DNA of 64,000 nucleotides from Gemmatimonadota bacterium (GTDB taxonomy: Bacteria; Gemmatimonadota; Gemmatimonadetes; Gemmatimonadales; GWC2-71-9). The stretch is taken from assembly GCA_036679605.1 (NCBI GenBank), contig JAZDCZ010000419.1, forward strand, positions 160,001 to 224,000, in the 5' to 3' direction. The translations under genes were made by a program, and so were the position numbers. Shown here piece after piece: positions 1 through 64,000 of this stretch (position 1 is its first letter; every line of letters starts with the position of its first letter). The notes below the pieces were generated by a model. It searched no databases and had not been told where the DNA came from. It saw only the letters and a list, made by a program, of their open reading frames with translations.

Positions 1-122
1 AGAAACAACGCCACATCGACAGCCAACATCAGATCCAACGCGACGGGTGACAAGAATCCCAGTAGACCTATCGGAGCGGCGCATGCAAAGACTACGAGCG
101 CCCTCGGAGTCGGAAGTATCAC
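1..122 (-). CDS. 5' part of probable DUF58 protein (runs off window)
   Basis: GTG at 122 overlaps the MoxR stop (GTGA). Translates to hydrophobic MILPTPRALVVFACAAPIGLLGFLSPVALDLMLAVDVALF. DUF58 identity is inferred from its position after MoxR. Confidence 0.6.
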   Translation of the reverse strand, partial: MILPTPRALVVFACAAPIGLLGFLSPVALDLMLAVDVALF

Positions 123-1075
123 GTTGTAGGAGCCTCTATCTGCTCCAGAATCGCTTGCAAGGCGCGATCAGGTGTTACACCCTCGAGTTCCAATTCCGGT
201 GCGACCGTTACCCGGTGCCGAAGCACGGCAGGCGCAAGCGTTTTGACATCGTCTGGGATCACGAAATCGCGATCACCGAGAAGGGCTAGCGCCTGGGAGG
301 TTCTTAGCAACGCCACACACCCGCGCGGGCTCGCCCCAAGCGTCAGCGACGCAGCATCCCGCGTAGCCCGAACTATCTTCGTAATGTATTCCGTGATCGA
401 AGGCTCCACTCTCACCGCTCGCACCGCTTCACGCAGTTTTTCTAGCCCACCGCCGTCGATCACAGCGCTAACCCCATACGTATCTGGAATATCTGCTTCA
501 AATCCCCCTAGGTACTTCGACAATATTTCTTGCTCAACATCTTCCGACGGGTAGCTCACTACCACTTTTAGCATGAAACGATCAAGCTCTGCTTCTGGAA
601 GCGGATACGTGCCTTCAAATTCAATGGGATTTTGGGTCGCAAAAACAGAGAAAACACTAGATAGCGGATGGCTCTTGCCGTCCACTGTCACAGTGCGTTC
701 CTGCATTGCCTCGAGCAGTGCAGCTTGCGTTTTCGCCGGAGCGCGGTTGATCTCGTCCGCCAAAACCAAATCGTGAAAAATCGGACCCGCCTTAAACACA
801 AACTCATGTCCGCCGGTCAGCACAGAAGTGCCGGTTATGTCCGATGGCATAAGATCGGGCGTGAACTGGATGCGTGCATACCCGACGCTGAGCGCCTGCG
901 CCAGGGTTCGCACTAACAAGGTCTTGGCTGTGCCCGGCACTCCCTCCAATAAGACGTGACCGCGGGCCAACAGCGCGATTACACAATCACGGGTCGCCTC
1001 ACTCTGCCCGAGGACCACGCCGCGAACAGCGGCTAGGATCCGCTGTGCTTGCTCCCTAATCTCATTGCTTCCCAC
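119..1075 (-). CDS. moxR: MoxR-family AAA+ ATPase
   Basis: HVLLEGVPGTAKT, RIQFTPDLMPSD, LADEINRAPAKTQAALLEAMQE, ATQNPIEFEGTYPLPEAELDRF. Confidence 0.95.
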   Translation of the reverse strand: MGSNEIREQAQRILAAVRGVVLGQSEATRDCVIALLARGHVLLEGVPGTAKTLLVRTLAQALSVGYARIQFTPDLMPSDITGTSVLTGGHEFVFKAGPIFHDLVLADEINRAPAKTQAALLEAMQERTVTVDGKSHPLSSVFSVFATQNPIEFEGTYPLPEAELDRFMLKVVVSYPSEDVEQEILSKYLGGFEADIPDTYGVSAVIDGGGLEKLREAVRAVRVEPSITEYITKIVRATRDAASLTLGASPRGCVALLRTSQALALLGDRDFVIPDDVKTLAPAVLRHRVTVAPELELEGVTPDRALQAILEQIEAPTT

Positions 1076-2301
1076 ACGTCCTCCACTGATGTTGCGACAT
1101 TGAGCACACCGACTTTGCCGCTTGGTTCATTGATCAACTCCCTGAGGCGTTTGATCTTCTCTCGCGCATCTGTAGTGTGCACCGCCAGATCCAAGTTCTC
1201 TAGCCAACCGGACCCGCTGCCCTTTCTCTTTCGACCTACGCTGCCGCTACGGCCCAACCGCCTCCAAAGTCCAGATACTATGAGGTTGATTGCAGTCGTG
1301 CGTCCGTCTGCCCGCTCCAAGCCCGCGGCCAGTGCTTCCACATGTTCTATCGGCGACCGCCTCCTCCGTTCTATTACCTTGATCGCCGGCCCAAATCGGA
1401 CCGCCACAAATGCCAGGGCAACAAGTCCGGCTGCTGAGAGCTGCAAGATGGACCATCCTCCCGGAGTAGCCAGGATCCAACGCCAGGCAGCGCCAAAGAT
1501 GGAAGGGTGCTCACCGAAACCCTGGTGATATTCGTCGACCACCACTCTCGAAGGGCGAACCTCCAAGATCCAACGCACCACGAGCCGGCCGACATCGGTT
1601 TCCTTCAGCAGACGGTTCGATACCAAGCGCGAGTCTGCCAGTATTGTTACCTGTCCTCCACCGACAAAGCCGAGCCTCATAACGACCGGTGTACCTTCGT
1701 CGGTCGCCAGCAGCGTGTCGGTCTCAGTCGGAAGGAGCACTGGACACCCTACCTGGTCGGGAGCATCTGATACAATTGTAGAATCGTGGGGCACTCTCTC
1801 GAGCACAGCTCGAGCAATGACAGTCGTGTCCGAAGAGAGCTGCAGCGTGCGGGCGGGATCGCTCTGAAACGAGGCAAACTGTCGCACTCGATATCTGAAG
1901 CAGCGTTCGACTTCATTTTGTCCCGCAAGTAGGAGCGAGCCGCCCGCCGCAACATAGTCTCGCACAACACCTAGTTCCACATCTGTAAGAGCAGACCCAA
2001 CGTCGAGCAAGGTTAGGAGTTCAGAACCGTCGCCTACGCTGTCAGAACTCCGGCCCCAGTCGAAAAGCGCTGTTCGACGGGCAACAACGGGCACACCCAG
2101 TTGCTCCAACGCGTCAGCCAGACCTTTCGATCCCCCGGGGCCCGTGAGCAAGATCGACCGGCGCTGGTCTCGGAGCGCCTCTCCGCTCGTTCCCCTACTA
2201 CTGAGCAGTACGGCGGCGATGATACCGAGTGCCGCGAGCGGCAGCAGCAATAGTTCATTGCGTCGCAACGCGGTGCTCCAACCTAGCAGCCGACTCGTCA
2301 A
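1033..2301 (-). CDS. DUF4350-type membrane protein
   Basis: N-terminal TM, VVVDEYHQG motif, second TM then RFGP...EHVEALA; MoxR-cluster context; start uncertain. Confidence 0.75.
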   Translation of the reverse strand: MTSRLLGWSTALRRNELLLLPLAALGIIAAVLLSSRGTSGEALRDQRRSILLTGPGGSKGLADALEQLGVPVVARRTALFDWGRSSDSVGDGSELLTLLDVGSALTDVELGVVRDYVAAGGSLLLAGQNEVERCFRYRVRQFASFQSDPARTLQLSSDTTVIARAVLERVPHDSTIVSDAPDQVGCPVLLPTETDTLLATDEGTPVVMRLGFVGGGQVTILADSRLVSNRLLKETDVGRLVVRWILEVRPSRVVVDEYHQGFGEHPSIFGAAWRWILATPGGWSILQLSAAGLVALAFVAVRFGPAIKVIERRRRSPIEHVEALAAGLERADGRTTAINLIVSGLWRRLGRSGSVGRKRKGSGSGWLENLDLAVHTTDAREKIKRLRELINEPSGKVGVLNVATSVEDVWEAMRLGSKHSGS

Positions 2302-2875
2302 ACCTCACAGCATCATGTTCCGCGCACGACAATCCTCCGAAGAGATGCTTGTAGAGAACCTCGACTAGATCTCCCAACATGCCCTTGTCGGCTTTGCCTA
2401 ATCGGGCCTCGGCAAGATATTCAGCGGGAGTCTTGGAAGGATGAAAACTGAGCGCATGACGTCTGTTGAGAATCAGGGCCATGGCTCTGAAACGATGTGC
2501 CATCGCCTCGACAAATCGACCATCTGCAACTGCACGTTGTGATTCACGAAGATACCAATCTATATCTCGTATCGGCGCCGCCTTCTGCATCGTAAGTCGC
2601 TTCTTCCCGTCGAGAGGGTGGAACACGCGCCACAGGATGTATCCAAAGTGCGAGAGAATTGCGATCAAGACTACGGTGAGTACACCCAGCAAGACCCAAT
2701 ATGCGATTGGATGTGCGTTCTCTAGTGCTCCAAAGGCCGCCATGACGCTACCCCAATACTCACCCAGTTTGCTGAGCAGATTCGGGCTCCGCCACTGGTA
2801 CTCAGGCGCCATGAATACGTCAGCTAGAACGGTCTCGATGGAATCGGATGTCACCTGCTGTGTGAGCAACGTCAC
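2255..2875 (-). CDS. DUF4129-domain membrane protein
   Basis: One TM, then GRFVEA...SKTPAEY...YKHLFGG, typical of DUF4129. Confidence 0.75.
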   Translation of the reverse strand: MTLLTQQVTSDSIETVLADVFMAPEYQWRSPNLLSKLGEYWGSVMAAFGALENAHPIAYWVLLGVLTVVLIAILSHFGYILWRVFHPLDGKKRLTMQKAAPIRDIDWYLRESQRAVADGRFVEAMAHRFRAMALILNRRHALSFHPSKTPAEYLAEARLGKADKGMLGDLVEVLYKHLFGGLSCAEHDAVRFDESAARLEHRVATQ

Positions 2876-3708
2876 TCCCCGAATGGATCAAGCCCGAGCT
2901 GTTGCCCAAGGTGTTCTATATCGAAGGCTTCATGCCGAACACGTAGATCGTAGTAAAGCAGCGTAAACGTGCAGGCAAAGATGGGATAGATAATAAGTTG
3001 GAGAAAACCCCCTGCCGCGGTGATAACAACCTCCAATGCTGGGACGAGCAATACTAGAACAGTTGCTGCCAAATAGGGGACAGTAAACAGCATCAGCAGA
3101 ACTACTCCGAGTCCGAACGCCTTCTTCTTGAAGCCCTTAGTAAGAGACCACGATCTACCTAGTGCACCCGTCGCCGAGGTCTCCTCCTCCAACACGACTG
3201 CCTGCGTGACGACCGCATAACCGGAAGCGATGACGACGGCAGCCACTAGACCCAAGACGCCTGTCACTAACGCTACTATCCCCCCGAGCACCGAGGCTCC
3301 TCCGACCGCAACGGTAACGCCGCCAACTAAGATGGGAACCGCGGAGACCAACACGATAACCAAGTATTTGGCGAGGCCCGCAATAAATATCTTCGACATC
3401 TTGGTGAGCGCGAACCGCAGTGCCTCGCCAAACCTAGGGTCAACACCCAGATACACTTGCGAGATCACTAACACCGTTGCGCCGGCGCCGATCAACCCGC
3501 CAACACTCAGTAGCAGCACCCAAAGCAACAGGATGAACGGATTTACAAACTCGAGACCGACGGCCGTAACATAGACGTTCAGAATCGTCGGAATACCCGT
3601 TGTCACAACCGCAATCCCTACCAGAAGTGCAAAGTTGCGGCGATAAATGGCGAACGCTCCATCGATGATCTCACCGAAGGACATCTCACGAATCTCGTAA
3701 CTGGCCAT
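2872..3708 (-). CDS. Polytopic membrane protein of the MoxR cluster
   Basis: REMSFGEIIDGAFAIYRRNF start, ALGRSWSLTKG, TLLYYDLRVRHEAFDI end; about 6 TM segments. Confidence 0.8.
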   Translation of the reverse strand: MASYEIREMSFGEIIDGAFAIYRRNFALLVGIAVVTTGIPTILNVYVTAVGLEFVNPFILLLWVLLLSVGGLIGAGATVLVISQVYLGVDPRFGEALRFALTKMSKIFIAGLAKYLVIVLVSAVPILVGGVTVAVGGASVLGGIVALVTGVLGLVAAVVIASGYAVVTQAVVLEEETSATGALGRSWSLTKGFKKKAFGLGVVLLMLFTVPYLAATVLVLLVPALEVVITAAGGFLQLIIYPIFACTFTLLYYDLRVRHEAFDIEHLGQQLGLDPFGE

Positions 3709-3739
3709 GATCCTCCTCTCGCGATAAGATGCAAGCTAT

Positions 3740-5539
3740 ATGGCGCGAGCGCGACCCCCTGTTCACCCACAGTTCTCCCGTCGAATAGCGGTCGAGACAC
3801 CCGAACATGTTGTCCTTGAATTCGAGTTGGCAGGTCTTGGGTCACGTACCGCCGCCGCGCTATACGATTTTGTAATCCTGCTGACGATCCTGTTCATAGT
3901 AACTGTCATAGCCGCATTGACCGACCTTCTCACCGGAGCATCGAGCGGCTGGGCAACCGCCGTACTGATTCTTATCTCCTTCATGCTGCTCTGGGGATAT
4001 TTCGTGGTGTTTGAGGGTTTGCGGCACGGCCGCACACCCGGAAAGAAATTGCTTGGCATCCGAGTCGTAATGGAGACTGGCCATCCCATCACTTTTCAGG
4101 CGGCCGTGACCAGGAACCTTTTGAGACTCGTCGACTTCCAGCCCGCAGCAGTCCCCTTGGTCGGATTGCTCCTGCTGTTCTTCCACCGGCACAACAAGCG
4201 GCTGGGCGACATCGTTGCGGGAACCATCGTAGTTCGTGATCAGCCCATGAACGCGATGATTCCCTCACCTAGCCCAACCGCGCAGTTGGTGCTCGAAGCC
4301 GGCGCTCCACTGCTTTCAGATCAAGAGTTCCGTTTGCTCGAACAATATCTTAGTCGTATCGATTCCCTGGCTGCTCAGGTGCAGATTCGCCTCGGTGTTG
4401 ACCTCGCGAGACGGTTTGCCGATCGATTTCCCGAGCGCGATCCGAGAACGAAGGTCTTTCTTACAGAACTTTACGACACAGAGCGGCAAAGACGGACCAG
4501 CCTCAGCGCCACACGAAAAACGAAAGGGTCTGCACACGTAGCGGCAGCAGCGGAACGGTTTGTAGCTGCACGACAACATGAATGGGATCTCTTCCTTAGT
4601 CGCGCCAACCGGTTGCAGAAAGCTGGGCTCAAACAGCTAAACGGCAGCGAGGTGGTCAAGTTTGCCACGCAGTACCGCGAAGTGGCTGCGGACCTAGCTC
4701 GAGCAAGAACCTACGGGGCCGACAGAAAGGTCACTGAATATCTCGCGCGAGTAGTAAGCACGGGCCACAACGTTCTCTACGGCCTACGCGGGGTTGGACG
4801 CATATCCATCGCAAAGCTGGTCTTTCAGAGTTTCCCTGCTGCCGTCGTAGAGGCGCGCAGCTATGTTATCGCTGCATTCCTGTTGTTCGCAGTCTCTGGG
4901 GTTACTGGTTTCGCCCTGATACGAGAACGACCTTCTCTTGCCCGGCAGATCATGCCGCCCATCGTTGTGGCCAGGGCCGAGGCCGGAGCCCAACAGCAGT
5001 CAAAGGGGCGCGGCTACGCGCAGGCCCCATCTCCCTATCTCCCTGTTGTAGCATCCAGCATTGTGGCCAACAATGTCCAAGTGGCATTCGGCGCCTTCGC
5101 TTTCGGAATCACGGCCGGAATAGGAACGCTTATTGTACTGGTGTTTAACGGCTTGTTCTTCGGTTCGGTCATCGGCCTGTTTGCCAATTACGGTCTAGCC
5201 GGTTGGCTGCTGACTTTCGTGGCGGCCCACGGCGTACTCGAGCTGTCAGCCATCTTCATAGCCGGCGGCGCGGGGTTGCTAATCGGACGCGCAATCATAG
5301 CGCCCGGCGACAGCACCCGCGGTGACGCCCTCGTCCTACACGGCCGACAGGCCATAAGAATGGTGGGAGCATCGACCTCTCTCCTCCTTCTAGCCGGCAC
5401 AATAGAAGGTTTCCTTTCGGCCAGCGACGAGTCCGTAGCAGTGAAGCTGGCAGTGAGTGCCGCGACTACCCTATTGCTCACACTCTACCTTTTGGCAGGC
5501 CGATCGGCCCTCATCCGAGATATTCGCGCAGGCCGCTGA
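3740..5539 (+). CDS. RDD domain fused to SpoIIM/DUF95-like membrane domain
   Basis: RDD motifs ETPEHV..LAGLGSR, GRTPGK, RNLLRLVD, KRLGDIVAGT; C-terminal YREVAADLARART, NNVQVAF, HGVLELSAI. Confidence 0.85.
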   Translation: MARARPPVHPQFSRRIAVETPEHVVLEFELAGLGSRTAAALYDFVILLTILFIVTVIAALTDLLTGASSGWATAVLILISFMLLWGYFVVFEGLRHGRTPGKKLLGIRVVMETGHPITFQAAVTRNLLRLVDFQPAAVPLVGLLLLFFHRHNKRLGDIVAGTIVVRDQPMNAMIPSPSPTAQLVLEAGAPLLSDQEFRLLEQYLSRIDSLAAQVQIRLGVDLARRFADRFPERDPRTKVFLTELYDTERQRRTSLSATRKTKGSAHVAAAAERFVAARQHEWDLFLSRANRLQKAGLKQLNGSEVVKFATQYREVAADLARARTYGADRKVTEYLARVVSTGHNVLYGLRGVGRISIAKLVFQSFPAAVVEARSYVIAAFLLFAVSGVTGFALIRERPSLARQIMPPIVVARAEAGAQQQSKGRGYAQAPSPYLPVVASSIVANNVQVAFGAFAFGITAGIGTLIVLVFNGLFFGSVIGLFANYGLAGWLLTFVAAHGVLELSAIFIAGGAGLLIGRAIIAPGDSTRGDALVLHGRQAIRMVGASTSLLLLAGTIEGFLSASDESVAVKLAVSAATTLLLTLYLLAGRSALIRDIRAGR

Positions 5540-5560
5540 GCAGACCAAAGGTTCTCATCT

Positions 5561-5597
5561 TGTTCGCTTCTGGGACGCACTATCCCAATAGCGGACG
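5561..5597 (+). promoter_or_regulatory. Paired 17-bp imperfect palindromes, putative enhancer (UAS) for a sigma-54 activator
   Basis: TGTTCG-N5-GGGACG (5561-5577) and TATCCC-N5-CGGACG (5581-5597), 109 bp upstream of a -24 box; a similar pair lies at 8632-8669. Confidence 0.6.
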
Positions 5598-5642
5598 GAA
5601 CTCCCCTGAGCCCGCCGCGGAACAGTCACGTAACTATTTATA

Positions 5643-5655
5643 AATCAACAAGTTA
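5643..5655 (+). promoter_or_regulatory. IHF-like binding site
   Basis: AATCAACAAGTTA matches WATCAANNNNTTR and lies between the UAS and the sigma-54 promoter. Confidence 0.65.
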
Positions 5656-5669
5656 TAGTAGAGCCCGAA

Positions 5670-5684
5670 TGGCACATTGGTTGC
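5670..5684 (+). promoter_or_regulatory. Sigma-54 (-24/-12) promoter
   Basis: TGGCAC-ATTGG-TTGC, a consensus match. Confidence 0.85.
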
Positions 5685-5757
5685 CAATGAAACCATTACC
5701 ATACTTGCCACGTCAAACTAGACAGATGGATCGGAAACCGAAGGAGAAGTCTCCCTG

Positions 5758-7011
5758 ATGGACATTGCAAGAGAACCGCCCCCGAAGCGAAAGAAATACA
5801 TCCCCGTCGGCATCGCGTTCGCCGCCGTGGTTCTGACTACGATTGGTCTGTCCAGGCTCAAGCCGGCAGCCCCAACCGTTGACGGAGCTACCATCTGGAT
5901 GGACACGGTCGAGCAAGGGCAGATGCTGATCCAGGTTAGGGGACCCGGCAATTTGGTGCCGGAGCTGATCCGTTGGATCCCTGCCGAAACAGCGGGCCGG
6001 GTAGAACGAAAGCTCGTGCAACCCGGCACCGAGGTCACGGCACAGACGCTGCTGGTCGAGTTGAGCAATCCTGATGTCCAGCTGCAACTGCTGGAGTCGG
6101 AGCGACAGTTGTCCGCGGCCCAACAACAACTCGTGACGCTCCAGGCAAACTTGGAGACGCAACGTCTTAATCAAGAGGGCCTCATTGCACAAATGCGTTC
6201 GCAGAGAAACGAGGCGAAACGCAATGCTACCGCGCTGCAGGAATTATCCAAGAAGGGTGAGGGATTCGTCTCGGATACAGAACTTCAAAACGCTCTCGAC
6301 CGAGCTGTGGAGTTCGAGACCCGCCTCGGACTCGAAATAAAGCGTCATGAGGTTATGCAGAAATCCGAAGAACCTCAGCTTCGCGTACAACGCGACCAGA
6401 TAGAAAGACTGGACGGCATCGTAGCGTTCCAGAAACAGCGCATCGAATCGATGCAGGTCCGGGCCGGTATTGACGGTGTCCTCCAAGAAATGGATCTAGA
6501 GGAAGGCCAGTGGGTGCAGAATGGACAGACATTGGCACGTGTGGTCGTGCCAGGTCGATTGAAGGCGGAATTGCGGATTCCACAAACTCAGGCAAGAGAC
6601 ATCGCGCTCGGACAGCTGGCGCTTGTTGATACACGAACCGATTCCATCATGGGCCAAATCGTCCGCATCGACCCCGCTGCCGCAGAGGGAGTCGTGGTGG
6701 TCGATGTGGCGCTACCGAGAGACCTTCCACGGAGCGCGCGCCCTGGTCTAGCAGTTGAGGGAATTGTGGAGATAGCGAGGTTGGATGACGTGTTCTACGT
6801 CGGACGACCGGCCTACGGTCAGGCTCATAGCACCGTGGGAATATTCAAGTTGGTGGAGGGGGGGAGTTACGCTGAGCGTGTCAACGTGAAATTGGGCCGT
6901 AGCTCGGTTAGTACCGTTGAAATAACCGCCGGACTCAGAGTTGGTGACATTGTCATCCTTACGGACATGTCACAGTGGGACGCATACGATCGTGTGCGAA
7001 TCGGCGGATAG
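5758..7011 (+). CDS. MacA/HlyD-type periplasmic adaptor subunit
   Basis: N-terminal TM, lipoyl halves (GRVERKLVQPG, VRAGIDG), coiled-coil hairpin, VKLGRSS...GLRVGD. Confidence 0.9.
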   Translation: MDIAREPPPKRKKYIPVGIAFAAVVLTTIGLSRLKPAAPTVDGATIWMDTVEQGQMLIQVRGPGNLVPELIRWIPAETAGRVERKLVQPGTEVTAQTLLVELSNPDVQLQLLESERQLSAAQQQLVTLQANLETQRLNQEGLIAQMRSQRNEAKRNATALQELSKKGEGFVSDTELQNALDRAVEFETRLGLEIKRHEVMQKSEEPQLRVQRDQIERLDGIVAFQKQRIESMQVRAGIDGVLQEMDLEEGQWVQNGQTLARVVVPGRLKAELRIPQTQARDIALGQLALVDTRTDSIMGQIVRIDPAAAEGVVVVDVALPRDLPRSARPGLAVEGIVEIARLDDVFYVGRPAYGQAHSTVGIFKLVEGGSYAERVNVKLGRSSVSTVEITAGLRVGDIVILTDMSQWDAYDRVRIGG

Positions 7012-7046
7012 AGAATTCAATCACTGGAAGGAATAGGGAAATCGTC

Positions 7047-7796
7047 ATGGAGAATCAGAAAGAGTCGCTGATCAAGCTCGATGGAGTAAAGAAGGTATTT
7101 TACACCGACGAAGTAGAGACACACGCACTCGCAGAAATCCACCTGGATATCCGCGAGGGTGAGTACGTCGCCATCGCGGGCCCCTCGGGTTGCGGCAAGA
7201 CCACACTCCTGTCGATTCTTGGTCTACTCGACACGCCTTCGGATGGGCAGTATACCCTAGCCGGAACCCCGGTCGCCAACATCTCGGCTTCACAGCGCGC
7301 CCGAATCAGGAATCGCCAGATCGGCTTCATCTTTCAGGCATTCAACCTGATCGGCGATCTGACCGTGTATGAGAACGTCGAGCTACCGCTCACCTACCGC
7401 GACATGCCTTCGGCTGAACGGAAAAAGCGCGTACAGGAGGCGCTCGAAAAGGTGGGCATGTCTCACCGCATGAAGCACTATCCGTCTCAGCTCTCCGGTG
7501 GTCAGCAGCAGCGCGTAGCAGTCGCCCGCTCGGTGGCCGGTGATCCAGCAATTCTGCTGGCCGACGAGCCTACGGGGAACCTGGACTCGACTAACGGCGA
7601 GGCTGTGATGCAGCTACTGAGCGACCTACACCGCGAAGGAGCAACCATCTGCATGGTCACACACGATCCACGTTACGCCGAGTACTCCGACCGCGGTATC
7701 CACTTGTTCGATGGTCGGGTTGTCGAGGACGAATCAGGCGACCGTGCGAAAGAGCACGAAAAGAAGCTCGAGGAAAGCGGTTTTGAAATGGCTTGA
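7047..7796 (+). CDS. MacB/LolD-type ABC ATP-binding protein
   Basis: [34 protein letters not shown]; start placed at ATG 7047. Confidence 0.95.
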   Translation: MENQKESLIKLDGVKKVFYTDEVETHALAEIHLDIREGEYVAIAGPSGCGKTTLLSILGLLDTPSDGQYTLAGTPVANISASQRARIRNRQIGFIFQAFNLIGDLTVYENVELPLTYRDMPSAERKKRVQEALEKVGMSHRMKHYPSQLSGGQQQRVAVARSVAGDPAILLADEPTGNLDSTNGEAVMQLLSDLHREGATICMVTHDPRYAEYSDRGIHLFDGRVVEDESGDRAKEHEKKLEESGFEMA

Positions 7797-7866
7797 ACAA
7801 GAGCGGGCCACAGGGAGGGTAGCTCGCAGGCAATGGCCGCGGGCTGCCGGCTCGCTCCCAATCAAT

Positions 7867-7904
7867 CAAAACAGCCACCGGCATTTCAACCGGTGGCTGT
7901 TTTG
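7867..7904. terminator. Bidirectional intrinsic terminator
   Basis: CAAAACAGCCACCGG-catttcaa-CCGGTGGCTGTTTTG between convergent genes. Confidence 0.85.
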
Positions 7905-7935
7905 GCAATTGACATAACCGCTGCTCGAGGATGTC

Positions 7936-8541
7936 CTAACCGGATGCCTTGAGCGCAACCTTTACCTGCGTATTCTCCCACTCAAGCAACAATGTAGCCT
8001 CTCCCTCCGATTTGGCCTCCAAACGCATGGTGAACTTCTCTACGTGGTGCTCGAGGTGAGTGCTCATGACTTTGATTCGGCCGACCTCCTGAGTCTGGAC
8101 TTCCTCGGTGTAGTTGCGCTCGGCACCCCACTGAGTGAGAGAGCGGTTAACAATCACCTCCCACTCATGCTCACCCGGAACTGTGTAGAACGAATAGGTC
8201 CCCGGACCAACGTGCACGTCACCAATATCAAGCCCAACCGTGGTATGGACCATGGTCGGCTCGTTGGCACCCGTTCTCCAGATCTCGCCGAACGGCACAT
8301 TGGCACCACCAATCATCGTGCGACCCCGAGCTGACGGACGGCCGTAGCAGACTTTGACTGATCCGCCACCAATCCTCAGCGAAACGGAATCCAACGGACT
8401 TGGACGGCTATCGAAGCCTCTTGTGTTCATGATGATACAGGCTGTATCGGCCGCCGCTGATTCGAGATCGAACGCCAGGTGTCCGCCTCCCACGGCGGAG
8501 GCCGAGAAGAGCGACAAGGCCATGCTAATTGAAATCAACAA
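7936..8541 (-). CDS. DUF2911-domain exported protein
   Basis: Signal peptide, RPSP, YGRPSARGR, VPFGEIWRTGANEPT, LEWENT. Confidence 0.85.
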   Translation of the reverse strand: MLISISMALSLFSASAVGGGHLAFDLESAAADTACIIMNTRGFDSRPSPLDSVSLRIGGGSVKVCYGRPSARGRTMIGGANVPFGEIWRTGANEPTMVHTTVGLDIGDVHVGPGTYSFYTVPGEHEWEVIVNRSLTQWGAERNYTEEVQTQEVGRIKVMSTHLEHHVEKFTMRLEAKSEGEATLLLEWENTQVKVALKASG

Positions 8542-8631
8542 AACCTCCAGGGTGAATCACTTGGACATCACAATCGGAGACGGCAAGGGAAACTAGCCGC
8601 GCAGACCCTTCCCTGCCAACACTGCCGTTGG

Positions 8632-8669
8632 TGTCCGTTATTGGGACAGCATGATTCCGGGATCGGACA
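8632..8669 (+). promoter_or_regulatory. Paired 17-bp boxes, putative UAS for a sigma-54 activator
   Basis: TGTCCG-N5-GGGACA (8632-8648) and GATTCC-N5-CGGACA (8653-8669), 111 bp upstream of a -24 box. Confidence 0.6.
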
Positions 8670-8742
8670 AGGTGGTCAATGGATGCTCGTTGTGAAACCA
8701 TGTAAGTGTAGGTTACGTAGGGCGTTATGTGCAACCCGAAGC

Positions 8743-8757
8743 TGGCACAACCTTTGC
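8743..8757 (+). promoter_or_regulatory. Sigma-54 (-24/-12) promoter
   Basis: TGGCAC-AACCT-TTGC, ending 57 bp upstream of the kinase ATG. Confidence 0.8.
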
Positions 8758-8813
8758 CTCTTGAGGCAACAGCTAGAATTGAGACGCAGACTAGACAGAA
8801 GCATGAGGAATAG

Positions 8814-9800
8814 ATGGTTATTGAGAGTCAGGCCTTGAAGAATGCGCGACAGCGGGCGAGCGGAGCAACTTCGCCGGCTGTCGCGCACCTATTGGCCCGA
8901 CTTTCCGATCGCTACGCCGTTGACCGCAAGCTCGGTCAGGGGGGAATGGGAGTTGTCTATTTGGCACGTGATGCCAAGCTAGGCAGACGCGTAGCTGTAA
9001 AGGTTCTCGATCCCGTGGTGTGCCAGCAGATCGGCCAAGATCGGTTCCTCAGAGAGATCAGGCTGACAGCGAGTCTGCAGCACCCTCACATTCTACCTGT
9101 CCTCGACTCTGGCTGTATTGATGGTGTTTTGTACCATATCACGCCGTATGTAGCAGAGGGCTCTCTCTATGCCCTTTTGCAGCGGACTGGTCGGCTGTCA
9201 CTCGAACGCGTGAAAGGGATCGCGTTAGATTTGCTGGGGGCACTCGATTATGCCCACGCCGAGGGAATCGTTCATTGCGACATCAAGCCAGAGAACATTC
9301 TGCTGTCCAATGGCCACGCGATTCTCACCGACTTCGGGATAGCCCGCACCATGAGTTCACTATCACCAAATGAGAATGGCGATGTTTGGGGTAGCCCGGT
9401 GTACATGAGCCCGGAGCAGGCGAGCGGAGAGATGGACCTCGACGGTCGGAGCGACTTGTACAGCCTGGCCTGCGTGATACACGAAATGCTCGTGGGTTCA
9501 CCGCCGTTCACGGGAGGCAGTGCCCAGGCGGTCATCGCGAAGAAATTCAGCGCTCCTGCGCCCGACTGCAGTGCGCTTGCTGCCAGGGTCCCACCTCTAG
9601 TTGCCGCAGCCGTAGTCCGTGCCTTGAGTGTAGATCCGGCTCATAGATTCACCACAGCTGACGCGTTCGCAGCCGGGCTCGCTAAGCGCGCAGAGAAGCT
9701 TGCTTGGCACCAACAAATGTCGTTCACCAGGTGGCGACCAGTGGTGGCCAGTGTCCTCGCGTGCGCCACGTTGGCCGCAGCACTGTCGTTCCTAGCCTAA
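8814..9800 (+). CDS. Hanks-type Ser/Thr protein kinase with C-terminal membrane anchor
   Basis: LGQGGMGVV, VAVK, HCDIKPEN, DFG, GSPVYMSPE, SDLYSL; hydrophobic C-terminus. Confidence 0.93.
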   Translation: MVIESQALKNARQRASGATSPAVAHLLARLSDRYAVDRKLGQGGMGVVYLARDAKLGRRVAVKVLDPVVCQQIGQDRFLREIRLTASLQHPHILPVLDSGCIDGVLYHITPYVAEGSLYALLQRTGRLSLERVKGIALDLLGALDYAHAEGIVHCDIKPENILLSNGHAILTDFGIARTMSSLSPNENGDVWGSPVYMSPEQASGEMDLDGRSDLYSLACVIHEMLVGSPPFTGGSAQAVIAKKFSAPAPDCSALAARVPPLVAAAVVRALSVDPAHRFTTADAFAAGLAKRAEKLAWHQQMSFTRWRPVVASVLACATLAAALSFLA

Positions 9801-9900
9801 TCTAGCTGTAGCGGCCTGGCCTGATTGCCTCGGGCCGGCAAACGGTTTAGCGTCCTCATGTTAACCACCAATAAGATTCTGTCCCTCGCGAGGATTGAGA

Positions 9901-10563
9901 ATGATCACGCTCAGCAACATTGAGAAATTTTACCCCCTTGGTGCGACCAAGCAGTACGTGCTCCGCCAGATTAATCTCACGATTCAAGAAGGCGAGTTTG
10001 TTACTATCATGGGACCATCGGGAGCAGGCAAATCCACGCTTCTTGGCATTCTCGGGATGTTAGACGGAGCATGGGCCGGTGAGTTCTACTTATACGATGA
10101 GCCCGTGCATCAACTCAAGACCAAGGCTCGAAATGCGCTGAACAAGAAATACATCGGGTTTGTATTTCAGCAGTACCATCTACTCGACAACCTCACGGTA
10201 TACGAAAACCTCGACATTCCGTTGTCCTATCGCGACGTCAGGAAGGCTGAGCGTCAGGCGATTGTGGCTGACATGCTCGACAGGTTCCAGATCGTCGGCA
10301 AGAAGGATCTTTACCCAACTCAGTTGTCGGGCGGACAACAGCAACTAGTAGCTGTCGCACGGGCGATGGTGTCGAGTCCCACGATCATACTTGCCGACGA
10401 GCCAACCGGTAGCCTGCACAGTTCACAGGGTGTCAAAATCATGGATCTCCTGAAAAAGTTGAATGACGATGGCACGACAATCATTCAGGTTACCCACAAC
10501 GAAGACTATGCCAAGTACGGCAACCGAATCATCGAACTGCACGACGGCTGGCTGGTGAACTAG
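9901..10563 (+). CDS. MacB/LolD-type ABC ATP-binding protein (variant D-loop)
   Basis: GPSGAGKST, LSGGQQQ, LADEPTGSLHS, VTHN. Confidence 0.93.
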   Translation: MITLSNIEKFYPLGATKQYVLRQINLTIQEGEFVTIMGPSGAGKSTLLGILGMLDGAWAGEFYLYDEPVHQLKTKARNALNKKYIGFVFQQYHLLDNLTVYENLDIPLSYRDVRKAERQAIVADMLDRFQIVGKKDLYPTQLSGGQQQLVAVARAMVSSPTIILADEPTGSLHSSQGVKIMDLLKKLNDDGTTIIQVTHNEDYAKYGNRIIELHDGWLVN

Positions 10564-10582
10564 CCATCGTGACCGACTAGTT

Positions 10583-11950
10583 GTGTCGCACTCCTCTCGA
10601 ACTCCGCGCGTCCTAGTGGCCGACGATCAAAAGGACGTCCTCGAAGCACTGCGTCTGCTACTGAAGGGTGAGGGATATCACATCGAAACTGCCGCGTCAC
10701 CAGGCGGAGTGCTGCGACTGGTAGAGGATAAGGACTTCGACGCCGTCCTAATGGATATGAACTACACGCGCGATACGACCTCCGGCTGGGAAGGGATGGA
10801 CCTCCTTTCTCGCCTGAAATCGATGGATTCCAGTCTTCCTGTAATTGTCCTAACGGCTTGGGGTAGCGTCGATGGCGCTGTAGAAGCAATGCGAAGAGGT
10901 GCGAAGGACTACATAGAAAAACCCTGGGATAACTCTCGCCTCGTCGCGACACTCAAGATCCAGATTGAACTGCGTCGTGCGCTACGCAAGAGCCAGTTGT
11001 TAGAGGACGAGAACCGCATCCTCCGAAAGGACGGTGCGCCCGACCTGATCGCGCAATCACGGGCGATGCAGCAGGTCCTCAAGATCATCGACCGCATCGG
11101 ACCGTCCGACGCAAACGTGCTGATTACCGGAGAGCACGGAACCGGCAAGGAAGTGGTCGCTCGATGGTTACACGCTGCATCGGAAAGGTCGGCTCAAACC
11201 CTCGTTGCCGTCAATGTCGGAGGGCTCTCGGAGGGTGTGTTCGAAAGCGAGCTGTTCGGACACGTCAGGGGTGCATTCACCGACGCGAAGAGCGAACGAG
11301 TGGGCAGGTTCGAGCTGGCGGACAGAGGCACTCTCTTCCTGGATGAGATCGCCAACGTTCCTCTCAAGCAACAAGCGGCCCTGCTGCGAACCTTGGAGCG
11401 AGGTGAGGTGCAACGGGTCGGGTCGTCGAAAACACGTCATGTCGACGTTCGCGTACTGTCGGCGACGAATGCCAACATCCAGAAGGAGGTGGCCGACGGC
11501 CGGTTCCGAGAAGACCTTCTATATAGGCTCAATACTGTTGAGATTCACCTTCCCCCACTGCGGGAACGAAGAGAAGACATTCCGTTGCTTGCTGCACATT
11601 TTCTCAAACTCCATACGAAAAAGTATCGTAAGCCGGTGAGCGGATTCTCGGCCGACGCCACACAAGCGCTCCTCGAACATCGGTGGACCGGTAACGTTCG
11701 TGAACTCGAGCACGCTGTTGAGCGCTCGATCTTGTTGGCGCACAACGAACTGGTTGGAGTGCAGGACCTTGGACTCGTCGGCCCAACTGAGAGTGACGGA
11801 TTCATGGAGACCATGACTCTTCAGGAGGTCGAGAAAACTTTAATAGATAAGGCGCTGCGGCGGCATGACGGCAATGTGAGTCAAGCCGCGGAGGCGTTGG
11901 GCTTGAGTCGCAGCGCACTCTACCGGAGGCTCGAGCGACACGATCTATGA
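10583..11950 (+). CDS. Sigma-54-dependent response regulator (NtrC family)
   Basis: Receiver (ADD...DMN...KPW), GEHGTGKE, ESELFGHVRGAFTDA, LFLDEI, WTGNVREL, Fis-type HTH. Confidence 0.95.
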   Translation: MSHSSRTPRVLVADDQKDVLEALRLLLKGEGYHIETAASPGGVLRLVEDKDFDAVLMDMNYTRDTTSGWEGMDLLSRLKSMDSSLPVIVLTAWGSVDGAVEAMRRGAKDYIEKPWDNSRLVATLKIQIELRRALRKSQLLEDENRILRKDGAPDLIAQSRAMQQVLKIIDRIGPSDANVLITGEHGTGKEVVARWLHAASERSAQTLVAVNVGGLSEGVFESELFGHVRGAFTDAKSERVGRFELADRGTLFLDEIANVPLKQQAALLRTLERGEVQRVGSSKTRHVDVRVLSATNANIQKEVADGRFREDLLYRLNTVEIHLPPLRERREDIPLLAAHFLKLHTKKYRKPVSGFSADATQALLEHRWTGNVRELEHAVERSILLAHNELVGVQDLGLVGPTESDGFMETMTLQEVEKTLIDKALRRHDGNVSQAAEALGLSRSALYRRLERHDL

Positions 11951-13299
11951 CCAGGGACGGGAACGATAGATCAAGAATCTCGTTCGACTATTTGATCCCG
12001 GTCCTGGCGCTCTTGGGCGGCCTCCCGGGAGTCACCATAGCTCTCATCCTACTCTGGACTGGTGACTTCACTTCCAAAGTACAGTGGACTCTCACAGCCC
12101 TCATAGCAGCATCGTCGATCGGATTTGCCTTTGCCGTGAGAGAACGCGTAATGCGCTCGCTCCAAACCCTCTCCAACATGCTGGCCGCGCTCCACGAGGG
12201 TGATTACTCGATACGGGCTCGACCTTCAAGAGCTTCCGATTCGCTCAGTTTGGCTATGATGGAGGCAAACACCTTAGCCGAAACACTGAAGCAGCAACGG
12301 TTGGGCGCGCTCGAGGCTACCGCTCTACTGCGGAAGGTCATGGAAGAAATCGAGGTTTCTGTCCTGACGTTCGACAGCGACGGAAAACTCAAGTTGGTGA
12401 ATCGCGGAGGCGAGCGGCTCCTCGGTAAGCCTGCCAAGCGTCTGCTTGGGCTCAGCGCGCACCAACTGGGGATCGCGGACTGCCTGGAGGGAACTACGCC
12501 GCGCATAGTAGAGCGTACCTTTCCGAGTGGAGCCGGCAGGTGGGAACTGCGGACCAGCATGTTCCGTCAGGACGGCCGGTCACATCAGTTGCTGGTACTG
12601 TCAGACCTAACCCGAGTGCTGCGTGAGGAAGAACGGACGACATGGAAGCGCCTTATTCGTGTGCTGAGTCACGAGATCAACAATTCTTTGGCGCCGATTC
12701 GCTCCATAGCCGACAGCTTGCACAGTTTGCTAAATCAAGAACAACGTAGATCGGACGCAGAAGACGATCTGAAGAAGGGCCTGACAATTATCGGCTCTCG
12801 AGCTGAAGCGCTTAGCAGGTTCATGGGATCGTATGCGCGTCTTGCACGATTGCCCCCTCCAACTCTTTCCTCGTTGGATGTGGGAACGTGGGTTCGGCGT
12901 GTCACGGCACTGGAAACTCGACTTCCTGTCAAGCTTACGCCGGGTCAAGAACTGACAATTCTGGCCGATGGAGACCAACTCGATCAGTTGCTCATCAACC
13001 TAGTAGACAACGCAGTAGACGCCGCACTGGAGACCAATGGCAACGTGGAGATCAGCTGGCATACAGTCAACGGAAATCTCGAGATTGTTGTGGCGGATGA
13101 AGGTCCCGGTCTACCCACCACCTCTAATCTGTTCGTGCCGTTTTTTACAACCAAGGAAAAGGGCTCAGGAATCGGGCTGGCACTTTGCCTCCAGATAGCC
13201 GAAGGCCATGGCGGTACGATCGAACTTACCAACGGAAACGAAGGACACGGCTGCAGAGCCGTGCTACGCCTCCCGATTAGAAATGCCCGAATAGAGTGA
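11947..13299 (+). CDS. Sensor histidine kinase (NtrY-like; 2 TM, PAS)
   Basis: LSHEINNSL H-box, NLVDNA, DEGPG, FFTTK, GSGIGL. Confidence 0.93.
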   Translation: MTRDGNDRSRISFDYLIPVLALLGGLPGVTIALILLWTGDFTSKVQWTLTALIAASSIGFAFAVRERVMRSLQTLSNMLAALHEGDYSIRARPSRASDSLSLAMMEANTLAETLKQQRLGALEATALLRKVMEEIEVSVLTFDSDGKLKLVNRGGERLLGKPAKRLLGLSAHQLGIADCLEGTTPRIVERTFPSGAGRWELRTSMFRQDGRSHQLLVLSDLTRVLREEERTTWKRLIRVLSHEINNSLAPIRSIADSLHSLLNQEQRRSDAEDDLKKGLTIIGSRAEALSRFMGSYARLARLPPPTLSSLDVGTWVRRVTALETRLPVKLTPGQELTILADGDQLDQLLINLVDNAVDAALETNGNVEISWHTVNGNLEIVVADEGPGLPTTSNLFVPFFTTKEKGSGIGLALCLQIAEGHGGTIELTNGNEGHGCRAVLRLPIRNARIE

Positions 13300-13469
13300 C
13301 CCTCGTTGAAAGCCCCGGTTGTGATCCAACACACGTTTCCGGAGCCGCAATAGGCTAGATTCCATAGCCAATCGCTAGGGTAAGTACGGTATCGTGCCAA
13401 TCGAGCCTGGTGAGCTAAGAACTTGTGTTACAGTTAGTTAGATATGCTATCCGACAATCTGGGCGAGGC

Positions 13470-13484
13470 TGGTCTGACTCTTGC
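13470..13484 (+). promoter_or_regulatory. Possible sigma-54 promoter of the pilin cluster
   Basis: TGGTCT-GACTC-TTGC (GG-N10-GC), with an AT-rich IHF-like tract at about 13415-13442. Confidence 0.45.
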
Positions 13485-13520
13485 CCTTTTTAAGTGCTCG
13501 CCGAAACGGGACCACGCTGC

Positions 13521-13970
13521 ATGCGATCAAGCCAATCCGGGTTCACGCTTATCGAACTTGTAGTGGTGCTCAGCATCACGGCAATCCTCATGTCCATAGC
13601 GATTGTCAAGGTCGGCCCTTCGGTCGAGCGGGCGCGGGTACGGCGTTCGGCAAGTCTGATAGCGGCCGACATTCAGTATGCACAAATGATCGCCGCTAGA
13701 CAGCGCAAGCCGGTCGTCATCATCACCAGCGAGAAACTCAAGAGCTACATAATTCGAGATGCTTCCAGCACGACCATCTTTAGAGAGCGATATTTTGGCG
13801 CCGATACTCCCTTCGAACTCAACAAACTGAAAGCTGATCAAAAGAATCTCGTGGTTTTTCCTAACGGTGTGGTGCAAAAGAATGCTAAGTTCGAGGTGGA
13901 GGTGAACACGTACAAGTGGGAGGTCAAACTCACCCGTGCCGGACAGATACGCCTCAAAAAGAAGCCTTAG
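13521..13970 (+). CDS. FimT/GspH-like minor pilin
   Basis: Prepilin motif QSG|FTLIELVVVL; VFPNG; VKLTRAGQIR end. Confidence 0.88.
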   Translation: MRSSQSGFTLIELVVVLSITAILMSIAIVKVGPSVERARVRRSASLIAADIQYAQMIAARQRKPVVIITSEKLKSYIIRDASSTTIFRERYFGADTPFELNKLKADQKNLVVFPNGVVQKNAKFEVEVNTYKWEVKLTRAGQIRLKKKP

Positions 13971-14367
13971 GCTCGGGAACGCCAAGGGCGTCTCTCTGAT
14001 CGAAGTCATGCTGGCGCTCAGTATCCTGAGTGTCGCGCTATTGGCGATGGATGCCCTCATGTTCCAGGTTGCGCGCTACAACAGGCGGTCCGCTGTGGCG
14101 TCCTACCGCAGCGCGGCAATGGAGTCCGCGGCCTCTTGGGTACACGGCCTTCCCTGGGATAGCATACCATCTGCTGTGGGGTGCACGGACAGTCTCAATA
14201 CGGGAGCGCTCCAGTATACCCGCTGTGTCGAAATCGTCAGCAGCACCCCACGCTACCGCTTGACGCGTGTGATCATCACACCGACCGGCGCTCTTCAGGC
14301 GCGTGCCGACACAGTATCGGTAGAGCGAACAAAGACGAGGTCGCCATCACCATTCAGCATAAATTGA
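13936..14367 (+). CDS. PilV-like minor pilin
   Basis: KG|VSLIEVMLAL prepilin motif; start uncertain. Confidence 0.82.
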   Translation: MPDRYASKRSLRLGNAKGVSLIEVMLALSILSVALLAMDALMFQVARYNRRSAVASYRSAAMESAASWVHGLPWDSIPSAVGCTDSLNTGALQYTRCVEIVSSTPRYRLTRVIITPTGALQARADTVSVERTKTRSPSPFSIN

Positions 14368-15179
14368 CCAGCCGCGGTTTTACACTGGTCGAACTCCTCG
14401 TTGCGTCACTCGTCGCAGGGATACTGGTCACGGTGCTGACTCGCATCGTAGTGAGTGACTCAAAATTCGTGAGCCGCCAAGATGCGATGATGTCCGCCCG
14501 CCAGACAGCTCGCGCCAGCCTCAACGTGTCGGCCGTGGAACTCAGAATGGTATCTTCCGGGGGGCTCATCGCGGCAGCACCTGATAGCATATTGGTGCGC
14601 GTGCCCTACGCCTTCGGAATGTCGTGCGGGACATCGTCCGGGTTCACAATCGGATCAATGATGCCTGCCGATTCAATGATGTACGCTGACGCGGTGCCGG
14701 CGGGCATGGCACGTCTTCAATTGGACAATACCTATTCGTTTTTGCCTGGCATCACCTTGACGGGATCGGCCGATGTAGCTGCGTGTACGGCAGAGGACAT
14801 CAATGTCGTTCCCGGCGGCTTTCTCATCGCCGTTACCCCGCCAAATGCGGCCGGCGCCGGAGCCATCTTCTACCTCTACGACATCGTGGGCTATCGATTC
14901 AGGCCATCGGCTGATCTTCCCGGCCGCATTGGCCTGTGGCGACGTTCCGGTACCGCCGCCTACTCAGAACTCGTTGCACCCTTCGATGCGAGTGCGAGGT
15001 TCCGTTTTCTCGTTGGGCCCAATCTCCAGGTGACCGATACACCGCCGGCAGATTTGACCACGGTGAATGGACTCGAACTCAAGTTTGTAGCGGCCAGTAA
15101 TTCTCCGCCACAGGGCCAGTCCACATATCAAAATTTCGACCTGCCCCTCCAAGTCGTGTTCTTCAACAAGTCCAATTGA
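14364..15179 (+). CDS. PilW-like minor pilin
   Basis: TTG start overlapping the upstream stop; RG|FTLVELLVA; ELRMV. Confidence 0.85.
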   Translation: MTSRGFTLVELLVASLVAGILVTVLTRIVVSDSKFVSRQDAMMSARQTARASLNVSAVELRMVSSGGLIAAAPDSILVRVPYAFGMSCGTSSGFTIGSMMPADSMMYADAVPAGMARLQLDNTYSFLPGITLTGSADVAACTAEDINVVPGGFLIAVTPPNAAGAGAIFYLYDIVGYRFRPSADLPGRIGLWRRSGTAAYSELVAPFDASARFRFLVGPNLQVTDTPPADLTTVNGLELKFVAASNSPPQGQSTYQNFDLPLQVVFFNKSN

Positions 15180-16234
15180 TCAAAATGACTGCGCGTGACG
15201 AACGAGGTTTCGCCCTTCCATTGACCCTATTGATGCTCACCGTGGTCACAGTCCTGCTGGCCTCTGCGTTCGTGCGGGCACGAGCTGAGCATCAAACCGC
15301 TCAAAGCAATGCCTCGACCGTCGACGCCCTGGCGGTGGCACAGAGCGGACTCCAAAGATACCTCGCGTTCTACGACTCCTTGAACACCAGACCGCCCGAC
15401 GGAGACTCGCTCCGAATAAACGTGCCCGACGGATACGCCGATGTCGTAACTCAGGTGGTCCGCAGCCCGGCGGACACGATGGAGCCCGAGATACATATAG
15501 TCCGCTCGACGGGCCACGTGATTATGCCCGCATCCGGCGCCGACCCGCAGGCGCAGCGCACGATCGCTCAGTTCGCCCAATGGCAAAGTGCCGGCATGAA
15601 GGTGGCTGGATCCTTCACCGCAGCCAACGGATTGCAGGTCAACTCGAACGTAACGGTACGTGGAGTCGACCAGTGCGCTACACCGGTTGCCAATGTTGCG
15701 GGGGTACGGGTGACGGCAGCAGATGCGCCTGCATCAGGCGATTTCTCCTCGCTCAATGGCTCGCCCCAGATCGACGCGGGGGGAGGTGGCTCAGCGGTCG
15801 CTAACGACACTGGAGTCGACTGGGCCGGCATTGTGGCAGGTCAGTTCGAGGCCGACTACACCACTTTCCAGTCGTGGGACGTCACGTATCCGTCAATGCT
15901 GATAACCGGTAATCTTACCCTCAGCGATGCCGGCGGATACGGGCTTCTAATCGTGACCGGCGATCTCGAAGTAAAGAACACGTTCTTCTCGTGGCGCGGC
16001 GTGGTCTTGGTAGGCGGCAAACTCAAACCTGAAGCAAACTGGGTCATCGTGCGTGGTACGATCGCCACCGGTCTCAACGAAGCAATTGGTATAGACGAAT
16101 CAAAGACCAAGCTAGGTGGCCAATCGGGACACTTCTTTTCTTATTACGACTGTGAAATCAAGAACGCGCTCGGTTCTCTAATTGGGTTCGTTCCCATCGA
16201 GAACGCATGGATCGATAATTGGGCGACGTATTGA
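15176..16234 (+). CDS. PilX-like minor pilin
   Basis: ERG|FALPLTLLML without Glu5; A..VAQSGL; GLLIVTGDL beta-rich C-terminus. Confidence 0.82.
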   Translation: MIKMTARDERGFALPLTLLMLTVVTVLLASAFVRARAEHQTAQSNASTVDALAVAQSGLQRYLAFYDSLNTRPPDGDSLRINVPDGYADVVTQVVRSPADTMEPEIHIVRSTGHVIMPASGADPQAQRTIAQFAQWQSAGMKVAGSFTAANGLQVNSNVTVRGVDQCATPVANVAGVRVTAADAPASGDFSSLNGSPQIDAGGGGSAVANDTGVDWAGIVAGQFEADYTTFQSWDVTYPSMLITGNLTLSDAGGYGLLIVTGDLEVKNTFFSWRGVVLVGGKLKPEANWVIVRGTIATGLNEAIGIDESKTKLGGQSGHFFSYYDCEIKNALGSLIGFVPIENAWIDNWATY

Positions 16235-16253
16235 CACTTCGGTCGTCGACCAA

Positions 16254-16889
16254 GTGATCGAAAAAACCACATCCCGCTTGCTCACAGCCGTCGTCGTATC
16301 CATATCGATGGTTCTAGTATGTTGCACAGGCAGCGGTGCACCCAGACCCGGAGAACTGCGGGGCTCGTTGCTGGATCACGCCATCCCCAAGCCCAGTTTG
16401 TCCCTCACGAGCACTTCCGGCCAGCCCTACGAGTTAATACCGAACACCGAAGGCTTCGTAACCCTGCTCTTCTTCGGTTATACCAACTGTCCGGACGTGT
16501 GCCCGATACACATGGCCAATATCGCAGCAGTCCTGCACCAGCTCCCACCAGACGTTGCCGATCAGATCAAGGTGGTGATGGTCACCACCGACCCCGACCG
16601 CGACACTCTGGAGCGGCTGCGTGAATGGCTGGACAAGTTCGACCCCAAGTTCGTGGGGCTGAGAGGGAGCCTAGACGAGGTCAATAAGATCCAGCGTGAC
16701 ATGGGCCTGCCCCAGTCCGTCCGATCGAACTCGGAGAGTGACTATCTCGTCGGACATGCGGCGCAGGTCATAGCCTTCACCAAAGACGACAGCGCACACG
16801 TGGTGTATCCCTTCGGCACTCGCCAGAGCGACTGGGCACACGATCTACCTATTCTCGTGCGTTCCCCCGGAAACAAGTCGGCGCAATGA
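16254..16889 (+). CDS. SCO/SenC copper chaperone
   Basis: FFGYTNCPDVCP, DPDRDT, conserved His in VGHAA; start uncertain. Confidence 0.92.
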   Translation: MIEKTTSRLLTAVVVSISMVLVCCTGSGAPRPGELRGSLLDHAIPKPSLSLTSTSGQPYELIPNTEGFVTLLFFGYTNCPDVCPIHMANIAAVLHQLPPDVADQIKVVMVTTDPDRDTLERLREWLDKFDPKFVGLRGSLDEVNKIQRDMGLPQSVRSNSESDYLVGHAAQVIAFTKDDSAHVVYPFGTRQSDWAHDLPILVRSPGNKSAQ

Positions 16890-17731
16890 CATGGTGGTGC
16901 TCGGCCCAGGGAGGAGTGTGGAGCTGGAACTGGCAGCCGTACATCGGCGTTTGGCTGATGGTCCTGATCTTGATCGTCGCACGCATGGCGGCTCACAAGA
17001 AATGGCCGCCCGAGAAATCGGAATCACGCAAACTCCCACTCTATATGCTGGGGGTTTTCGTGCTGTGGATAGGAGCGGATTGGCCAGTAGGCCCGCTAGG
17101 AGCAGGCTATCTTCTGAGCGTACACACAGTCCAGTACCTGCTCTTTACCTTCGTTGCTCCACCGCTCTTGATAGCAGGCACCTCACCTCGAATCTTGCGC
17201 CTACTGCTACGGCGTCGATTGTCATTTCGCATCGCACGTACTTTGAGCAGACCACTCGTAGCATTCGTAATCTTCAACACCGTACTGCTGGCCAGCCATC
17301 TTCCAGCGGTGGTCGACGGACTAACGGTCTCTCAATTCGGATCCTTCGCTATAGACATGTCATGGCTGCTGTCCGGGTTGATTTTTTGGTGGCCGGTCCT
17401 GGGACCGCTTCCCGAACTCGAGCCCATGCCGTATCCAGGACGGATGGTATACCTCATCATGAACGTTTTTATTCCAACTGTCCCCGCAGCATTTTTGACC
17501 TTCGCACGCTACCCCATCTACTCGCTCTATGAGTTGGCCGCACCCGTCGCAAGCATATCGACCGCACACGATCAACAGCTCGCTGGAATACTCATGAAGA
17601 TAGTAGGCGGTTTTATCATCTTCGGAACCGCGTCGGTGATGTTTTTCAAGTGGAGCAGACTAGAGGAGGATCCTATCGACTTGCTCGAGCCCGCGGACTC
17701 GAGTTCCGCGGGCTCGAGAGCAGTATTCTAG
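16886..17731 (+). CDS. ctaG: CtaG (caa3-type) cytochrome c oxidase assembly protein
   Basis: YLLSVHTVQY, APPLL, FWWPV, DQQLAGILMK. Confidence 0.85.
   Translation: MTWWCSAQGGVWSWNWQPYIGVWLMVLILIVARMAAHKKWPPEKSESRKLPLYMLGVFVLWIGADWPVGPLGAGYLLSVHTVQYLLFTFVAPPLLIAGTSPRILRLLLRRRLSFRIARTLSRPLVAFVIFNTVLLASHLPAVVDGLTVSQFGSFAIDMSWLLSGLIFWWPVLGPLPELEPMPYPGRMVYLIMNVFIPTVPAAFLTFARYPIYSLYELAAPVASISTAHDQQLAGILMKIVGGFIIFGTASVMFFKWSRLEEDPIDLLEPADSSSAGSRAVF
17684..17718. repeat. 14-bp perfect inverted repeat inside the 3' end of ctaG
   Basis: CTCGAGCCCGCGGA-ctcgagt-TCCGCGGGCTCGAG. Confidence 0.8.
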
Positions 17732-19800
17732 CTGGCTACTTTGCGCGCAACTCTGTAGAGCCACATCGAGAAAAACGCGAAGGCTGCTATCCCCAAGATG
17801 TTAGCGACCGTGTCAAAACCTTCGGGAGCGAAAGCCAGTACATCGGTGCTCTGGGCTGCGGCAAACGGGATGGCCAGCGCTATGCCTACCAGGGCCTCAC
17901 CGGTTATTAGACCCGACGCGAATAACAGTCCGTTCCTACTCGCCGCTTCGGCATCCACCTGCGATGCCCCACGGCTCTTCAGCGCCCGCCCTGCCATGAA
18001 CGCGATGACCCCGCCGACGAAGATTGGTACAGAAAGTTCAATCGGTAGGTAGATACCAACGGCAACGGCAAGCACTGGAGTGCGGAAACTACTCTTCCGT
18101 GCTTCGAGCATCTTGTCCAAGACGATTATTACAACCGCAAGCGCGACGCCGATCCACACCATGGTCCAGGGCAGGTTTCTTGTCAGCACACCGTCTGCAA
18201 CGGAACTCATCAGTGTAGCCTGCGGTGCCTTCAGCGCTTCTGAAGCATCCATGCCGGCCCTCGGCAAAACATCACCCAACCCGTACGCCGAGAACAGAAG
18301 TTGGAGCACAGGTGCAATCACGATGGCCCCAGCTACGACACCTATGATCTGCATGATCTGCTGTTTGTAGGGGGTAGCCCCAACTATGCGTCCGGCCTTC
18401 AGATCCTGCATGTTGTCGCCCGCTATCGCCGCTGCACAGCACACCACAGCTCCGACCAAAATCGCTGTCGCAGCCGCTGCCGTAGCTCGGCTGCGGTCCA
18501 CAACGAAATCGATCTGACCTCCCAACATCCATAGCAAGATGAGTGATATGCTGAGAATCGTGGCTATTGTTACACCAGAGATAGGGTTGTTGGACGACCC
18601 TACCAGGCCAGCCATGTATCCTGCAACTGATGAGAAAAGAAAACCTGCGAACAGTGCGAACAGGACACCGAACACGACGGTACCTGCGTAGAGTGACGTC
18701 GATATTCCCAAGGCATCTCTGTTCACGACAAAGAGAAAGACAACGAAGATTGGAATTGCAAGCAACGCAGTCCCAACCAGAACCATGTTGATCGGCATGT
18801 CGCGTTCAGTGCGCGGGATTGCCGAGGTATCTCCTGACCGTGAGGCGCGGAGTGCCTCCAGCGATGACCGAATGCCGTCCCGGACCGGCTTCATCAACGA
18901 CAACAGAGCCCAGAGTCCGCCCGTTGCCATCGCACCAACACCCAAGTAGCGGATTCTCGCACTCCACAGTTCTTCCGCAAGCTCATAGCCATGTGCGTCG
19001 CCGGCGATGGACTGGAGATCCGCTTGGCTGGCAAGCGCGGTGTAGATAGGAATCCCCAAGAGCCACGAAATGAGGCCACCTGCAAACACGAGAATGGCGA
19101 TGTTCAAGCCCACTATGTATCCGACGGCAAGGAGCGCGACGCCCAAATCGCTCCCGAAACCAAAAACCGACTTGCCGACGGTGACGGCGCCGGTCGCACT
19201 CCCGGCCGCAATCTTGAAACCTGTCTGGCACAACTTCAAGATCGCGCCGGTAATGCCCGCGACGGCGATCATGCGGGCACCCTGCCCCCCTTCCGCCCCC
19301 GCTTTAAGCACCTCGGCGGTCGCCACCCCCTCGGGGAACTGCAACTTGGCCTCGACAATCAGGGCACGACGAAGTGGAATGGTGAACAAGACCCCCAGAA
19401 TGCCGCCCGATAACGCGATGGCGAAAGTCGGAAGGAACTTGAAACCTTCCCAATACTGCAGCATGATGAGCGCCGGAATCGTGAAGATCACCCCGGCGGC
19501 CAACGATTCGCCGGCCGAAGCAGCGGTCTGGACAATGTTGTTCTCGAGAATATTCGAATTCCGGAACAACTTGAGAACGGCCATTGAGATGACAGCAGCA
19601 GGGATTGATGCCGAGACGGTCAGCCCCACCTTGAGACCAAGGTACGCGTTGGCGCCGGCCAATGTAGCAGACAACACCACACCCAACACTACCGCCTTTG
19701 CTGTTATCTCTGGTAGAGTCTCAGACGCGGCGATGTAGGGGTTCTCCACCTCACCTGTGCTAGATCCTCCGGACTCCACGGCTGAATCCCTAGATTCCAT
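17728..19800 (-). CDS. OPT-family oligopeptide transporter
   Basis: ANAYLGLKVGLTVSASIPAAVIS, ENNIVQT, FPEG, GSSNNPISG, DNMQDLKAG, APQATLM; start at ATG 19800. Confidence 0.95.
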   Translation of the reverse strand: MESRDSAVESGGSSTGEVENPYIAASETLPEITAKAVVLGVVLSATLAGANAYLGLKVGLTVSASIPAAVISMAVLKLFRNSNILENNIVQTAASAGESLAAGVIFTIPALIMLQYWEGFKFLPTFAIALSGGILGVLFTIPLRRALIVEAKLQFPEGVATAEVLKAGAEGGQGARMIAVAGITGAILKLCQTGFKIAAGSATGAVTVGKSVFGFGSDLGVALLAVGYIVGLNIAILVFAGGLISWLLGIPIYTALASQADLQSIAGDAHGYELAEELWSARIRYLGVGAMATGGLWALLSLMKPVRDGIRSSLEALRASRSGDTSAIPRTERDMPINMVLVGTALLAIPIFVVFLFVVNRDALGISTSLYAGTVVFGVLFALFAGFLFSSVAGYMAGLVGSSNNPISGVTIATILSISLILLWMLGGQIDFVVDRSRATAAAATAILVGAVVCCAAAIAGDNMQDLKAGRIVGATPYKQQIMQIIGVVAGAIVIAPVLQLLFSAYGLGDVLPRAGMDASEALKAPQATLMSSVADGVLTRNLPWTMVWIGVALAVVIIVLDKMLEARKSSFRTPVLAVAVGIYLPIELSVPIFVGGVIAFMAGRALKSRGASQVDAEAASRNGLLFASGLITGEALVGIALAIPFAAAQSTDVLAFAPEGFDTVANILGIAAFAFFSMWLYRVARKVAS

Positions 19801-19934
19801 TTCAACTCCTTCGGCTTTAGCGGCGGTATTGGAGAAAATTCGGCACGTCGCAGCCAACCCTATGAGGGTGCACTTGCACTGTCAAGCACACACTGTAGCT
19901 TTTCGCGACCAAGCATCGAGTCAGTTGATCAGGT

Positions 19935-20162
19935 TCAGTGCGTCCGAGCGCTGTCAAAGAGGCGGCGCATGGCCTCGGCGTCCAGGTCCTCCAGATTCCC
20001 GACACCTTGGGACAGTGTCGCATAGCGCCGGCTCGACCGATCGTCGAGAGACGAGAACTGAACCACTGGGCGGTGCACCTTCGGGTTGAGGTACGCCGAT
20101 GTTCGGCCGTGACTGACCACCTCAACCCGCCATGCACGCCCGTCCTGATCGACAAATAGCAT
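19935..20162 (-). CDS. Small hypothetical protein (75 aa)
   Basis: MLFVDQDGRAWRVEVVSHGRTSAYLNPKVHRPVVQF...; fills the intergenic gap and looks like a real protein. Confidence 0.65.
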   Translation of the reverse strand: MLFVDQDGRAWRVEVVSHGRTSAYLNPKVHRPVVQFSSLDDRSSRRYATLSQGVGNLEDLDAEAMRRLFDSARTH

Positions 20163-20189
20163 GCTGCTAAATGAATACCTGGTATAGAG

Positions 20190-20211
20190 TTGATACTTTG
20201 TTGATACCTTG
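20190..20211. promoter_or_regulatory. 11-bp tandem direct repeat in a divergent promoter
   Basis: TTGATACTTTG-TTGATACCTTG. Confidence 0.45.
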
Positions 20212-20229
20212 TTCGTATGATAACTCGCC

Positions 20230-21297
20230 ATGAATGAAAAATCTCTCGTATTCTTGAAGCGATTGCTGGATTTGCCTGGCCCTTCGGGGTTTGAGACCGC
20301 CCCTGCGCGTGAATGGCGCAACGAGGCGGCGAAATTCGCGGACGAGGTGACGGCGGACGTAAGTGGCAACTCGTCTGCCCGCATCAATCCAGACGGTGGC
20401 CCCCGCATCATGTTTGCCGGGCACATCGACGAGATCGGGCTGATGATCATCCACGTCGACGACAAAGGCTACCTCTACTTTTCCACGATTGGCGGATGGG
20501 ACCACCAGGTCCTGGTCGGCCAGAGAGTGTTGATCGCCACAAAGCGCGGTCTCGTGGACGGCGTGATAGGCAAGAGAGCAATCCACATGTTGGACGAGGA
20601 TGAGAGAGACGAGGTTTCTAAAGCGTCCTCGCTATGGATCGATATCGGGGCGAAATCCAAGAAGGACGCACTGCGCAAGGTACGCATAGGCGACGCCGCC
20701 GTTCTGGCCGCGCCGTCGCTGGAACTGCCCAACGGACGGCTGGTCTCGCGCAGTATAGACAACAGAATCGGCGCGTTCGTCGTTCTGGAAGCGCTGCGCC
20801 TGCTATCGCGCCGCCCGCCCAAGGCAGCTGTGTTCGCTGTGGCAACGAGTCAGGAGGAGATTGCCTGGACTGGCGGCGGTGCCAGGACTAGCGCAACCAG
20901 CATCGCTCCCGATGTAGCCATAGTCGTCGACGTTACTCACGCGACCGATCACCCGAGCGCAGAAAAAAAGCTTCATGGGGACTTCAAATTGGGTGGTGGG
21001 CCTGTGATTTCGCGCGGATCGTCGGTGAATCCCCGAGTGGCAGATCTGCTGATAGACGTCGCGGAAAAACGAAAGATCCCCTACACCCTGGCTGCCGCGC
21101 CCAGCGATACCGGGACCGATGCCGACGCCATCTTTTCAGCCCGGAGTGGTATAGCTACAGGGTTGGTATCCATTCCCAATCGCTACATGCATAGCCCCAA
21201 CGAGATGGTGGATATGGCTGATCTGGAAAGGACCGCTCGGTTGCTAGCCGCGTTCGCCCGACGCGTCACTCCTCAAACAGACTTCACGCCGCGGTAG
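20230..21297 (+). CDS. M42-family metallo-aminopeptidase
   Basis: PSGFE, AGHIDEIG, DNRIG, QEEI, VDVTHA, GTDA, RYMHSPNE. Confidence 0.93.
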   Translation: MNEKSLVFLKRLLDLPGPSGFETAPAREWRNEAAKFADEVTADVSGNSSARINPDGGPRIMFAGHIDEIGLMIIHVDDKGYLYFSTIGGWDHQVLVGQRVLIATKRGLVDGVIGKRAIHMLDEDERDEVSKASSLWIDIGAKSKKDALRKVRIGDAAVLAAPSLELPNGRLVSRSIDNRIGAFVVLEALRLLSRRPPKAAVFAVATSQEEIAWTGGGARTSATSIAPDVAIVVDVTHATDHPSAEKKLHGDFKLGGGPVISRGSSVNPRVADLLIDVAEKRKIPYTLAAAPSDTGTDADAIFSARSGIATGLVSIPNRYMHSPNEMVDMADLERTARLLAAFARRVTPQTDFTPR

Positions 21298-21414
21298 TTC
21301 ACAGTAGAACCTGCACTCTCCAAGTCGCGCCATGGATCTAGAGCCCCCGCGATCATGGGGCTAGAGTCGACATCTTGTTAAGTTTAGGCCTTCTTTCATT
21401 GAGAACCTGTCGCC

Positions 21415-22674
21415 ATGGAACCTGCAAGAGTTAGCATCACGATTCTAGTAGCCGGCCTGTTGCTGACGAATCATCTTGTGGCACAGACAGACGTCGAAAG
21501 GATAGGGTCCGACGTTCGTTATCTGTCAGCTGACGCTCGCATGGGGCGCGGCGTGGGGACGGCCGGCCTCGATTCGGCCGCATCGTACGTGGCACGCAAA
21601 TTCGAGGAGGCAGGTTTGCAACCTGCGGGCACTGACGGATTCTTTCAACCGTTCCTCGTTGATCCGACCGCGCCAGCGGCGGGCCACTCGGGCCTAGGGG
21701 GCGCTTCCGTCAAAAATGTCGTGGGAATCTTGCGAGGCAGAGGAGACTTGGCTCGCGAATCCATCGTCATTGGTGCGCATTACGATCATCTAGGACTTGG
21801 CGGGTTTGGAAGCCTCGAGCCCGACAGTACGGGCGTCGTCCACAATGGCGCCGATGACAACGCATCCGGCACGGCCGCCCTGATAGCATCCGCTCGTCTG
21901 CTCAGCGGCCTTAAGGCCCCCAATGTGCGAACCATTGTGTTTGTCGCCTTCACGGGTGAAGAACTCGGCCTCATTGGATCCAGCTATTATGTGAAACACC
22001 CCGCCCTCGCCAACAGCTCTACCTCCGCCATGATCAACTTCGACATGGTTGGACGGCTGAGAGACAGAACGATGCTGGCTATCGGCACGGGCTCGGCCAG
22101 CGAACTCCCGGAGTTGCTCGATTCATTGAGTGCCTCCCACGGAATCTCCGTAAAATCTCTCGCCGACCCCTGGGGCAGAAGCGATCACTCGTCGTTCTAT
22201 GGAGCGTCGATCCCCGTCGTTCATTTTTTTACCGATACGCATGCGGACTATCACCGCACCACGGACGATTGGGACAAGATCAACAACCGTGGCATCGCTG
22301 AGATTACCGAATACGCCGCGTCGCTCGCTTGGAGCCTGGCGCTTCGACGCGACAGGCTGACATTCCTGGACGTTTCCCCCCCTGTCCAGTCTGCCGGCGG
22401 AGGCTACGGGGCCTATCTCGGTACGATTCCCGACATGACGGGATCTCCCGGAGGCGTCAAGTTGACCGGTGTCCGAGGTGGCAGTCCTGCTGATGTAGCC
22501 GGTATCCGTGGGGGCGATATCTTGATACGGCTGGGTGAGTACGAGATAGCAGATCTCTACGATATGACCGCCGCGTTAAGAGCGCACAAACCCTCCGATG
22601 TAGTAACCGTCATCGTCATGCGGAATGGTCAGAGACTTTCGTTCGAGGCAACGCTCAAGAAGCGCGGTGGCTGA
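21415..22674 (+). CDS. Exported M28 peptidase with C-terminal PDZ domain
   Basis: Signal peptide, GAHYDHLG, GADDNASG, GEELGL, NFDMVG, SDH, DYH, YLGTIPD...SPA PDZ. Confidence 0.93.
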   Translation: MEPARVSITILVAGLLLTNHLVAQTDVERIGSDVRYLSADARMGRGVGTAGLDSAASYVARKFEEAGLQPAGTDGFFQPFLVDPTAPAAGHSGLGGASVKNVVGILRGRGDLARESIVIGAHYDHLGLGGFGSLEPDSTGVVHNGADDNASGTAALIASARLLSGLKAPNVRTIVFVAFTGEELGLIGSSYYVKHPALANSSTSAMINFDMVGRLRDRTMLAIGTGSASELPELLDSLSASHGISVKSLADPWGRSDHSSFYGASIPVVHFFTDTHADYHRTTDDWDKINNRGIAEITEYAASLAWSLALRRDRLTFLDVSPPVQSAGGGYGAYLGTIPDMTGSPGGVKLTGVRGGSPADVAGIRGGDILIRLGEYEIADLYDMTAALRAHKPSDVVTVIVMRNGQRLSFEATLKKRGG

Positions 22675-23131
22675 ACCACTTCTCAAGGCAGAGCCCATCG
22701 TGCGGGCACTGCACGCAGCATTTTGCCGTGATGCTGACCGCCAAGAGTTGTTGGACATGGCGGCTACCCGGATCCGCGAAGCTGGGTCCCCTTACAGCGG
22801 TGTGTACATGTACATGCTGACACAAGACGGCGTACTGAAGCTAGAGGCCTTGAATGGTCGACCCACTGAACTTACAGAGATTCCAGTCGGCCAAGGTATC
22901 TGCGGCCGTGCAGTGGCGGACGCTACCGATATCACCGTCGCCGACGTGTCGGCAGATCCCGATTATCTCTCGTGCAGCATCGAGACCAAATCGGAATTGG
23001 TCGTTCTAATCCGGCGCAATGAAGAGATCCTCGGTCAGATAGACGTGGACAGCGATGTGTTGGATGGATTCGACTCAGCCGAGCAGGCGGCTGTCAAAGA
23101 AATCGCGGACGCGCTGGCTACTCTTCTTTGA
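22667..23131 (+). CDS. GAF-domain protein, free methionine-R-sulfoxide reductase-like
   Basis: GQGICGRA, DYLSC, SELVV, QIDVDS match the fRMsr/MsrC pattern; GTG start at 22667. Confidence 0.8.
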   Translation: MAEPLLKAEPIVRALHAAFCRDADRQELLDMAATRIREAGSPYSGVYMYMLTQDGVLKLEALNGRPTELTEIPVGQGICGRAVADATDITVADVSADPDYLSCSIETKSELVVLIRRNEEILGQIDVDSDVLDGFDSAEQAAVKEIADALATLL

Positions 23132-23982
23132 CCCCGGCGGAGCAGGCAACGATCGAGATACTCCGAGTGAACGGTCAGAGGTTGTTCACGCGGAGCATCG
23201 GACATGGTCCCGAGGTTGTAGTGCTTCATGGTGGACCGGGCGCCCACCACGATTACCTGCTGCCGCAATTCGATGCCCTAGCAGTTGGCCGAAGGCTCCA
23301 TTACTACGACCAGCGCGGAGGTGGACAGTCGGCGGTCGCGCGAGACGTATCTGTCGAGTGGCAAGAGCACGTACGTGACCTCGATGGCCTAATCGACCAT
23401 TGGGACCTCGTACCTGCCACCTTGCTTGGCTACTCATGGGGTGGCCTACTAGCTATTCTCTACTCCATTAACCATCCAGATAAGGTCGGACGCCTGGCAC
23501 TGGTATCACCGGCGTCTATCACCGTGGACGAGCGAGCGGAGTTCGAGAGACGCTTTGCCGCACGGGCTCGAGATCCGCAAATCTCAACACGCCGGACCGA
23601 ACTCAAGGAATCCGGCCTGCGCCAGCGTGATCCGGCGGCGTATCGGCAAGAGGCCTTCGAGTTGTCCGTCGCACCGTACTTCGCCGACGCCAAGCGAGCC
23701 CGAGACCTCACTCCCTTCCGCGTAACCGGCCGCACTCAGCAGGCAGTGTGGCAAAGTTTGGCCGCGTACGACCTACGAGACGATATGGCACAGCTCTCCA
23801 TCCCAGCTATCGTGGTCCATGGAAGACACGACCCGATTCCACTGTCCTCCTCAGAACTCATCGCCTCCCTGTTAGACGCGCCGCTGGAGGTTTGCGAGGA
23901 ATCCGGCCACGTACCCTACATCGAAAACCATGAGCGATTCGTGCGTGTCCTAGACGAGTTTTTGCCAAGTTCGGCTCGGTAA
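23128..23982 (+). CDS. Alpha/beta hydrolase, proline iminopeptidase-like
   Basis: LHGGPG, YDQRGGG, GYSWG nucleophile, GRHD, SGH. Confidence 0.88.
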   Translation: MTPAEQATIEILRVNGQRLFTRSIGHGPEVVVLHGGPGAHHDYLLPQFDALAVGRRLHYYDQRGGGQSAVARDVSVEWQEHVRDLDGLIDHWDLVPATLLGYSWGGLLAILYSINHPDKVGRLALVSPASITVDERAEFERRFAARARDPQISTRRTELKESGLRQRDPAAYRQEAFELSVAPYFADAKRARDLTPFRVTGRTQQAVWQSLAAYDLRDDMAQLSIPAIVVHGRHDPIPLSSSELIASLLDAPLEVCEESGHVPYIENHERFVRVLDEFLPSSAR

Positions 23983-24029
23983 AGCCACGACTCGCATTAG
24001 CCCAACACCTGGCGTAGCTTCAGTACACT

Positions 24030-25646
24030 ATGAACAAGGAAAATGTGGACGCCATCATCGAAGAGATCGCAGCCTATCTCGAGCTGAAGGGCGAGAGCAG
24101 CAGCCTCCCCTCCACTCAGGACATCGTCTCCGAGTTAGCGAGCACGGGGTCCAGCCAAACGCTTGAGCGCTTGCGACAGGAATTCCCACCCGGACTGGTC
24201 GAAATGTTTCAGATCTCGGGGCTCGGGGCAACCAAGATCCGTCAGATCTACCAAAGGCTCAAGGTCGATTCACTCGCGGAACTTGAAAATGCCGCCAGGG
24301 ACGGTAGGCTTGCCGGCCTTCCAAGATTCGGTAAGAAAACGGCGGAAAAAGTTCTCAAGAGCATCGAGCAGTTGAAAAGAAGCAGCGAGCCCCGCTTGTT
24401 CCATCACGCCTTTCGCGAAGCTGAGGAACTTGCGGCGATACTTGCCGACATACCCAGAGTTGCCCGGATCGAGATTGCGGGAGCTGTGCGCCGGCGGATG
24501 GAGATAATTAGAGGTCTTGGCTTCGCCGTCGCTTTGAAGGGGTCTCCTAATGATCTCATTAAGCGCCTCGGTGCTGTGCCTGGAGTAAGTGAGTTCGTTG
24601 CAGAGACGGACAACGCTCTTTCTCTGCGATTTGCGAGCGGGACAGTCGCTGATATCCATTGGGCACCAGCAGCGCAGTTCGGCTTTCAGTGGTTGCGCGC
24701 CACGGGTAGCGAGGGCCACATCGCTCAACTTCGCCAACTCGCCGAAAGTAGGGGCCTCTCATGGAGCGACCGAGGCCTTGTAAGTGACACCTCGTTTCTC
24801 AAAACCCCCACCGAACTCGATGTGTATGCTGCGTTGGACCTGCCATACATTGAGCCAGAACTCAGGGAAGGTCGCGGCGAAGTGAACGCCGCGCGTTCAG
24901 GGAAGCTGCCCGTTTTGATAGAGCAAGAGGATATTCGTGGATTCCTCCACTGTCATTCCACATATTCGGACGGTACGAGCACGGTTACGGAATGGGCTCG
25001 TGCCTGCCGCGACGCCGGATACGAGTACCTGGGAATCACAGATCACAGCGAGCGTGCCACCTACGCCGGCGGCATCTCAGAAGATCAATTGCGATTACAG
25101 CACGCCGAGATCGACGCCGTCAATAAGCGCCAGTCCACCTTTCGTGTTCTCAAGGGTATCGAGGCCGACATCCTCGAGGACGGGTCACTGGATCTCGTGT
25201 CTGAGACGAGCGCCACGTTCGAGTTCGTGATCGCGTCGGTGCACAGCAGACTCGAGATGAATGAATCTCGTATGACAGCACGCATCCTGAAGGCCATGGA
25301 AGATCCTAGAATGACGATCCTAGGCCATCCCACCGGTCGACTGCTGCTATCTCGGAATCCGTACCCCATGAACACCGACAGGATCTTCCAGCGAGCAGCC
25401 GAGCTGGGCGTGGCTATGGAGATCAATGCAGATCCCCAAAGACTCGATCTCGACTGGAGACTTCTGCGCGAAGCAGTCGACGCCGGTGTAACGATTTCTA
25501 TCGGAGCAGACGCCCATCATGTCCATGGCATGCTAAACATGGCCATAGGTATTGGTATAGCTCGCAAGGGCTGGATCAGCAAAGAGCATGTGCTGAACAC
25601 TAGGTCGGTAGACGAGTTCCTCGATCACTCACGGGCGAGGATGTGA
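24030..25646 (+). CDS. polX: PolX-PHP protein (non-canonical polymerase site)
   Basis: HhH GLGATK/FGKKT, ATGS..H, IEPELREG; PHP motifs HCHSTYSDG, TDHS, GHPTGR, EIN, DAH. Confidence 0.9.
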   Translation: MNKENVDAIIEEIAAYLELKGESSSLPSTQDIVSELASTGSSQTLERLRQEFPPGLVEMFQISGLGATKIRQIYQRLKVDSLAELENAARDGRLAGLPRFGKKTAEKVLKSIEQLKRSSEPRLFHHAFREAEELAAILADIPRVARIEIAGAVRRRMEIIRGLGFAVALKGSPNDLIKRLGAVPGVSEFVAETDNALSLRFASGTVADIHWAPAAQFGFQWLRATGSEGHIAQLRQLAESRGLSWSDRGLVSDTSFLKTPTELDVYAALDLPYIEPELREGRGEVNAARSGKLPVLIEQEDIRGFLHCHSTYSDGTSTVTEWARACRDAGYEYLGITDHSERATYAGGISEDQLRLQHAEIDAVNKRQSTFRVLKGIEADILEDGSLDLVSETSATFEFVIASVHSRLEMNESRMTARILKAMEDPRMTILGHPTGRLLLSRNPYPMNTDRIFQRAAELGVAMEINADPQRLDLDWRLLREAVDAGVTISIGADAHHVHGMLNMAIGIGIARKGWISKEHVLNTRSVDEFLDHSRARM

Positions 25647-26290
25647 GCCCCAAGGTGAGACCCGCAAAAGACCGAGTGCGTTCGGTCATCCAAAAACTCA
25701 AGAAGGCTTTTCCCGATGCCAAGTGTTCCCTAAGGCATAGGAATCCCCTTGAATTACTCGTCGCCACCATTCTGAGCGCACAGTGTACGGACAACCGCGT
25801 GAATATCGTCACTAAAGAACTGTTCCGCACCTACAAGACGGCAAAGGACTATGCCAACGCTCCACCCGAACTCATGGAGTCCCAGATCAAGTCCACTGGA
25901 TTCTACCGCAACAAGACAAAATCAATCGTTAACATGGCCCAGCAGCTCGTCGAGCGACATGGAGGTAAGGTTCCATCTACAATGGACGATCTCGTCAAGC
26001 TGCCCGGCGTAGGTCGCAAGACGGCCAACGTCGTCCTCGGAAACGCCTTTGGAATCGACGAGGGAGTGGTAGTGGACACTCACGTCAAACGCATCACCAA
26101 CCGTCTGGGGTTTACCAAACAGTCGGATCCCGAAAAAATAGAGAAAGATCTAACCAAACTCATACCCAAATCTGAGTGGACCGTCTTTCCACACCTCTTG
26201 ATTCATCACGGTAGGTCGATTTGCCAGGCACGCGTTCCAAAGTGTGAAATCTGTCCAATTGCGGTCCTGTGCCCGTCGTCCAGCATATGA
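25643..26290 (+). CDS. nth: Endonuclease III
   Basis: LVATILSAQCTD, LPGVGRKTANVV, VDTHVKR, C-X6-C-X2-C-X5-C Fe-S motif. Confidence 0.96.
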   Translation: MSPKVRPAKDRVRSVIQKLKKAFPDAKCSLRHRNPLELLVATILSAQCTDNRVNIVTKELFRTYKTAKDYANAPPELMESQIKSTGFYRNKTKSIVNMAQQLVERHGGKVPSTMDDLVKLPGVGRKTANVVLGNAFGIDEGVVVDTHVKRITNRLGFTKQSDPEKIEKDLTKLIPKSEWTVFPHLLIHHGRSICQARVPKCEICPIAVLCPSSSI

Positions 26291-26312
26291 CATTCTTTCC
26301 CGTGGCGCCGCG

Positions 26313-26741
26313 ATGAAAATCGATTTCGCCGTCATCTGCGATTACGCGATTCTCGACCAGTATGGCAAGCTCTCGGTAATGGGAATCTTCCAGCACATCT
26401 GGGTTGCTCAATTTCCAACAGTGCACCCCAGGCTTCATCTGGTATTGAGGCTCAGAGGAAGTCGGACTGAAATCGGCAAGCACGATGTCAGTATCCAGCT
26501 CACTGATCAGGACGGTATTGAGATCATCAGTGGCAATGGTTCAGTGGACCTTGCCGAACCACCTGCTGGAATTCTGGAGGTAGAGTCGGGAGCAGTGCTA
26601 GTGTTTGACGTTCCGTTCGCGCATGAAGGTCGTTACGAATTTGCTATCACGGTGGATGACGACATCTCCGCAACCGTCCCGGTAACAGTGTCGCTTGGCC
26701 CGAACTTACCTTCGTCCGGCATCAACCAATCCCTCAACTAA
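26313..26741 (+). CDS. DUF6941-like hypothetical protein
   Basis: CDYA..DQYGKLSVMGIF...FPTVH...F..EGRYEF. Confidence 0.7.
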   Translation: MKIDFAVICDYAILDQYGKLSVMGIFQHIWVAQFPTVHPRLHLVLRLRGSRTEIGKHDVSIQLTDQDGIEIISGNGSVDLAEPPAGILEVESGAVLVFDVPFAHEGRYEFAITVDDDISATVPVTVSLGPNLPSSGINQSLN

Positions 26742-26755
26742 CTCCACCGCCTCTG

Positions 26756-28468
26756 TTGCTCACAGTGACACACACACGAAAACTGATCCCGATCATTTGC
26801 CTCACTATGTGCGTCGCAGCTCTCTCCTACGACATTGCCGGTTATCCCCTATTGGATCCGGACGAAGGTCGCAACGCGGAGATAGCTCGTGAGATGGCTA
26901 GCACGAACAACTTCATCTTGCCTCACTTGAACGGTGTGCCATATGTAGACAAACCCGTGCTATACTTCGGCACTGTTGCGGCAGTCATGAAAGTGCTGGG
27001 TCCAACTGTCTTTGCAGCCAGATTGCCTTCCCTCCTGTTCACATTTCTGACACTTGGCGTAGTGTTCCTGTTCGGCCGGAAGGTGTTTGGAACACGGGCG
27101 GCATGGATCGCCACGATCGCGACGGCCGCTACACCATTTACCGTTGCGTACTCTCGCACGGTGATCTTCGACAGCATGCTCACGTTTCTCACCCTATTAG
27201 CCATCATGAGTTTTTTTATGGCCATCGAGAACTCTGCACGAGCCCCTGGCAAGTCGCTACGTGACACGGGGTCGGACTGGTGGATGAGTATGGCATGGAC
27301 CGCGATGGCTATCGGAGTACTCACGAAGGGACCAATCGCTTTGGCCCTCCCCCTGATGATTGCGATACCATACGCAATACGCCGACGGGCGTTGCGATCG
27401 CTGGGCGATGTTCTCTCCATTCTTCTCTTCGTCGCGCTAGTCTCGCCGTGGGTGATTGCCGTATCACGCCATGTGCCGGATTTCCTGCACTACGTGGTAG
27501 TAACCGAAACCATCGGACGATTGACCACCGATGAACTGCACCGAACAGGCCCATTCTGGTACTTCTTGATTATCCTGCCTGCGGCCTCTCTACCCTGGTC
27601 GCTTGTCTTGCTCGCGGGGCTATGGCGTGGACGGCCATGGAGAAAAGCAGACGGTCGGATTGACGACCGTGTGATCTACCTCCTGCTTTGGATCGTCGTT
27701 CCCTTGATCTTCTTTTCATTTTCACAATCCAAGCGTCCTCAATATGTGCTCCCGCTAGTTCCCGCGGTCGGCCTTCTGCTGGGTTCTCTGTGGACTACTG
27801 TGCACGAACGTGCCTACGGCGCCCGCATTGCGGCTGTGATCGTCGGCGGAATGGGCGCCGCCCTTTTAGCTGCTCAGAAGACAATATCCGATCTAGTGCC
27901 GGTCGGACCCGCAATCGCCGCTGCAATACCGTCAGCCGCGATACTGATTGGAGCTTCCAGCATGGTTGCAGCAGTGATCGCCTACTTCTGGGACCGAGAA
28001 CGCGAGGTGCTGCTGCTGGCGTTCTCGCTACCTATCCTTATCATCCCGCTCGTCAGCGGGACGATCATGGACGAGATCGGCGGTGAGCGATCGGCCGCGA
28101 AGATCGCTACGGCATTGGGACCTCGACTCTCACCAGATATACAAGTAGTAGGAGTACACGCTTTCCCACCGTCATTGCCTTTTTATCTCCAGCGGCCACT
28201 CATCCTTTCGACCGACGACGGCTCCGAACTGACAAGTAATTATGTCGTCCGACACCTCGACCGCTGGGCAGAATCCAGCGTGCTGCGGGGTTCCGATTGG
28301 TGGAGAGAAGCACTTATACGCTGTACGCAACCCCGTATCTTCGTGGTCAAAGGTGACGATGATGATGCCCGCCAGCTCCTCGCGCAGCAACTCGATCTGG
28401 TAATCGACACCGGCAAGTATGCGGTGTACGGTCCGTGCGGATTCTCCAATTTAGCCGCAGCCAAGTAG
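26756..28468 (+). CDS. ArnT/PMT (GT39/GT83-like) membrane glycosyltransferase
   Basis: DPDEGRNAEIAREM, PHLNG..Y.DKP, AARLPS, LTKGP, FFSFSQSKRPQYVLP. Confidence 0.9.
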   Translation: MLTVTHTRKLIPIICLTMCVAALSYDIAGYPLLDPDEGRNAEIAREMASTNNFILPHLNGVPYVDKPVLYFGTVAAVMKVLGPTVFAARLPSLLFTFLTLGVVFLFGRKVFGTRAAWIATIATAATPFTVAYSRTVIFDSMLTFLTLLAIMSFFMAIENSARAPGKSLRDTGSDWWMSMAWTAMAIGVLTKGPIALALPLMIAIPYAIRRRALRSLGDVLSILLFVALVSPWVIAVSRHVPDFLHYVVVTETIGRLTTDELHRTGPFWYFLIILPAASLPWSLVLLAGLWRGRPWRKADGRIDDRVIYLLLWIVVPLIFFSFSQSKRPQYVLPLVPAVGLLLGSLWTTVHERAYGARIAAVIVGGMGAALLAAQKTISDLVPVGPAIAAAIPSAAILIGASSMVAAVIAYFWDREREVLLLAFSLPILIIPLVSGTIMDEIGGERSAAKIATALGPRLSPDIQVVGVHAFPPSLPFYLQRPLILSTDDGSELTSNYVVRHLDRWAESSVLRGSDWWREALIRCTQPRIFVVKGDDDDARQLLAQQLDLVIDTGKYAVYGPCGFSNLAAAK

Positions 28469-28472
28469 CGAC

Positions 28473-30329
28473 ATGTGCGGGATCTACGGAATGGTGTCGC
28501 CCAGCGGTTCTCCACTCGGATGCCCTCAGGTCCTCGATACCATGGGGGCCCTGCTCCGACACCGCGGGCCTGATGCACACGGCGTCGTTCAATGTATCCA
28601 TGGCTCCATCGGCGCCGAGCGACTGCGTGTCATTGATCCGTCAACCGCCGGAGATCAACCGTTCATCGACCCGGCCGAACAAGTGTGGTTAGTGCTGAAC
28701 GGCGCAATCTATAACGCCCAGGAGATTCGACGGCGGTACCGCGATTATCCGTTTCGGTCTGCCTCAGATGCCGAAAGCTTGATGCCGCTCTACCTGGATC
28801 GCGGTTGCACCGGTTTTGCGGACGTCGATGGGATGTTCGCGCTCGCGATCTACGATCTCAGAACCAGGAAGCTGCTACTTGCTCGCGATCGCTCAGGAGA
28901 AAAGCCCCTGTTCTATTCGCATGTAGGGGATGAGATATGGTTCGCCTCCGAGATGCAGGCCCTGCTCAAGCCAGTGAAACAGCAGCGCGAGCTAGATCAC
29001 TATGCCCTAAGAGATTTCATAACGTTCGGATACGTCAGAGAACCTCGCACGATGTTCGCAGATATCAGTAAGGTCGAATCTGGAACTGCGATGCAGTTTT
29101 GTCGTGACGGAGTCCAAACTCAGCGGTACTGGAATCCCGATGTGATAGAAACTCAAGTGAATTCACCCCATGACGCAGTCCAGCAGCTGGATCATTTGAT
29201 CCGTGAAGCCGTTGCCAAGCAACTCACCGCCGACGTTCCTATCGGCGTGTTGACGAGCGGCGGGGTAGATTCGTCTCTCCTCGCCGCTGTCGCCGCCCAC
29301 ACGGCTGGTGCCGATAAGATCTGCACTCTGAGCGTCGGATTCGACGATCGACCATTCGACGAGAGTGTATATGCCCGGCAGCTCTCCACCCTGCTGGGGA
29401 CTCGGCATGTCGAGATTAGCGCCAGCGACGAGATGCTGCTCGATGCACTCCGAACGGTTACAACGGAGATGGCCGAGCCAATCTCCGATCCCGCAGTTCT
29501 CCCTACCCTTCTGCTGGCGAATGAAGCCAAGAAACACGTGACAGTGGTTCTGAGTGGCGAAGGGGCGGACGAACTGTTTGGTGGTTATCCGACATATCTC
29601 GGCCACCTGATGGCTCCGCACTACCAACACCTACCCAAGTTGATGCGCACGACGATAGATCAATTCGCTGCCTGGATTCCCCCCTCCCCTCAGCGTAAGG
29701 TATCCACCTCCCATCTATTCAAACGATTTGTCTCCGCCGCACGACTGCCGCTTGCAGAACGACACATTCAGTGGTTTGGAAGCCGACTCCATCCGCGTGA
29801 ACTACTTATCGACAATTCCGAACTTGAAGTATGGACGAACGATTTCCCATCAACGGGCGATCCTCTGCGACGGGCCATGCTATTTGACTACCGCACCTAC
29901 CTGCGCGACGATCTGCTTCCGAAAGTGGATCGGGCAACTATGCTTCGATCTGTCGAGGCACGCTCTCCTTATCTAGATGAGGCGGTGATTCGATTTGCGC
30001 TGGCACTGCAACCTTCGCTGAAGGTCCGGAGTATGACGACCAAGTGGCTATTGAAGCAGGTCGCCCGCAAGTGGCTGCCCCGTTCCATCGTGAACCGGCG
30101 CAAGCGAGGATTGAGTGTTCCGGTGTCCCAATGGATAAATAGCGGCCTGCGAGAAGAAGTAGACCGTCTCTTGGACCGGGAGCGGATTGCTGACCGGGGG
30201 CTGTTAGACGCGGGCCTGATACATCAACTTCTTTCACAGCACCGACGCGGCTCAGCTGACCACGGTCGGGCACTTTGGACAATCATCATCCTGGAGTATT
30301 GGTTCCAGCACTGGTTTGCGGAGGCATAA
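28473..30329 (+). CDS. asnB: Asparagine synthase (glutamine-hydrolysing)-family amidotransferase
   Basis: MCGIYG N-terminal Cys, HRGPD, NGAIYN, RDRSGEKPL, SGGVDSS, LSGEGADELFGGY, KVDRATM..SVEARSP. Confidence 0.93.
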   Translation: MCGIYGMVSPSGSPLGCPQVLDTMGALLRHRGPDAHGVVQCIHGSIGAERLRVIDPSTAGDQPFIDPAEQVWLVLNGAIYNAQEIRRRYRDYPFRSASDAESLMPLYLDRGCTGFADVDGMFALAIYDLRTRKLLLARDRSGEKPLFYSHVGDEIWFASEMQALLKPVKQQRELDHYALRDFITFGYVREPRTMFADISKVESGTAMQFCRDGVQTQRYWNPDVIETQVNSPHDAVQQLDHLIREAVAKQLTADVPIGVLTSGGVDSSLLAAVAAHTAGADKICTLSVGFDDRPFDESVYARQLSTLLGTRHVEISASDEMLLDALRTVTTEMAEPISDPAVLPTLLLANEAKKHVTVVLSGEGADELFGGYPTYLGHLMAPHYQHLPKLMRTTIDQFAAWIPPSPQRKVSTSHLFKRFVSAARLPLAERHIQWFGSRLHPRELLIDNSELEVWTNDFPSTGDPLRRAMLFDYRTYLRDDLLPKVDRATMLRSVEARSPYLDEAVIRFALALQPSLKVRSMTTKWLLKQVARKWLPRSIVNRRKRGLSVPVSQWINSGLREEVDRLLDRERIADRGLLDAGLIHQLLSQHRRGSADHGRALWTIIILEYWFQHWFAEA

Positions 30330-30913
30330 TGATGACGCGTGATGAAGCTCTGGCCCTAATGCACGAATACACACCATCGGACGCGCTACGTAAACACATG
30401 TACTCAGTGGAAGCTGCCATGCACGCATACGCGGAGAAGTTCGGAGAAGATACCGCAGAGTGGGGTCTCGTGGGCCTACTGCATGACTTCGATTATGAGC
30501 GCTACCCCAACAAGGAGCATTCGGCCACTGAGGAGCACCCCGCATACGGAGTGGCTGTCTTGCGCGAACGCGGATTGCCTGAGCACATGTCCCAAGCGAT
30601 CCTCGGACACGCGACCTACACTGGAGTCAAGCGTGAGACGATGCTGGCGAAAAGTCTGTTCGCGGTGGACGAGCTGTGTGGATTCTTGGTTGCATGCGTT
30701 CTGGTACGGCCGTCCAGAAGTTTCTCCGACCTCAAGGTGAAGAGCATCAAGAAGAAATTGAAAGACAAGGGCTTCGCTCGGGGCGTCAATCGCAACGAAG
30801 TCTACCAAGGCACAGAGGAGCTAGGCGTACTGCTCGATGAACATATTCAATTCGTTATTGACGCGCTGAAACCGATCGAGAGTGATCTCGGGCTTGGTCA
30901 GCCGGCCACGTAG
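30329..30913 (+). CDS. HD/HDIG-domain metal-dependent hydrolase
   Basis: LRKH, GLLHDFDYE, H..AILGH, DELCG, KKKLKDKGFARGVNR. Confidence 0.88.
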   Translation: MMTRDEALALMHEYTPSDALRKHMYSVEAAMHAYAEKFGEDTAEWGLVGLLHDFDYERYPNKEHSATEEHPAYGVAVLRERGLPEHMSQAILGHATYTGVKRETMLAKSLFAVDELCGFLVACVLVRPSRSFSDLKVKSIKKKLKDKGFARGVNRNEVYQGTEELGVLLDEHIQFVIDALKPIESDLGLGQPAT

Positions 30914-30966
30914 GAATGACACCTCGGTCGGATCAACGCAATCGGTCTGTAGTGCGTAGGACTAGT

Positions 30967-31518
30967 ATGACGGATGCCGAACTCGCAGCCCGAGCACAAG
31001 CCGGGGACCGAGAGGCGTTCGGTGAGTTGGTGCAGCGTTACGCCGGCCAAGCCCGCCGGGTGGCGAGGGCGGCCTTGGGAAACGAAGCCGATGCAGACGA
31101 TGCCGCACAGGATGGTTTTCTAGCGGCGCTGCGCAATTTGGGGCGCTATGACCCCAAAAGACCTTTCGGCCCATGGCTGATGCGGATTGTCGCAAACGCA
31201 GCAACCGATAGGAGAAGAAGGCGGAAGGTCCGGGCCACGCAGGAGATACCTCCGCAGACTCCGTTCATGGGACCGGCAACTGACCGGGCAGCTCTACGCG
31301 GAGATTTTCGAGAAGCTCTCGAAAAGGCTCTGGCAGCGCTCCCGGAACGGCGTAGGCTGGCGGTAGTGTTGTTTGACGTTGAGGGATATTCGCACAAGGA
31401 GATCGGGGAGATTCTGAAAGCGCCAGTCGGAACCGTGCGGTCGGATGTGTTCCATGCCCGTCGCGCGCTGCGTACTGCACTTGGCAGATTCGAGGATTTG
31501 AAAGAGGAGATCATATGA
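30967..31518 (+). CDS. ECF sigma factor
   Basis: DAEL...GDREAF, ADDAAQDGF, F.PWL.RI, EGYSHKEI, GTVRS; alternative start 30916. Confidence 0.92.
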   Translation: MTDAELAARAQAGDREAFGELVQRYAGQARRVARAALGNEADADDAAQDGFLAALRNLGRYDPKRPFGPWLMRIVANAATDRRRRRKVRATQEIPPQTPFMGPATDRAALRGDFREALEKALAALPERRRLAVVLFDVEGYSHKEIGEILKAPVGTVRSDVFHARRALRTALGRFEDLKEEII

Positions 31519-31910
31519 AGGCGTCAGCGTTTGATCACCGACCAGATCGTGAGTTGGGTAAGGCTTTGAGAGCCATCCTGTCGGCAGAGGACGATGCAGC
31601 ATTCTCCAGTCGAGTCGTGGACAGGGTAGTGGAGCTACGAGTACAAGTGCCTAGTAGTGGTGAGCCGTGGGAAATATTGAGCCGCTGGGCCGGACCCGGA
31701 CTCGCTGCCGCCGCGTTAGGACTAGTGGCTGGTGCGGTTATTTGGGTTAGCGGTGTGGGGGTTGGGAACGACATCGCCGTGGTTAGCAATATCGCCCTTG
31801 GTGATCCGCTACAGCAGGTAGATGCGGCAGAGGTTCCGCCGGCTCTCCTGACAACGAATCAGATACCGGACGTGGATGCCTTTTTGGCCTTTTCACTCGA
31901 GAACCAATAA
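31515..31910 (+). CDS. Probable single-TM anti-sigma factor
   Basis: Overlaps the sigma stop; short cytoplasmic part plus one TM. Function inferred from position. Confidence 0.6.
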   Translation: MKASAFDHRPDRELGKALRAILSAEDDAAFSSRVVDRVVELRVQVPSSGEPWEILSRWAGPGLAAAALGLVAGAVIWVSGVGVGNDIAVVSNIALGDPLQQVDAAEVPPALLTTNQIPDVDAFLAFSLENQ

Positions 31911-31960
31911 TGCTGGATGATTTCCTAGCTATCGCAGTCGCAATAAAGGTGGTGAAGTAA

Positions 31961-32389
31961 ATGCTCAATCGATCGAAGTTATGGGCGGTCCTCCTGCTGA
32001 TCGCGGTATTCGTCGCCGGCATCGCCGTCGGTGGTGGAACCACCGCAGCATTGGGAGACAGCAAGACCATGACCGGAGAGGCCCGTGATGGCACCTCCGG
32101 TAGAGACCGTGAACACCGGAAGAGCTACAGCGAACGGCTACAAGACGAGTTGACCCTTTCAGCAAGCCAGCGTTCCTCGATCGACACGATCATTCAACGG
32201 CGTCAGGTCGAGATGCGTAACCTTTGGAAGGAAGTCGGTCCGCGCTTCGATACCCTGCGCAATGAAATTCGAGGCCAGGTCTTGGACGTCTTGGACGAGT
32301 CACAGCAAGAAAAATTTCGCGAACTCATCGCGAGTAGTGATAAGAACAGGGAGAAGAGAGAACGTGACCGTAAGAATCACCGAAAATAG
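31961..32389 (+). CDS. Spy/CpxP/ZraP-like periplasmic helical protein
   Basis: AVFVAG TM, ELTLSASQ...I, VLDESQQEKF (LTxxQ-like pair). Confidence 0.7.
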   Translation: MLNRSKLWAVLLLIAVFVAGIAVGGGTTAALGDSKTMTGEARDGTSGRDREHRKSYSERLQDELTLSASQRSSIDTIIQRRQVEMRNLWKEVGPRFDTLRNEIRGQVLDVLDESQQEKFRELIASSDKNREKRERDRKNHRK

Positions 32390-33665
32390 CATTTGTAGAT
32401 TAATAGCAGCGGCAGCTGCAACAATCGCAACCGCTACATCCCTCGGCGCACAGACGAGATCAGTCATGCTAGATGAAGCCATTGATATGGCAACCAGGAT
32501 CCAGCCGGCCATGGTCCAGGCGCGCGGCCAGATCACGAACGCCAGAATGTCACGACTCCAGGCATACGGCAACTGGATGCCTTCACTGACTTTCAATTCC
32601 TCCACTAGCAAGAGTTCCTCGCAGCGCTTCGATGCGGCGACACAAAGGACCGTCTCGGGATCAGCCGTGTCGTATTCAAGCAGCCTCAACGCCTCGTTGA
32701 CGCTTTTTGACGGATTCAGCCGGGCGGCACAGAATCGTGCGGCCAACGCCGATTACGACAATGCAGATGCGGCCTTCGTGAATCAGAGTTTCCAAATCAT
32801 GTTGCAAACCAAACAGGTGTATTACAGTGCCTTGGCCGCTGACGAGTTGGTTCGAGTGGCCAACACCCGTATCGAGCGTTCTAGCGAGCAACTCAAGATC
32901 TCTAAGGACAAACTTGCAGCGGGAACGGCGACTCGTTCAGATACTCTGCGATCGCGCGTCGAACTCGCCAACGCCCAGCTCCAACTCGTGAATGCCGAGA
33001 CACAACTTGCCACTGCAGAGGCCAACCTTGCGCGCCTCGTTGGCATAGATGGCTCTGTAGGAACCGTGAACGAGGACCGATTCGCAGAGCGCGTTGAACT
33101 GGATACGGCTATGCTTCGAGATGAGGCACTCAACAATTCACCCGAGATACACACAGCGAGAACGGCCTCCAGGGCCGCTCAGGCTCAGGTAGGAGTCTCG
33201 CGCTCCCAGTACTTTCCAACCATCTCGACCTCGTACCAAAGGTCCTGGGCAGGATCCGAGTTGAGTAACTTGCGTCCTAGTTGGTCACTGCGCTTGAGTG
33301 CCGCGTGGCCGATATTCAACGGATTCAGTAGAGAGTTGGCCCAAACTCGCAATGTGGTCGCCCGTGATGCTGCCCGCGCACAGGCGGCAGATGCAGTCCG
33401 CGGCGTTCATGCTCAATTGACGCAATACCTGACCGCCTTAACATCTGCACGCAAACGAATCGATATTGCTGAGGTAACCGAGGCTGCATCTGACGAGGAC
33501 TTGAGAGTGCAGCGCGAGCGCTACCGAGTGGGAGCAGCTACAATCGTAGAGGTACTGGACTCGCAGATTAATCTCGATCAGGCAGAAGTCGATATCGTGC
33601 AGGCCCGATTCGATTACCTGGTTGCTAAAGCGCAGATCGAAGCGCTCATTGGGAGAGAACTATGA
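32364..33665 (+). CDS. TolC-family outer membrane protein
   Basis: Signal peptide, P.L...LFDG, RY.VG...VEVLDSQ duplicated halves; GTG start at 32364. Confidence 0.9.
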
Positions 33666-34405
33666 CCGCCGCACAAGCAATGGGATTTCAAACCGGTGAG
33701 ACGCCGGCAGAGGATGTGATCATCCTGACCCACAAACTCACAAGGGACTACATACTAGGCGCAGAGACGGTGCACGCATTGAGGCAGGTCGATCTCCAAA
33801 TTCGGCGCAACGAGTTCACCGCCATCATGGGGCCCTCTGGGTCCGGCAAGTCAACATTGATGAACCTGATTGGATGCCTGGATACGCCAACCTCCGGTGA
33901 GTACTGGCTCAACGGCCAAAAGGTGAGTGAACTTAACGACGACCAACTGGCCCATATCAGAAATAAGGAAATCGGGTTCGTATTCCAGACGTTCAACTTG
34001 CTCCCGAGAGCGACGTCGTTACACAATGTCGAGCTGCCGCTCATCTATGCTGGAGTTTCGGCAAAGGAACGGCGCGAACTAGCAGAGATCGCCATGAAGA
34101 AGGTCGGACTCGCCGACCGGATGAAGCACAAGCCAACCGAACTCTCGGGCGGACAGCGCCAGCGGGTTGCAATAGCCCGTGCGCTAGTTAACCAGCCAAG
34201 CATCATTCTAGCTGACGAGCCGACCGGAAACTTGGACAGCGTGACTAGTGGGGAGATCATGAAGGTCCTCGAGGATCTGCATGATGCTGGCCAGACAATC
34301 ATTCTGATTACGCACGAGCGTGACATCGCTGCCCATTCAGACCGGCAGATCCAACTGCGGGACGGGCAGATTGAGAACGATTTAACGACTGAGAGAACTG
34401 CATGA
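33662..34405 (+). CDS. MacB-type ABC ATP-binding protein
   Basis: [35 protein letters not shown]. Confidence 0.95.
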
Positions 34406-35973
34406 AAAAGATAGTATTAATTCTGGGAGTTCTTGCGATAGCCGGTGTCGGGTATGCCAGGTTCTATGAGCCCGTCGAAGAAACCGAGGCACCTGTATAT
34501 CAGCTGATCCCAATCACCGAGCGCGATATCGTTGTTTCCGCGAATGCGGCGGGCGAAATCGAACCGATAAAGACGGTCGAGGTCAAGTCAAAGGCGTCTG
34601 GAGAGATATTCGAGATGCGCGTTGAGACCGGTGACCAGGTACAGGCGGGAGCGCTGCTGCTGAGGGTGGATCCCCGCATACCTCGGAATACACAGCGACA
34701 AGCTGAGGCCGACTTGGTCCTTGCGGAAGCACAGCTGGAGAATGCACAGTCACAGTTGCGACGCTCGGAGGAACTCCACAAGACACAGTCGATCACCGAG
34801 CAGGAGTGGGAGTCGGCAAAGCTCGCAGTAGCAAACGCAAATGCCGGATTGGTTCGGGCACAGCGTCAGCTCGAAGACGCCAAGATAGCCTACGAGGACA
34901 CCGACGTCAGATCGCCGATCTCGGGCATAGTAATTCAGAAGAACGTCGAGGAGGGAACTGTTATCTCGTCGGCAACTGGCAACGTGAGTGGCGGTGCTGT
35001 GCTGCTCCAGATGGCCAACCTCGACACAGTACAGGTTCGCGCCATGGTAGACGAGACCGACGTAGGGAAAATCCAAGCCGGTCTGGAGGTGACAATTGTT
35101 GTTGATGCATACCCCAACCGGCCGTTCCAGGGGCGAGTCCTCAAGATCGAGCCACAGGCCACCGTTGAGCAAAACGTTACGATGTTCCCGGTTCTGGTAC
35201 GGATCCCTAATTTCGATGGTTTGCTGCGGCCTGGCATGAACACCGAGGTCGACATTCACATAGGGTCACGCCAGGGCACCATAGCTGTACCGAATCCAGC
35301 GCTCCGCACCGAAAGGGACGTGGCATCGGCAGCCAACGTCCTCGGGTTGGACGTTGAGAGCGTTCGCCAGCAAATCGCCGACGCCAGACGCGCAGCAGAT
35401 ACTACTGGTGGAAGGGCCTCTCTTGGCGGCACGGCAGCCGATCACTCCAACGACGGAAGGACAATCACCACGCGTGACGGCCGCGAGGTCAAGCTCCCCG
35501 AAGGAGTGGACGCCAAACAAGCCGAAGAGCTGATGGCCAAGCTCGGCGGTGGCGGCGGGTTCCAGAATCTGAGTTCCGAGGAACGCACACTGGCGCGACA
35601 GATCTTCCAACGTGGCGGAGGTGGCGCACGTGGAGGCGGCGGTCGAGCGGGATCAGGCGGTGATCGTGGCTTTGGCGGGGGCAGTGGACAACCTGGTGGC
35701 GGCCGCGGTGGAGGCCGGCGCAGCTCTAACATCGACGAGAGTCTCTTCGGCGGCAGCTTCATCGTGTTTGTACTGCGCGATGGAGTTGTAGCGGCTGTGC
35801 CGATCCGAACCGGCCTAACCGATCTCGACTACTCCGAGGTCGTGTCCGGGCTCAGTGTCGGCGATACTGTTCTGGTGTTGCCTAGCGCAAGCTTGCTGGC
35901 AAGTCAACAACGATTCCAAGAACGAATCAACCGGATAACTGGTGGCGGATTGCCGGGCGTACAGCGCCGGTAG
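34402..35973 (+). CDS. MacA-type adaptor with Gly/Arg-rich insertion
   Basis: [40 protein letters not shown]. Confidence 0.92.
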
Positions 35974-36009
35974 TGAGAACAGAGACTTTACGTAAGGGAA
36001 GGAACTATC

Positions 36010-37221
36010 ATGCTCTTAGGTGAAATTATTGGGGTTGCGCTCGCTTCCATTCGGGCCAACAAGTTGCGCTCTCTTCTCACGATGCTGGGCATCGTGATCG
36101 GCGTAGGAGCCGTCATCACGATGGTAGCCTTGGGCAGCGGTGCACAGAAGGCGGTCCAAGACCAGATAGCGTCATTGGGCACCAATCTGCTACAAATTCG
36201 TGCAGGCCAGTCCATGAGACATGGAATAGCCAGCGCACAGCGGGTCAGCTTGACGACCGCTGACGCCGAGGCGCTCAGAGAGGCACGAGGTCTGACGGCG
36301 ATAATTCCCGAACTGTCGCAGAGTCAACAGGTCAAGTTTGGCAACCAAAATATCAACGTGAGCATCAACGGGACAGTTTCCGCGTTTGTACCTGTCAACA
36401 ACTATAAGATCCAATCCGGGCGTGTATTCACGACTGGAGATGGTAAAGCACGCAAACGCGTTGCTGTATTGGGATACGCTGTTCCCGATATGCTCGGCTC
36501 CAACGGCGCGGCGATGATCGGTCAAGACATCTCGATCCGCGGCATTCCCTTTGAGATCATCGGTGTGTTGCAGGAAAAGGGCTCTACCAATAGCTGGAAT
36601 AACCCTGACGAGCAAATCCTGATACCACTAGAGACCGCACAGCATAGGATATTCGGGACCGACCGCGTGCGTGCAATAACGGTTCAAGTTGCGCACCCCG
36701 ATTCCATAACGGTAGCGATGATCGAAATCGAGCGTGTTTTGAGGCGCGAGCACGCCGTCGCACCCGGTAGGGACAACGACTTCAACATCACCAACCGTGG
36801 GGAGTTCCTGGCTACGTTCGAGGAAACGACCCAGACGTTCACGTTCCTGTTGGGCGGCATCGCAGCCGTGAGCCTCCTTGTAGGGGGAATCGGAATCATG
36901 AACATCATGTTGGTTTCCGTTACCGAGCGCACACGCGAGATTGGAATACGCAAGGCACTCGGAGCCACGCGAAGCAACATCCTGCTTCAGTTCTTGGTTG
37001 AGGCACTCGTGCTCTGCATGATGGGTGGCACGGTCGGTATTATCGTGGGCTCTGGTGGGGCTGTGGCACTCTCCAAGTTGGCAAATTGGAACACGCTCGT
37101 GTCGCCACAGGCGGTAGTAGTGGCATTCATCTTCAGTGCGGTGATAGGAATTTTCTTTGGGCTCTGGCCTGCGCGGCGTGCAGCTATACTGGATCCGATC
37201 GAGGCGCTGCGGTATGAGTAA
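36010..37221 (+). CDS. MacB/FtsX-type ABC permease
   Basis: NKLRSLLTMLGIVIG, VGGIGIMNIMLVSVTERTREIGIRKALGA, PARRAA.LDPIEALRYE. Confidence 0.95.
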   Translation: MLLGEIIGVALASIRANKLRSLLTMLGIVIGVGAVITMVALGSGAQKAVQDQIASLGTNLLQIRAGQSMRHGIASAQRVSLTTADAEALREARGLTAIIPELSQSQQVKFGNQNINVSINGTVSAFVPVNNYKIQSGRVFTTGDGKARKRVAVLGYAVPDMLGSNGAAMIGQDISIRGIPFEIIGVLQEKGSTNSWNNPDEQILIPLETAQHRIFGTDRVRAITVQVAHPDSITVAMIEIERVLRREHAVAPGRDNDFNITNRGEFLATFEETTQTFTFLLGGIAAVSLLVGGIGIMNIMLVSVTERTREIGIRKALGATRSNILLQFLVEALVLCMMGGTVGIIVGSGGAVALSKLANWNTLVSPQAVVVAFIFSAVIGIFFGLWPARRAAILDPIEALRYE

Positions 37222-37258
37222 TGTCCTGAATAGAACACGCCGAGAAGGAGCAGGGAAT

Positions 37259-37897
37259 GTGATTGTAACATCGCATAAGGCTTGCACCGTCTTGAAACGT
37301 GTTGCGATAGCCATACTGCCCGGCTTGAGTGCCATCGTAATGCTGTCAGCTACCGCAGGGGGCAATCACCTTGCGGCACAGACGGCAGGCATTACCGGTA
37401 AATGGCGACTCAACGAGGCAATGAGTGACGACGCCCAGCAAAAAATGCAGGAAATGTTTCAGAGCGCCGGCGGTAGTCGAGGCGGACGACGCGGTGGGGG
37501 CGGTGGACAACGCGGTGGGGGTGGGGGTGGGTTCGGAGATGGAGACCAACAACGAACGAATCCCATGCGGGCCGCTATGAACGCTGCCAAGCTGTTGGAT
37601 ATTTCGCAAGACGATAATGTCCTCGAGATCGGCTACGGCGGCGATAGCGTGCGCACACTCCAGACCAACGGTCAAAAGATCACCTTCGGCGAAGGCCGCA
37701 GGAAGAGCGAAATCAAGTCGCAGTGGAAGGGCGAGAAGCTGGTGGTCGAGACCAAGATGGACGGCGGCACAAAGGTAACAGAGACCTATGAACTAAGAGA
37801 TGAGGGGACGCGCCTCCAACTCAAGGTGCGAATCGAAAACCTCCGGTTCCCACGCCCACTAGAAATCAAGCGCATATACGAAAAGGTCACATACTAG
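37259..37897 (+). CDS. Exported lipocalin-like hypothetical protein with Gly-rich insert
   Basis: Signal peptide, ITGKWRLNEAMSD, GGRRGGGG tract, beta-rich C-terminus; start uncertain. Confidence 0.7.
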   Translation: MIVTSHKACTVLKRVAIAILPGLSAIVMLSATAGGNHLAAQTAGITGKWRLNEAMSDDAQQKMQEMFQSAGGSRGGRRGGGGGQRGGGGGGFGDGDQQRTNPMRAAMNAAKLLDISQDDNVLEIGYGGDSVRTLQTNGQKITFGEGRRKSEIKSQWKGEKLVVETKMDGGTKVTETYELRDEGTRLQLKVRIENLRFPRPLEIKRIYEKVTY

Positions 37898-37996
37898 CCG
37901 ATCAGATTCCCCACGAGGATTCGACGGCACCTGATGGGGTGTCCTGACAGCGGGGACTTCGATACTTTCGGAGTCCCCGTACTATCTTATTCGACT

Positions 37997-38854
37997 GTGC
38001 CGCCAACTTGCGTTCGCGTACCCGCCTCTGTGTCCAATCTGGGCGCTGGTTTCGATTGTCTAGGCCTTGCCCTGGATATTCGACTCGATGCCCGAGTCGT
38101 GCCCGGCTCCGGACCCGCCGTATACACGGGGACGCTCAGTGAGTTGCAACAAGAGAGCGATCTCATACTGAAGGCGATGGGAACCGCAATGGTGGATAGC
38201 CACCATCTCGAAGCACACTCTGATATCCCGATAAGTCGCGGACTTGGCTCGTCCGCCAGTGCGACGGTAGCCGGACTAGCATTGGCGCGGGCGATGACCG
38301 GACAGTCAATGGATAACGAATCCTTGTTTGGTGTCGCACGGGACATAGAGGGACATCCCGACAACGTTGGACCGGCGGTATACGGAAATCTGTTCCTAGC
38401 AGCCGCACGGCCGACTAAACTTCAGTTACACGATTCATTGGGTGTCGCGCTGGCCATTCCGGAGCAGAGGCTCGACACTGCACATGCACGATCCATCCTA
38501 CCGGAACGTCTCACTCGCGAGGACACTATCGCTCAAGCGGCCGCAGCGGCGGCACTGGTATTGGGACTCACAACGGGAGATGGAGATTTGATCAGCCAAG
38601 GCATGATCGACCGCATCGCAGTCCCCCTCAGAAAACAGCTCATCCCTGGATTGGAGAGTGCAGCGCAGGCAGCGACCAGCGTGGGGGCTTACGGAGTGAC
38701 GATCTCCGGATCCGGATCTACGGTGGTAGCTGTGTGCGCCGCAGCTTCGGCCCAAGATGTCGCAACGGCAATGGCAGAGACTCTGACTAGCAAGGGTAAT
38801 CTCGCCACTCCGATGGCACCGGCCGTGGCACAAGAAGGATTTGAGATGTTCTAG
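37997..38854 (+). CDS. thrB: Homoserine kinase
   Basis: VPASVSNLGAGFDCLG, IPISRGLGSS, EGHPDNV, ISGSGST. Confidence 0.93.
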   Translation: MPPTCVRVPASVSNLGAGFDCLGLALDIRLDARVVPGSGPAVYTGTLSELQQESDLILKAMGTAMVDSHHLEAHSDIPISRGLGSSASATVAGLALARAMTGQSMDNESLFGVARDIEGHPDNVGPAVYGNLFLAAARPTKLQLHDSLGVALAIPEQRLDTAHARSILPERLTREDTIAQAAAAAALVLGLTTGDGDLISQGMIDRIAVPLRKQLIPGLESAAQAATSVGAYGVTISGSGSTVVAVCAAASAQDVATAMAETLTSKGNLATPMAPAVAQEGFEMF

Positions 38855-38869
38855 AAGGGGGAGAGGCGG

Positions 38870-39385
38870 CTATTCTTTTTCCAACCACTGCAGCAACCGT
38901 TCGATCTGCTGTCCATGATGCTTGCAGTGTACGTAGTGAAATCTGACCCACTCCGGCAAATTGAGATCTCCCATGATCGGGTGCCGGAGAAACACTTCCA
39001 GCTTTCTTTCCTCCGGCCACTCTTCGAGAAGTGCACGCGTACGTTCCACCCCCATTCGGAAGCGCGCCGAGATCTCCTGACGATCTGATTCCTCGCTCGG
39101 CATAGTGTAATCCGGTGCCTCAATATTCTCAGGAAGCTTGCCGGGTCCCAGCAGCATATGCCGCACCACTGACTGCGCGGGCGTAGCCCTGCGCTCCATG
39201 CCGGCCTTCTCGGCCCGCATCTCGAATCCCGTCGCCACCAGATCGACCGATATCGCGAGGTGCTCGATAACCTTGGCCACGCTCCATTTTCCGTTAGGTG
39301 CACGGCGCCAGTCAGGGTCACCCAAATCGGCTACGGGATCGAGCACTATAGATTCTAGGCTGGAAAGTTGTCTTTGAACTTTCAC
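38870..39385 (-). CDS. DinB-family protein
   Basis: GKWSVAKVIEHL, HP..G, H..HH..QI. Confidence 0.85.
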   Translation of the reverse strand: MKVQRQLSSLESIVLDPVADLGDPDWRRAPNGKWSVAKVIEHLAISVDLVATGFEMRAEKAGMERRATPAQSVVRHMLLGPGKLPENIEAPDYTMPSEESDRQEISARFRMGVERTRALLEEWPEERKLEVFLRHPIMGDLNLPEWVRFHYVHCKHHGQQIERLLQWLEKE

Positions 39386-39433
39386 TTTTCCACCCCCATC
39401 TCGTGGAACACCTGCGTAATATACATCGCTAGC

Positions 39434-39910
39434 TCAACCTACCTGACTATCATCGATGGCGTCGATGATCGAGCTAAACAACTTGGCCTTGTCTGTGAGT
39501 TCACCTGTCGCCGGATCGGACTTGATATACCATTGACACATCTCACCCATTGCCATGGCATCATCATCGGTCATGCCTACCAGAAACACGTCCCCGTCCT
39601 CCCGCGCGCCGTTGACCGCGTTGGTCAGATTCTGCGGCATCTCTGGAGTTTTCCGTAGAACCTCTACCATCGCACTCGTCATGCGGACCTCCACACGCAA
39701 CCTCCCTATCGAGTCATCGCATTCCCTCTGCCGGCTTGAATTGTACCCACTACACACGGTTACCGGCAGTCGCGGGTACTTTGAGAATCGAGAGTCCCTC
39801 TGTGACATCTTGCAGAGTCGGAAGGCCGAACCCTTGCCGCTAGTTATCAAGCGACTGTGCAAACAGTCTGCACAGAGTCCAACGGAGGGCTTCGTATCCG
39901 AACTTGGCAC
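39434..39910 (-). CDS. Hypothetical protein: Cys-rich N-terminal module in frame with a second small domain
   Basis: GLCADC.H...GS.F.LC......F.KYPRLPV..C.GY followed by MTSAMVEVL...; internal GGAGG RBS-like sites. Confidence 0.6.
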   Translation of the reverse strand: MPSSDTKPSVGLCADCLHSRLITSGKGSAFRLCKMSQRDSRFSKYPRLPVTVCSGYNSSRQRECDDSIGRLRVEVRMTSAMVEVLRKTPEMPQNLTNAVNGAREDGDVFLVGMTDDDAMAMGEMCQWYIKSDPATGELTDKAKLFSSIIDAIDDSQVG

Positions 39911-39961
39911 ATTAGAAACGTGCTGTCGCGTCCGTTAAGTCGCAAGGTTAGATTCTATGAC

Positions 39962-40201
39962 ATGAGCGACATCAACTGTGTACGATGCCAGAAAACAGGA
40001 GCGCAGCTTGCAGCGCCGCCATTGCCCAACGATCTCGGTAACAAGATCTATGACTCTATCTGCCAGCCTTGTTGGGACGAATGGCTCAAGCAGCAGACAG
40101 CGGTCATCAACCACTATGCATTGGATCTGCGCAACCCCGAAGCCCGGCAGATGCTGATGGAACAGACGGAGACCTTTCTGTTTGGCCAGCCAACAGCCTG
40201 A
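39962..40201 (+). CDS. yggX: YggX-like Fe(II)-trafficking / oxidative damage protection protein
   Basis: C..C, PP.P..LG.KIY..IC..CW.EW...QT..INHY.L. Confidence 0.88.
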   Translation: MSDINCVRCQKTGAQLAAPPLPNDLGNKIYDSICQPCWDEWLKQQTAVINHYALDLRNPEARQMLMEQTETFLFGQPTA

Positions 40202-40721
40202 CACCTCCAGCCGCCGCTCCATCAGTCTTGTTGTAAACGACGAGCGAACAGAAATCGCGTTCGCTCCACACAAGACATTGCTCGAACTCCTGCGTGAAGA
40301 TTTGGAGCTAACAGGAACGAAGCACGGCTGCGAGCTGGGTGAGTGTGGAACGTGTACGGTGATTCTAAACGGACAACCCGTCCTCAGCTGTTTGGTTCTT
40401 GCACTCGCATGCGACGGCATGAGAGTGGACACAGTAGAGGGCATGGCGCAGGGCCCCACCCTGCATCCATTACAGGAAGCGTTCGCCGAGATGGGCGCTG
40501 CACAGTGCGGCTACTGCACTCCCGGCATTCTGCTCACCGCACAGACGCTGCTCGACGATAACCCATCGCCCGAACGTGATGAGATCAAAGACGCTCTCGC
40601 GGGCAACCTTTGTCGCTGTACCGGATACATCAAGATTTACGAGGCAGTCGAACTCGCCGCAGCGCGCATACGAGGTGAACCAGCCGAGCCGACTCACGAG
40701 TCCATGTATGGCAAAAGATAA
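40182..40721 (+). CDS. 2x[2Fe-2S] small subunit of a molybdo-flavoenzyme (HcrC/CoxS-like)
   Basis: GTKHGCELGECGTCTV, QCGYCTPG, GNLCRCTGY. Confidence 0.93.
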   Translation: MASQQPDTSSRRSISLVVNDERTEIAFAPHKTLLELLREDLELTGTKHGCELGECGTCTVILNGQPVLSCLVLALACDGMRVDTVEGMAQGPTLHPLQEAFAEMGAAQCGYCTPGILLTAQTLLDDNPSPERDEIKDALAGNLCRCTGYIKIYEAVELAAARIRGEPAEPTHESMYGKR

Positions 40722-43137
40722 CGGAGACTCATTCCGCGTAATTGGCCGCGCACAACGCAAGGTCGACGCGACGGACAAGGTGATGGGTCGGACGATGTTC
40801 GTCGACGATCTTACGTTACCGCGAATGTTATTCGCTCGGTTGCTGCGCAGTCCGCATCCCCATGCGAAGATCTTGCAAATCGATACCTCCAGGGCAGAGA
40901 ACCTGGACGGCGTGAGACGGGTGCTGATCGGCAAGGAGCTGCCGATTCCTTTCGGGATACTGCCAGTCAGTGAGGATGAACATGCGTTAGCACTGAACAA
41001 GGTTCGCTTCATTGGAGATCCCGTTGCAGCAGTAGCCGCTGTCACGGAAGAAATTGCTACTGCGGCATCGGAGTTGATCGATGTCGAATACGAGATTCTC
41101 GATCACATCGCCTCAGCACAGCAGGCGGTCAAGACTTCAGAACCATTGATCCATGAATACGGCGACAACGGTAACCTCCACAAGGTGGTCGACCTGGAGT
41201 TCGGCGACGTGGGCGAAGGATTCGCCGCCGCTGATCTGGTGCGCGAGGACATCTTCTTCTACGAGGGCAGCACCCACCTCTCGTTAGAACAGCACGCTGC
41301 GTTGGCAAATTGGTCTCCCGACGGAAAACTCACGCTGTGGAGTTCGACGCAGACACCGCACTACGTTCACCGCGCTCTCGCCAAGGTACTGGAACTACCG
41401 GCTGCCCGCATCAGAGTGATAGCATGTCCCAACGGCGGTGGCTTCGGCGGGAAGAGCGATCCGTTCAGTCATGAAATCGCCGTCGCCAAGCTCGCAATGC
41501 TGACGGGCAGGCCCGTCAAGGTCACACTCACCCGAGAAGAGGTCTTCTACTGTCATCGTGGCCGTCACCCAACCCTCATGTGGGTCAAGACCGGCGTTAC
41601 AAACGATGGTGCCATCAAAGCGATGCACTTCAAGAGCTTGCTGGACGGCGGTGGCTATGGTTCATACGGTGTGGCAAGCACCTACTACACGGGTGCGTTG
41701 CAGACGGTTACCTACAACGTGGAGCGCTACAAATTTCAGGGAGCGCGGGCTTTCACCAACAAGCCGCCGTGTGGCCCCAAGCGCGGACACGGTACTCCGC
41801 AGCCACGTTTTGCGCTCGAGGTGCAGCTCGACAAGATCGCTGAGGATCTAGGACTCGATCCCGCCGAATTACGACTCAACCATCTTGTACCGCCGGACTC
41901 CCTAACGGCTAATTATCTGCGTGTAGGAACAATGGGGCTGGGCGCGTGCATTCGTAAGGTCACTGCCGCAGCCGGTTGGAAGAAGAAGTACGGCAAGCTT
42001 CCGCATGGCAGCGGAGTGGGGGTGGCGTGCTCCAGCTACATCTGCGGCGCCGGCCTACCGATCTACTGGAATAACATGTCGCAGTCCGGTGTACAGCTTA
42101 AACTCGACCGGAGTGGCGGAGTCACCGTGTTTTGTGGTTCCACAGATATCGGCCAGGGTTCCGATTCTGTCCTCGCATACATTGTCGCCGAAGTGTTGGG
42201 ACTCGATCCCCAAGAACTTCAGATCGTAACAGCCGACACAGACCTCACACCGGTGGACCTCGGTAGTTACTCCAGTCGCGTCACATTGATGAGCGGCAAC
42301 GCGGCACTCCAGGCGGCCGAGCGAGCGCGGGATATCTTGGCCGAACATGCAGCAGCAAAGCTGAATGTGCCCGTGTCCCGTTTGGTATTCGCGGACGGCC
42401 GCGTATTTGACGCACAGAACACCGAAACTGGTATGAGCTTCGCAGAATCGGTACAGTTCGCCGAAACCGCACAGGGCATTGTCGGTACGGTGGGATCATA
42501 CAAACCTCCCAGGAGCACCGGTCGTTATCGTGGGGCGGGGGTAGGGCCATCACCGGCATATTCGTACAGTGCAGCCGTTGCAAGTGTAGAGGTAGATCCT
42601 ACCAGCGGAATCTTCACGGTTCCTAAGATCTGGATCGCCCACGATATCGGACGCTGTATCAATCCGGCCGCGGTGATCGGACAAGTAGAGGGCGGTGTCT
42701 ACATGGGATTGGGCGAAGCCTTGATGGAGGAGATGGCGTATCGCGGCAAACGCAAGGTCGTCCACAAGATCCCCAGCATGTTGGAATACAAGAGTCCTAC
42801 TACGCTCGAGATGTGCGACGTCGAGACCTACTTGATCGAAGATCCCGATCCCAACGGACCGTTCGGTGCCAAGGAAGTGGGCCAGGGCCCCTTGTTACCG
42901 ATTATGCCCGCCGTGGCAAACGCCGTATACGATGCAGTGGGCGTTCGCATAGACGAGGTGCCCATCACTCCCGAGAAAGTATTGCGCGCACTAGGACTCA
43001 AGGCAAAGGGTGAGGAAGCGCGCGTCGGTCCGAGAGCGTTTCCCGAGATCGCATGGCCTAGGCCCACGCGCGTCGTGCCGCCGTGGGAGGGTGGCGACGG
43101 CAAGGCAACAGAGGCGGCCGAGGAGCGGCAGAACTGA
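40708..43137 (+). CDS. Molybdopterin-binding large subunit, xanthine oxidase family (HcrA-like)
   Basis: RSPHPHA, STQTPH, GGGFGGK, RGHGTPQ, DIGQGS, GSYSSRVT, GQVEGG, FGAKEVG; ATG at 40708. Confidence 0.93.
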   Translation: MAKDNGDSFRVIGRAQRKVDATDKVMGRTMFVDDLTLPRMLFARLLRSPHPHAKILQIDTSRAENLDGVRRVLIGKELPIPFGILPVSEDEHALALNKVRFIGDPVAAVAAVTEEIATAASELIDVEYEILDHIASAQQAVKTSEPLIHEYGDNGNLHKVVDLEFGDVGEGFAAADLVREDIFFYEGSTHLSLEQHAALANWSPDGKLTLWSSTQTPHYVHRALAKVLELPAARIRVIACPNGGGFGGKSDPFSHEIAVAKLAMLTGRPVKVTLTREEVFYCHRGRHPTLMWVKTGVTNDGAIKAMHFKSLLDGGGYGSYGVASTYYTGALQTVTYNVERYKFQGARAFTNKPPCGPKRGHGTPQPRFALEVQLDKIAEDLGLDPAELRLNHLVPPDSLTANYLRVGTMGLGACIRKVTAAAGWKKKYGKLPHGSGVGVACSSYICGAGLPIYWNNMSQSGVQLKLDRSGGVTVFCGSTDIGQGSDSVLAYIVAEVLGLDPQELQIVTADTDLTPVDLGSYSSRVTLMSGNAALQAAERARDILAEHAAAKLNVPVSRLVFADGRVFDAQNTETGMSFAESVQFAETAQGIVGTVGSYKPPRSTGRYRGAGVGPSPAYSYSAAVASVEVDPTSGIFTVPKIWIAHDIGRCINPAAVIGQVEGGVYMGLGEALMEEMAYRGKRKVVHKIPSMLEYKSPTTLEMCDVETYLIEDPDPNGPFGAKEVGQGPLLPIMPAVANAVYDAVGVRIDEVPITPEKVLRALGLKAKGEEARVGPRAFPEIAWPRPTRVVPPWEGGDGKATEAAEERQN

Positions 43138-43140
43138 TTC

Positions 43141-44151
43141 ATGTTACGGTTACCTGAATTCACCTACTTCGAGCCCGAGACGATCGAGCAGGCATTACAA
43201 ATGAAATCGGATGCGGGACCGAGCGGCATGTACGTAGCCGGCGGGACCGATCTATATCCGAACATGAAAAGAAGGCATCAGGAGCCCCGAACGGTCATCT
43301 CTTTGGGACGGATAGAGGGGTTGCGTCATGTTCGAGAATGGGGAGTAGGGAGTTCGGGAAACGGAAAGCAAAAAACGAAAAGCGCCGTCGGAGCGATGGT
43401 TACGCTCACCGAGCTTGCCTCCAATGCAGTCATCCGAAATAACTACCCAGTAGTAGCCCGGGCGGCGAAGCTGATAAGTACTCCGTTGCTTCGCAACATG
43501 GGAACATTGGGTGGGAACCTGTGTCTCGATACGCGTTGCAACTATTACAATCAGAGTTACGAGTGGCGCAAGGCGATCGACTTCTGTATGAAGAAAGACG
43601 GTGACATCTGTTGGGTGGCGCCCAAGAGCCCGCGATGTTGGGCCGTGCAATCGTCCGACATAGCTCCAATTGCCGTGGCACTCGGCGCGGAATTGTCGCT
43701 CGTCGGACCGAGTGGTGAGCGCGTGGTTTCAGCAGCCAAGTTTTACAAAGACGACGGCATCGAATATCTCACTAAGCGTTCCGACGAGATCTTGACCGAG
43801 ATGCGCCTTCCAACCCCCAATGGCTGGAACGCCACCTATTGGAAATTGAGACGCAGAGGGTCATTTGACTTTCCGGTTTTGGGTGTGGCAGTTTGGATTG
43901 AGTGGCACGGCGACGTGGTGGCGGACGCCCGCATAGTGCTGGGTGCCGTGGCCAGCCATCCGCACGATTTGGCTGCTGCTGCACAACTCATTATTGGCAC
44001 GCGGCTGGAGGATGGTGCCATTGCTGCCGCAGCGGCCGCCGCATTCAAGCCGTCAAAGCCGATGGACAACACCGACTTCGGGTTGGCGTGGCGCAAGGCA
44101 ATGACGCGAAACTATGTAAACGGGGCGTTGAGGGAGTTAAGAGAAAAATAG
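43141..44151 (+). CDS. FAD subunit with [4Fe-4S] insertion (HcrB-like)
   Basis: AGGTDLYPNMK, RNMGTLGGNL, C-X15-C-X7-C-X8-C insert, KLRRRGSFDFP. Confidence 0.9.
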   Translation: MLRLPEFTYFEPETIEQALQMKSDAGPSGMYVAGGTDLYPNMKRRHQEPRTVISLGRIEGLRHVREWGVGSSGNGKQKTKSAVGAMVTLTELASNAVIRNNYPVVARAAKLISTPLLRNMGTLGGNLCLDTRCNYYNQSYEWRKAIDFCMKKDGDICWVAPKSPRCWAVQSSDIAPIAVALGAELSLVGPSGERVVSAAKFYKDDGIEYLTKRSDEILTEMRLPTPNGWNATYWKLRRRGSFDFPVLGVAVWIEWHGDVVADARIVLGAVASHPHDLAAAAQLIIGTRLEDGAIAAAAAAAFKPSKPMDNTDFGLAWRKAMTRNYVNGALRELREK

Positions 44152-44160
44152 GAAACCGCC

Positions 44161-44547
44161 GTGTCACAGATCCATCAAGAAATGACCTTTGAGGCCACAC
44201 CCGGTCGAGTTTATCGGGCTCTGACAGACTCCCGTGAGTTCGCAACATTTACGGGGGTCGATGCCGAAATTAGCGCTGAAGAAGGCGGTGAGTTTTTGTG
44301 TTTTGGCACATTCGTGCTTGGACGCAACGTGCAGCTCGTCACTGACACACTGATCGTTCAGGCCTGGCGTGTTTTCAACTGGCCAGAGGGAGTTTACTCG
44401 ATCGTTCGCATTGGACTAAGCGCCGAAGGCGGGCAAACGAAACTCGTTCTGGACCAAGATGGGGTTCCTGATGATGCCGTGAAACACGTTGACGGTGGTT
44501 GGGAGCACAAATACTGGGCACCGCTTCGTAAGTACCTCGAGTCCTGA
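44161..44547 (+). CDS. SRPBCC/Aha1-domain protein
   Basis: VYRALTD, GGEF, IVQAWR...W, GW...YW..L. Confidence 0.85.
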   Translation: MSQIHQEMTFEATPGRVYRALTDSREFATFTGVDAEISAEEGGEFLCFGTFVLGRNVQLVTDTLIVQAWRVFNWPEGVYSIVRIGLSAEGGQTKLVLDQDGVPDDAVKHVDGGWEHKYWAPLRKYLES

Positions 44548-45071
44548 TGGCCAAACTTACGATAGAACTGAAAAAGAAAACGGACGGCGCAACCTCATTG
44601 AGCTGCAGGCGCTCCGATGGTTCTGTCACGTGGCAAAATTACAAGGGTCAACAAGGCCGGTTTTTTCCACTGCACGACCTCACTCACTATGCCGTGGAGA
44701 CGGTCCTCGACCACCGCCAGGGGTTTTTTGGTCTGGTGGCCGACGGGTGGAACGTCACTGACTTCGGGGAGCCCTCGCCGAGAGGGCCGCTCCCGCCGGA
44801 AGCAATGACTACCGAACTGATCGTCGGCTTCCTGGACACCGAGCGCGCCTCTCGAGAACGATCGGCGGCGGCTGACTTCAACACATATATGGCCACATCC
44901 CATTCCCGGCACCAAATAGATGCTGTGTGCGAACTCAGCGACGATGACCTTGACAAGATTCGGGATGTTCGAAGCAAGTTGTTTGCTCGGTGGGCGGCCC
45001 TCGCCGACGGAGACACGATGAGTCTCGAGTTCTCGCGCGATGATGCACCAGGTTCGAGTGAGAAAGCTTGA
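44547..45071 (+). CDS. Hypothetical protein
   Basis: R.DGSVTW, HDLTHYAVE possible metal motif, GFFGLVADGW; coupled to the upstream stop. Confidence 0.75.
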   Translation: MAKLTIELKKKTDGATSLSCRRSDGSVTWQNYKGQQGRFFPLHDLTHYAVETVLDHRQGFFGLVADGWNVTDFGEPSPRGPLPPEAMTTELIVGFLDTERASRERSAAADFNTYMATSHSRHQIDAVCELSDDDLDKIRDVRSKLFARWAALADGDTMSLEFSRDDAPGSSEKA

Positions 45072-45092
45072 TATCAAGTTTGAAGTGCAACA

Positions 45093-45281
45093 ATGAGGAT
45101 TACGGTTCATAGCATACACAACGAGTACCGTCGCTACAAGCAACTTTGTTGCGGCCTTTTTCGCCGGGCAGTTTATTGGTGGAAGGCTGCGTACCATAAA
45201 AAAATAACACGGCGTTCACAGGGTCACGCTGAGGTGTTGCAAACATGCGCGTTCTCAAGAACCTTCGAGTTGCAGTCCTAA
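45093..45281 (+). pseudogene. Possible truncated DUF1572/DinB-like remnant
   Basis: MRITVHSIHNEYRRYKQL resembles DUF1572 N-termini; the rest looks non-coding. Confidence 0.4.
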
Positions 45282-46168
45282 TGGCTGGTGCATCTATGCC
45301 AGCCGGTGCTGCCGACGCACAAACGACCTACGATCTTTATTTCCTAGGCGGTCAGTCGAACATGGACGGCTACGGCTATGTGGCTGACCTGCCCAAGAAT
45401 CTCCGCACAGAAAAAATCGGCGTGATGATCTTCCAAGGCAACCCCGCCCCCGACGACGGTCAGCCGGACGGCAGAGGAATCTGGGCCGCACTGAGGCCAG
45501 GACACGGCGTCGGGTTTTCTTCCGACGGATCGGCCAATACTTACTCGGATCGGTTCGGCGTAGAACTCACTTTTGCACAGCACCTGCGCCAATCGAGGCC
45601 TGGCACCAAGATTGCCCTCATCAAGTACTCTCGAGGCGGAACGTCGATCGATACCGCTGCTGCTGGGGAATATGGTTCATGGGAACCCGACTACAGAGAC
45701 TTCCAAGGAATCAACCAATACGATCACTTCCTGGCGACAGTCAGATATGCCATGGCGGTCAAGGACATCAATGGGGACGGGACACCGGATCGACTCGTTC
45801 CCAAGGGGATCGTGTGGATGCAAGGGGAAAGCGACGCGGCCGTTACGGAGGACGTTGCTAGGCGATACCAGCACAACCTCACGCGATTGATTGACCTGAT
45901 CCGGTCCACTCTCCGAGTGGAGGACCTTCCAGTTGTTATCGGTCGGATTTCCGACTCGGGCCGCGACTCAGATGGCAAGATGTGGGACCACGCTGACCTC
46001 GTTCGCGCCGCCCAAGCTAGCTTCGTCGAGCGCGACGGTGCTGCGGCTCTAGTGACCGCAACCGATAACTACGAGTATTCAGATCCTTGGCATTACGACA
46101 GCAAAGGCTACATAGATCTTGGTCGGCGGTTTGCGGATGCGATGATCCGGCTGACCCGAGGGCGTTGA
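45245..46168 (+). CDS. SGNH/SASA-type sialate O-acetylesterase-like carbohydrate esterase
   Basis: Signal peptide, GQSNM, FGVEL.F, WMQGESD, DPWHY. Confidence 0.88.
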   Translation: MRVLKNLRVAVLMAGASMPAGAADAQTTYDLYFLGGQSNMDGYGYVADLPKNLRTEKIGVMIFQGNPAPDDGQPDGRGIWAALRPGHGVGFSSDGSANTYSDRFGVELTFAQHLRQSRPGTKIALIKYSRGGTSIDTAAAGEYGSWEPDYRDFQGINQYDHFLATVRYAMAVKDINGDGTPDRLVPKGIVWMQGESDAAVTEDVARRYQHNLTRLIDLIRSTLRVEDLPVVIGRISDSGRDSDGKMWDHADLVRAAQASFVERDGAAALVTATDNYEYSDPWHYDSKGYIDLGRRFADAMIRLTRGR

Positions 46169-46199
46169 TAGCCGGCTGACAGGAACGTTACTTATTCCA

Positions 46200-47417
46200 A
46201 TGGAAACAATCGGTGTCCGAGAGGCTCGCCGCCTTGCCCTGGCACTTGCAGGTCTGCTGAAACCCGAGTGGACCGGGCTTCCTACGAGTGCGAGGGGCTC
46301 GGAACTCAACAAACGCAAAGCAGCTCACCAGGTCATTCGGCACTTTGGGTATCTGCAGCTCGACACTGTTTCGATCGCTGGAGCGCGGAGCCACGCCATA
46401 GTCCTCCTTTCGCGTCTCAAGGGCATTGATCCGTCACTCGTAGAGGATCTGCTCCAGCCGGCTGAGCCATTGTTCGAGTACTGGGCGCACGAGGCGAGTT
46501 GGCTACCGATCGAACTGTATCCGGTATTCGACTTTCGGCGCAAGGCTTTCAAGCATCACCCTTGGTGGGGCGATGTAATCGGTAAGCATCCCAAGGTTGC
46601 TAAGAATCTTCGTCGACGCATTCGTGAAGAGGGACCACTGCGCTCAGTAGACATGGAGGGGCGTGGCAGCCGCGGGTGGTGGGATCTAAAAGCGGCGAAG
46701 CGGGTCGCGAGTGCACTTTGGTGCTCGGGAGAGCTTGCCATTCGAGAACGGCGCAACTTTCAGCGCACGTACGATCTCGCCGAGCGTGTGATTCCAGAAC
46801 ACTGGCTGCGTGGTCGTGTCTCGAAACTGGAGGCACTCGAACGGCTCCTTCTCTTGTCGCTGCAGGGACACGGGTGGGCCACCTCCAGCACTCTTCTCCA
46901 AACTTGGAGACTTCTCAAGAGAGACAAGATCAACACCGCGTTCAACAACCTCATCGATAGAGGGGAGATATTACCCTGTACGCTCATACTCGACGACCGC
47001 AGCAATAAAGCGGGCTGGATACGACCTCAGGATTTGGAATTCGCTGCCCGGTTGCAGCGCGTGCGGCCTCGCTCCGATACAGGAGTTCTTCTCTCTCCCT
47101 TCGACCCGATCCTCTGGGACCGCCGTCGCGTTCAGCAGCTCTTCGACTTTCATCAAGTTTTGGAGATTTTCAAACCGGCCGCGAAGCGTCTTTACGGTTA
47201 CTATTGTCTGCCGGTGCTCGCTGGAGAGCGACTAATCTCTCGCTTTGACCTCAAGGCCGATCGAAAAAGCAAGAAATTGCACGTGCTCTCGCACCGATTC
47301 GAAGAAAAGAACGGTGTGCGTACAGCAACGTCCGAAGATCGCGAAGCAGCGCGAGCCGCCCTCGATCGCTACAGTTCCTCTGTTGGCTTGAAGCCCGTGG
47401 GTTGGAGAGTGAGGTAG
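46200..47417 (+). CDS. YcaQ/AlkZ-like (HTH_42) crosslink-repair DNA glycosylase
   Basis: LQLDT (QxD), FEYWAHEA, R.NFQR.YDL.ER, LLSPFDP, EIF.P..KR.YGYY.LP. Confidence 0.88.
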   Translation: METIGVREARRLALALAGLLKPEWTGLPTSARGSELNKRKAAHQVIRHFGYLQLDTVSIAGARSHAIVLLSRLKGIDPSLVEDLLQPAEPLFEYWAHEASWLPIELYPVFDFRRKAFKHHPWWGDVIGKHPKVAKNLRRRIREEGPLRSVDMEGRGSRGWWDLKAAKRVASALWCSGELAIRERRNFQRTYDLAERVIPEHWLRGRVSKLEALERLLLLSLQGHGWATSSTLLQTWRLLKRDKINTAFNNLIDRGEILPCTLILDDRSNKAGWIRPQDLEFAARLQRVRPRSDTGVLLSPFDPILWDRRRVQQLFDFHQVLEIFKPAAKRLYGYYCLPVLAGERLISRFDLKADRKSKKLHVLSHRFEEKNGVRTATSEDREAARAALDRYSSSVGLKPVGWRVR

Positions 47418-47424
47418 CGACCAT

Positions 47425-47913
47425 ATGGTTGAACGCTTTAAACGTTGGCTCGAATATGAGAAGGATTCACACGAGAAGGTCCTGCGATCCCTTCAAACCG
47501 TGCCCGACCACAAACAATCGGAAATACCGTTCCAAAAGGCCGTCGATTTGTTTGCTCATCTGGTGGCTGCCCGACGGCTTTGGTTGTTCCGGCTAGACGT
47601 GTTCGATACGGCCCCCGACGATCTCTTCCCCGCAAACGTGCGACTCGAGTCGCTCGAATCGGCAGTTTCCGGCACACACATGGCCTGGAGTGATTATCTC
47701 GACAGCTTGAGCGAAGCCGAATTGGAACGCGACTTTGAGTACACGAGCTATGAGGGTGATCGATGCCGCAATACCATTGTCGATATCCTAACACAACTAT
47801 TCGGTCACTCGTGGTATCACCGTGGCCAAATTGCATCGCTCTTGAGATCGATGGACTGTGAGCCGGCGATCACCGATTTTGTGTTCTGGAGCCGGCAGAC
47901 TGTGACTGGGTGA
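47425..47913 (+). CDS. DinB-family protein
   Basis: AHLVAA..LW..R, HSWYHRGQIA. Confidence 0.88.
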   Translation: MVERFKRWLEYEKDSHEKVLRSLQTVPDHKQSEIPFQKAVDLFAHLVAARRLWLFRLDVFDTAPDDLFPANVRLESLESAVSGTHMAWSDYLDSLSEAELERDFEYTSYEGDRCRNTIVDILTQLFGHSWYHRGQIASLLRSMDCEPAITDFVFWSRQTVTG

Positions 47914-48722
47914 TGACGACTGTTCGAAGGAAATCGAGACGGCACATCCGGTTGATCCACTGCAACACCGCCGAGGCCGAAGATCGTGCTAGAAAACTGC
48001 GCGGCGCCGGCTACGACGTCACCTATGATGCACTCGAGGCGGGCTTCCTACGCGAACTTCGAGCGTGCCTGCCAAGCGCTGTGATCGTAGACCTCTCGAG
48101 ACTGCCGTCACAAGGACGAGACGTAGCAATTGCAATAAGACACGCTAAGGCCTTGCGACATGTACCTCTTGTATTTGTGGGGGGGCATCCAGACAAGCTA
48201 CCTGCGATAAAGAAACACTTGCCCGACGCAGTCTACACCAATTGGAGCAGCATTCGAACCGCACTCAAGAAAGCCATCGCGAGTCCAATCAGCGATCCCG
48301 TCGTGCCCAAGTCGGGCCTAGCGGGGTATTCAGGTACACCGCTGCCCAAGAAACTGGGTTTCAAGGCCAACTCGGTTGTTGTAATCCTTGGTGCTCCACC
48401 CAACTTCGAAAAAACTCTAGGCGAGCTGCCCTCAGGGGTGACACTGCGCAAACGAGCGAGTAGCAAGCGCGATCTCACGATCTGGTTTGTGAAATCGGGC
48501 ACTCAACTCAGAAAGCGGATCGACCGCCTGGCCGGAGAGGTCCGAGACGGAGGACTTTGGATAGCATGGCCGAAGAAGGCTTCGGGAGTCTCAACTGATC
48601 TATCCGGTAATTCAGTTCGCAAGATAGGACTGGAATCAGGTCTGGTTGATTACAAGATCTGCGCTATCGACGACACCTGGTCGGGTCTCAAGTTTGCGCG
48701 TCGCAAGGCCGACCGTGGCTGA
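47910..48722 (+). CDS. Degenerate receiver-like domain fused to DUF3052
   Basis: N-terminal VIVDL...VPLVFV; C-terminal AGYSGTPLPKKLG, LWIAWPKKASG, GLVDYKICAID..WSGLKF. Confidence 0.8.
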   Translation: MMTTVRRKSRRHIRLIHCNTAEAEDRARKLRGAGYDVTYDALEAGFLRELRACLPSAVIVDLSRLPSQGRDVAIAIRHAKALRHVPLVFVGGHPDKLPAIKKHLPDAVYTNWSSIRTALKKAIASPISDPVVPKSGLAGYSGTPLPKKLGFKANSVVVILGAPPNFEKTLGELPSGVTLRKRASSKRDLTIWFVKSGTQLRKRIDRLAGEVRDGGLWIAWPKKASGVSTDLSGNSVRKIGLESGLVDYKICAIDDTWSGLKFARRKADRG

Positions 48723-48800
48723 GCGGCAACGCCCATGTCACTTCGGGCGTCTTAGAATACCGGCGCCCCCAAGATCAAAGAGATCTACATCGGAGGAATC

Positions 48801-49325
48801 GTGGAGTATAGCCTAGATGATGCTCTTGCCGTCCTGGAGCGAACGCCAACTGTGATCTCTGCGATGCTCCATGAACTACCTGAGGGCTGGACATCCGGAA
48901 ATGAGGGCGGGGAAAGTTGGAACCCCGTAGAGGTACTCGGTCACCTCATTCATGGCGAACGCGGAGACTGGGTGACTCGGGCGAGGACGATACTCGATAG
49001 CGGTGAGACTGAAACGTTTCATCCTTTCGACCGCTCCGCCCACCTGGAAGAATCGCGAACGACACCTCTGCAAGAACTTCTCGACAAGTTCACCCAACTG
49101 AGGTGCGAGAACATCGAAGAGGTGAAAGGCTGGAGCTTGACGGACGATGATCTCGATCGCCGGGGCAGACATCCGGATTTTGGTCCTGTCACGCTACGGG
49201 AGCTTTTCGCTACGTGGGTCGTACACGACTTGGGACACGTTGCACAAATCGCACGAGTTATGGCGAAGCAATACACGACAGAGGTTGGATCCTGGGCTGC
49301 CTACCTCCCTGTACTCGGCCGGTGA
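48801..49325 (+). CDS. DinB-family protein
   Basis: LERTP, W...EV.GHL..GE..DW..R, HDLGH..QI.RVMAKQY. Confidence 0.9.
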   Translation: MEYSLDDALAVLERTPTVISAMLHELPEGWTSGNEGGESWNPVEVLGHLIHGERGDWVTRARTILDSGETETFHPFDRSAHLEESRTTPLQELLDKFTQLRCENIEEVKGWSLTDDDLDRRGRHPDFGPVTLRELFATWVVHDLGHVAQIARVMAKQYTTEVGSWAAYLPVLGR

Positions 49326-50566
49326 TGTCAATCTGCCACACCGCTAGAGTCTTAGTCGTCGAACTGCTCAGTGTTGCTCTGATGGCATGCAGCGGCGATC
49401 GCCGCCCGGGAGTGATCGTGACCGACAGTGCAGGCGTGATGATCATCGAAAACCAAGAACCCATGTGGCAAGGCGAAGATTGGCGCATAGGAAACGACCC
49501 CGTACTCGAGATCGGTACCAGAGACAGCCCTTCTCATTATCAGTTTGACCGGATTGAACACGTTCTGCGGCTCGATGACGGCGTCATCGTGGTTGCAGAT
49601 GGTGGCTCCGCGGAACTACGCTTCTTTGACTCGTCCGGACACTTCGTCACCTCCTCGGGTGGACGAGGAAACGCTCCGGGCGAGTACCAGATGATCGAAT
49701 CGATCGGCGCAGGACCGGGTGACTCCATCTGGGTCTACGACTTTGGTGCTCGTCGCTTCACCGTGCTCACCTCCAACGGAATAGTCTCGAGAACGATGAC
49801 CCTCGATGGTACTCTGTCCAACGTCGGAGCGGTCGGACGACTCGACGATGGCAGTTTCGTGGTACGGGAGTATTGGTCAAGTCGCAGACGCGACATGGAA
49901 CTCGTGACCGGCCTTCGTCGCGACCCCGCAGCCATCGCGCGTTACTCTCCCGACGGCCTCACAATCGATACTATCGGACTCTTTCCCGGACGAGAGGTCT
50001 TCATCGGGAGCGAGAATGGCCGTGCAGTGATGAGCGCCCCCTTGTTTGCTCACAGCACCAGCGCGGCGGTAGCCAACAACACAGTGATTATTGGAGATCA
50101 GAACACTTTCCAGATCGGGCTCTACAGCTCCGATGGAGTCCTGACACGCCTAGTTCGCTTGCTCGATATCGATCTGCGCTTGACTGAACAAGACATAGCA
50201 CAGCTGAAGCAACAACGTTTGGCCGCACAGCCACCCGCTACTCGTCCAAGCTTGAGCAACCACATGGACAGAATGGACGTTCCAGCAAACAGACCTGCAT
50301 ACCGGGAGATCGTCGTAGACGAACTAGGCAACCTTTGGGTCGAAGATTACCAACCCGAGCCACGCAAGTCTTCTCGTTGGACAATTGTCGCAAGTGACGG
50401 GCGCTTGCTAGGTACCATCGGAACACCGCCAACATTCAAACTTCTGGAGGTTGGAGACACGTGGGTTCTGGGAGTGGGCTTGGATGAGGTGGATGTCGAG
50501 TACGTTAGACTGTACAAGCTAGACAAGAGCACACTCGACTCCGAGGATCAAGACCAGCTTAGATGA
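49325..50566 (+). CDS. Six-bladed beta-propeller lipoprotein
   Basis: LMAC lipobox, DSAGV.I.EN, GRG.APGEY, VDE.GNLWV, DE.DVEYV..Y. Confidence 0.8.
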   Translation: MSICHTARVLVVELLSVALMACSGDRRPGVIVTDSAGVMIIENQEPMWQGEDWRIGNDPVLEIGTRDSPSHYQFDRIEHVLRLDDGVIVVADGGSAELRFFDSSGHFVTSSGGRGNAPGEYQMIESIGAGPGDSIWVYDFGARRFTVLTSNGIVSRTMTLDGTLSNVGAVGRLDDGSFVVREYWSSRRRDMELVTGLRRDPAAIARYSPDGLTIDTIGLFPGREVFIGSENGRAVMSAPLFAHSTSAAVANNTVIIGDQNTFQIGLYSSDGVLTRLVRLLDIDLRLTEQDIAQLKQQRLAAQPPATRPSLSNHMDRMDVPANRPAYREIVVDELGNLWVEDYQPEPRKSSRWTIVASDGRLLGTIGTPPTFKLLEVGDTWVLGVGLDEVDVEYVRLYKLDKSTLDSEDQDQLR

Positions 50567-50633
50567 CACAAGCCGAGCAATTCTGCTGGAAAGACTGGAC
50601 TCCCGATCGCTGACATGGACGGAACCTGACAAA

Positions 50634-51911
50634 TTGAACCCCCAGGAAAGTGAGATCAGATCGCAGCAGGTTGGCAAGTTCGCGGCAATGATGAAAGTCG
50701 TTCTTGAACAGAATCAATTCTATCAGAACAAAATGAGCGCGGCGGGGTTCAGCAGCGGACAGATTCCGACCCTGGACTGCATCAGCGACATCCCGTACAC
50801 GACGAAGCAAGACCTTGTTACGGATCAGGCGATCACGCCGCCGTTCGGCACGAACTTCACGTTCCCCATAGGTCAATACACGAGGATACATCAGACCTCC
50901 GGAACAACCGGTCGACCTATCTACTGGCTGGACACGCCCGACAGCTGGGACTGGTGGCTCAGATGTTGGATGGAGGTCTATGACGCCGCCGGTGTCACAC
51001 CCGAAGATAGAATCTTCCTTGCGTTCTCGTTCGGCCCCTTCATTGGATTCTGGAGCGCCTTTGGCGCGGGTCAGAAAATCGGGGCTCTAATGATCTCGGG
51101 AGGTGGCCTGAGTTCCAAACAGCGCTTGGAAACCATGCATGAACTACAGGCGACCGTGTTGGTATGCACTCCCACTTACGCACTAAGACTCGCTGAGATC
51201 GCGCGCGACGACGGACTGTCGCTCGAAGACATTCCAATCCGGATTTCCATCCATGCTGGTGAGCCCGGCGCCAGCATTCCCAACGTCAAGGCTCGGATCG
51301 AATCCGCTTGGAGTGCTCCTTGCTTGGATCATGCCGGATCCACCGAGGTGGGTGCTTGGGGATACGGCTGTGGAATTGATAATCGCATGCACATCAACGA
51401 GCATGAGTTTTTTGTTGAAGTCATCGATCCTGAGACCCTCGGCTCGGCAACGGTGACCGACGGCGGAATCCAACGTGGTGAACTAGTTCTCACCAATCTC
51501 GGTAGAATCGGTAGCCCGCTCATCCGCTATCGCACCGGAGACTTGGTGGAAATGGTAAGGGATTCGTGCGAATGCGATCGCCATACTGCTTACTTGTTGG
51601 GAGCAGTACTTGGACGCGTCGACTCAATGATAATAGTCCGCGGTATCAACATTTTTCCAAGTGCGCTCGAGAACATCATTCGCGAATTCGAGGAAATTGT
51701 CGAGTTCGAGGTAGCGATTCAAGAGAAACTACAGATGGCCGACCTCTTGATTAAGGTTGAAATTTCTGCGCACGATCCACAGCAAATTGTCACAGCGCTT
51801 GCCGGCCGAGTCCACCAGAGACTAAATCTAAAGCCGAACGTCAAACTTGTGGACCCAATGAGTCTGCCGCGATACGAACTCAAGTCGCGGCGGTTCAGAA
51901 TCGATTACTAG
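50634..51911 (+). CDS. Phenylacetate-CoA ligase (PaaK)-family protein
   Basis: TSGTTG, TPTY, AGEPG, G.TE, PLIRYRTGD, GRVD.M..VRG.N.FP. Confidence 0.88.
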   Translation: MNPQESEIRSQQVGKFAAMMKVVLEQNQFYQNKMSAAGFSSGQIPTLDCISDIPYTTKQDLVTDQAITPPFGTNFTFPIGQYTRIHQTSGTTGRPIYWLDTPDSWDWWLRCWMEVYDAAGVTPEDRIFLAFSFGPFIGFWSAFGAGQKIGALMISGGGLSSKQRLETMHELQATVLVCTPTYALRLAEIARDDGLSLEDIPIRISIHAGEPGASIPNVKARIESAWSAPCLDHAGSTEVGAWGYGCGIDNRMHINEHEFFVEVIDPETLGSATVTDGGIQRGELVLTNLGRIGSPLIRYRTGDLVEMVRDSCECDRHTAYLLGAVLGRVDSMIIVRGINIFPSALENIIREFEEIVEFEVAIQEKLQMADLLIKVEISAHDPQQIVTALAGRVHQRLNLKPNVKLVDPMSLPRYELKSRRFRIDY

Positions 51912-51921
51912 GAGCACCCAG

Positions 51922-52470
51922 ATGCCCTTTCTCAAATCGCTCCCGGAAGACGGAGTTCTGCTCGACGTCTTCAAGAGTTTTCCAACTACAGCCTTGCCGC
52001 TAATACAATTCCACGAAGCATTGATGCGCGGACCATCGCAATTCTCCGTCGCTGAGCGGGAGTTGATAGCAGCGTATGTTTCAGGCCTGAATGCCTGCGA
52101 CTACTGTCACGGAGTTCATACAGCTACAGCCGAAGCATTTGGAATCACAGAGGGTATCTTGTCAGATCTATTGAGTGATCTCGAATCCGCAGACATTGAC
52201 CAGAAGCTCAAACCGGTGCTCCGATACGCAGAGAAGCTTACAAAGACTCCGAGCCGCGTTACACAGGATGATGCCGATGCTGTGGTCGCCGCCGGTTGGA
52301 GCGATCAAGCTCTGTACGAAGCAGTGTCGGTATGCGCATTATTCAATTTCATGAATCGACTGGTCGACGGACTCGGCATCAAGGCCGAGTCTGACTATTT
52401 CAAATTCGCTGCACAGCGACTTTCGGAGGGTGGATACGCAGCACTGGAGAAGCTCATCGAGAGTCAGTGA
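51922..52470 (+). CDS. AhpD/CMD-family peroxidase-related protein
   Basis: ERELIAAYVSGLNACDYCHGVH, FNFMNR. Confidence 0.9.
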   Translation: MPFLKSLPEDGVLLDVFKSFPTTALPLIQFHEALMRGPSQFSVAERELIAAYVSGLNACDYCHGVHTATAEAFGITEGILSDLLSDLESADIDQKLKPVLRYAEKLTKTPSRVTQDDADAVVAAGWSDQALYEAVSVCALFNFMNRLVDGLGIKAESDYFKFAAQRLSEGGYAALEKLIESQ

Positions 52471-52515
52471 CGGAGTGAGTAGCACCAAACCATACGGGAA
52501 TCTGGGAGACAGACC

Positions 52516-54579
52516 ATGAAGGTGAAACGAAATATCCTGATAGGAGTTTGCACCACACTAGCCCTCCAGTTCTCGGCGGGTAATGTATTGGCCCAAGACG
52601 ACGGCGCATCTCGCTTCCAACTCGCCGACGTGTTCGAACTCGAATACGCCTCTGACCCACAGATCTCTCCCGATGGAAGCAAGGTAGTGTTCGTCCGCAA
52701 TTTCATGGATATCATGACCGATCGAGGGCGATCAAACCTGTGGATCATCGATTCGGATGGTACCGGAGAGCGCCCCCTAACAACAGGTAACAAGAACTAC
52801 TCATCACCCAGGTGGTCGCCCAACGGAACGCGCTTGCTATACGTCTCCAATGTAGATGGGGCGAGCCAGCTTTACGCCCGATGGATGGACGACGGGCAAA
52901 CGGCGAAGCTCACCAACTTGACTGAGTCGCCTGCTGGACTCGCTTGGTCTCCGGACGGCAAGTGGATCGCCTTCTCCATGATGGTAACGCAACCGCAGCA
53001 GCCGTTCATCAACATGCCTCCCAAACCGGCCGGTGCGGAGTGGGCCGCCCCTGCAAAGGTCATTCAAAAACTGCAGTATCGGGCTGATGGTGCCGGGTAT
53101 CTGGAAGATGGATTCAGACAGCTCTTCGTGTTACCCGCGGAAGGCGGCACACCACGTCAAATCACCGACGGCGAATTCAATCACGGCGGCAGACTCTCAT
53201 GGACCCCAGACAGCAAGTCCTTGGTCTTCTCGGCAAATCGGCACGCCGATTGGCAGTATGATCCGATGAACTCGGAGATCTACGCTATCTCGGTGAATGA
53301 CGCGGCCATCACCGAACTGACCAGCCGTCAGGGACCCGATGCTTCACCGACGGTTTCACCTGACGGCAGGCGAATCGCATATCTGGGATTCGATGACCGC
53401 CTCCAGGGCTATCAAGTAACTCATCTTTACGTGATGAACAGGGACGGCTCCGGAAGAATTGCCGTCGCCGAAGATTTTGACCGCGATGTGCAACAACCGA
53501 GATGGGACAGATCGGGCAGAGGTGTCTATTTCCAGTACGATGACGCGGGCGACACCAAGATTGGCTACATGACGTTGGATGGAAAAGTGACGACTCTGGT
53601 AGGCGACGTCGGAGGCCTCTCTCTCGGGCGGCCCTACTCGGGGGGTTCATTCTCCGTGACACGAGACGGCCGGTTCGCGTTCACCCACTCCCGCCCGGAT
53701 CGTCCAGCAGATGTAGCCGTAGGACGCAGAGGAACGTCCGACATCAAGCGCATCACTGCGCTCAACGACGATCTCTTCGGCCATAAGGAATTGGGAAGAG
53801 TGGAAGAGATATGGTATGAATCGTCGTACGACAAGCGAAAGATCCAAGGCTGGATCGTAACACCTCCGGGATTCAGCTCGTCCCGCAAGTACCCCTTGCT
53901 ACTGGAAATCCATGGCGGCCCGTTCGCCAACTACGGAGCCCGCTTCTCTACCGAGATACAACTCTATGCAGCCGCCGGCTACGTGGTGCTGTACACGAAT
54001 CCACGCGGCAGTACCAGTTACGGTGAAGAGTTCGGCAACCTGATTCACCATGCGTATCCCGGTTACGACTACGACGACCTCATGTCAGGTGTAGATGCCG
54101 TTCTCGAGCGAGGCTACATCGACGAAGAAAACATGTTCGTTACAGGTGGAAGCGGTGGAGGAGTCTTGACCAGTTGGATAGTGGGAAAGACTGGCCGATT
54201 CAAGGCAGCGGTCGCAGCAAAGCCCGTCATCAATTGGTACAGTTGGGCATTGACCGCTGACTCATACAATTTCTTCTACAAGTATTGGTTTCCCGGCTTG
54301 CCTTGGGACGAGCCCGAGAACTACATGAAGCGCTCTCCGCTGACCTACGTGGGCAACGTCACGACACCGACAATGCTGCTGACTGGCGAAGTCGACTACC
54401 GAACACCCATCTCGGAGTCGGAACAGTTTTATCAAGCACTCAAGTTACGTAAGGTGGACGCGGCCCTGGTCCGGATCCCAGGAGCGTCACATGGCATCGC
54501 TTCCCGCCCTAGTAATCTGATTGCAAAGGTGGCCCACATACTGAAGTGGTTTGCGAAGTACCGGACCTCTACAACGTAG
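52516..54579 (+). CDS. Exported S9 peptidase (acylaminoacyl-peptidase-like)
   Basis: WSPDG propeller repeats, IHGGP, NPRGSTSYG, GGSGGG nucleophile, D.R, HG. Confidence 0.94.
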   Translation: MKVKRNILIGVCTTLALQFSAGNVLAQDDGASRFQLADVFELEYASDPQISPDGSKVVFVRNFMDIMTDRGRSNLWIIDSDGTGERPLTTGNKNYSSPRWSPNGTRLLYVSNVDGASQLYARWMDDGQTAKLTNLTESPAGLAWSPDGKWIAFSMMVTQPQQPFINMPPKPAGAEWAAPAKVIQKLQYRADGAGYLEDGFRQLFVLPAEGGTPRQITDGEFNHGGRLSWTPDSKSLVFSANRHADWQYDPMNSEIYAISVNDAAITELTSRQGPDASPTVSPDGRRIAYLGFDDRLQGYQVTHLYVMNRDGSGRIAVAEDFDRDVQQPRWDRSGRGVYFQYDDAGDTKIGYMTLDGKVTTLVGDVGGLSLGRPYSGGSFSVTRDGRFAFTHSRPDRPADVAVGRRGTSDIKRITALNDDLFGHKELGRVEEIWYESSYDKRKIQGWIVTPPGFSSSRKYPLLLEIHGGPFANYGARFSTEIQLYAAAGYVVLYTNPRGSTSYGEEFGNLIHHAYPGYDYDDLMSGVDAVLERGYIDEENMFVTGGSGGGVLTSWIVGKTGRFKAAVAAKPVINWYSWALTADSYNFFYKYWFPGLPWDEPENYMKRSPLTYVGNVTTPTMLLTGEVDYRTPISESEQFYQALKLRKVDAALVRIPGASHGIASRPSNLIAKVAHILKWFAKYRTSTT

Positions 54580-54628
54580 CTAGGGAACTCGTATCAGCCA
54601 CGGACTGTTTGTACTGCATAGCCATCAT

Positions 54629-55717
54629 ATGCCGCAAACGGGGTTGATAGAGATGAACAGTCGGCTGGAACATGGAAGGTTGGTAACACTGAGAGGACAG
54701 ACCCGCAAAGGTGCTGTCCTCTCAGTAATCGCACTGACGTTTGCACTGGCGTCGGAGGCGGCAGGTCAGGTAAATCCGACAACACCACCCCCAATAAGCG
54801 GTCACTCTCTCACGTTCGAAGATATATCTTCTGCCGACGTTCTTGCACGTGCGCACCTGATCCGTGATGAGATAGAACTCATTCGATTCGAGATGGGGAG
54901 ACCGACCGCGGGACCATCTGAGTTCGACGTGCGTAATGCATCGCCCCGTGAAGTCATGTTTCAGGCTTTCACTCTGTTCTTGAAAGCGAGTGAACTTCAG
55001 TTCGAGCTGGCGGGTACCTCGCCAGTGCCGCTGCAGTTGGAGTTGCCGCAAGAGGTGAGGCAGTTACATGTGTGGAGGGTGCTGGAAGTCGCTTACCAGC
55101 GAATCCTCACCGTGCGGAGGGAACTCGACATATCCGACCCCGTTGTCGAGCGGAGGCAGCCGCCATCTGCTGCTCCGACTGATGTCTTTCTAGCTATTGC
55201 CCAGGCAAACCGCCAATTGGACCAGTTGCTCAGCGAGCGCCTGGCGCCACGGGATGTGTTCTATCAGGTAAAGCTGGCTTCAAATTATGCCGTCCGCCTC
55301 CTTCAGCAATTTCCGGGAGCCCGAGTGATCCCTCCAGCACCCATGTTCGAACGTGGCAAACGACCTGTCGACGTGTTCAACCTACTACTCGCTAACTACG
55401 AGAAACTTCAGGGGGTCGCCATGTACTCCAGGATCGAGACTTTGAGCCTGGAGGTGACTAATCACGATACAGAGTGGGCAGGTCAAAACGAGGTCTCGCC
55501 GAGCGAGGTATACAACATTGCCATATTACTCGTCTCGGAGCTTGCCTACCTACACGCGCAGCTCGACTATTCCGATGCTCCGACCCCTGCCCGTGATTCC
55601 GGGGTGAAGGTGCCTGCGCACGTATATCAGCAGGCCCGGATTCTCCAACTTCAGCTGCAGGAACTCGAAAAGTTGGTGCACAAGAACCCCGATTGGCTCG
55701 CCGGAAGACTGAACTAG
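54629..55717 (+). CDS. Exported helical-repeat hypothetical protein
   Basis: Signal-like segment plus about eight P-x-[DEH]-V-[FYMW] helix-start repeats; start uncertain. Confidence 0.7.
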   Translation: MPQTGLIEMNSRLEHGRLVTLRGQTRKGAVLSVIALTFALASEAAGQVNPTTPPPISGHSLTFEDISSADVLARAHLIRDEIELIRFEMGRPTAGPSEFDVRNASPREVMFQAFTLFLKASELQFELAGTSPVPLQLELPQEVRQLHVWRVLEVAYQRILTVRRELDISDPVVERRQPPSAAPTDVFLAIAQANRQLDQLLSERLAPRDVFYQVKLASNYAVRLLQQFPGARVIPPAPMFERGKRPVDVFNLLLANYEKLQGVAMYSRIETLSLEVTNHDTEWAGQNEVSPSEVYNIAILLVSELAYLHAQLDYSDAPTPARDSGVKVPAHVYQQARILQLQLQELEKLVHKNPDWLAGRLN

Positions 55718-55726
55718 GCGTGTAGC

Positions 55727-56266
55727 CTAACCGGAGAGCGCCTCCAGCTCATTCCGGGCGTCATCTAGTATCTGAACTACCCGCTCTCTCTTCTCAGGGT
55801 CTTCTCTGAGCCTCCAGGACATCTTGTAGGCCAGGGTGACGAGCTTGCCCACTCGCTTGGTCAACTCCGGCACAGGGTCGTTTAGAAGACCGTCGATCAT
55901 CTCGTCGAGGCGATCGAAGATCTCGTCCACCGTGCTCTTGTGCTCGCTGAGAAACGCCCGGCCATCGTCGGTAATCGAATAGATCTTCTTTCCCTCCACC
56001 TTTTCACAGCTGACCAGGCCTTCGTCCTCAAGCCACTGGAGCGTGGGGTAGACCGACCCGGGTGACGGTTTGTAACAGCCGCGCGTGTGCTGTTCCAAGT
56101 CCTTCATCACCTCGTAGCCGTGCATCGGCTTGTCCCGGAGCAGCTTGAGGATGACATATTTCATGTCACCCGACTCGAACCAATGGCGCCGACTTCGGCG
56201 ACGTGCACCCTGTCTCGCCCAAAAGAACCAGGGCTCGAACCCAAGATTCCATGGCTTATCTCTCAT
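55727..56266 (-). CDS. PadR-family transcriptional regulator
   Basis: PMHGYEVM, YKPSPGSVYPTLQ.LEDEG, KKIYSITDDG; AGGAGG RBS before ATG 56266. Confidence 0.93.
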   Translation of the reverse strand: MRDKPWNLGFEPWFFWARQGARRRSRRHWFESGDMKYVILKLLRDKPMHGYEVMKDLEQHTRGCYKPSPGSVYPTLQWLEDEGLVSCEKVEGKKIYSITDDGRAFLSEHKSTVDEIFDRLDEMIDGLLNDPVPELTKRVGKLVTLAYKMSWRLREDPEKRERVVQILDDARNELEALSG

Positions 56267-56291
56267 GATTCCCACCTCCTACTGACAATAT

Positions 56292-56338
56292 TCGATATTA
56301 CGCGTCGATATTACGTACGATATATCGTACGTAATATC
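56292..56338. promoter_or_regulatory. Putative PadR operator array
   Basis: Perfect 32-bp palindrome GATATTACGTACGATA|TATCGTACGTAATATC (56307-56338) plus TCGATATTACG repeated at 56292 and 56305. Confidence 0.75.
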
Positions 56339-56379
56339 TTACAAAAAGTCAACGGCTGGTAAGTGGTGGGTACAGCTAG

Positions 56380-56781
56380 TTAGTTAGCGAGGCTATGCGG
56401 CCACGGTCCTGCGGCATAGTAGGCAAATAGAAGGGCGGCACCCGCTAAGCCCAAAGTTTTCATGAAATGCGCCATCTCGTTCATCCGCTTGGCCGGATCG
56501 GTCTCGGTCCAGAAAGAATGGAGCGCCCAGGCCCCGGGAAAAAGCACCAGGAACAGCAGGCCGGCCCCTACGAAGCGTCGCCAGCCAAGCAGCACGAACA
56601 CACCGCCGACGAGCAGCATGAGCCCTGTAACCAACGCAACGGGCTTGGGCCCGGGTACGGCCTTGCTCTCGAAGAATGCTGCTGTGACCCGCATCCCCAG
56701 CAGATGGCGCAGCCCAAAGAAAATGGCGAATGACGCAAATAGGATGCGCCCGGTCAGGTGCATCCAGACATACTCAGGCAT
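56380..56781 (-). CDS. DoxX-family membrane protein
   Basis: GRILF, H.FW.ETD, NEMAHFMK.LGLAGAAL. Confidence 0.88.
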   Translation of the reverse strand: MPEYVWMHLTGRILFASFAIFFGLRHLLGMRVTAAFFESKAVPGPKPVALVTGLMLLVGGVFVLLGWRRFVGAGLLFLVLFPGAWALHSFWTETDPAKRMNEMAHFMKTLGLAGAALLFAYYAAGPWPHSLAN

Positions 56782-56791
56782 CAGGATTCCC

Positions 56792-57199
56792 TCAGTTACC
56801 CAGACTCATGGGCCAGTAGAAGCCCGCGTGATAAACGATGAAAAGCGCGGCGCCAGCGAGCCCGAGAGTTTTCATGAAGTGAGCCATCTCGTTCTGCTTC
56901 GCCATTGGATCGGTCTCCTTCCAGAACGGATGCATCATGAAGGCGGTCGGTATGAGGAAAATCACCAGCAGCCCCGCACCGATGAAACGATGCCATCCCA
57001 ACAGCACCGACAGTCCGCCGAGCACGATCATGAGGCCGGTCACCGGAACAGCAACCTTTGCTGCGGGTACTCCCCTGCTCTCGGCGAAGCCCGCCATCTC
57101 CTTCATGTTCATGAAGTGGCCCATGCCGCCCCCAATAAACATCATGCTGAATAGGATTCTGCCCATGAGGTGGATCCAGGGGTAAGCTTCTTCTGGCAT
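56792..57199 (-). CDS. DoxX-family membrane protein
   Basis: GRILF, GH, HPFWKETD, NEMAHFMKTLGLAGAAL. Confidence 0.9.
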   Translation of the reverse strand: MPEEAYPWIHLMGRILFSMMFIGGGMGHFMNMKEMAGFAESRGVPAAKVAVPVTGLMIVLGGLSVLLGWHRFIGAGLLVIFLIPTAFMMHPFWKETDPMAKQNEMAHFMKTLGLAGAALFIVYHAGFYWPMSLGN

Positions 57200-57328
57200 T
57201 TTTTGCTCCCGTTTGCAAGAATCGCTGCATGATGCCGTAGCTTGAGCTAAATAGCAAGCGCCCTTGCGGTCAGACGCGGGAGAGAATACCGGATGGTCTT
57301 GGAAACTCGAGATGCTGCGGAGTACTGC

Positions 57329-57357
57329 TTGCGGCGCGCCCTTCTGGCGCGCCGCAA
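57329..57357 (-). terminator. GC-rich hairpin after the PDZ gene (possible terminator)
   Basis: TTGCGGCGCGCC-cttct-GGCGCGCCGCAA, within 10 bp of the stop at 57366; no clear U-tract. Confidence 0.55.
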
Positions 57358-57365
57358 TATGTTCC

Positions 57366-58433
57366 CTACTGTCGCCTCTCTCTGAAGAACGAGCCCCCTG
57401 ACCTATTCCTGCGGCGGAAGGAACTGTCGCTCTCCGGCAGCTCGGCTGTGACCGTCATGCGGCTCTTCTTCCGCATGATAGTAAACGCGATCGTCTCACC
57501 AGCGTCGTAGGACCGGATCATTCGAAGCGCGTGAGCCGCGCTAGTCGGCTTTCGATCGCCGATGTTCAGAATGACGTCGCCGGTCTTCAGGTTGAGGGAC
57601 GATTCCCTTGGAGCCCGGACGATCAGCAACCCCTCATCGGTTCCGAAATAGTCACCCAACTCTTCGTCCAGACTAACCAGTTCGATGTCGAGCCATTGCA
57701 GTGGCACGGACCCGAAAGGAAGTCCCCGCACGGAATATGGTTGCGGGCCTACTCGCACGCGCGGAGCTAATTCTTCGAGAAGTCGAAGACTCGGATCGCC
57801 TGAGAAGCTGAAAGAATAGGACTCGGATTCCAGTTTCCGCAGAATGACGTCGGCGTCGTGGTTCTCCGCGCCGCGGCGGTATTCCACGTGTAGAGTGTCA
57901 CCTTCCTCGAGTTCGTTCTTGATCCGGACGAGCTTGTTTCCCGGCGATATGCTCCATCGATCGGCTCGCCCAAGAGTCTCTCCGTTCGCCTTGGTAATAA
58001 CGTCTCCTGCCTCGAGGCCTGCTTCGTCGGCTGGCCCACCTTCGACCACGCTCTCCAAGCCTGCACCGACGGAGTCGTTGTCGTCATCGCTACTAGTACT
58101 CAAGTAGACACCCATCTGGATCCGGTTGCCGCCGACGAACGACAACGTGCGAAAGGCATCACCTGTTGAGACGAACAAGCGATTCCTATTCAGTTCATTG
58201 ATTGCGGAGCGCAAACCGGATACGAGTCGCTCCATTTCCCGCCGCGCCTCCCTGCTGTCATCTTCACGCAGCAGTCGCAGAGCCTCTTCTAACTGTCCTC
58301 GGGCTTTATCGAGCTGCTGCTCCGCTCGCTCGCGTCTGGCCTCTTCACTGCTCTGCTGAGCGTAGGCCACACCACTACCTCCTACGGCCAACAGAAACAG
58401 GGAAGCAAGAACTGCTCTTGTCTTCACTTTCAT
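57366..58433 (-). CDS. Exported coiled-coil + tandem PDZ protein
   Basis: Signal peptide MKVKTR..AYA, GGPADEAGLEAGDVI, second PDZ LKTGDVI; no protease motif seen. Confidence 0.85.
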   Translation of the reverse strand: MKVKTRAVLASLFLLAVGGSGVAYAQQSSEEARRERAEQQLDKARGQLEEALRLLREDDSREARREMERLVSGLRSAINELNRNRLFVSTGDAFRTLSFVGGNRIQMGVYLSTSSDDDNDSVGAGLESVVEGGPADEAGLEAGDVITKANGETLGRADRWSISPGNKLVRIKNELEEGDTLHVEYRRGAENHDADVILRKLESESYSFSFSGDPSLRLLEELAPRVRVGPQPYSVRGLPFGSVPLQWLDIELVSLDEELGDYFGTDEGLLIVRAPRESSLNLKTGDVILNIGDRKPTSAAHALRMIRSYDAGETIAFTIMRKKSRMTVTAELPESDSSFRRRNRSGGSFFRERRQ

Positions 58434-58478
58434 TGTACACTCACTCCTTACTTGATCCGGCATTCCAGCCCGGACCTA

Positions 58479-59066
58479 CTAGAATCCGACGTATGCTGCC
58501 CGTCGGACCTGTGTATTAATCAACGCATCCATCAACAACAGACGTTGACGGAACAAACCTGTGAGTTGTTCTCGGGATACAACCACCTGTCGAGCTGCCG
58601 AGAGGTGTGTATCAATCATGGTTATGCGATCTTCGAGATCGGCGATCGCAAGTGCCGTCATTCCATTCACGACTCGCCCATCCATTCGAACGTCATGAAG
58701 CACACTATCCAATTGTCGTGATTGGCTGGCCAGCATCTGCAACTCGGTAACCGAATTGGGAACCGCTGCCGTTCTATGCACAAAACCATTCACGCCAACC
58801 AGCAACGCAAATGACGCCGCAGCAGCCCAGCCGGCTCTGAGCCAACCAGCTCTGCGTCGCTCTTTTTGAATGGCACGACCAACCTCCGACCAACGATCCC
58901 GCGGTGCACTGATACTCGGTAGCGCCTTGAGCGCCGCAACCCGCTGGTGGATCCGGTCTAGCTCATCTCGGCATTCAGCGCATTCGTCCACATGAGTTCG
59001 AGCGCCCAACAAGCCGTCCCCATTTCGTACATCGAGTAGCTCTTGAATTGTACAATGTCTCAACAT
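58479..59066 (-). CDS. Zinc-finger (HxxxCxxC) anti-sigma factor
   Basis: HVDECAEC, W..AAAA TM; ATG overlaps the sigma stop. Confidence 0.82.
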   Translation of the reverse strand: MLRHCTIQELLDVRNGDGLLGARTHVDECAECRDELDRIHQRVAALKALPSISAPRDRWSEVGRAIQKERRRAGWLRAGWAAAASFALLVGVNGFVHRTAAVPNSVTELQMLASQSRQLDSVLHDVRMDGRVVNGMTALAIADLEDRITMIDTHLSAARQVVVSREQLTGLFRQRLLLMDALINTQVRRAAYVGF

Positions 59067-59611
59067 CACGCCTCCTCGCCGAGCATCGTTCTCAACCGCG
59101 CATGAGCACGCGAAAGTTGCGATTTCGAGAAACTCACTGTTTTCCCCATTAGCTCGGCTATCTCCTCGTGTGTGTAGCCCTCTACGTCGTGCAACCACAC
59201 CACCGCCCTGCTCGTGTCCGACAGACACTTCAATGCGTCCTCCAGATCGAGCCGGAGGCCGGATTGTCCCTCCAGCGACCATCTCCCAGCAAACTCCTCG
59301 TGCAGTTCCTCAGTATTCCGGTACTTCTCATACCTCACACGCATCAGTGCTTTGCTGGCAGCTATGCGCTTGATCCATGATGTCATGCTCCCGGCCTGGT
59401 CACCACGGAATTTTTTTATGCTGCGGCAGACCTCCAGGAAAGTTTCCTGAAGCACATCTTCCGCATCTTCCGCGGTGCGGCATATTCTCCGAGCCATTGT
59501 GTAGACCAGACCCTGATAGCTCCGATACAAGCCTTCGAGAGCTGCAAGGTCGCCGGTCTTGGCCCGGCGAATCGCCATGTCGTCGACTGCAACCAAGGAC
59601 ATTTGCGTCAT
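59066..59611 (-). CDS. ECF sigma factor
   Basis: AEDVLQETF, W..RIA, LHDVEGYTHEEIA, SFSKSQLSRA. Confidence 0.93.
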   Translation of the reverse strand: MTQMSLVAVDDMAIRRAKTGDLAALEGLYRSYQGLVYTMARRICRTAEDAEDVLQETFLEVCRSIKKFRGDQAGSMTSWIKRIAASKALMRVRYEKYRNTEELHEEFAGRWSLEGQSGLRLDLEDALKCLSDTSRAVVWLHDVEGYTHEEIAELMGKTVSFSKSQLSRAHARLRTMLGEEA

Positions 59612-59622
59612 GCTCGTTAAGA

Positions 59623-59651
59623 TAGATGCCTCGACCGAAAGAATAGTCGCA
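59623..59651 (-). promoter_or_regulatory. Putative autoregulatory ECF promoter
   Basis: Minus strand TGCGAC-N16-GCATCTA just upstream of the sigma start. Confidence 0.5.
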
Positions 59652-59755
59652 GTTATCGCGCTACTCTGACCGGCCGTTCGAAAGCTACATAACTATATGA
59701 TAGACATACAGTTACGGTCGAATATTTGCAAGCATACGCGGGAAGTAGGCTCAAT

Positions 59756-60868
59756 TTGAAGAGAACGGACGCAAGCGACCTTTGGCGTCACCACCTCCAG
59801 GATGAGGCCGACGCCGCGTTCCTATACCGAATTCTGGCTGACGCGGAACCCACCGACAAGAGGAGTGATCTGTACCGTCGTCTGGCCGATGTCGAGGACC
59901 GGCATTCAAAGCTCTGGTGCGAGGTTCTGGAACAACATGGCCATGAGGCGCCCGTGCCAGGTCCCTCGTTCAGAGCGAGGCTGCTCGCCAAGATAGCAAC
60001 AATGTTCGGTCCCACTCTGCTGCTACCACTGCTGCTGAGAGAAGAAGGTCTCGAGGTTAAGGGATACCTCGACATGTACCGACAAAGTGAACCCGGCACT
60101 GCGCGCGACACCGCTCTCACCTTGGCAAAGGAATCAGCCGAACATGCGACGGCGCTGGGCCAGCTTTCAGATGCGGTGGGTGAGCCGTGGCACAGCACTG
60201 GGTCGGGTGGTTTTCTCCGCAACGTCATCTATGGGTTCAATGACGGGTTGACGGCTAACTTCGGCTTGGTTGCGGGTGTTATCGGAGCGGCGTTCGAGTC
60301 TCACATCGTGCTCGTGTCGGGCTTGGCAGGAATGATTGCGGATGCTCTATCGATGGGTTCCTCGGGATACTTGGCTGCGAAAACCGAACGCGAGGTTTAT
60401 GCAAACGAGATCGCGATGGAGCGCGAAGAGATTCGGCTCATGCCCGAACTCGAGGAAGAGGAACTTGCACTGCTGTACGAGGCCAAGGGTGTCGAGACCC
60501 AGCGCGCCCACGAGATGGCACACGACATTATGCGAGACCCTGAGCGCGCGCTAGCCGAAAAGGTGCGCGAAGAACTCAAAATAGGTGATGCACACACTAC
60601 ACCTGTCAACGAAGGTCTCATTACCGGTATCGCTACTGCGGTTGGAGCGTTCATACCCTTCGCTCCGTTTCTCTTCATGGAGGGTCAGGCCGCAGCGCTC
60701 ACTGCTTTCTTGCTTGCGATGACCTCGCACTTTGCCGTGGGTGCGGCAAGGAGTTTCTTCACCGGGCGCGGACTATTCAAGAGCGGCTTAGATATGTTTG
60801 TGGTCGGACTCGGCGTTGCCGTGGTGGGCTACCTGGTTGGTGACCTTGTCGCCAAGGCGTTGACCTGA
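59756..60868 (+). CDS. Rubrerythrin-like domain + VIT1/CCC1 metal transporter
   Basis: DE.DA..LY, E.RH, E.EH; LRNVIYGFNDGL, ALSMG..YL; start uncertain (TTG 59756). Confidence 0.9.
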   Translation: MKRTDASDLWRHHLQDEADAAFLYRILADAEPTDKRSDLYRRLADVEDRHSKLWCEVLEQHGHEAPVPGPSFRARLLAKIATMFGPTLLLPLLLREEGLEVKGYLDMYRQSEPGTARDTALTLAKESAEHATALGQLSDAVGEPWHSTGSGGFLRNVIYGFNDGLTANFGLVAGVIGAAFESHIVLVSGLAGMIADALSMGSSGYLAAKTEREVYANEIAMEREEIRLMPELEEEELALLYEAKGVETQRAHEMAHDIMRDPERALAEKVREELKIGDAHTTPVNEGLITGIATAVGAFIPFAPFLFMEGQAAALTAFLLAMTSHFAVGAARSFFTGRGLFKSGLDMFVVGLGVAVVGYLVGDLVAKALT

Positions 60869-60958
60869 CTAGACCACGAGATTAACCAACCGGTCCTGAA
60901 CGTAAATCGATTTTTTCACGTCGCGACCATCCAAGGACCGGCGCACCGCATCGTGCAG
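60869..60958 (-). pseudogene. leuS: Orphan 3' fragment of leucyl-tRNA synthetase (possible displaced end / att scar)
   Basis: LHDAVRRSLDGRDVKKSIYVQDRLVNLVV* fits the LeuRS C-terminal pattern (V...L.GK.V.K.I.V..RLVN.V); the upstream LeuRS body is absent. Confidence 0.7.
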
Positions 60959-60989
60959 TCGATCCGAAGATTGGGTTCGCTTGGTACGG

Positions 60990-61080
60990 TCACTGGAAGC
61001 AGAAGCCGAACTCAGTAACAGTATATGTGTATTGGTCACTTGCCGTACTTTCACCATCGTTTACTTCAACCTTTATCTCG
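60990..61080 (-). pseudogene. C-terminal remnant of an Ig/PKD-like secreted protein
   Basis: EIKVEVNDGESTASDQYTYTVTEFGFCFQ*, an AT-richer patch resembling the C-terminus of the ORF ending at 63782. Confidence 0.4.
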
Positions 61081-61137
61081 GGCACCGCGGCCATCATGGT
61101 CCTGTCGCTGTGCAGAACGGCGGGTAGTGCGACGGCG

Positions 61138-62394
61138 TTAACCAGTGGGATCCACCACTTTCCCGATAAAGAGAATGGTCCCCGAAATCCGCTCGCGCAG
61201 CACGAAGAGGAACGGCTGGTCGATGACGAACGGCGGCGGCTCACTGATCATGCCGAAGCTGACGGACGTCACCGCCGCCGCTTCCGTGCCCACCTCGTCC
61301 ACCTTGACAAACGTCTTGTGTTGGACCGTACGGATGAAGAGCCCAGCGCCGGGAGTGATGTTGCTGAAGTCTGCCAGCGCTGCGTCGAATGCAATCCCCA
61401 TCCCCAGCGCCGAGAGCACGTCGTTCATTGTGATCTTGTACTCGAACTGGAACTTGGGCATCACCACGATCTTGTTTGCGCTGTCGACCTCGAGCCCGGC
61501 GGTCCACGCCTGCCAGCGATCGCGATCGAACGCGGCGATCACTTCGTCTAGCGTGACACCCGCTGCTGGCACCGCCGCCACCATCGTGAACGCCCCACCG
61601 CCGTACGGCATCTCGATCACGTTCGCCAGTTGGTCGCCGCTGATCCGAACGGGTACCGGGTCCGCATGCGACATGGTGGGGACCGACCTCTCCGTGCCAT
61701 CTCTTAACGTGAACGGCCGGTCGCTGGTGAGCGACTTGTCGAACTGGTTGGTCCAGTCACCCTTGAAGAACACGGCGTTGATCACGAACAGCATGGTTGA
61801 GCGATCGATGGGCCTCGGCGCGATCGAATCGATCCGTCCGTTGGTGTGATCCCTTACCCATCCATCGATAATGTCGGGCGCGTTGGGGGCGCCGAAATCC
61901 AGGGCCTCCACCTGAGCATCGAAAAAGGTGGTGGCCGCGTCCAAGAAGGTGGGGAGCACGGGGGCCTCGGGCCGATGCCATATGGAGTTGGCGAGATTGA
62001 ACGTCACCCGGCGATCCAGATTGACCAACAGGTCGATCAAGCCGCGGTAGCCGTCATTGACCTGGTCGATGGCAAGCCCCTCGAATCCCAAGGTCTTGGC
62101 CATCGAGTCTCTCGTCGCTCCGGCGGCGCCATTGTACGTCATGCCGAGCGCCATGCTCACGCTCAACGGCGAGATAAAGAGGTTTTCGTCGGGATTGGCC
62201 TGGGCATCCACCGCGCGGAACAGACGCATGGCGAAGGAATTGTCGGACTCCACCAACGCCAGCTCCGCCGCGGTCAGCTCCCGGGGCAACACTTCGATGG
62301 GTCCCATGGGTCCTAAGGAGTTGCCACCACCACCGCAGGCAACGGCGAAACCGATGACGGGCACGAACGCGATACGTTTACAGACACGCTTCAT
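61138..62394 (-). CDS. Lipoprotein serpin
   Basis: FAVAC lipobox, NLFISPLS, ANSIW, INAVFFKGDW, PKF, VDEVGTEAAAVT hinge, DQPFLF, GTILFIGKV. Confidence 0.95.
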   Translation of the reverse strand: MKRVCKRIAFVPVIGFAVACGGGGNSLGPMGPIEVLPRELTAAELALVESDNSFAMRLFRAVDAQANPDENLFISPLSVSMALGMTYNGAAGATRDSMAKTLGFEGLAIDQVNDGYRGLIDLLVNLDRRVTFNLANSIWHRPEAPVLPTFLDAATTFFDAQVEALDFGAPNAPDIIDGWVRDHTNGRIDSIAPRPIDRSTMLFVINAVFFKGDWTNQFDKSLTSDRPFTLRDGTERSVPTMSHADPVPVRISGDQLANVIEMPYGGGAFTMVAAVPAAGVTLDEVIAAFDRDRWQAWTAGLEVDSANKIVVMPKFQFEYKITMNDVLSALGMGIAFDAALADFSNITPGAGLFIRTVQHKTFVKVDEVGTEAAAVTSVSFGMISEPPPFVIDQPFLFVLRERISGTILFIGKVVDPTG

Positions 62395-62457
62395 GATTGG
62401 GTACCTCCGTTATCAAGACAATACACACAGTCACGTAGACCTGTCGCGGTTGGCCGG

Positions 62458-63618
62458 CTATGGTGGCGTCACGGCCCACAGCCCCGCGCGGGTCCCGACG
62501 AGCAGCCGACCGTGGGCCGCATCGACCGCCGTCGCCGTCCCCGTCGCGCCCAAGGCCCCCCGGGGCACGGCGAGCGAGTCCCAACTCGCGCCGCCATTCG
62601 TCGTCCGGTACCACCCCAGGTCCGTCAGTTCCCGGAAGGTGCCGTCGGGATTCTTTTCGAATTCAAGGAACACGGTGGCCGCATAGAGCACATCGTTGAG
62701 CTCGGCGAAACCCGCCACCGCACCACGCGGACCCGCGGCACAGTCCCACGAGCCCCTTGCACCCGCCTCGTCAGATTGCATCAGCCCTAACTCGGCCCCG
62801 AGGAACAGTCGGTCTGGCACGTTGGGGGCCAGGGCGAGTGCGTTGGTCGGCGTCTCGACGACCACGCTGTTGCATGTGGGAACTCCTGCGTCCCAGGTCT
62901 CGCCCCAGTCTGTGCTAAAAACGACAAACGGAACGAAGATGTTGCCCTGCCCCGCCACCCAGAGCAGGCCTGTGCGCGCCGGATCGATCAGGATGTCCAC
63001 GTGCCACGCGCAAATGTTGAAGCTTCCGAACACGAACTGCCACGTCTCTCCGGCATCGAGCGAGCGCAGCACGCCGTGGCAGTTGCTCATGAACACCCGC
63101 TGCGCGTTGCCGGGGTCGACCTCCAGGTCGTCAACGAAGACGCGGTACGGGTTGCGGGACTCCGTCGCCAGCCCCCCGTCAAACGGCACCCACGACTCCC
63201 CCCGGTCGAAGCTGGCGAAGACCGCGGCGCTCGTTGTGTCTTCCTTGGAGCCGTTGCGAAACGTCACGCCCGCGAGGAGGCGCGGCGGGTCGGCCGGAAC
63301 ATAGAGCAGCGCCTTCGGGATGAGGTGGTTGTGCCAGGCTTGCGGACCCAGCGCCGTCCACCCGCCGTCCGACTCGAGCCGGAAGATCCCGTGGTCGTTC
63401 GTGCCCGCGAACAGTCCCCAGGGCGTTACGGCGACCTCGGCTATCCACTCCGACTCGAGCCCCAGCAACGTCCAGCAGCCGCTGTCGAGTTCCAGCGGGC
63501 ATACCTGCGAAGAAGATAGGCTATCCGAGCAGGCGGCGAACATGCCCGCCACAGAAACGACGACGACGGAGCGAACCAGCCAATCCGCCACACGGCCGGA
63601 AATGTGTTGCCGTGCCAT
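62458..63618 (-). CDS. BNR/Asp-box beta-propeller lipoprotein
   Basis: FAAC lipobox; SFDRGESW, SLDAGETW, STDWGETW, TTNGGASW; AAGGAG RBS before ATG 63618. Confidence 0.85.
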   Translation of the reverse strand: MARQHISGRVADWLVRSVVVVSVAGMFAACSDSLSSSQVCPLELDSGCWTLLGLESEWIAEVAVTPWGLFAGTNDHGIFRLESDGGWTALGPQAWHNHLIPKALLYVPADPPRLLAGVTFRNGSKEDTTSAAVFASFDRGESWVPFDGGLATESRNPYRVFVDDLEVDPGNAQRVFMSNCHGVLRSLDAGETWQFVFGSFNICAWHVDILIDPARTGLLWVAGQGNIFVPFVVFSTDWGETWDAGVPTCNSVVVETPTNALALAPNVPDRLFLGAELGLMQSDEAGARGSWDCAAGPRGAVAGFAELNDVLYAATVFLEFEKNPDGTFRELTDLGWYRTTNGGASWDSLAVPRGALGATGTATAVDAAHGRLLVGTRAGLWAVTPP

Positions 63619-63781
63619 ATGAGCGCTCCTTTGATGTTTAAGGATTACCGAAGCCTCACCCGCGACGGCCCGCCACCGTGCCGCCGGGGTCAACCGCCCG
63701 CACACGAACGCACCTCCTCTGTTTGAACTAACCCCATGCCCGATGGAAAGTTGCAGGGGTCCGGCGGCACCGCGGGCCGGT

Positions 63782-64000
63782 TCAGTTCAGACACGGCGGG
63801 GCCTGAGAGTTGACGGTAGCAGACAACTGATCGAACCCGTCGGCACCACCGCTATCCAACACGTTGAGCCTCAAGGTGTAACGCGACAGATCTCCCGTCC
63901 AGACGGTGACGTAACTGTCGCTCCCTATCGGAACGCCATTCCTGCCACTGATATGAGTACATTCCCGTGCCACCAGATACCGCCGAGTCATAGAAGCAGT
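63782..64000 (-). CDS. 3' end of a gene entering from beyond the window (beta-rich C-terminal domain)
   Basis: Open to the window edge; ends YTLRLNVLDSGGADGFDQLSATVNSQAPPCLN*. Confidence 0.55.
   Translation of the reverse strand, partial: TASMTRRYLVARECTHISGRNGVPIGSDSYVTVWTGDLSRYTLRLNVLDSGGADGFDQLSATVNSQAPPCLN

Follow-up and report, generated by a model that had tools for sequence, protein, structure and literature searches.

In the genome of a Gemmatimonadota bacterium (G000), a 9.3-kb block of DNA is inserted between leuS and a stranded copy of its 3′ end, and we put at roughly 0.5 the probability that it arrived by homology-facilitated illegitimate recombination with DNA of a close relative, which left the original leuS tail stranded. 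The resulting scar functions like a 3′-end-replacing island, yet it has no integrase, and in the genomes searched leuS is not a recurrent target of integrase elements. The window, i.e., the whole stretch of DNA that was analyzed, comprises 64,000 nt (G000:C357:160001-224000), and the intact leuS lies beyond it on the same contig.

The stranded leuS tail and its live counterpart

The features at the leuS end of the block are as follows.

Window 59726..60868, plus strand: VIT1/CCC1-family gene (PF01988), the convergent neighbor of leuS in relatives (Pfam, synteny)
Window 60869..60952, minus strand: orphan leuS 3′ end, 27 codons and TAG with the frame intact (blastn, alignment to the live tail)
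Window 60943..60952, minus strand: first 10 nt of the repeat, the same in both copies (alignment; sharp start of homology)
C357:230248-232692, minus strand, beyond the window: intact leuS, with its tail copy at 230248-230331 (TIGR00396, blastn)

The minus strand of 60869-60952 translates as DAVRRSLDGRDVKKSIYVQDRLVNLVV*, and its TAG (60869-60871) abuts the TGA of VIT1 (60866-60868), as an earlier note on this DNA had described. That note had assigned 29 codons to leuS; 27 of them and the stop are homologous, while the leading 'LH' and the remainder up to 60990 are not leuS. Its observation that the LeuRS-like sequence breaks off abruptly upstream holds, with similarity to the live leuS falling to background at 60953. 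The reading of the peptide as a LeuRS C-terminus is likewise supported: 23 of 27 amino acids (72 of 84 nt) are identical to the end of the genome's own LeuRS, and a PDB search with the 27-aa peptide gave 11 matches, each to a LeuRS C-terminus and each weak (E 0.6-1.7). The live 65-aa tail matches LeuRS with an E-value of 7e-9, and a Pfam scan of the 62-aa orphan ORF by itself gave no match.

A blastn search of the 6.7-Mb genome returned a single second copy of the orphan (85 nt, 85.9%, E 1e-21, C357:230247-230331), which is the 3′ end of the sole intact leuS (TIGR00396, 906 bits, no stops, 814 aa). The full gene with a different tail, predicted by the earlier note to lie on the minus strand past the window, is thus found there, and the search of the contig that the note had suggested recovers the second copy at its end. 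Together the copies form a direct repeat of 84-85 nt separated by 9,379 nt, with the live gene restored and the displaced fragment at the far end. The homology begins abruptly at the 10-nt identical block, a candidate for an illegitimate joint or a crossover core, and ends 1 nt after the stop codon. The stranded leuS tail is confirmed as a real observation.

The two tails differ at 12 positions in 84 nt, nine of which are third codon positions (p=0.004), and these differences amount to four amino acid changes (L/R, A/S, E/D, R/K) with neither a stop nor an indel. Because 9 of 12 differences fall at third positions, the copies look like two working alleles and not like a gene and its decayed duplicate. 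The congener G001 agrees with the orphan at all four differing residues; of 11 informative bases, it is orphan-like at eight and live-like at three (p=0.11), a pattern that would fit the orphan being the native tail. A relative closer than G001, represented by a contig in sequencing run X1, does not discriminate, as it shows 10 differences to either tail over 54 nt; four of its sites are orphan-like, four live-like and one neither, with three sites near the stop excluded. The flank on the VIT1 side is native under any model.

The inserted block and its empty site

In 10 of 40 relatives, including G001, leuS and VIT1 are convergent and at most 100 nt apart. In 10 more they are separated by 0.4-2.3 kb, and in the remaining 20 the two genes are on separate contigs or far apart, or one of them was not found. 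Metagenome leuS loci were picked by a looser tail pattern, which gave at least 120 distant loci (∼60% aa identity), 40 of them with flanks of only 300 nt; the strict pattern found none. Among the matches listed, VIT1 lies within 100 nt in 117 of 120 loci, two loci end too soon and one has another neighbor; four of the 120 are unconfirmed as full leuS (three end ≤62 nt upstream, plus L164).

The empty site itself is seen in run X1 (sediment, independent study), where the contig of the closer relative, 88-90% identical, joins L007:2954 to L007:12334. It omits exactly 9,379 nt, joins at the edge of 60943..60952 and has the same leuS-VIT1 spacing. Both the expectation that relatives would carry leuS convergent with VIT1, seen in G001, in X1 and in the metagenome loci listed, and the claim that the intervening DNA is inserted are therefore borne out, the latter by the exact empty site of the X1 relative.

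In run X2, the distal junction is crossed by a 7,510-nt contig (depth 18) and the proximal junction by a 1,696-nt contig (depth 15), in both cases with 0 differences, which makes a misassembly unlikely. This run is probably the source sample, and hence a re-assembly rather than an independent sample; no single X2 contig covers the whole insert. Neither an excision joint nor a circle junction is listed among the X2 contigs, and contigs drop rare variants. The 9.3-kb block is a real insertion between leuS and its stranded tail, and contains the following features.

Window 60953..64000, no strand: part of the 9,295-nt insert within the window, continuing to C357:230247 (alignment, Pfam; without recombinase)
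Window 60953..61137, no strand: non-coding distal end, 185 nt (searches of the genome and of serpin loci)
Window 61138..62394, minus strand: serpin (PF00079), cargo, GC3 0.81 (Pfam)
Window 62458..63620, minus strand: BNR/Asp-box repeat protein, cargo, GC3 0.83 (Pfam)
Window 63852..64000, minus strand: 3′ end of a subtilase S8 gene (PF00082), cargo, whole ORF C357:223852-225528 (Pfam)
C357:225871-226086 (L007:7872-8087), plus strand: 72-aa Cys-rich ORF (ORF reading)
C357:226150-227265, in the insert beyond the window: six-bladed propeller protein
C357:227291-230013, in the insert beyond the window: anti-sigma/TPR/redoxin fusion and ECF sigma factor

The G+C content of the insert is 61.6% (9,295 unique bases) compared to 56.4% in the flanks, and the flanking genes have a GC3 of 0.62-0.66. 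Within the insert, GC3 is 0.81-0.83 in the distal part versus 0.66-0.73 in the proximal part, so that the block appears composite and the product of more than one event. Related pieces occur on C422, C294, C13, C212 and C311 of the same genome, in G001 away from leuS, and in X1 as well. The nearest relatives of the serpin are from Gemmatimonadota, and none of 73 serpin relatives (38-55% aa identity) was linked to leuS, VIT1 or integrases. The 185-nt distal end has no significant match elsewhere in the genome or in these 73 serpin loci, contains no repeat, and no promoter- or terminator-like site was found in it.

The subtilase gene is apparently frameshifted near the C-terminus, and its stretch (window 63750-64000 and beyond) is 92% identical over 310 nt to a stretch on C311 that also stands before a BNR homolog. 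The 72-aa ORF precedes the six-bladed propeller gene and has no match in Pfam or NCBIfam. Its translation is hydrophobic at the N-terminus and contains five cysteines, so that it could possibly be a secreted or modified peptide. The subtilase gene, the small Cys-rich ORF and the ECF gene are preceded by three related sequences of 33-38 nt (L007:7565-7602, 7788-7824 and 12030-12069; C357 ∼225564-225823 and 230029-230068). As candidate promoters, these may be read by the ECF sigma factor that the island itself encodes; they were missed by a strict pattern search.

Search for an integrase and for recurrent use of leuS

The earlier note had proposed an island that targets leuS. Of this claim, the insertion and the empty site stand, whereas an integrase, an att arm and recurrent targeting of leuS were not found. 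The expected integrase is missing both from contig C357, where a profile search gave 0 matches to PF00589, PF07508 and PF00239, and from the insert, whose ORFs are cargo only according to Pfam, without a tyrosine or serine recombinase or a remnant of one. The rest of the genome has 35, 4 and 6 matches to these families, respectively. A tblastn search with 10 of the genome's own recombinases as probes gave no integrase match beside leuS in 42 loci from relatives or in the 120 metagenome loci among the matches listed. A scar downstream of leuS was absent from those 120 loci and from 31 loci of relatives (2-19 kb each), with G000 detected as positive control, and viral contigs contained no leuS tail.

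A profile of the leuS tail matched in 370 of 401 family genomes, and apart from G000 only five of these had two matches; the best ≤19 candidates per genome were scored, so that weak orphans may be missed. One of the 400 other family genomes, G161, has a true extra orphan leuS tail. The second tails of the other four were rejected, as they represent a contig-cut copy beside VIT1 (G282), a contig overlap (G314), two full genes (G255) and a spurious match (G353). In G255, a five-contig genome, the two apparently full leuS genes (L231 and L233, on C2 and C3) are ∼87% identical and have similar flanks.

The orphan of G161 comprises 96 nt (L237:10418-10519; G161:C21:64417-64518), is 75% identical and degenerate, and has an internal stop. 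It is located on another contig than leuS, ∼360 nt downstream of a cluster of five tRNAs, and precedes cargo-like genes, including a TonB-receptor-like gene. It starts within ∼5 codons of the G000 junction, a position that could hint at a preferred site. In X1, a homolog of the front of the ECF module reaches, in another context, ∼7 nt from the position of the G000 leuS stop, which leaves no room there for an att arm or an integrase.

A motif of 21-nt period, TGTCCCAA, was considered as an integrase arm and rejected since in many relatives it coincides with the start of a conserved AraC-family gene of 267 aa; a related stretch begins just after the leuS stop, and no other recurrent motif was seen near the ends of the insert. 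Of 301 family genomes, 26 have direct repeats of this type (0 for a control pattern), namely 25 further genomes (L077-L106) and G000, where they lie at these positions:

C178:40626; C212:70052, 133078; C357:116336; C401:30611; C88:41422: TGTCCCAA-type repeat

When 30 of the motif loci were viewed by eye, no adjacent integrase ORF was recognized. The AraC-family gene at the repeat is paired with a response regulator, and the repeat also occurs ahead of accessory modules. Judged by this context, the repeat is likely an operator that would define an undescribed regulon. At C401:30288-30500, a tRNA-Pro gene is closely followed by a second copy of its 3′ end, after which comes the repeat motif.

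A leuS-targeting integrase element is not supported by these searches, and leuS is not a hotspot in the loci and genomes covered. In the full-text literature we found no report of leuS as an attachment site; supplements or the TIGER/Islander database may list one.

A related reading is a site-specific element that has decayed or was mobilized in trans, comparable to e14 in icd or to a CIME. Here, a tyrosine integrase would have recombined the DNA at a core close to where the repeat starts, the attP would have supplied the 84-nt tail, and the integrase gene would since have been deleted or reside elsewhere. The attL/attR-like anatomy, with its abrupt identical start and its end 1 nt past the stop, agrees with such an origin, as do the wealth of PF00589 matches elsewhere in the genome, the second orphan, of similar length, heading a cargo block by the tRNA cluster of G161, and the existence of elements that target lysS and icd. 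We nevertheless regard it as rather unlikely, because the insert is free of recombinases and their remnants, no integrase accompanies leuS in the loci of relatives or the metagenome loci listed, the viral contigs do not carry the tail, the supposed arm motif belongs to the AraC-family gene, and the other orphan tails of the genome (see below) differ in length and share no core. CIMEs are att-flanked and integrase-less, and are mobilized by a neighboring element, with a cognate integrase element present at or known for the site. At the G000 locus the repeat is present and the integrase absent, and the loci and genomes searched revealed no cognate leuS element.

Protein-coding genes as sites of insertion are well documented. 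The icdC pseudogene, a stranded C-terminal fragment, is described for the e14 prophage in E. coli icd (PMC13626634). As in G000, a replacement 3′ end keeps the protein gene intact and a diverged C-terminal fragment lies at the far end of the insert; e14, in contrast, is an excisable prophage, whereas we see no integrase, no phage gene, and no excision joint among the X2 contigs. An aminoacyl-tRNA synthetase gene is also a known attachment site, as streptococcal ICEs described in PMC4701971 occupy the 3′ ends of lysS and other housekeeping genes, with repeats of 13-17 bp at lysS and 12-54 bp overall. In both cases the DNA entered an essential synthetase gene at its 3′ end and left the protein little altered. 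The lysS elements, however, are equipped with a tyrosine integrase and a conjugation module, whereas the leuS block has a repeat of 84 nt that is 14% diverged, and no mobility gene.

Routes of entry and other orphan gene tails

Since the block has no integrase, it likely entered by ordinary recombination with DNA of a relative. In the reading that we favor, homology-anchored and partly illegitimate recombination, the donor would have been a strain carrying the cargo just behind its own leuS. A RecA-type crossover within leuS would have fixed one end of the incoming DNA, so that the recipient received the tail of the donor without disruption of the essential gene. At its other end, the donor DNA would have been linked by an illegitimate joint to a point 84 nt ahead of the stop of the recipient gene, which would have pushed the original tail downstream to its place beside VIT1. 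The gene leuS would be one of many chance anchors in the genome rather than a dedicated attachment site. We consider this account the most economical, as it requires no missing gene and accounts for both the allele-like divergence of the tails and the variable lengths of orphans.

In line with this account, the proximal end of the insert is itself a leuS allele, i.e., homologous DNA, and no recombinase is present. Identity to G001 along leuS varies between 0.61 and 0.86 per 100 nt without a clear step (one congener compared). A donor with the cargo behind leuS was not found, none of the 73 serpin loci being near leuS, and these loci did not reveal how the donor sequence runs on past the serpin flank either. 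Genes for ComEC and DprA are present, which may be weakly compatible with anchored recombination; of 14 control genomes, however, 10 have the former and 11 the latter. Against the account, the block could have lost an integrase gene and arm by deletion, and integrases are plentiful in this genome.

Homology-facilitated illegitimate recombination has been invoked for the displacement of 3′ ends at T6SS and rhs loci (PMC5361080, PMC2884548), and in PMC5361080 the anchored form is described as rare. As at leuS, a single anchor of homology is used in these cases, foreign DNA was added with no integrase involved, and the former 3′ part became an orphan downstream. The loci described there are toxin or rhs loci and variable segments in general, whereas the anchor here is an essential single-copy synthetase gene. 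The rhs loci further resemble the G000 locus in having gene-end fragments of variable length, from related donors, downstream of an intact gene (PMC2935791). The rhs tips differ in being non-homologous toxin domains in arrays, whereas the leuS tail was replaced by an allele and the cargo consists of separate genes.

A Campbell-type single crossover is an alternative in which a circle carrying the leuS tail of a relative together with the cargo would have been integrated by RecA inside the 84-nt homology, leaving two mosaic copies. Repeat positions 19-29 form an 11-nt identical block, and the X1 sequence is orphan-like at positions 11-18 and live-like at 30-48, as expected of the donor allele if the crossover took place in this block; X1 reverts to the orphan allele at position 54, however. 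Moreover, the 84-nt repeat, 86% identical and with no perfect run above 17 nt, is a poor substrate for RecA, and the contigs listed for X2 show no circle junction. The G161 orphan, which fronts a cargo block away from leuS, speaks for a circle, and a circular intermediate has been proposed in a model of C-terminal displacement at rhs (PMC2935791). On balance, we judge this route unlikely.

It is very improbable that the leuS end or the whole gene was duplicated in tandem, that a deletion followed and that cargo later occupied the gap, which would make the orphan a decaying pseudogene. The composite insert, which implies more than one event, and the two full leuS copies of G255 are in keeping with such a history, but neutral decay would not produce nine third-position changes among 12 without a stop or an indel, and the orphan matches the outgroup G001 at every amino acid difference. 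An assembly chimera of two strains, for which one could cite the 434 contigs and 6.34% contamination of the bin and the strain-level paralogs of the ECF module that fragment the assembly, is extremely unlikely given that X2 contigs cross both junctions without differences and at similar depth.

Turning back to anchored recombination, the genome holds 16 further hand-picked orphan gene tails of 32-270 nt. In a scan based on a crude set of 3,825 long ORFs and a simple filter without a tblastn paralog test, low-copy orphan matches that reach the stop were located downstream of their gene in 16 cases versus 4 upstream (p=0.006). The corresponding numbers for the 5′ class were 14 and 11 and for the internal class 12 and 12, with starts being unreliable. 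From the downstream cases 14 were retained and three pairs added, giving 17 hand-picked pairs; left out were C335 (doubtful ORF), C5 (22-nt spacing), and the multi-copy kinase tails on C419, C212, C276, C93 and C383, which are probable paralog remnants. The 17 pairs enclose inserts of 0.2-13 kb and have orphans of 32-270 nt, with 127 of 212 differences at the third codon position. They share no common junction motif, their cargo is unrelated, and the ORFs scanned in the inserts included no recombinase. Among the host genes are comM, a citrate transporter gene, peptidase genes and those for UbiA, HsdM and HsdR. Several of the pairs could be truncated tandem paralogs, and comparison with G001 for the comM, CitMHS and UbiA pairs was uninformative and showed no empty site.

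It is possible, although doubtful, that these tails reflect an integrase-free 'tail-swap' route, in which DNA of relatives would replace the 3′ end of almost any gene, even leuS, and park cargo behind it, and which would partly explain the growth of this genome. If so, orphan gene tails would be a countable and datable record of an under-recognized kind of island gain that integrase-based island finders miss, and the set of scars in this genome could serve to measure the share of island gain that bypasses integrases. The single locus is a modest finding, as displaced ends of protein genes (icdC) and a synthetase gene as target (lysS) have already been published. Its value lies in a precisely mapped, integrase-free gene gain at an essential gene for which both alleles and the empty site are known, and it illustrates that a duplicated gene end is no proof of an integrase attachment site.

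Several of the loci encountered deserve separate mention. On L248 (G000:C408:39350-41705), a 38-nt orphan tail of comM lies 752 nt downstream of the gene and encloses with it a Gp49/HTH toxin-antitoxin-like pair. On L247 (G000:C382:2855-17578), a 13-kb block that separates a C69 peptidase gene from its 54-nt orphan tail contains a heme-uptake operon (TonB receptor, HemS/ChuX, ABC transporter, ExbBD). Four orphan copies, varied in length, of a kinase-family C-terminal tail are found at C419:134409-143618, 14-23 kb downstream of the kinase gene (C419:157864-159402), and similar tails occur on C212, C276, C93 and C383. G000 has a genome of 6.7 Mb with its 35 PF00589 matches, compared to ∼3.7 Mb in the congener G001. 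The region C343:50015-149584 harbors 24 tRNA genes in several clusters, on a contig that also encodes a tyrosine recombinase, and looks like a large tRNA array of the phage or island type.
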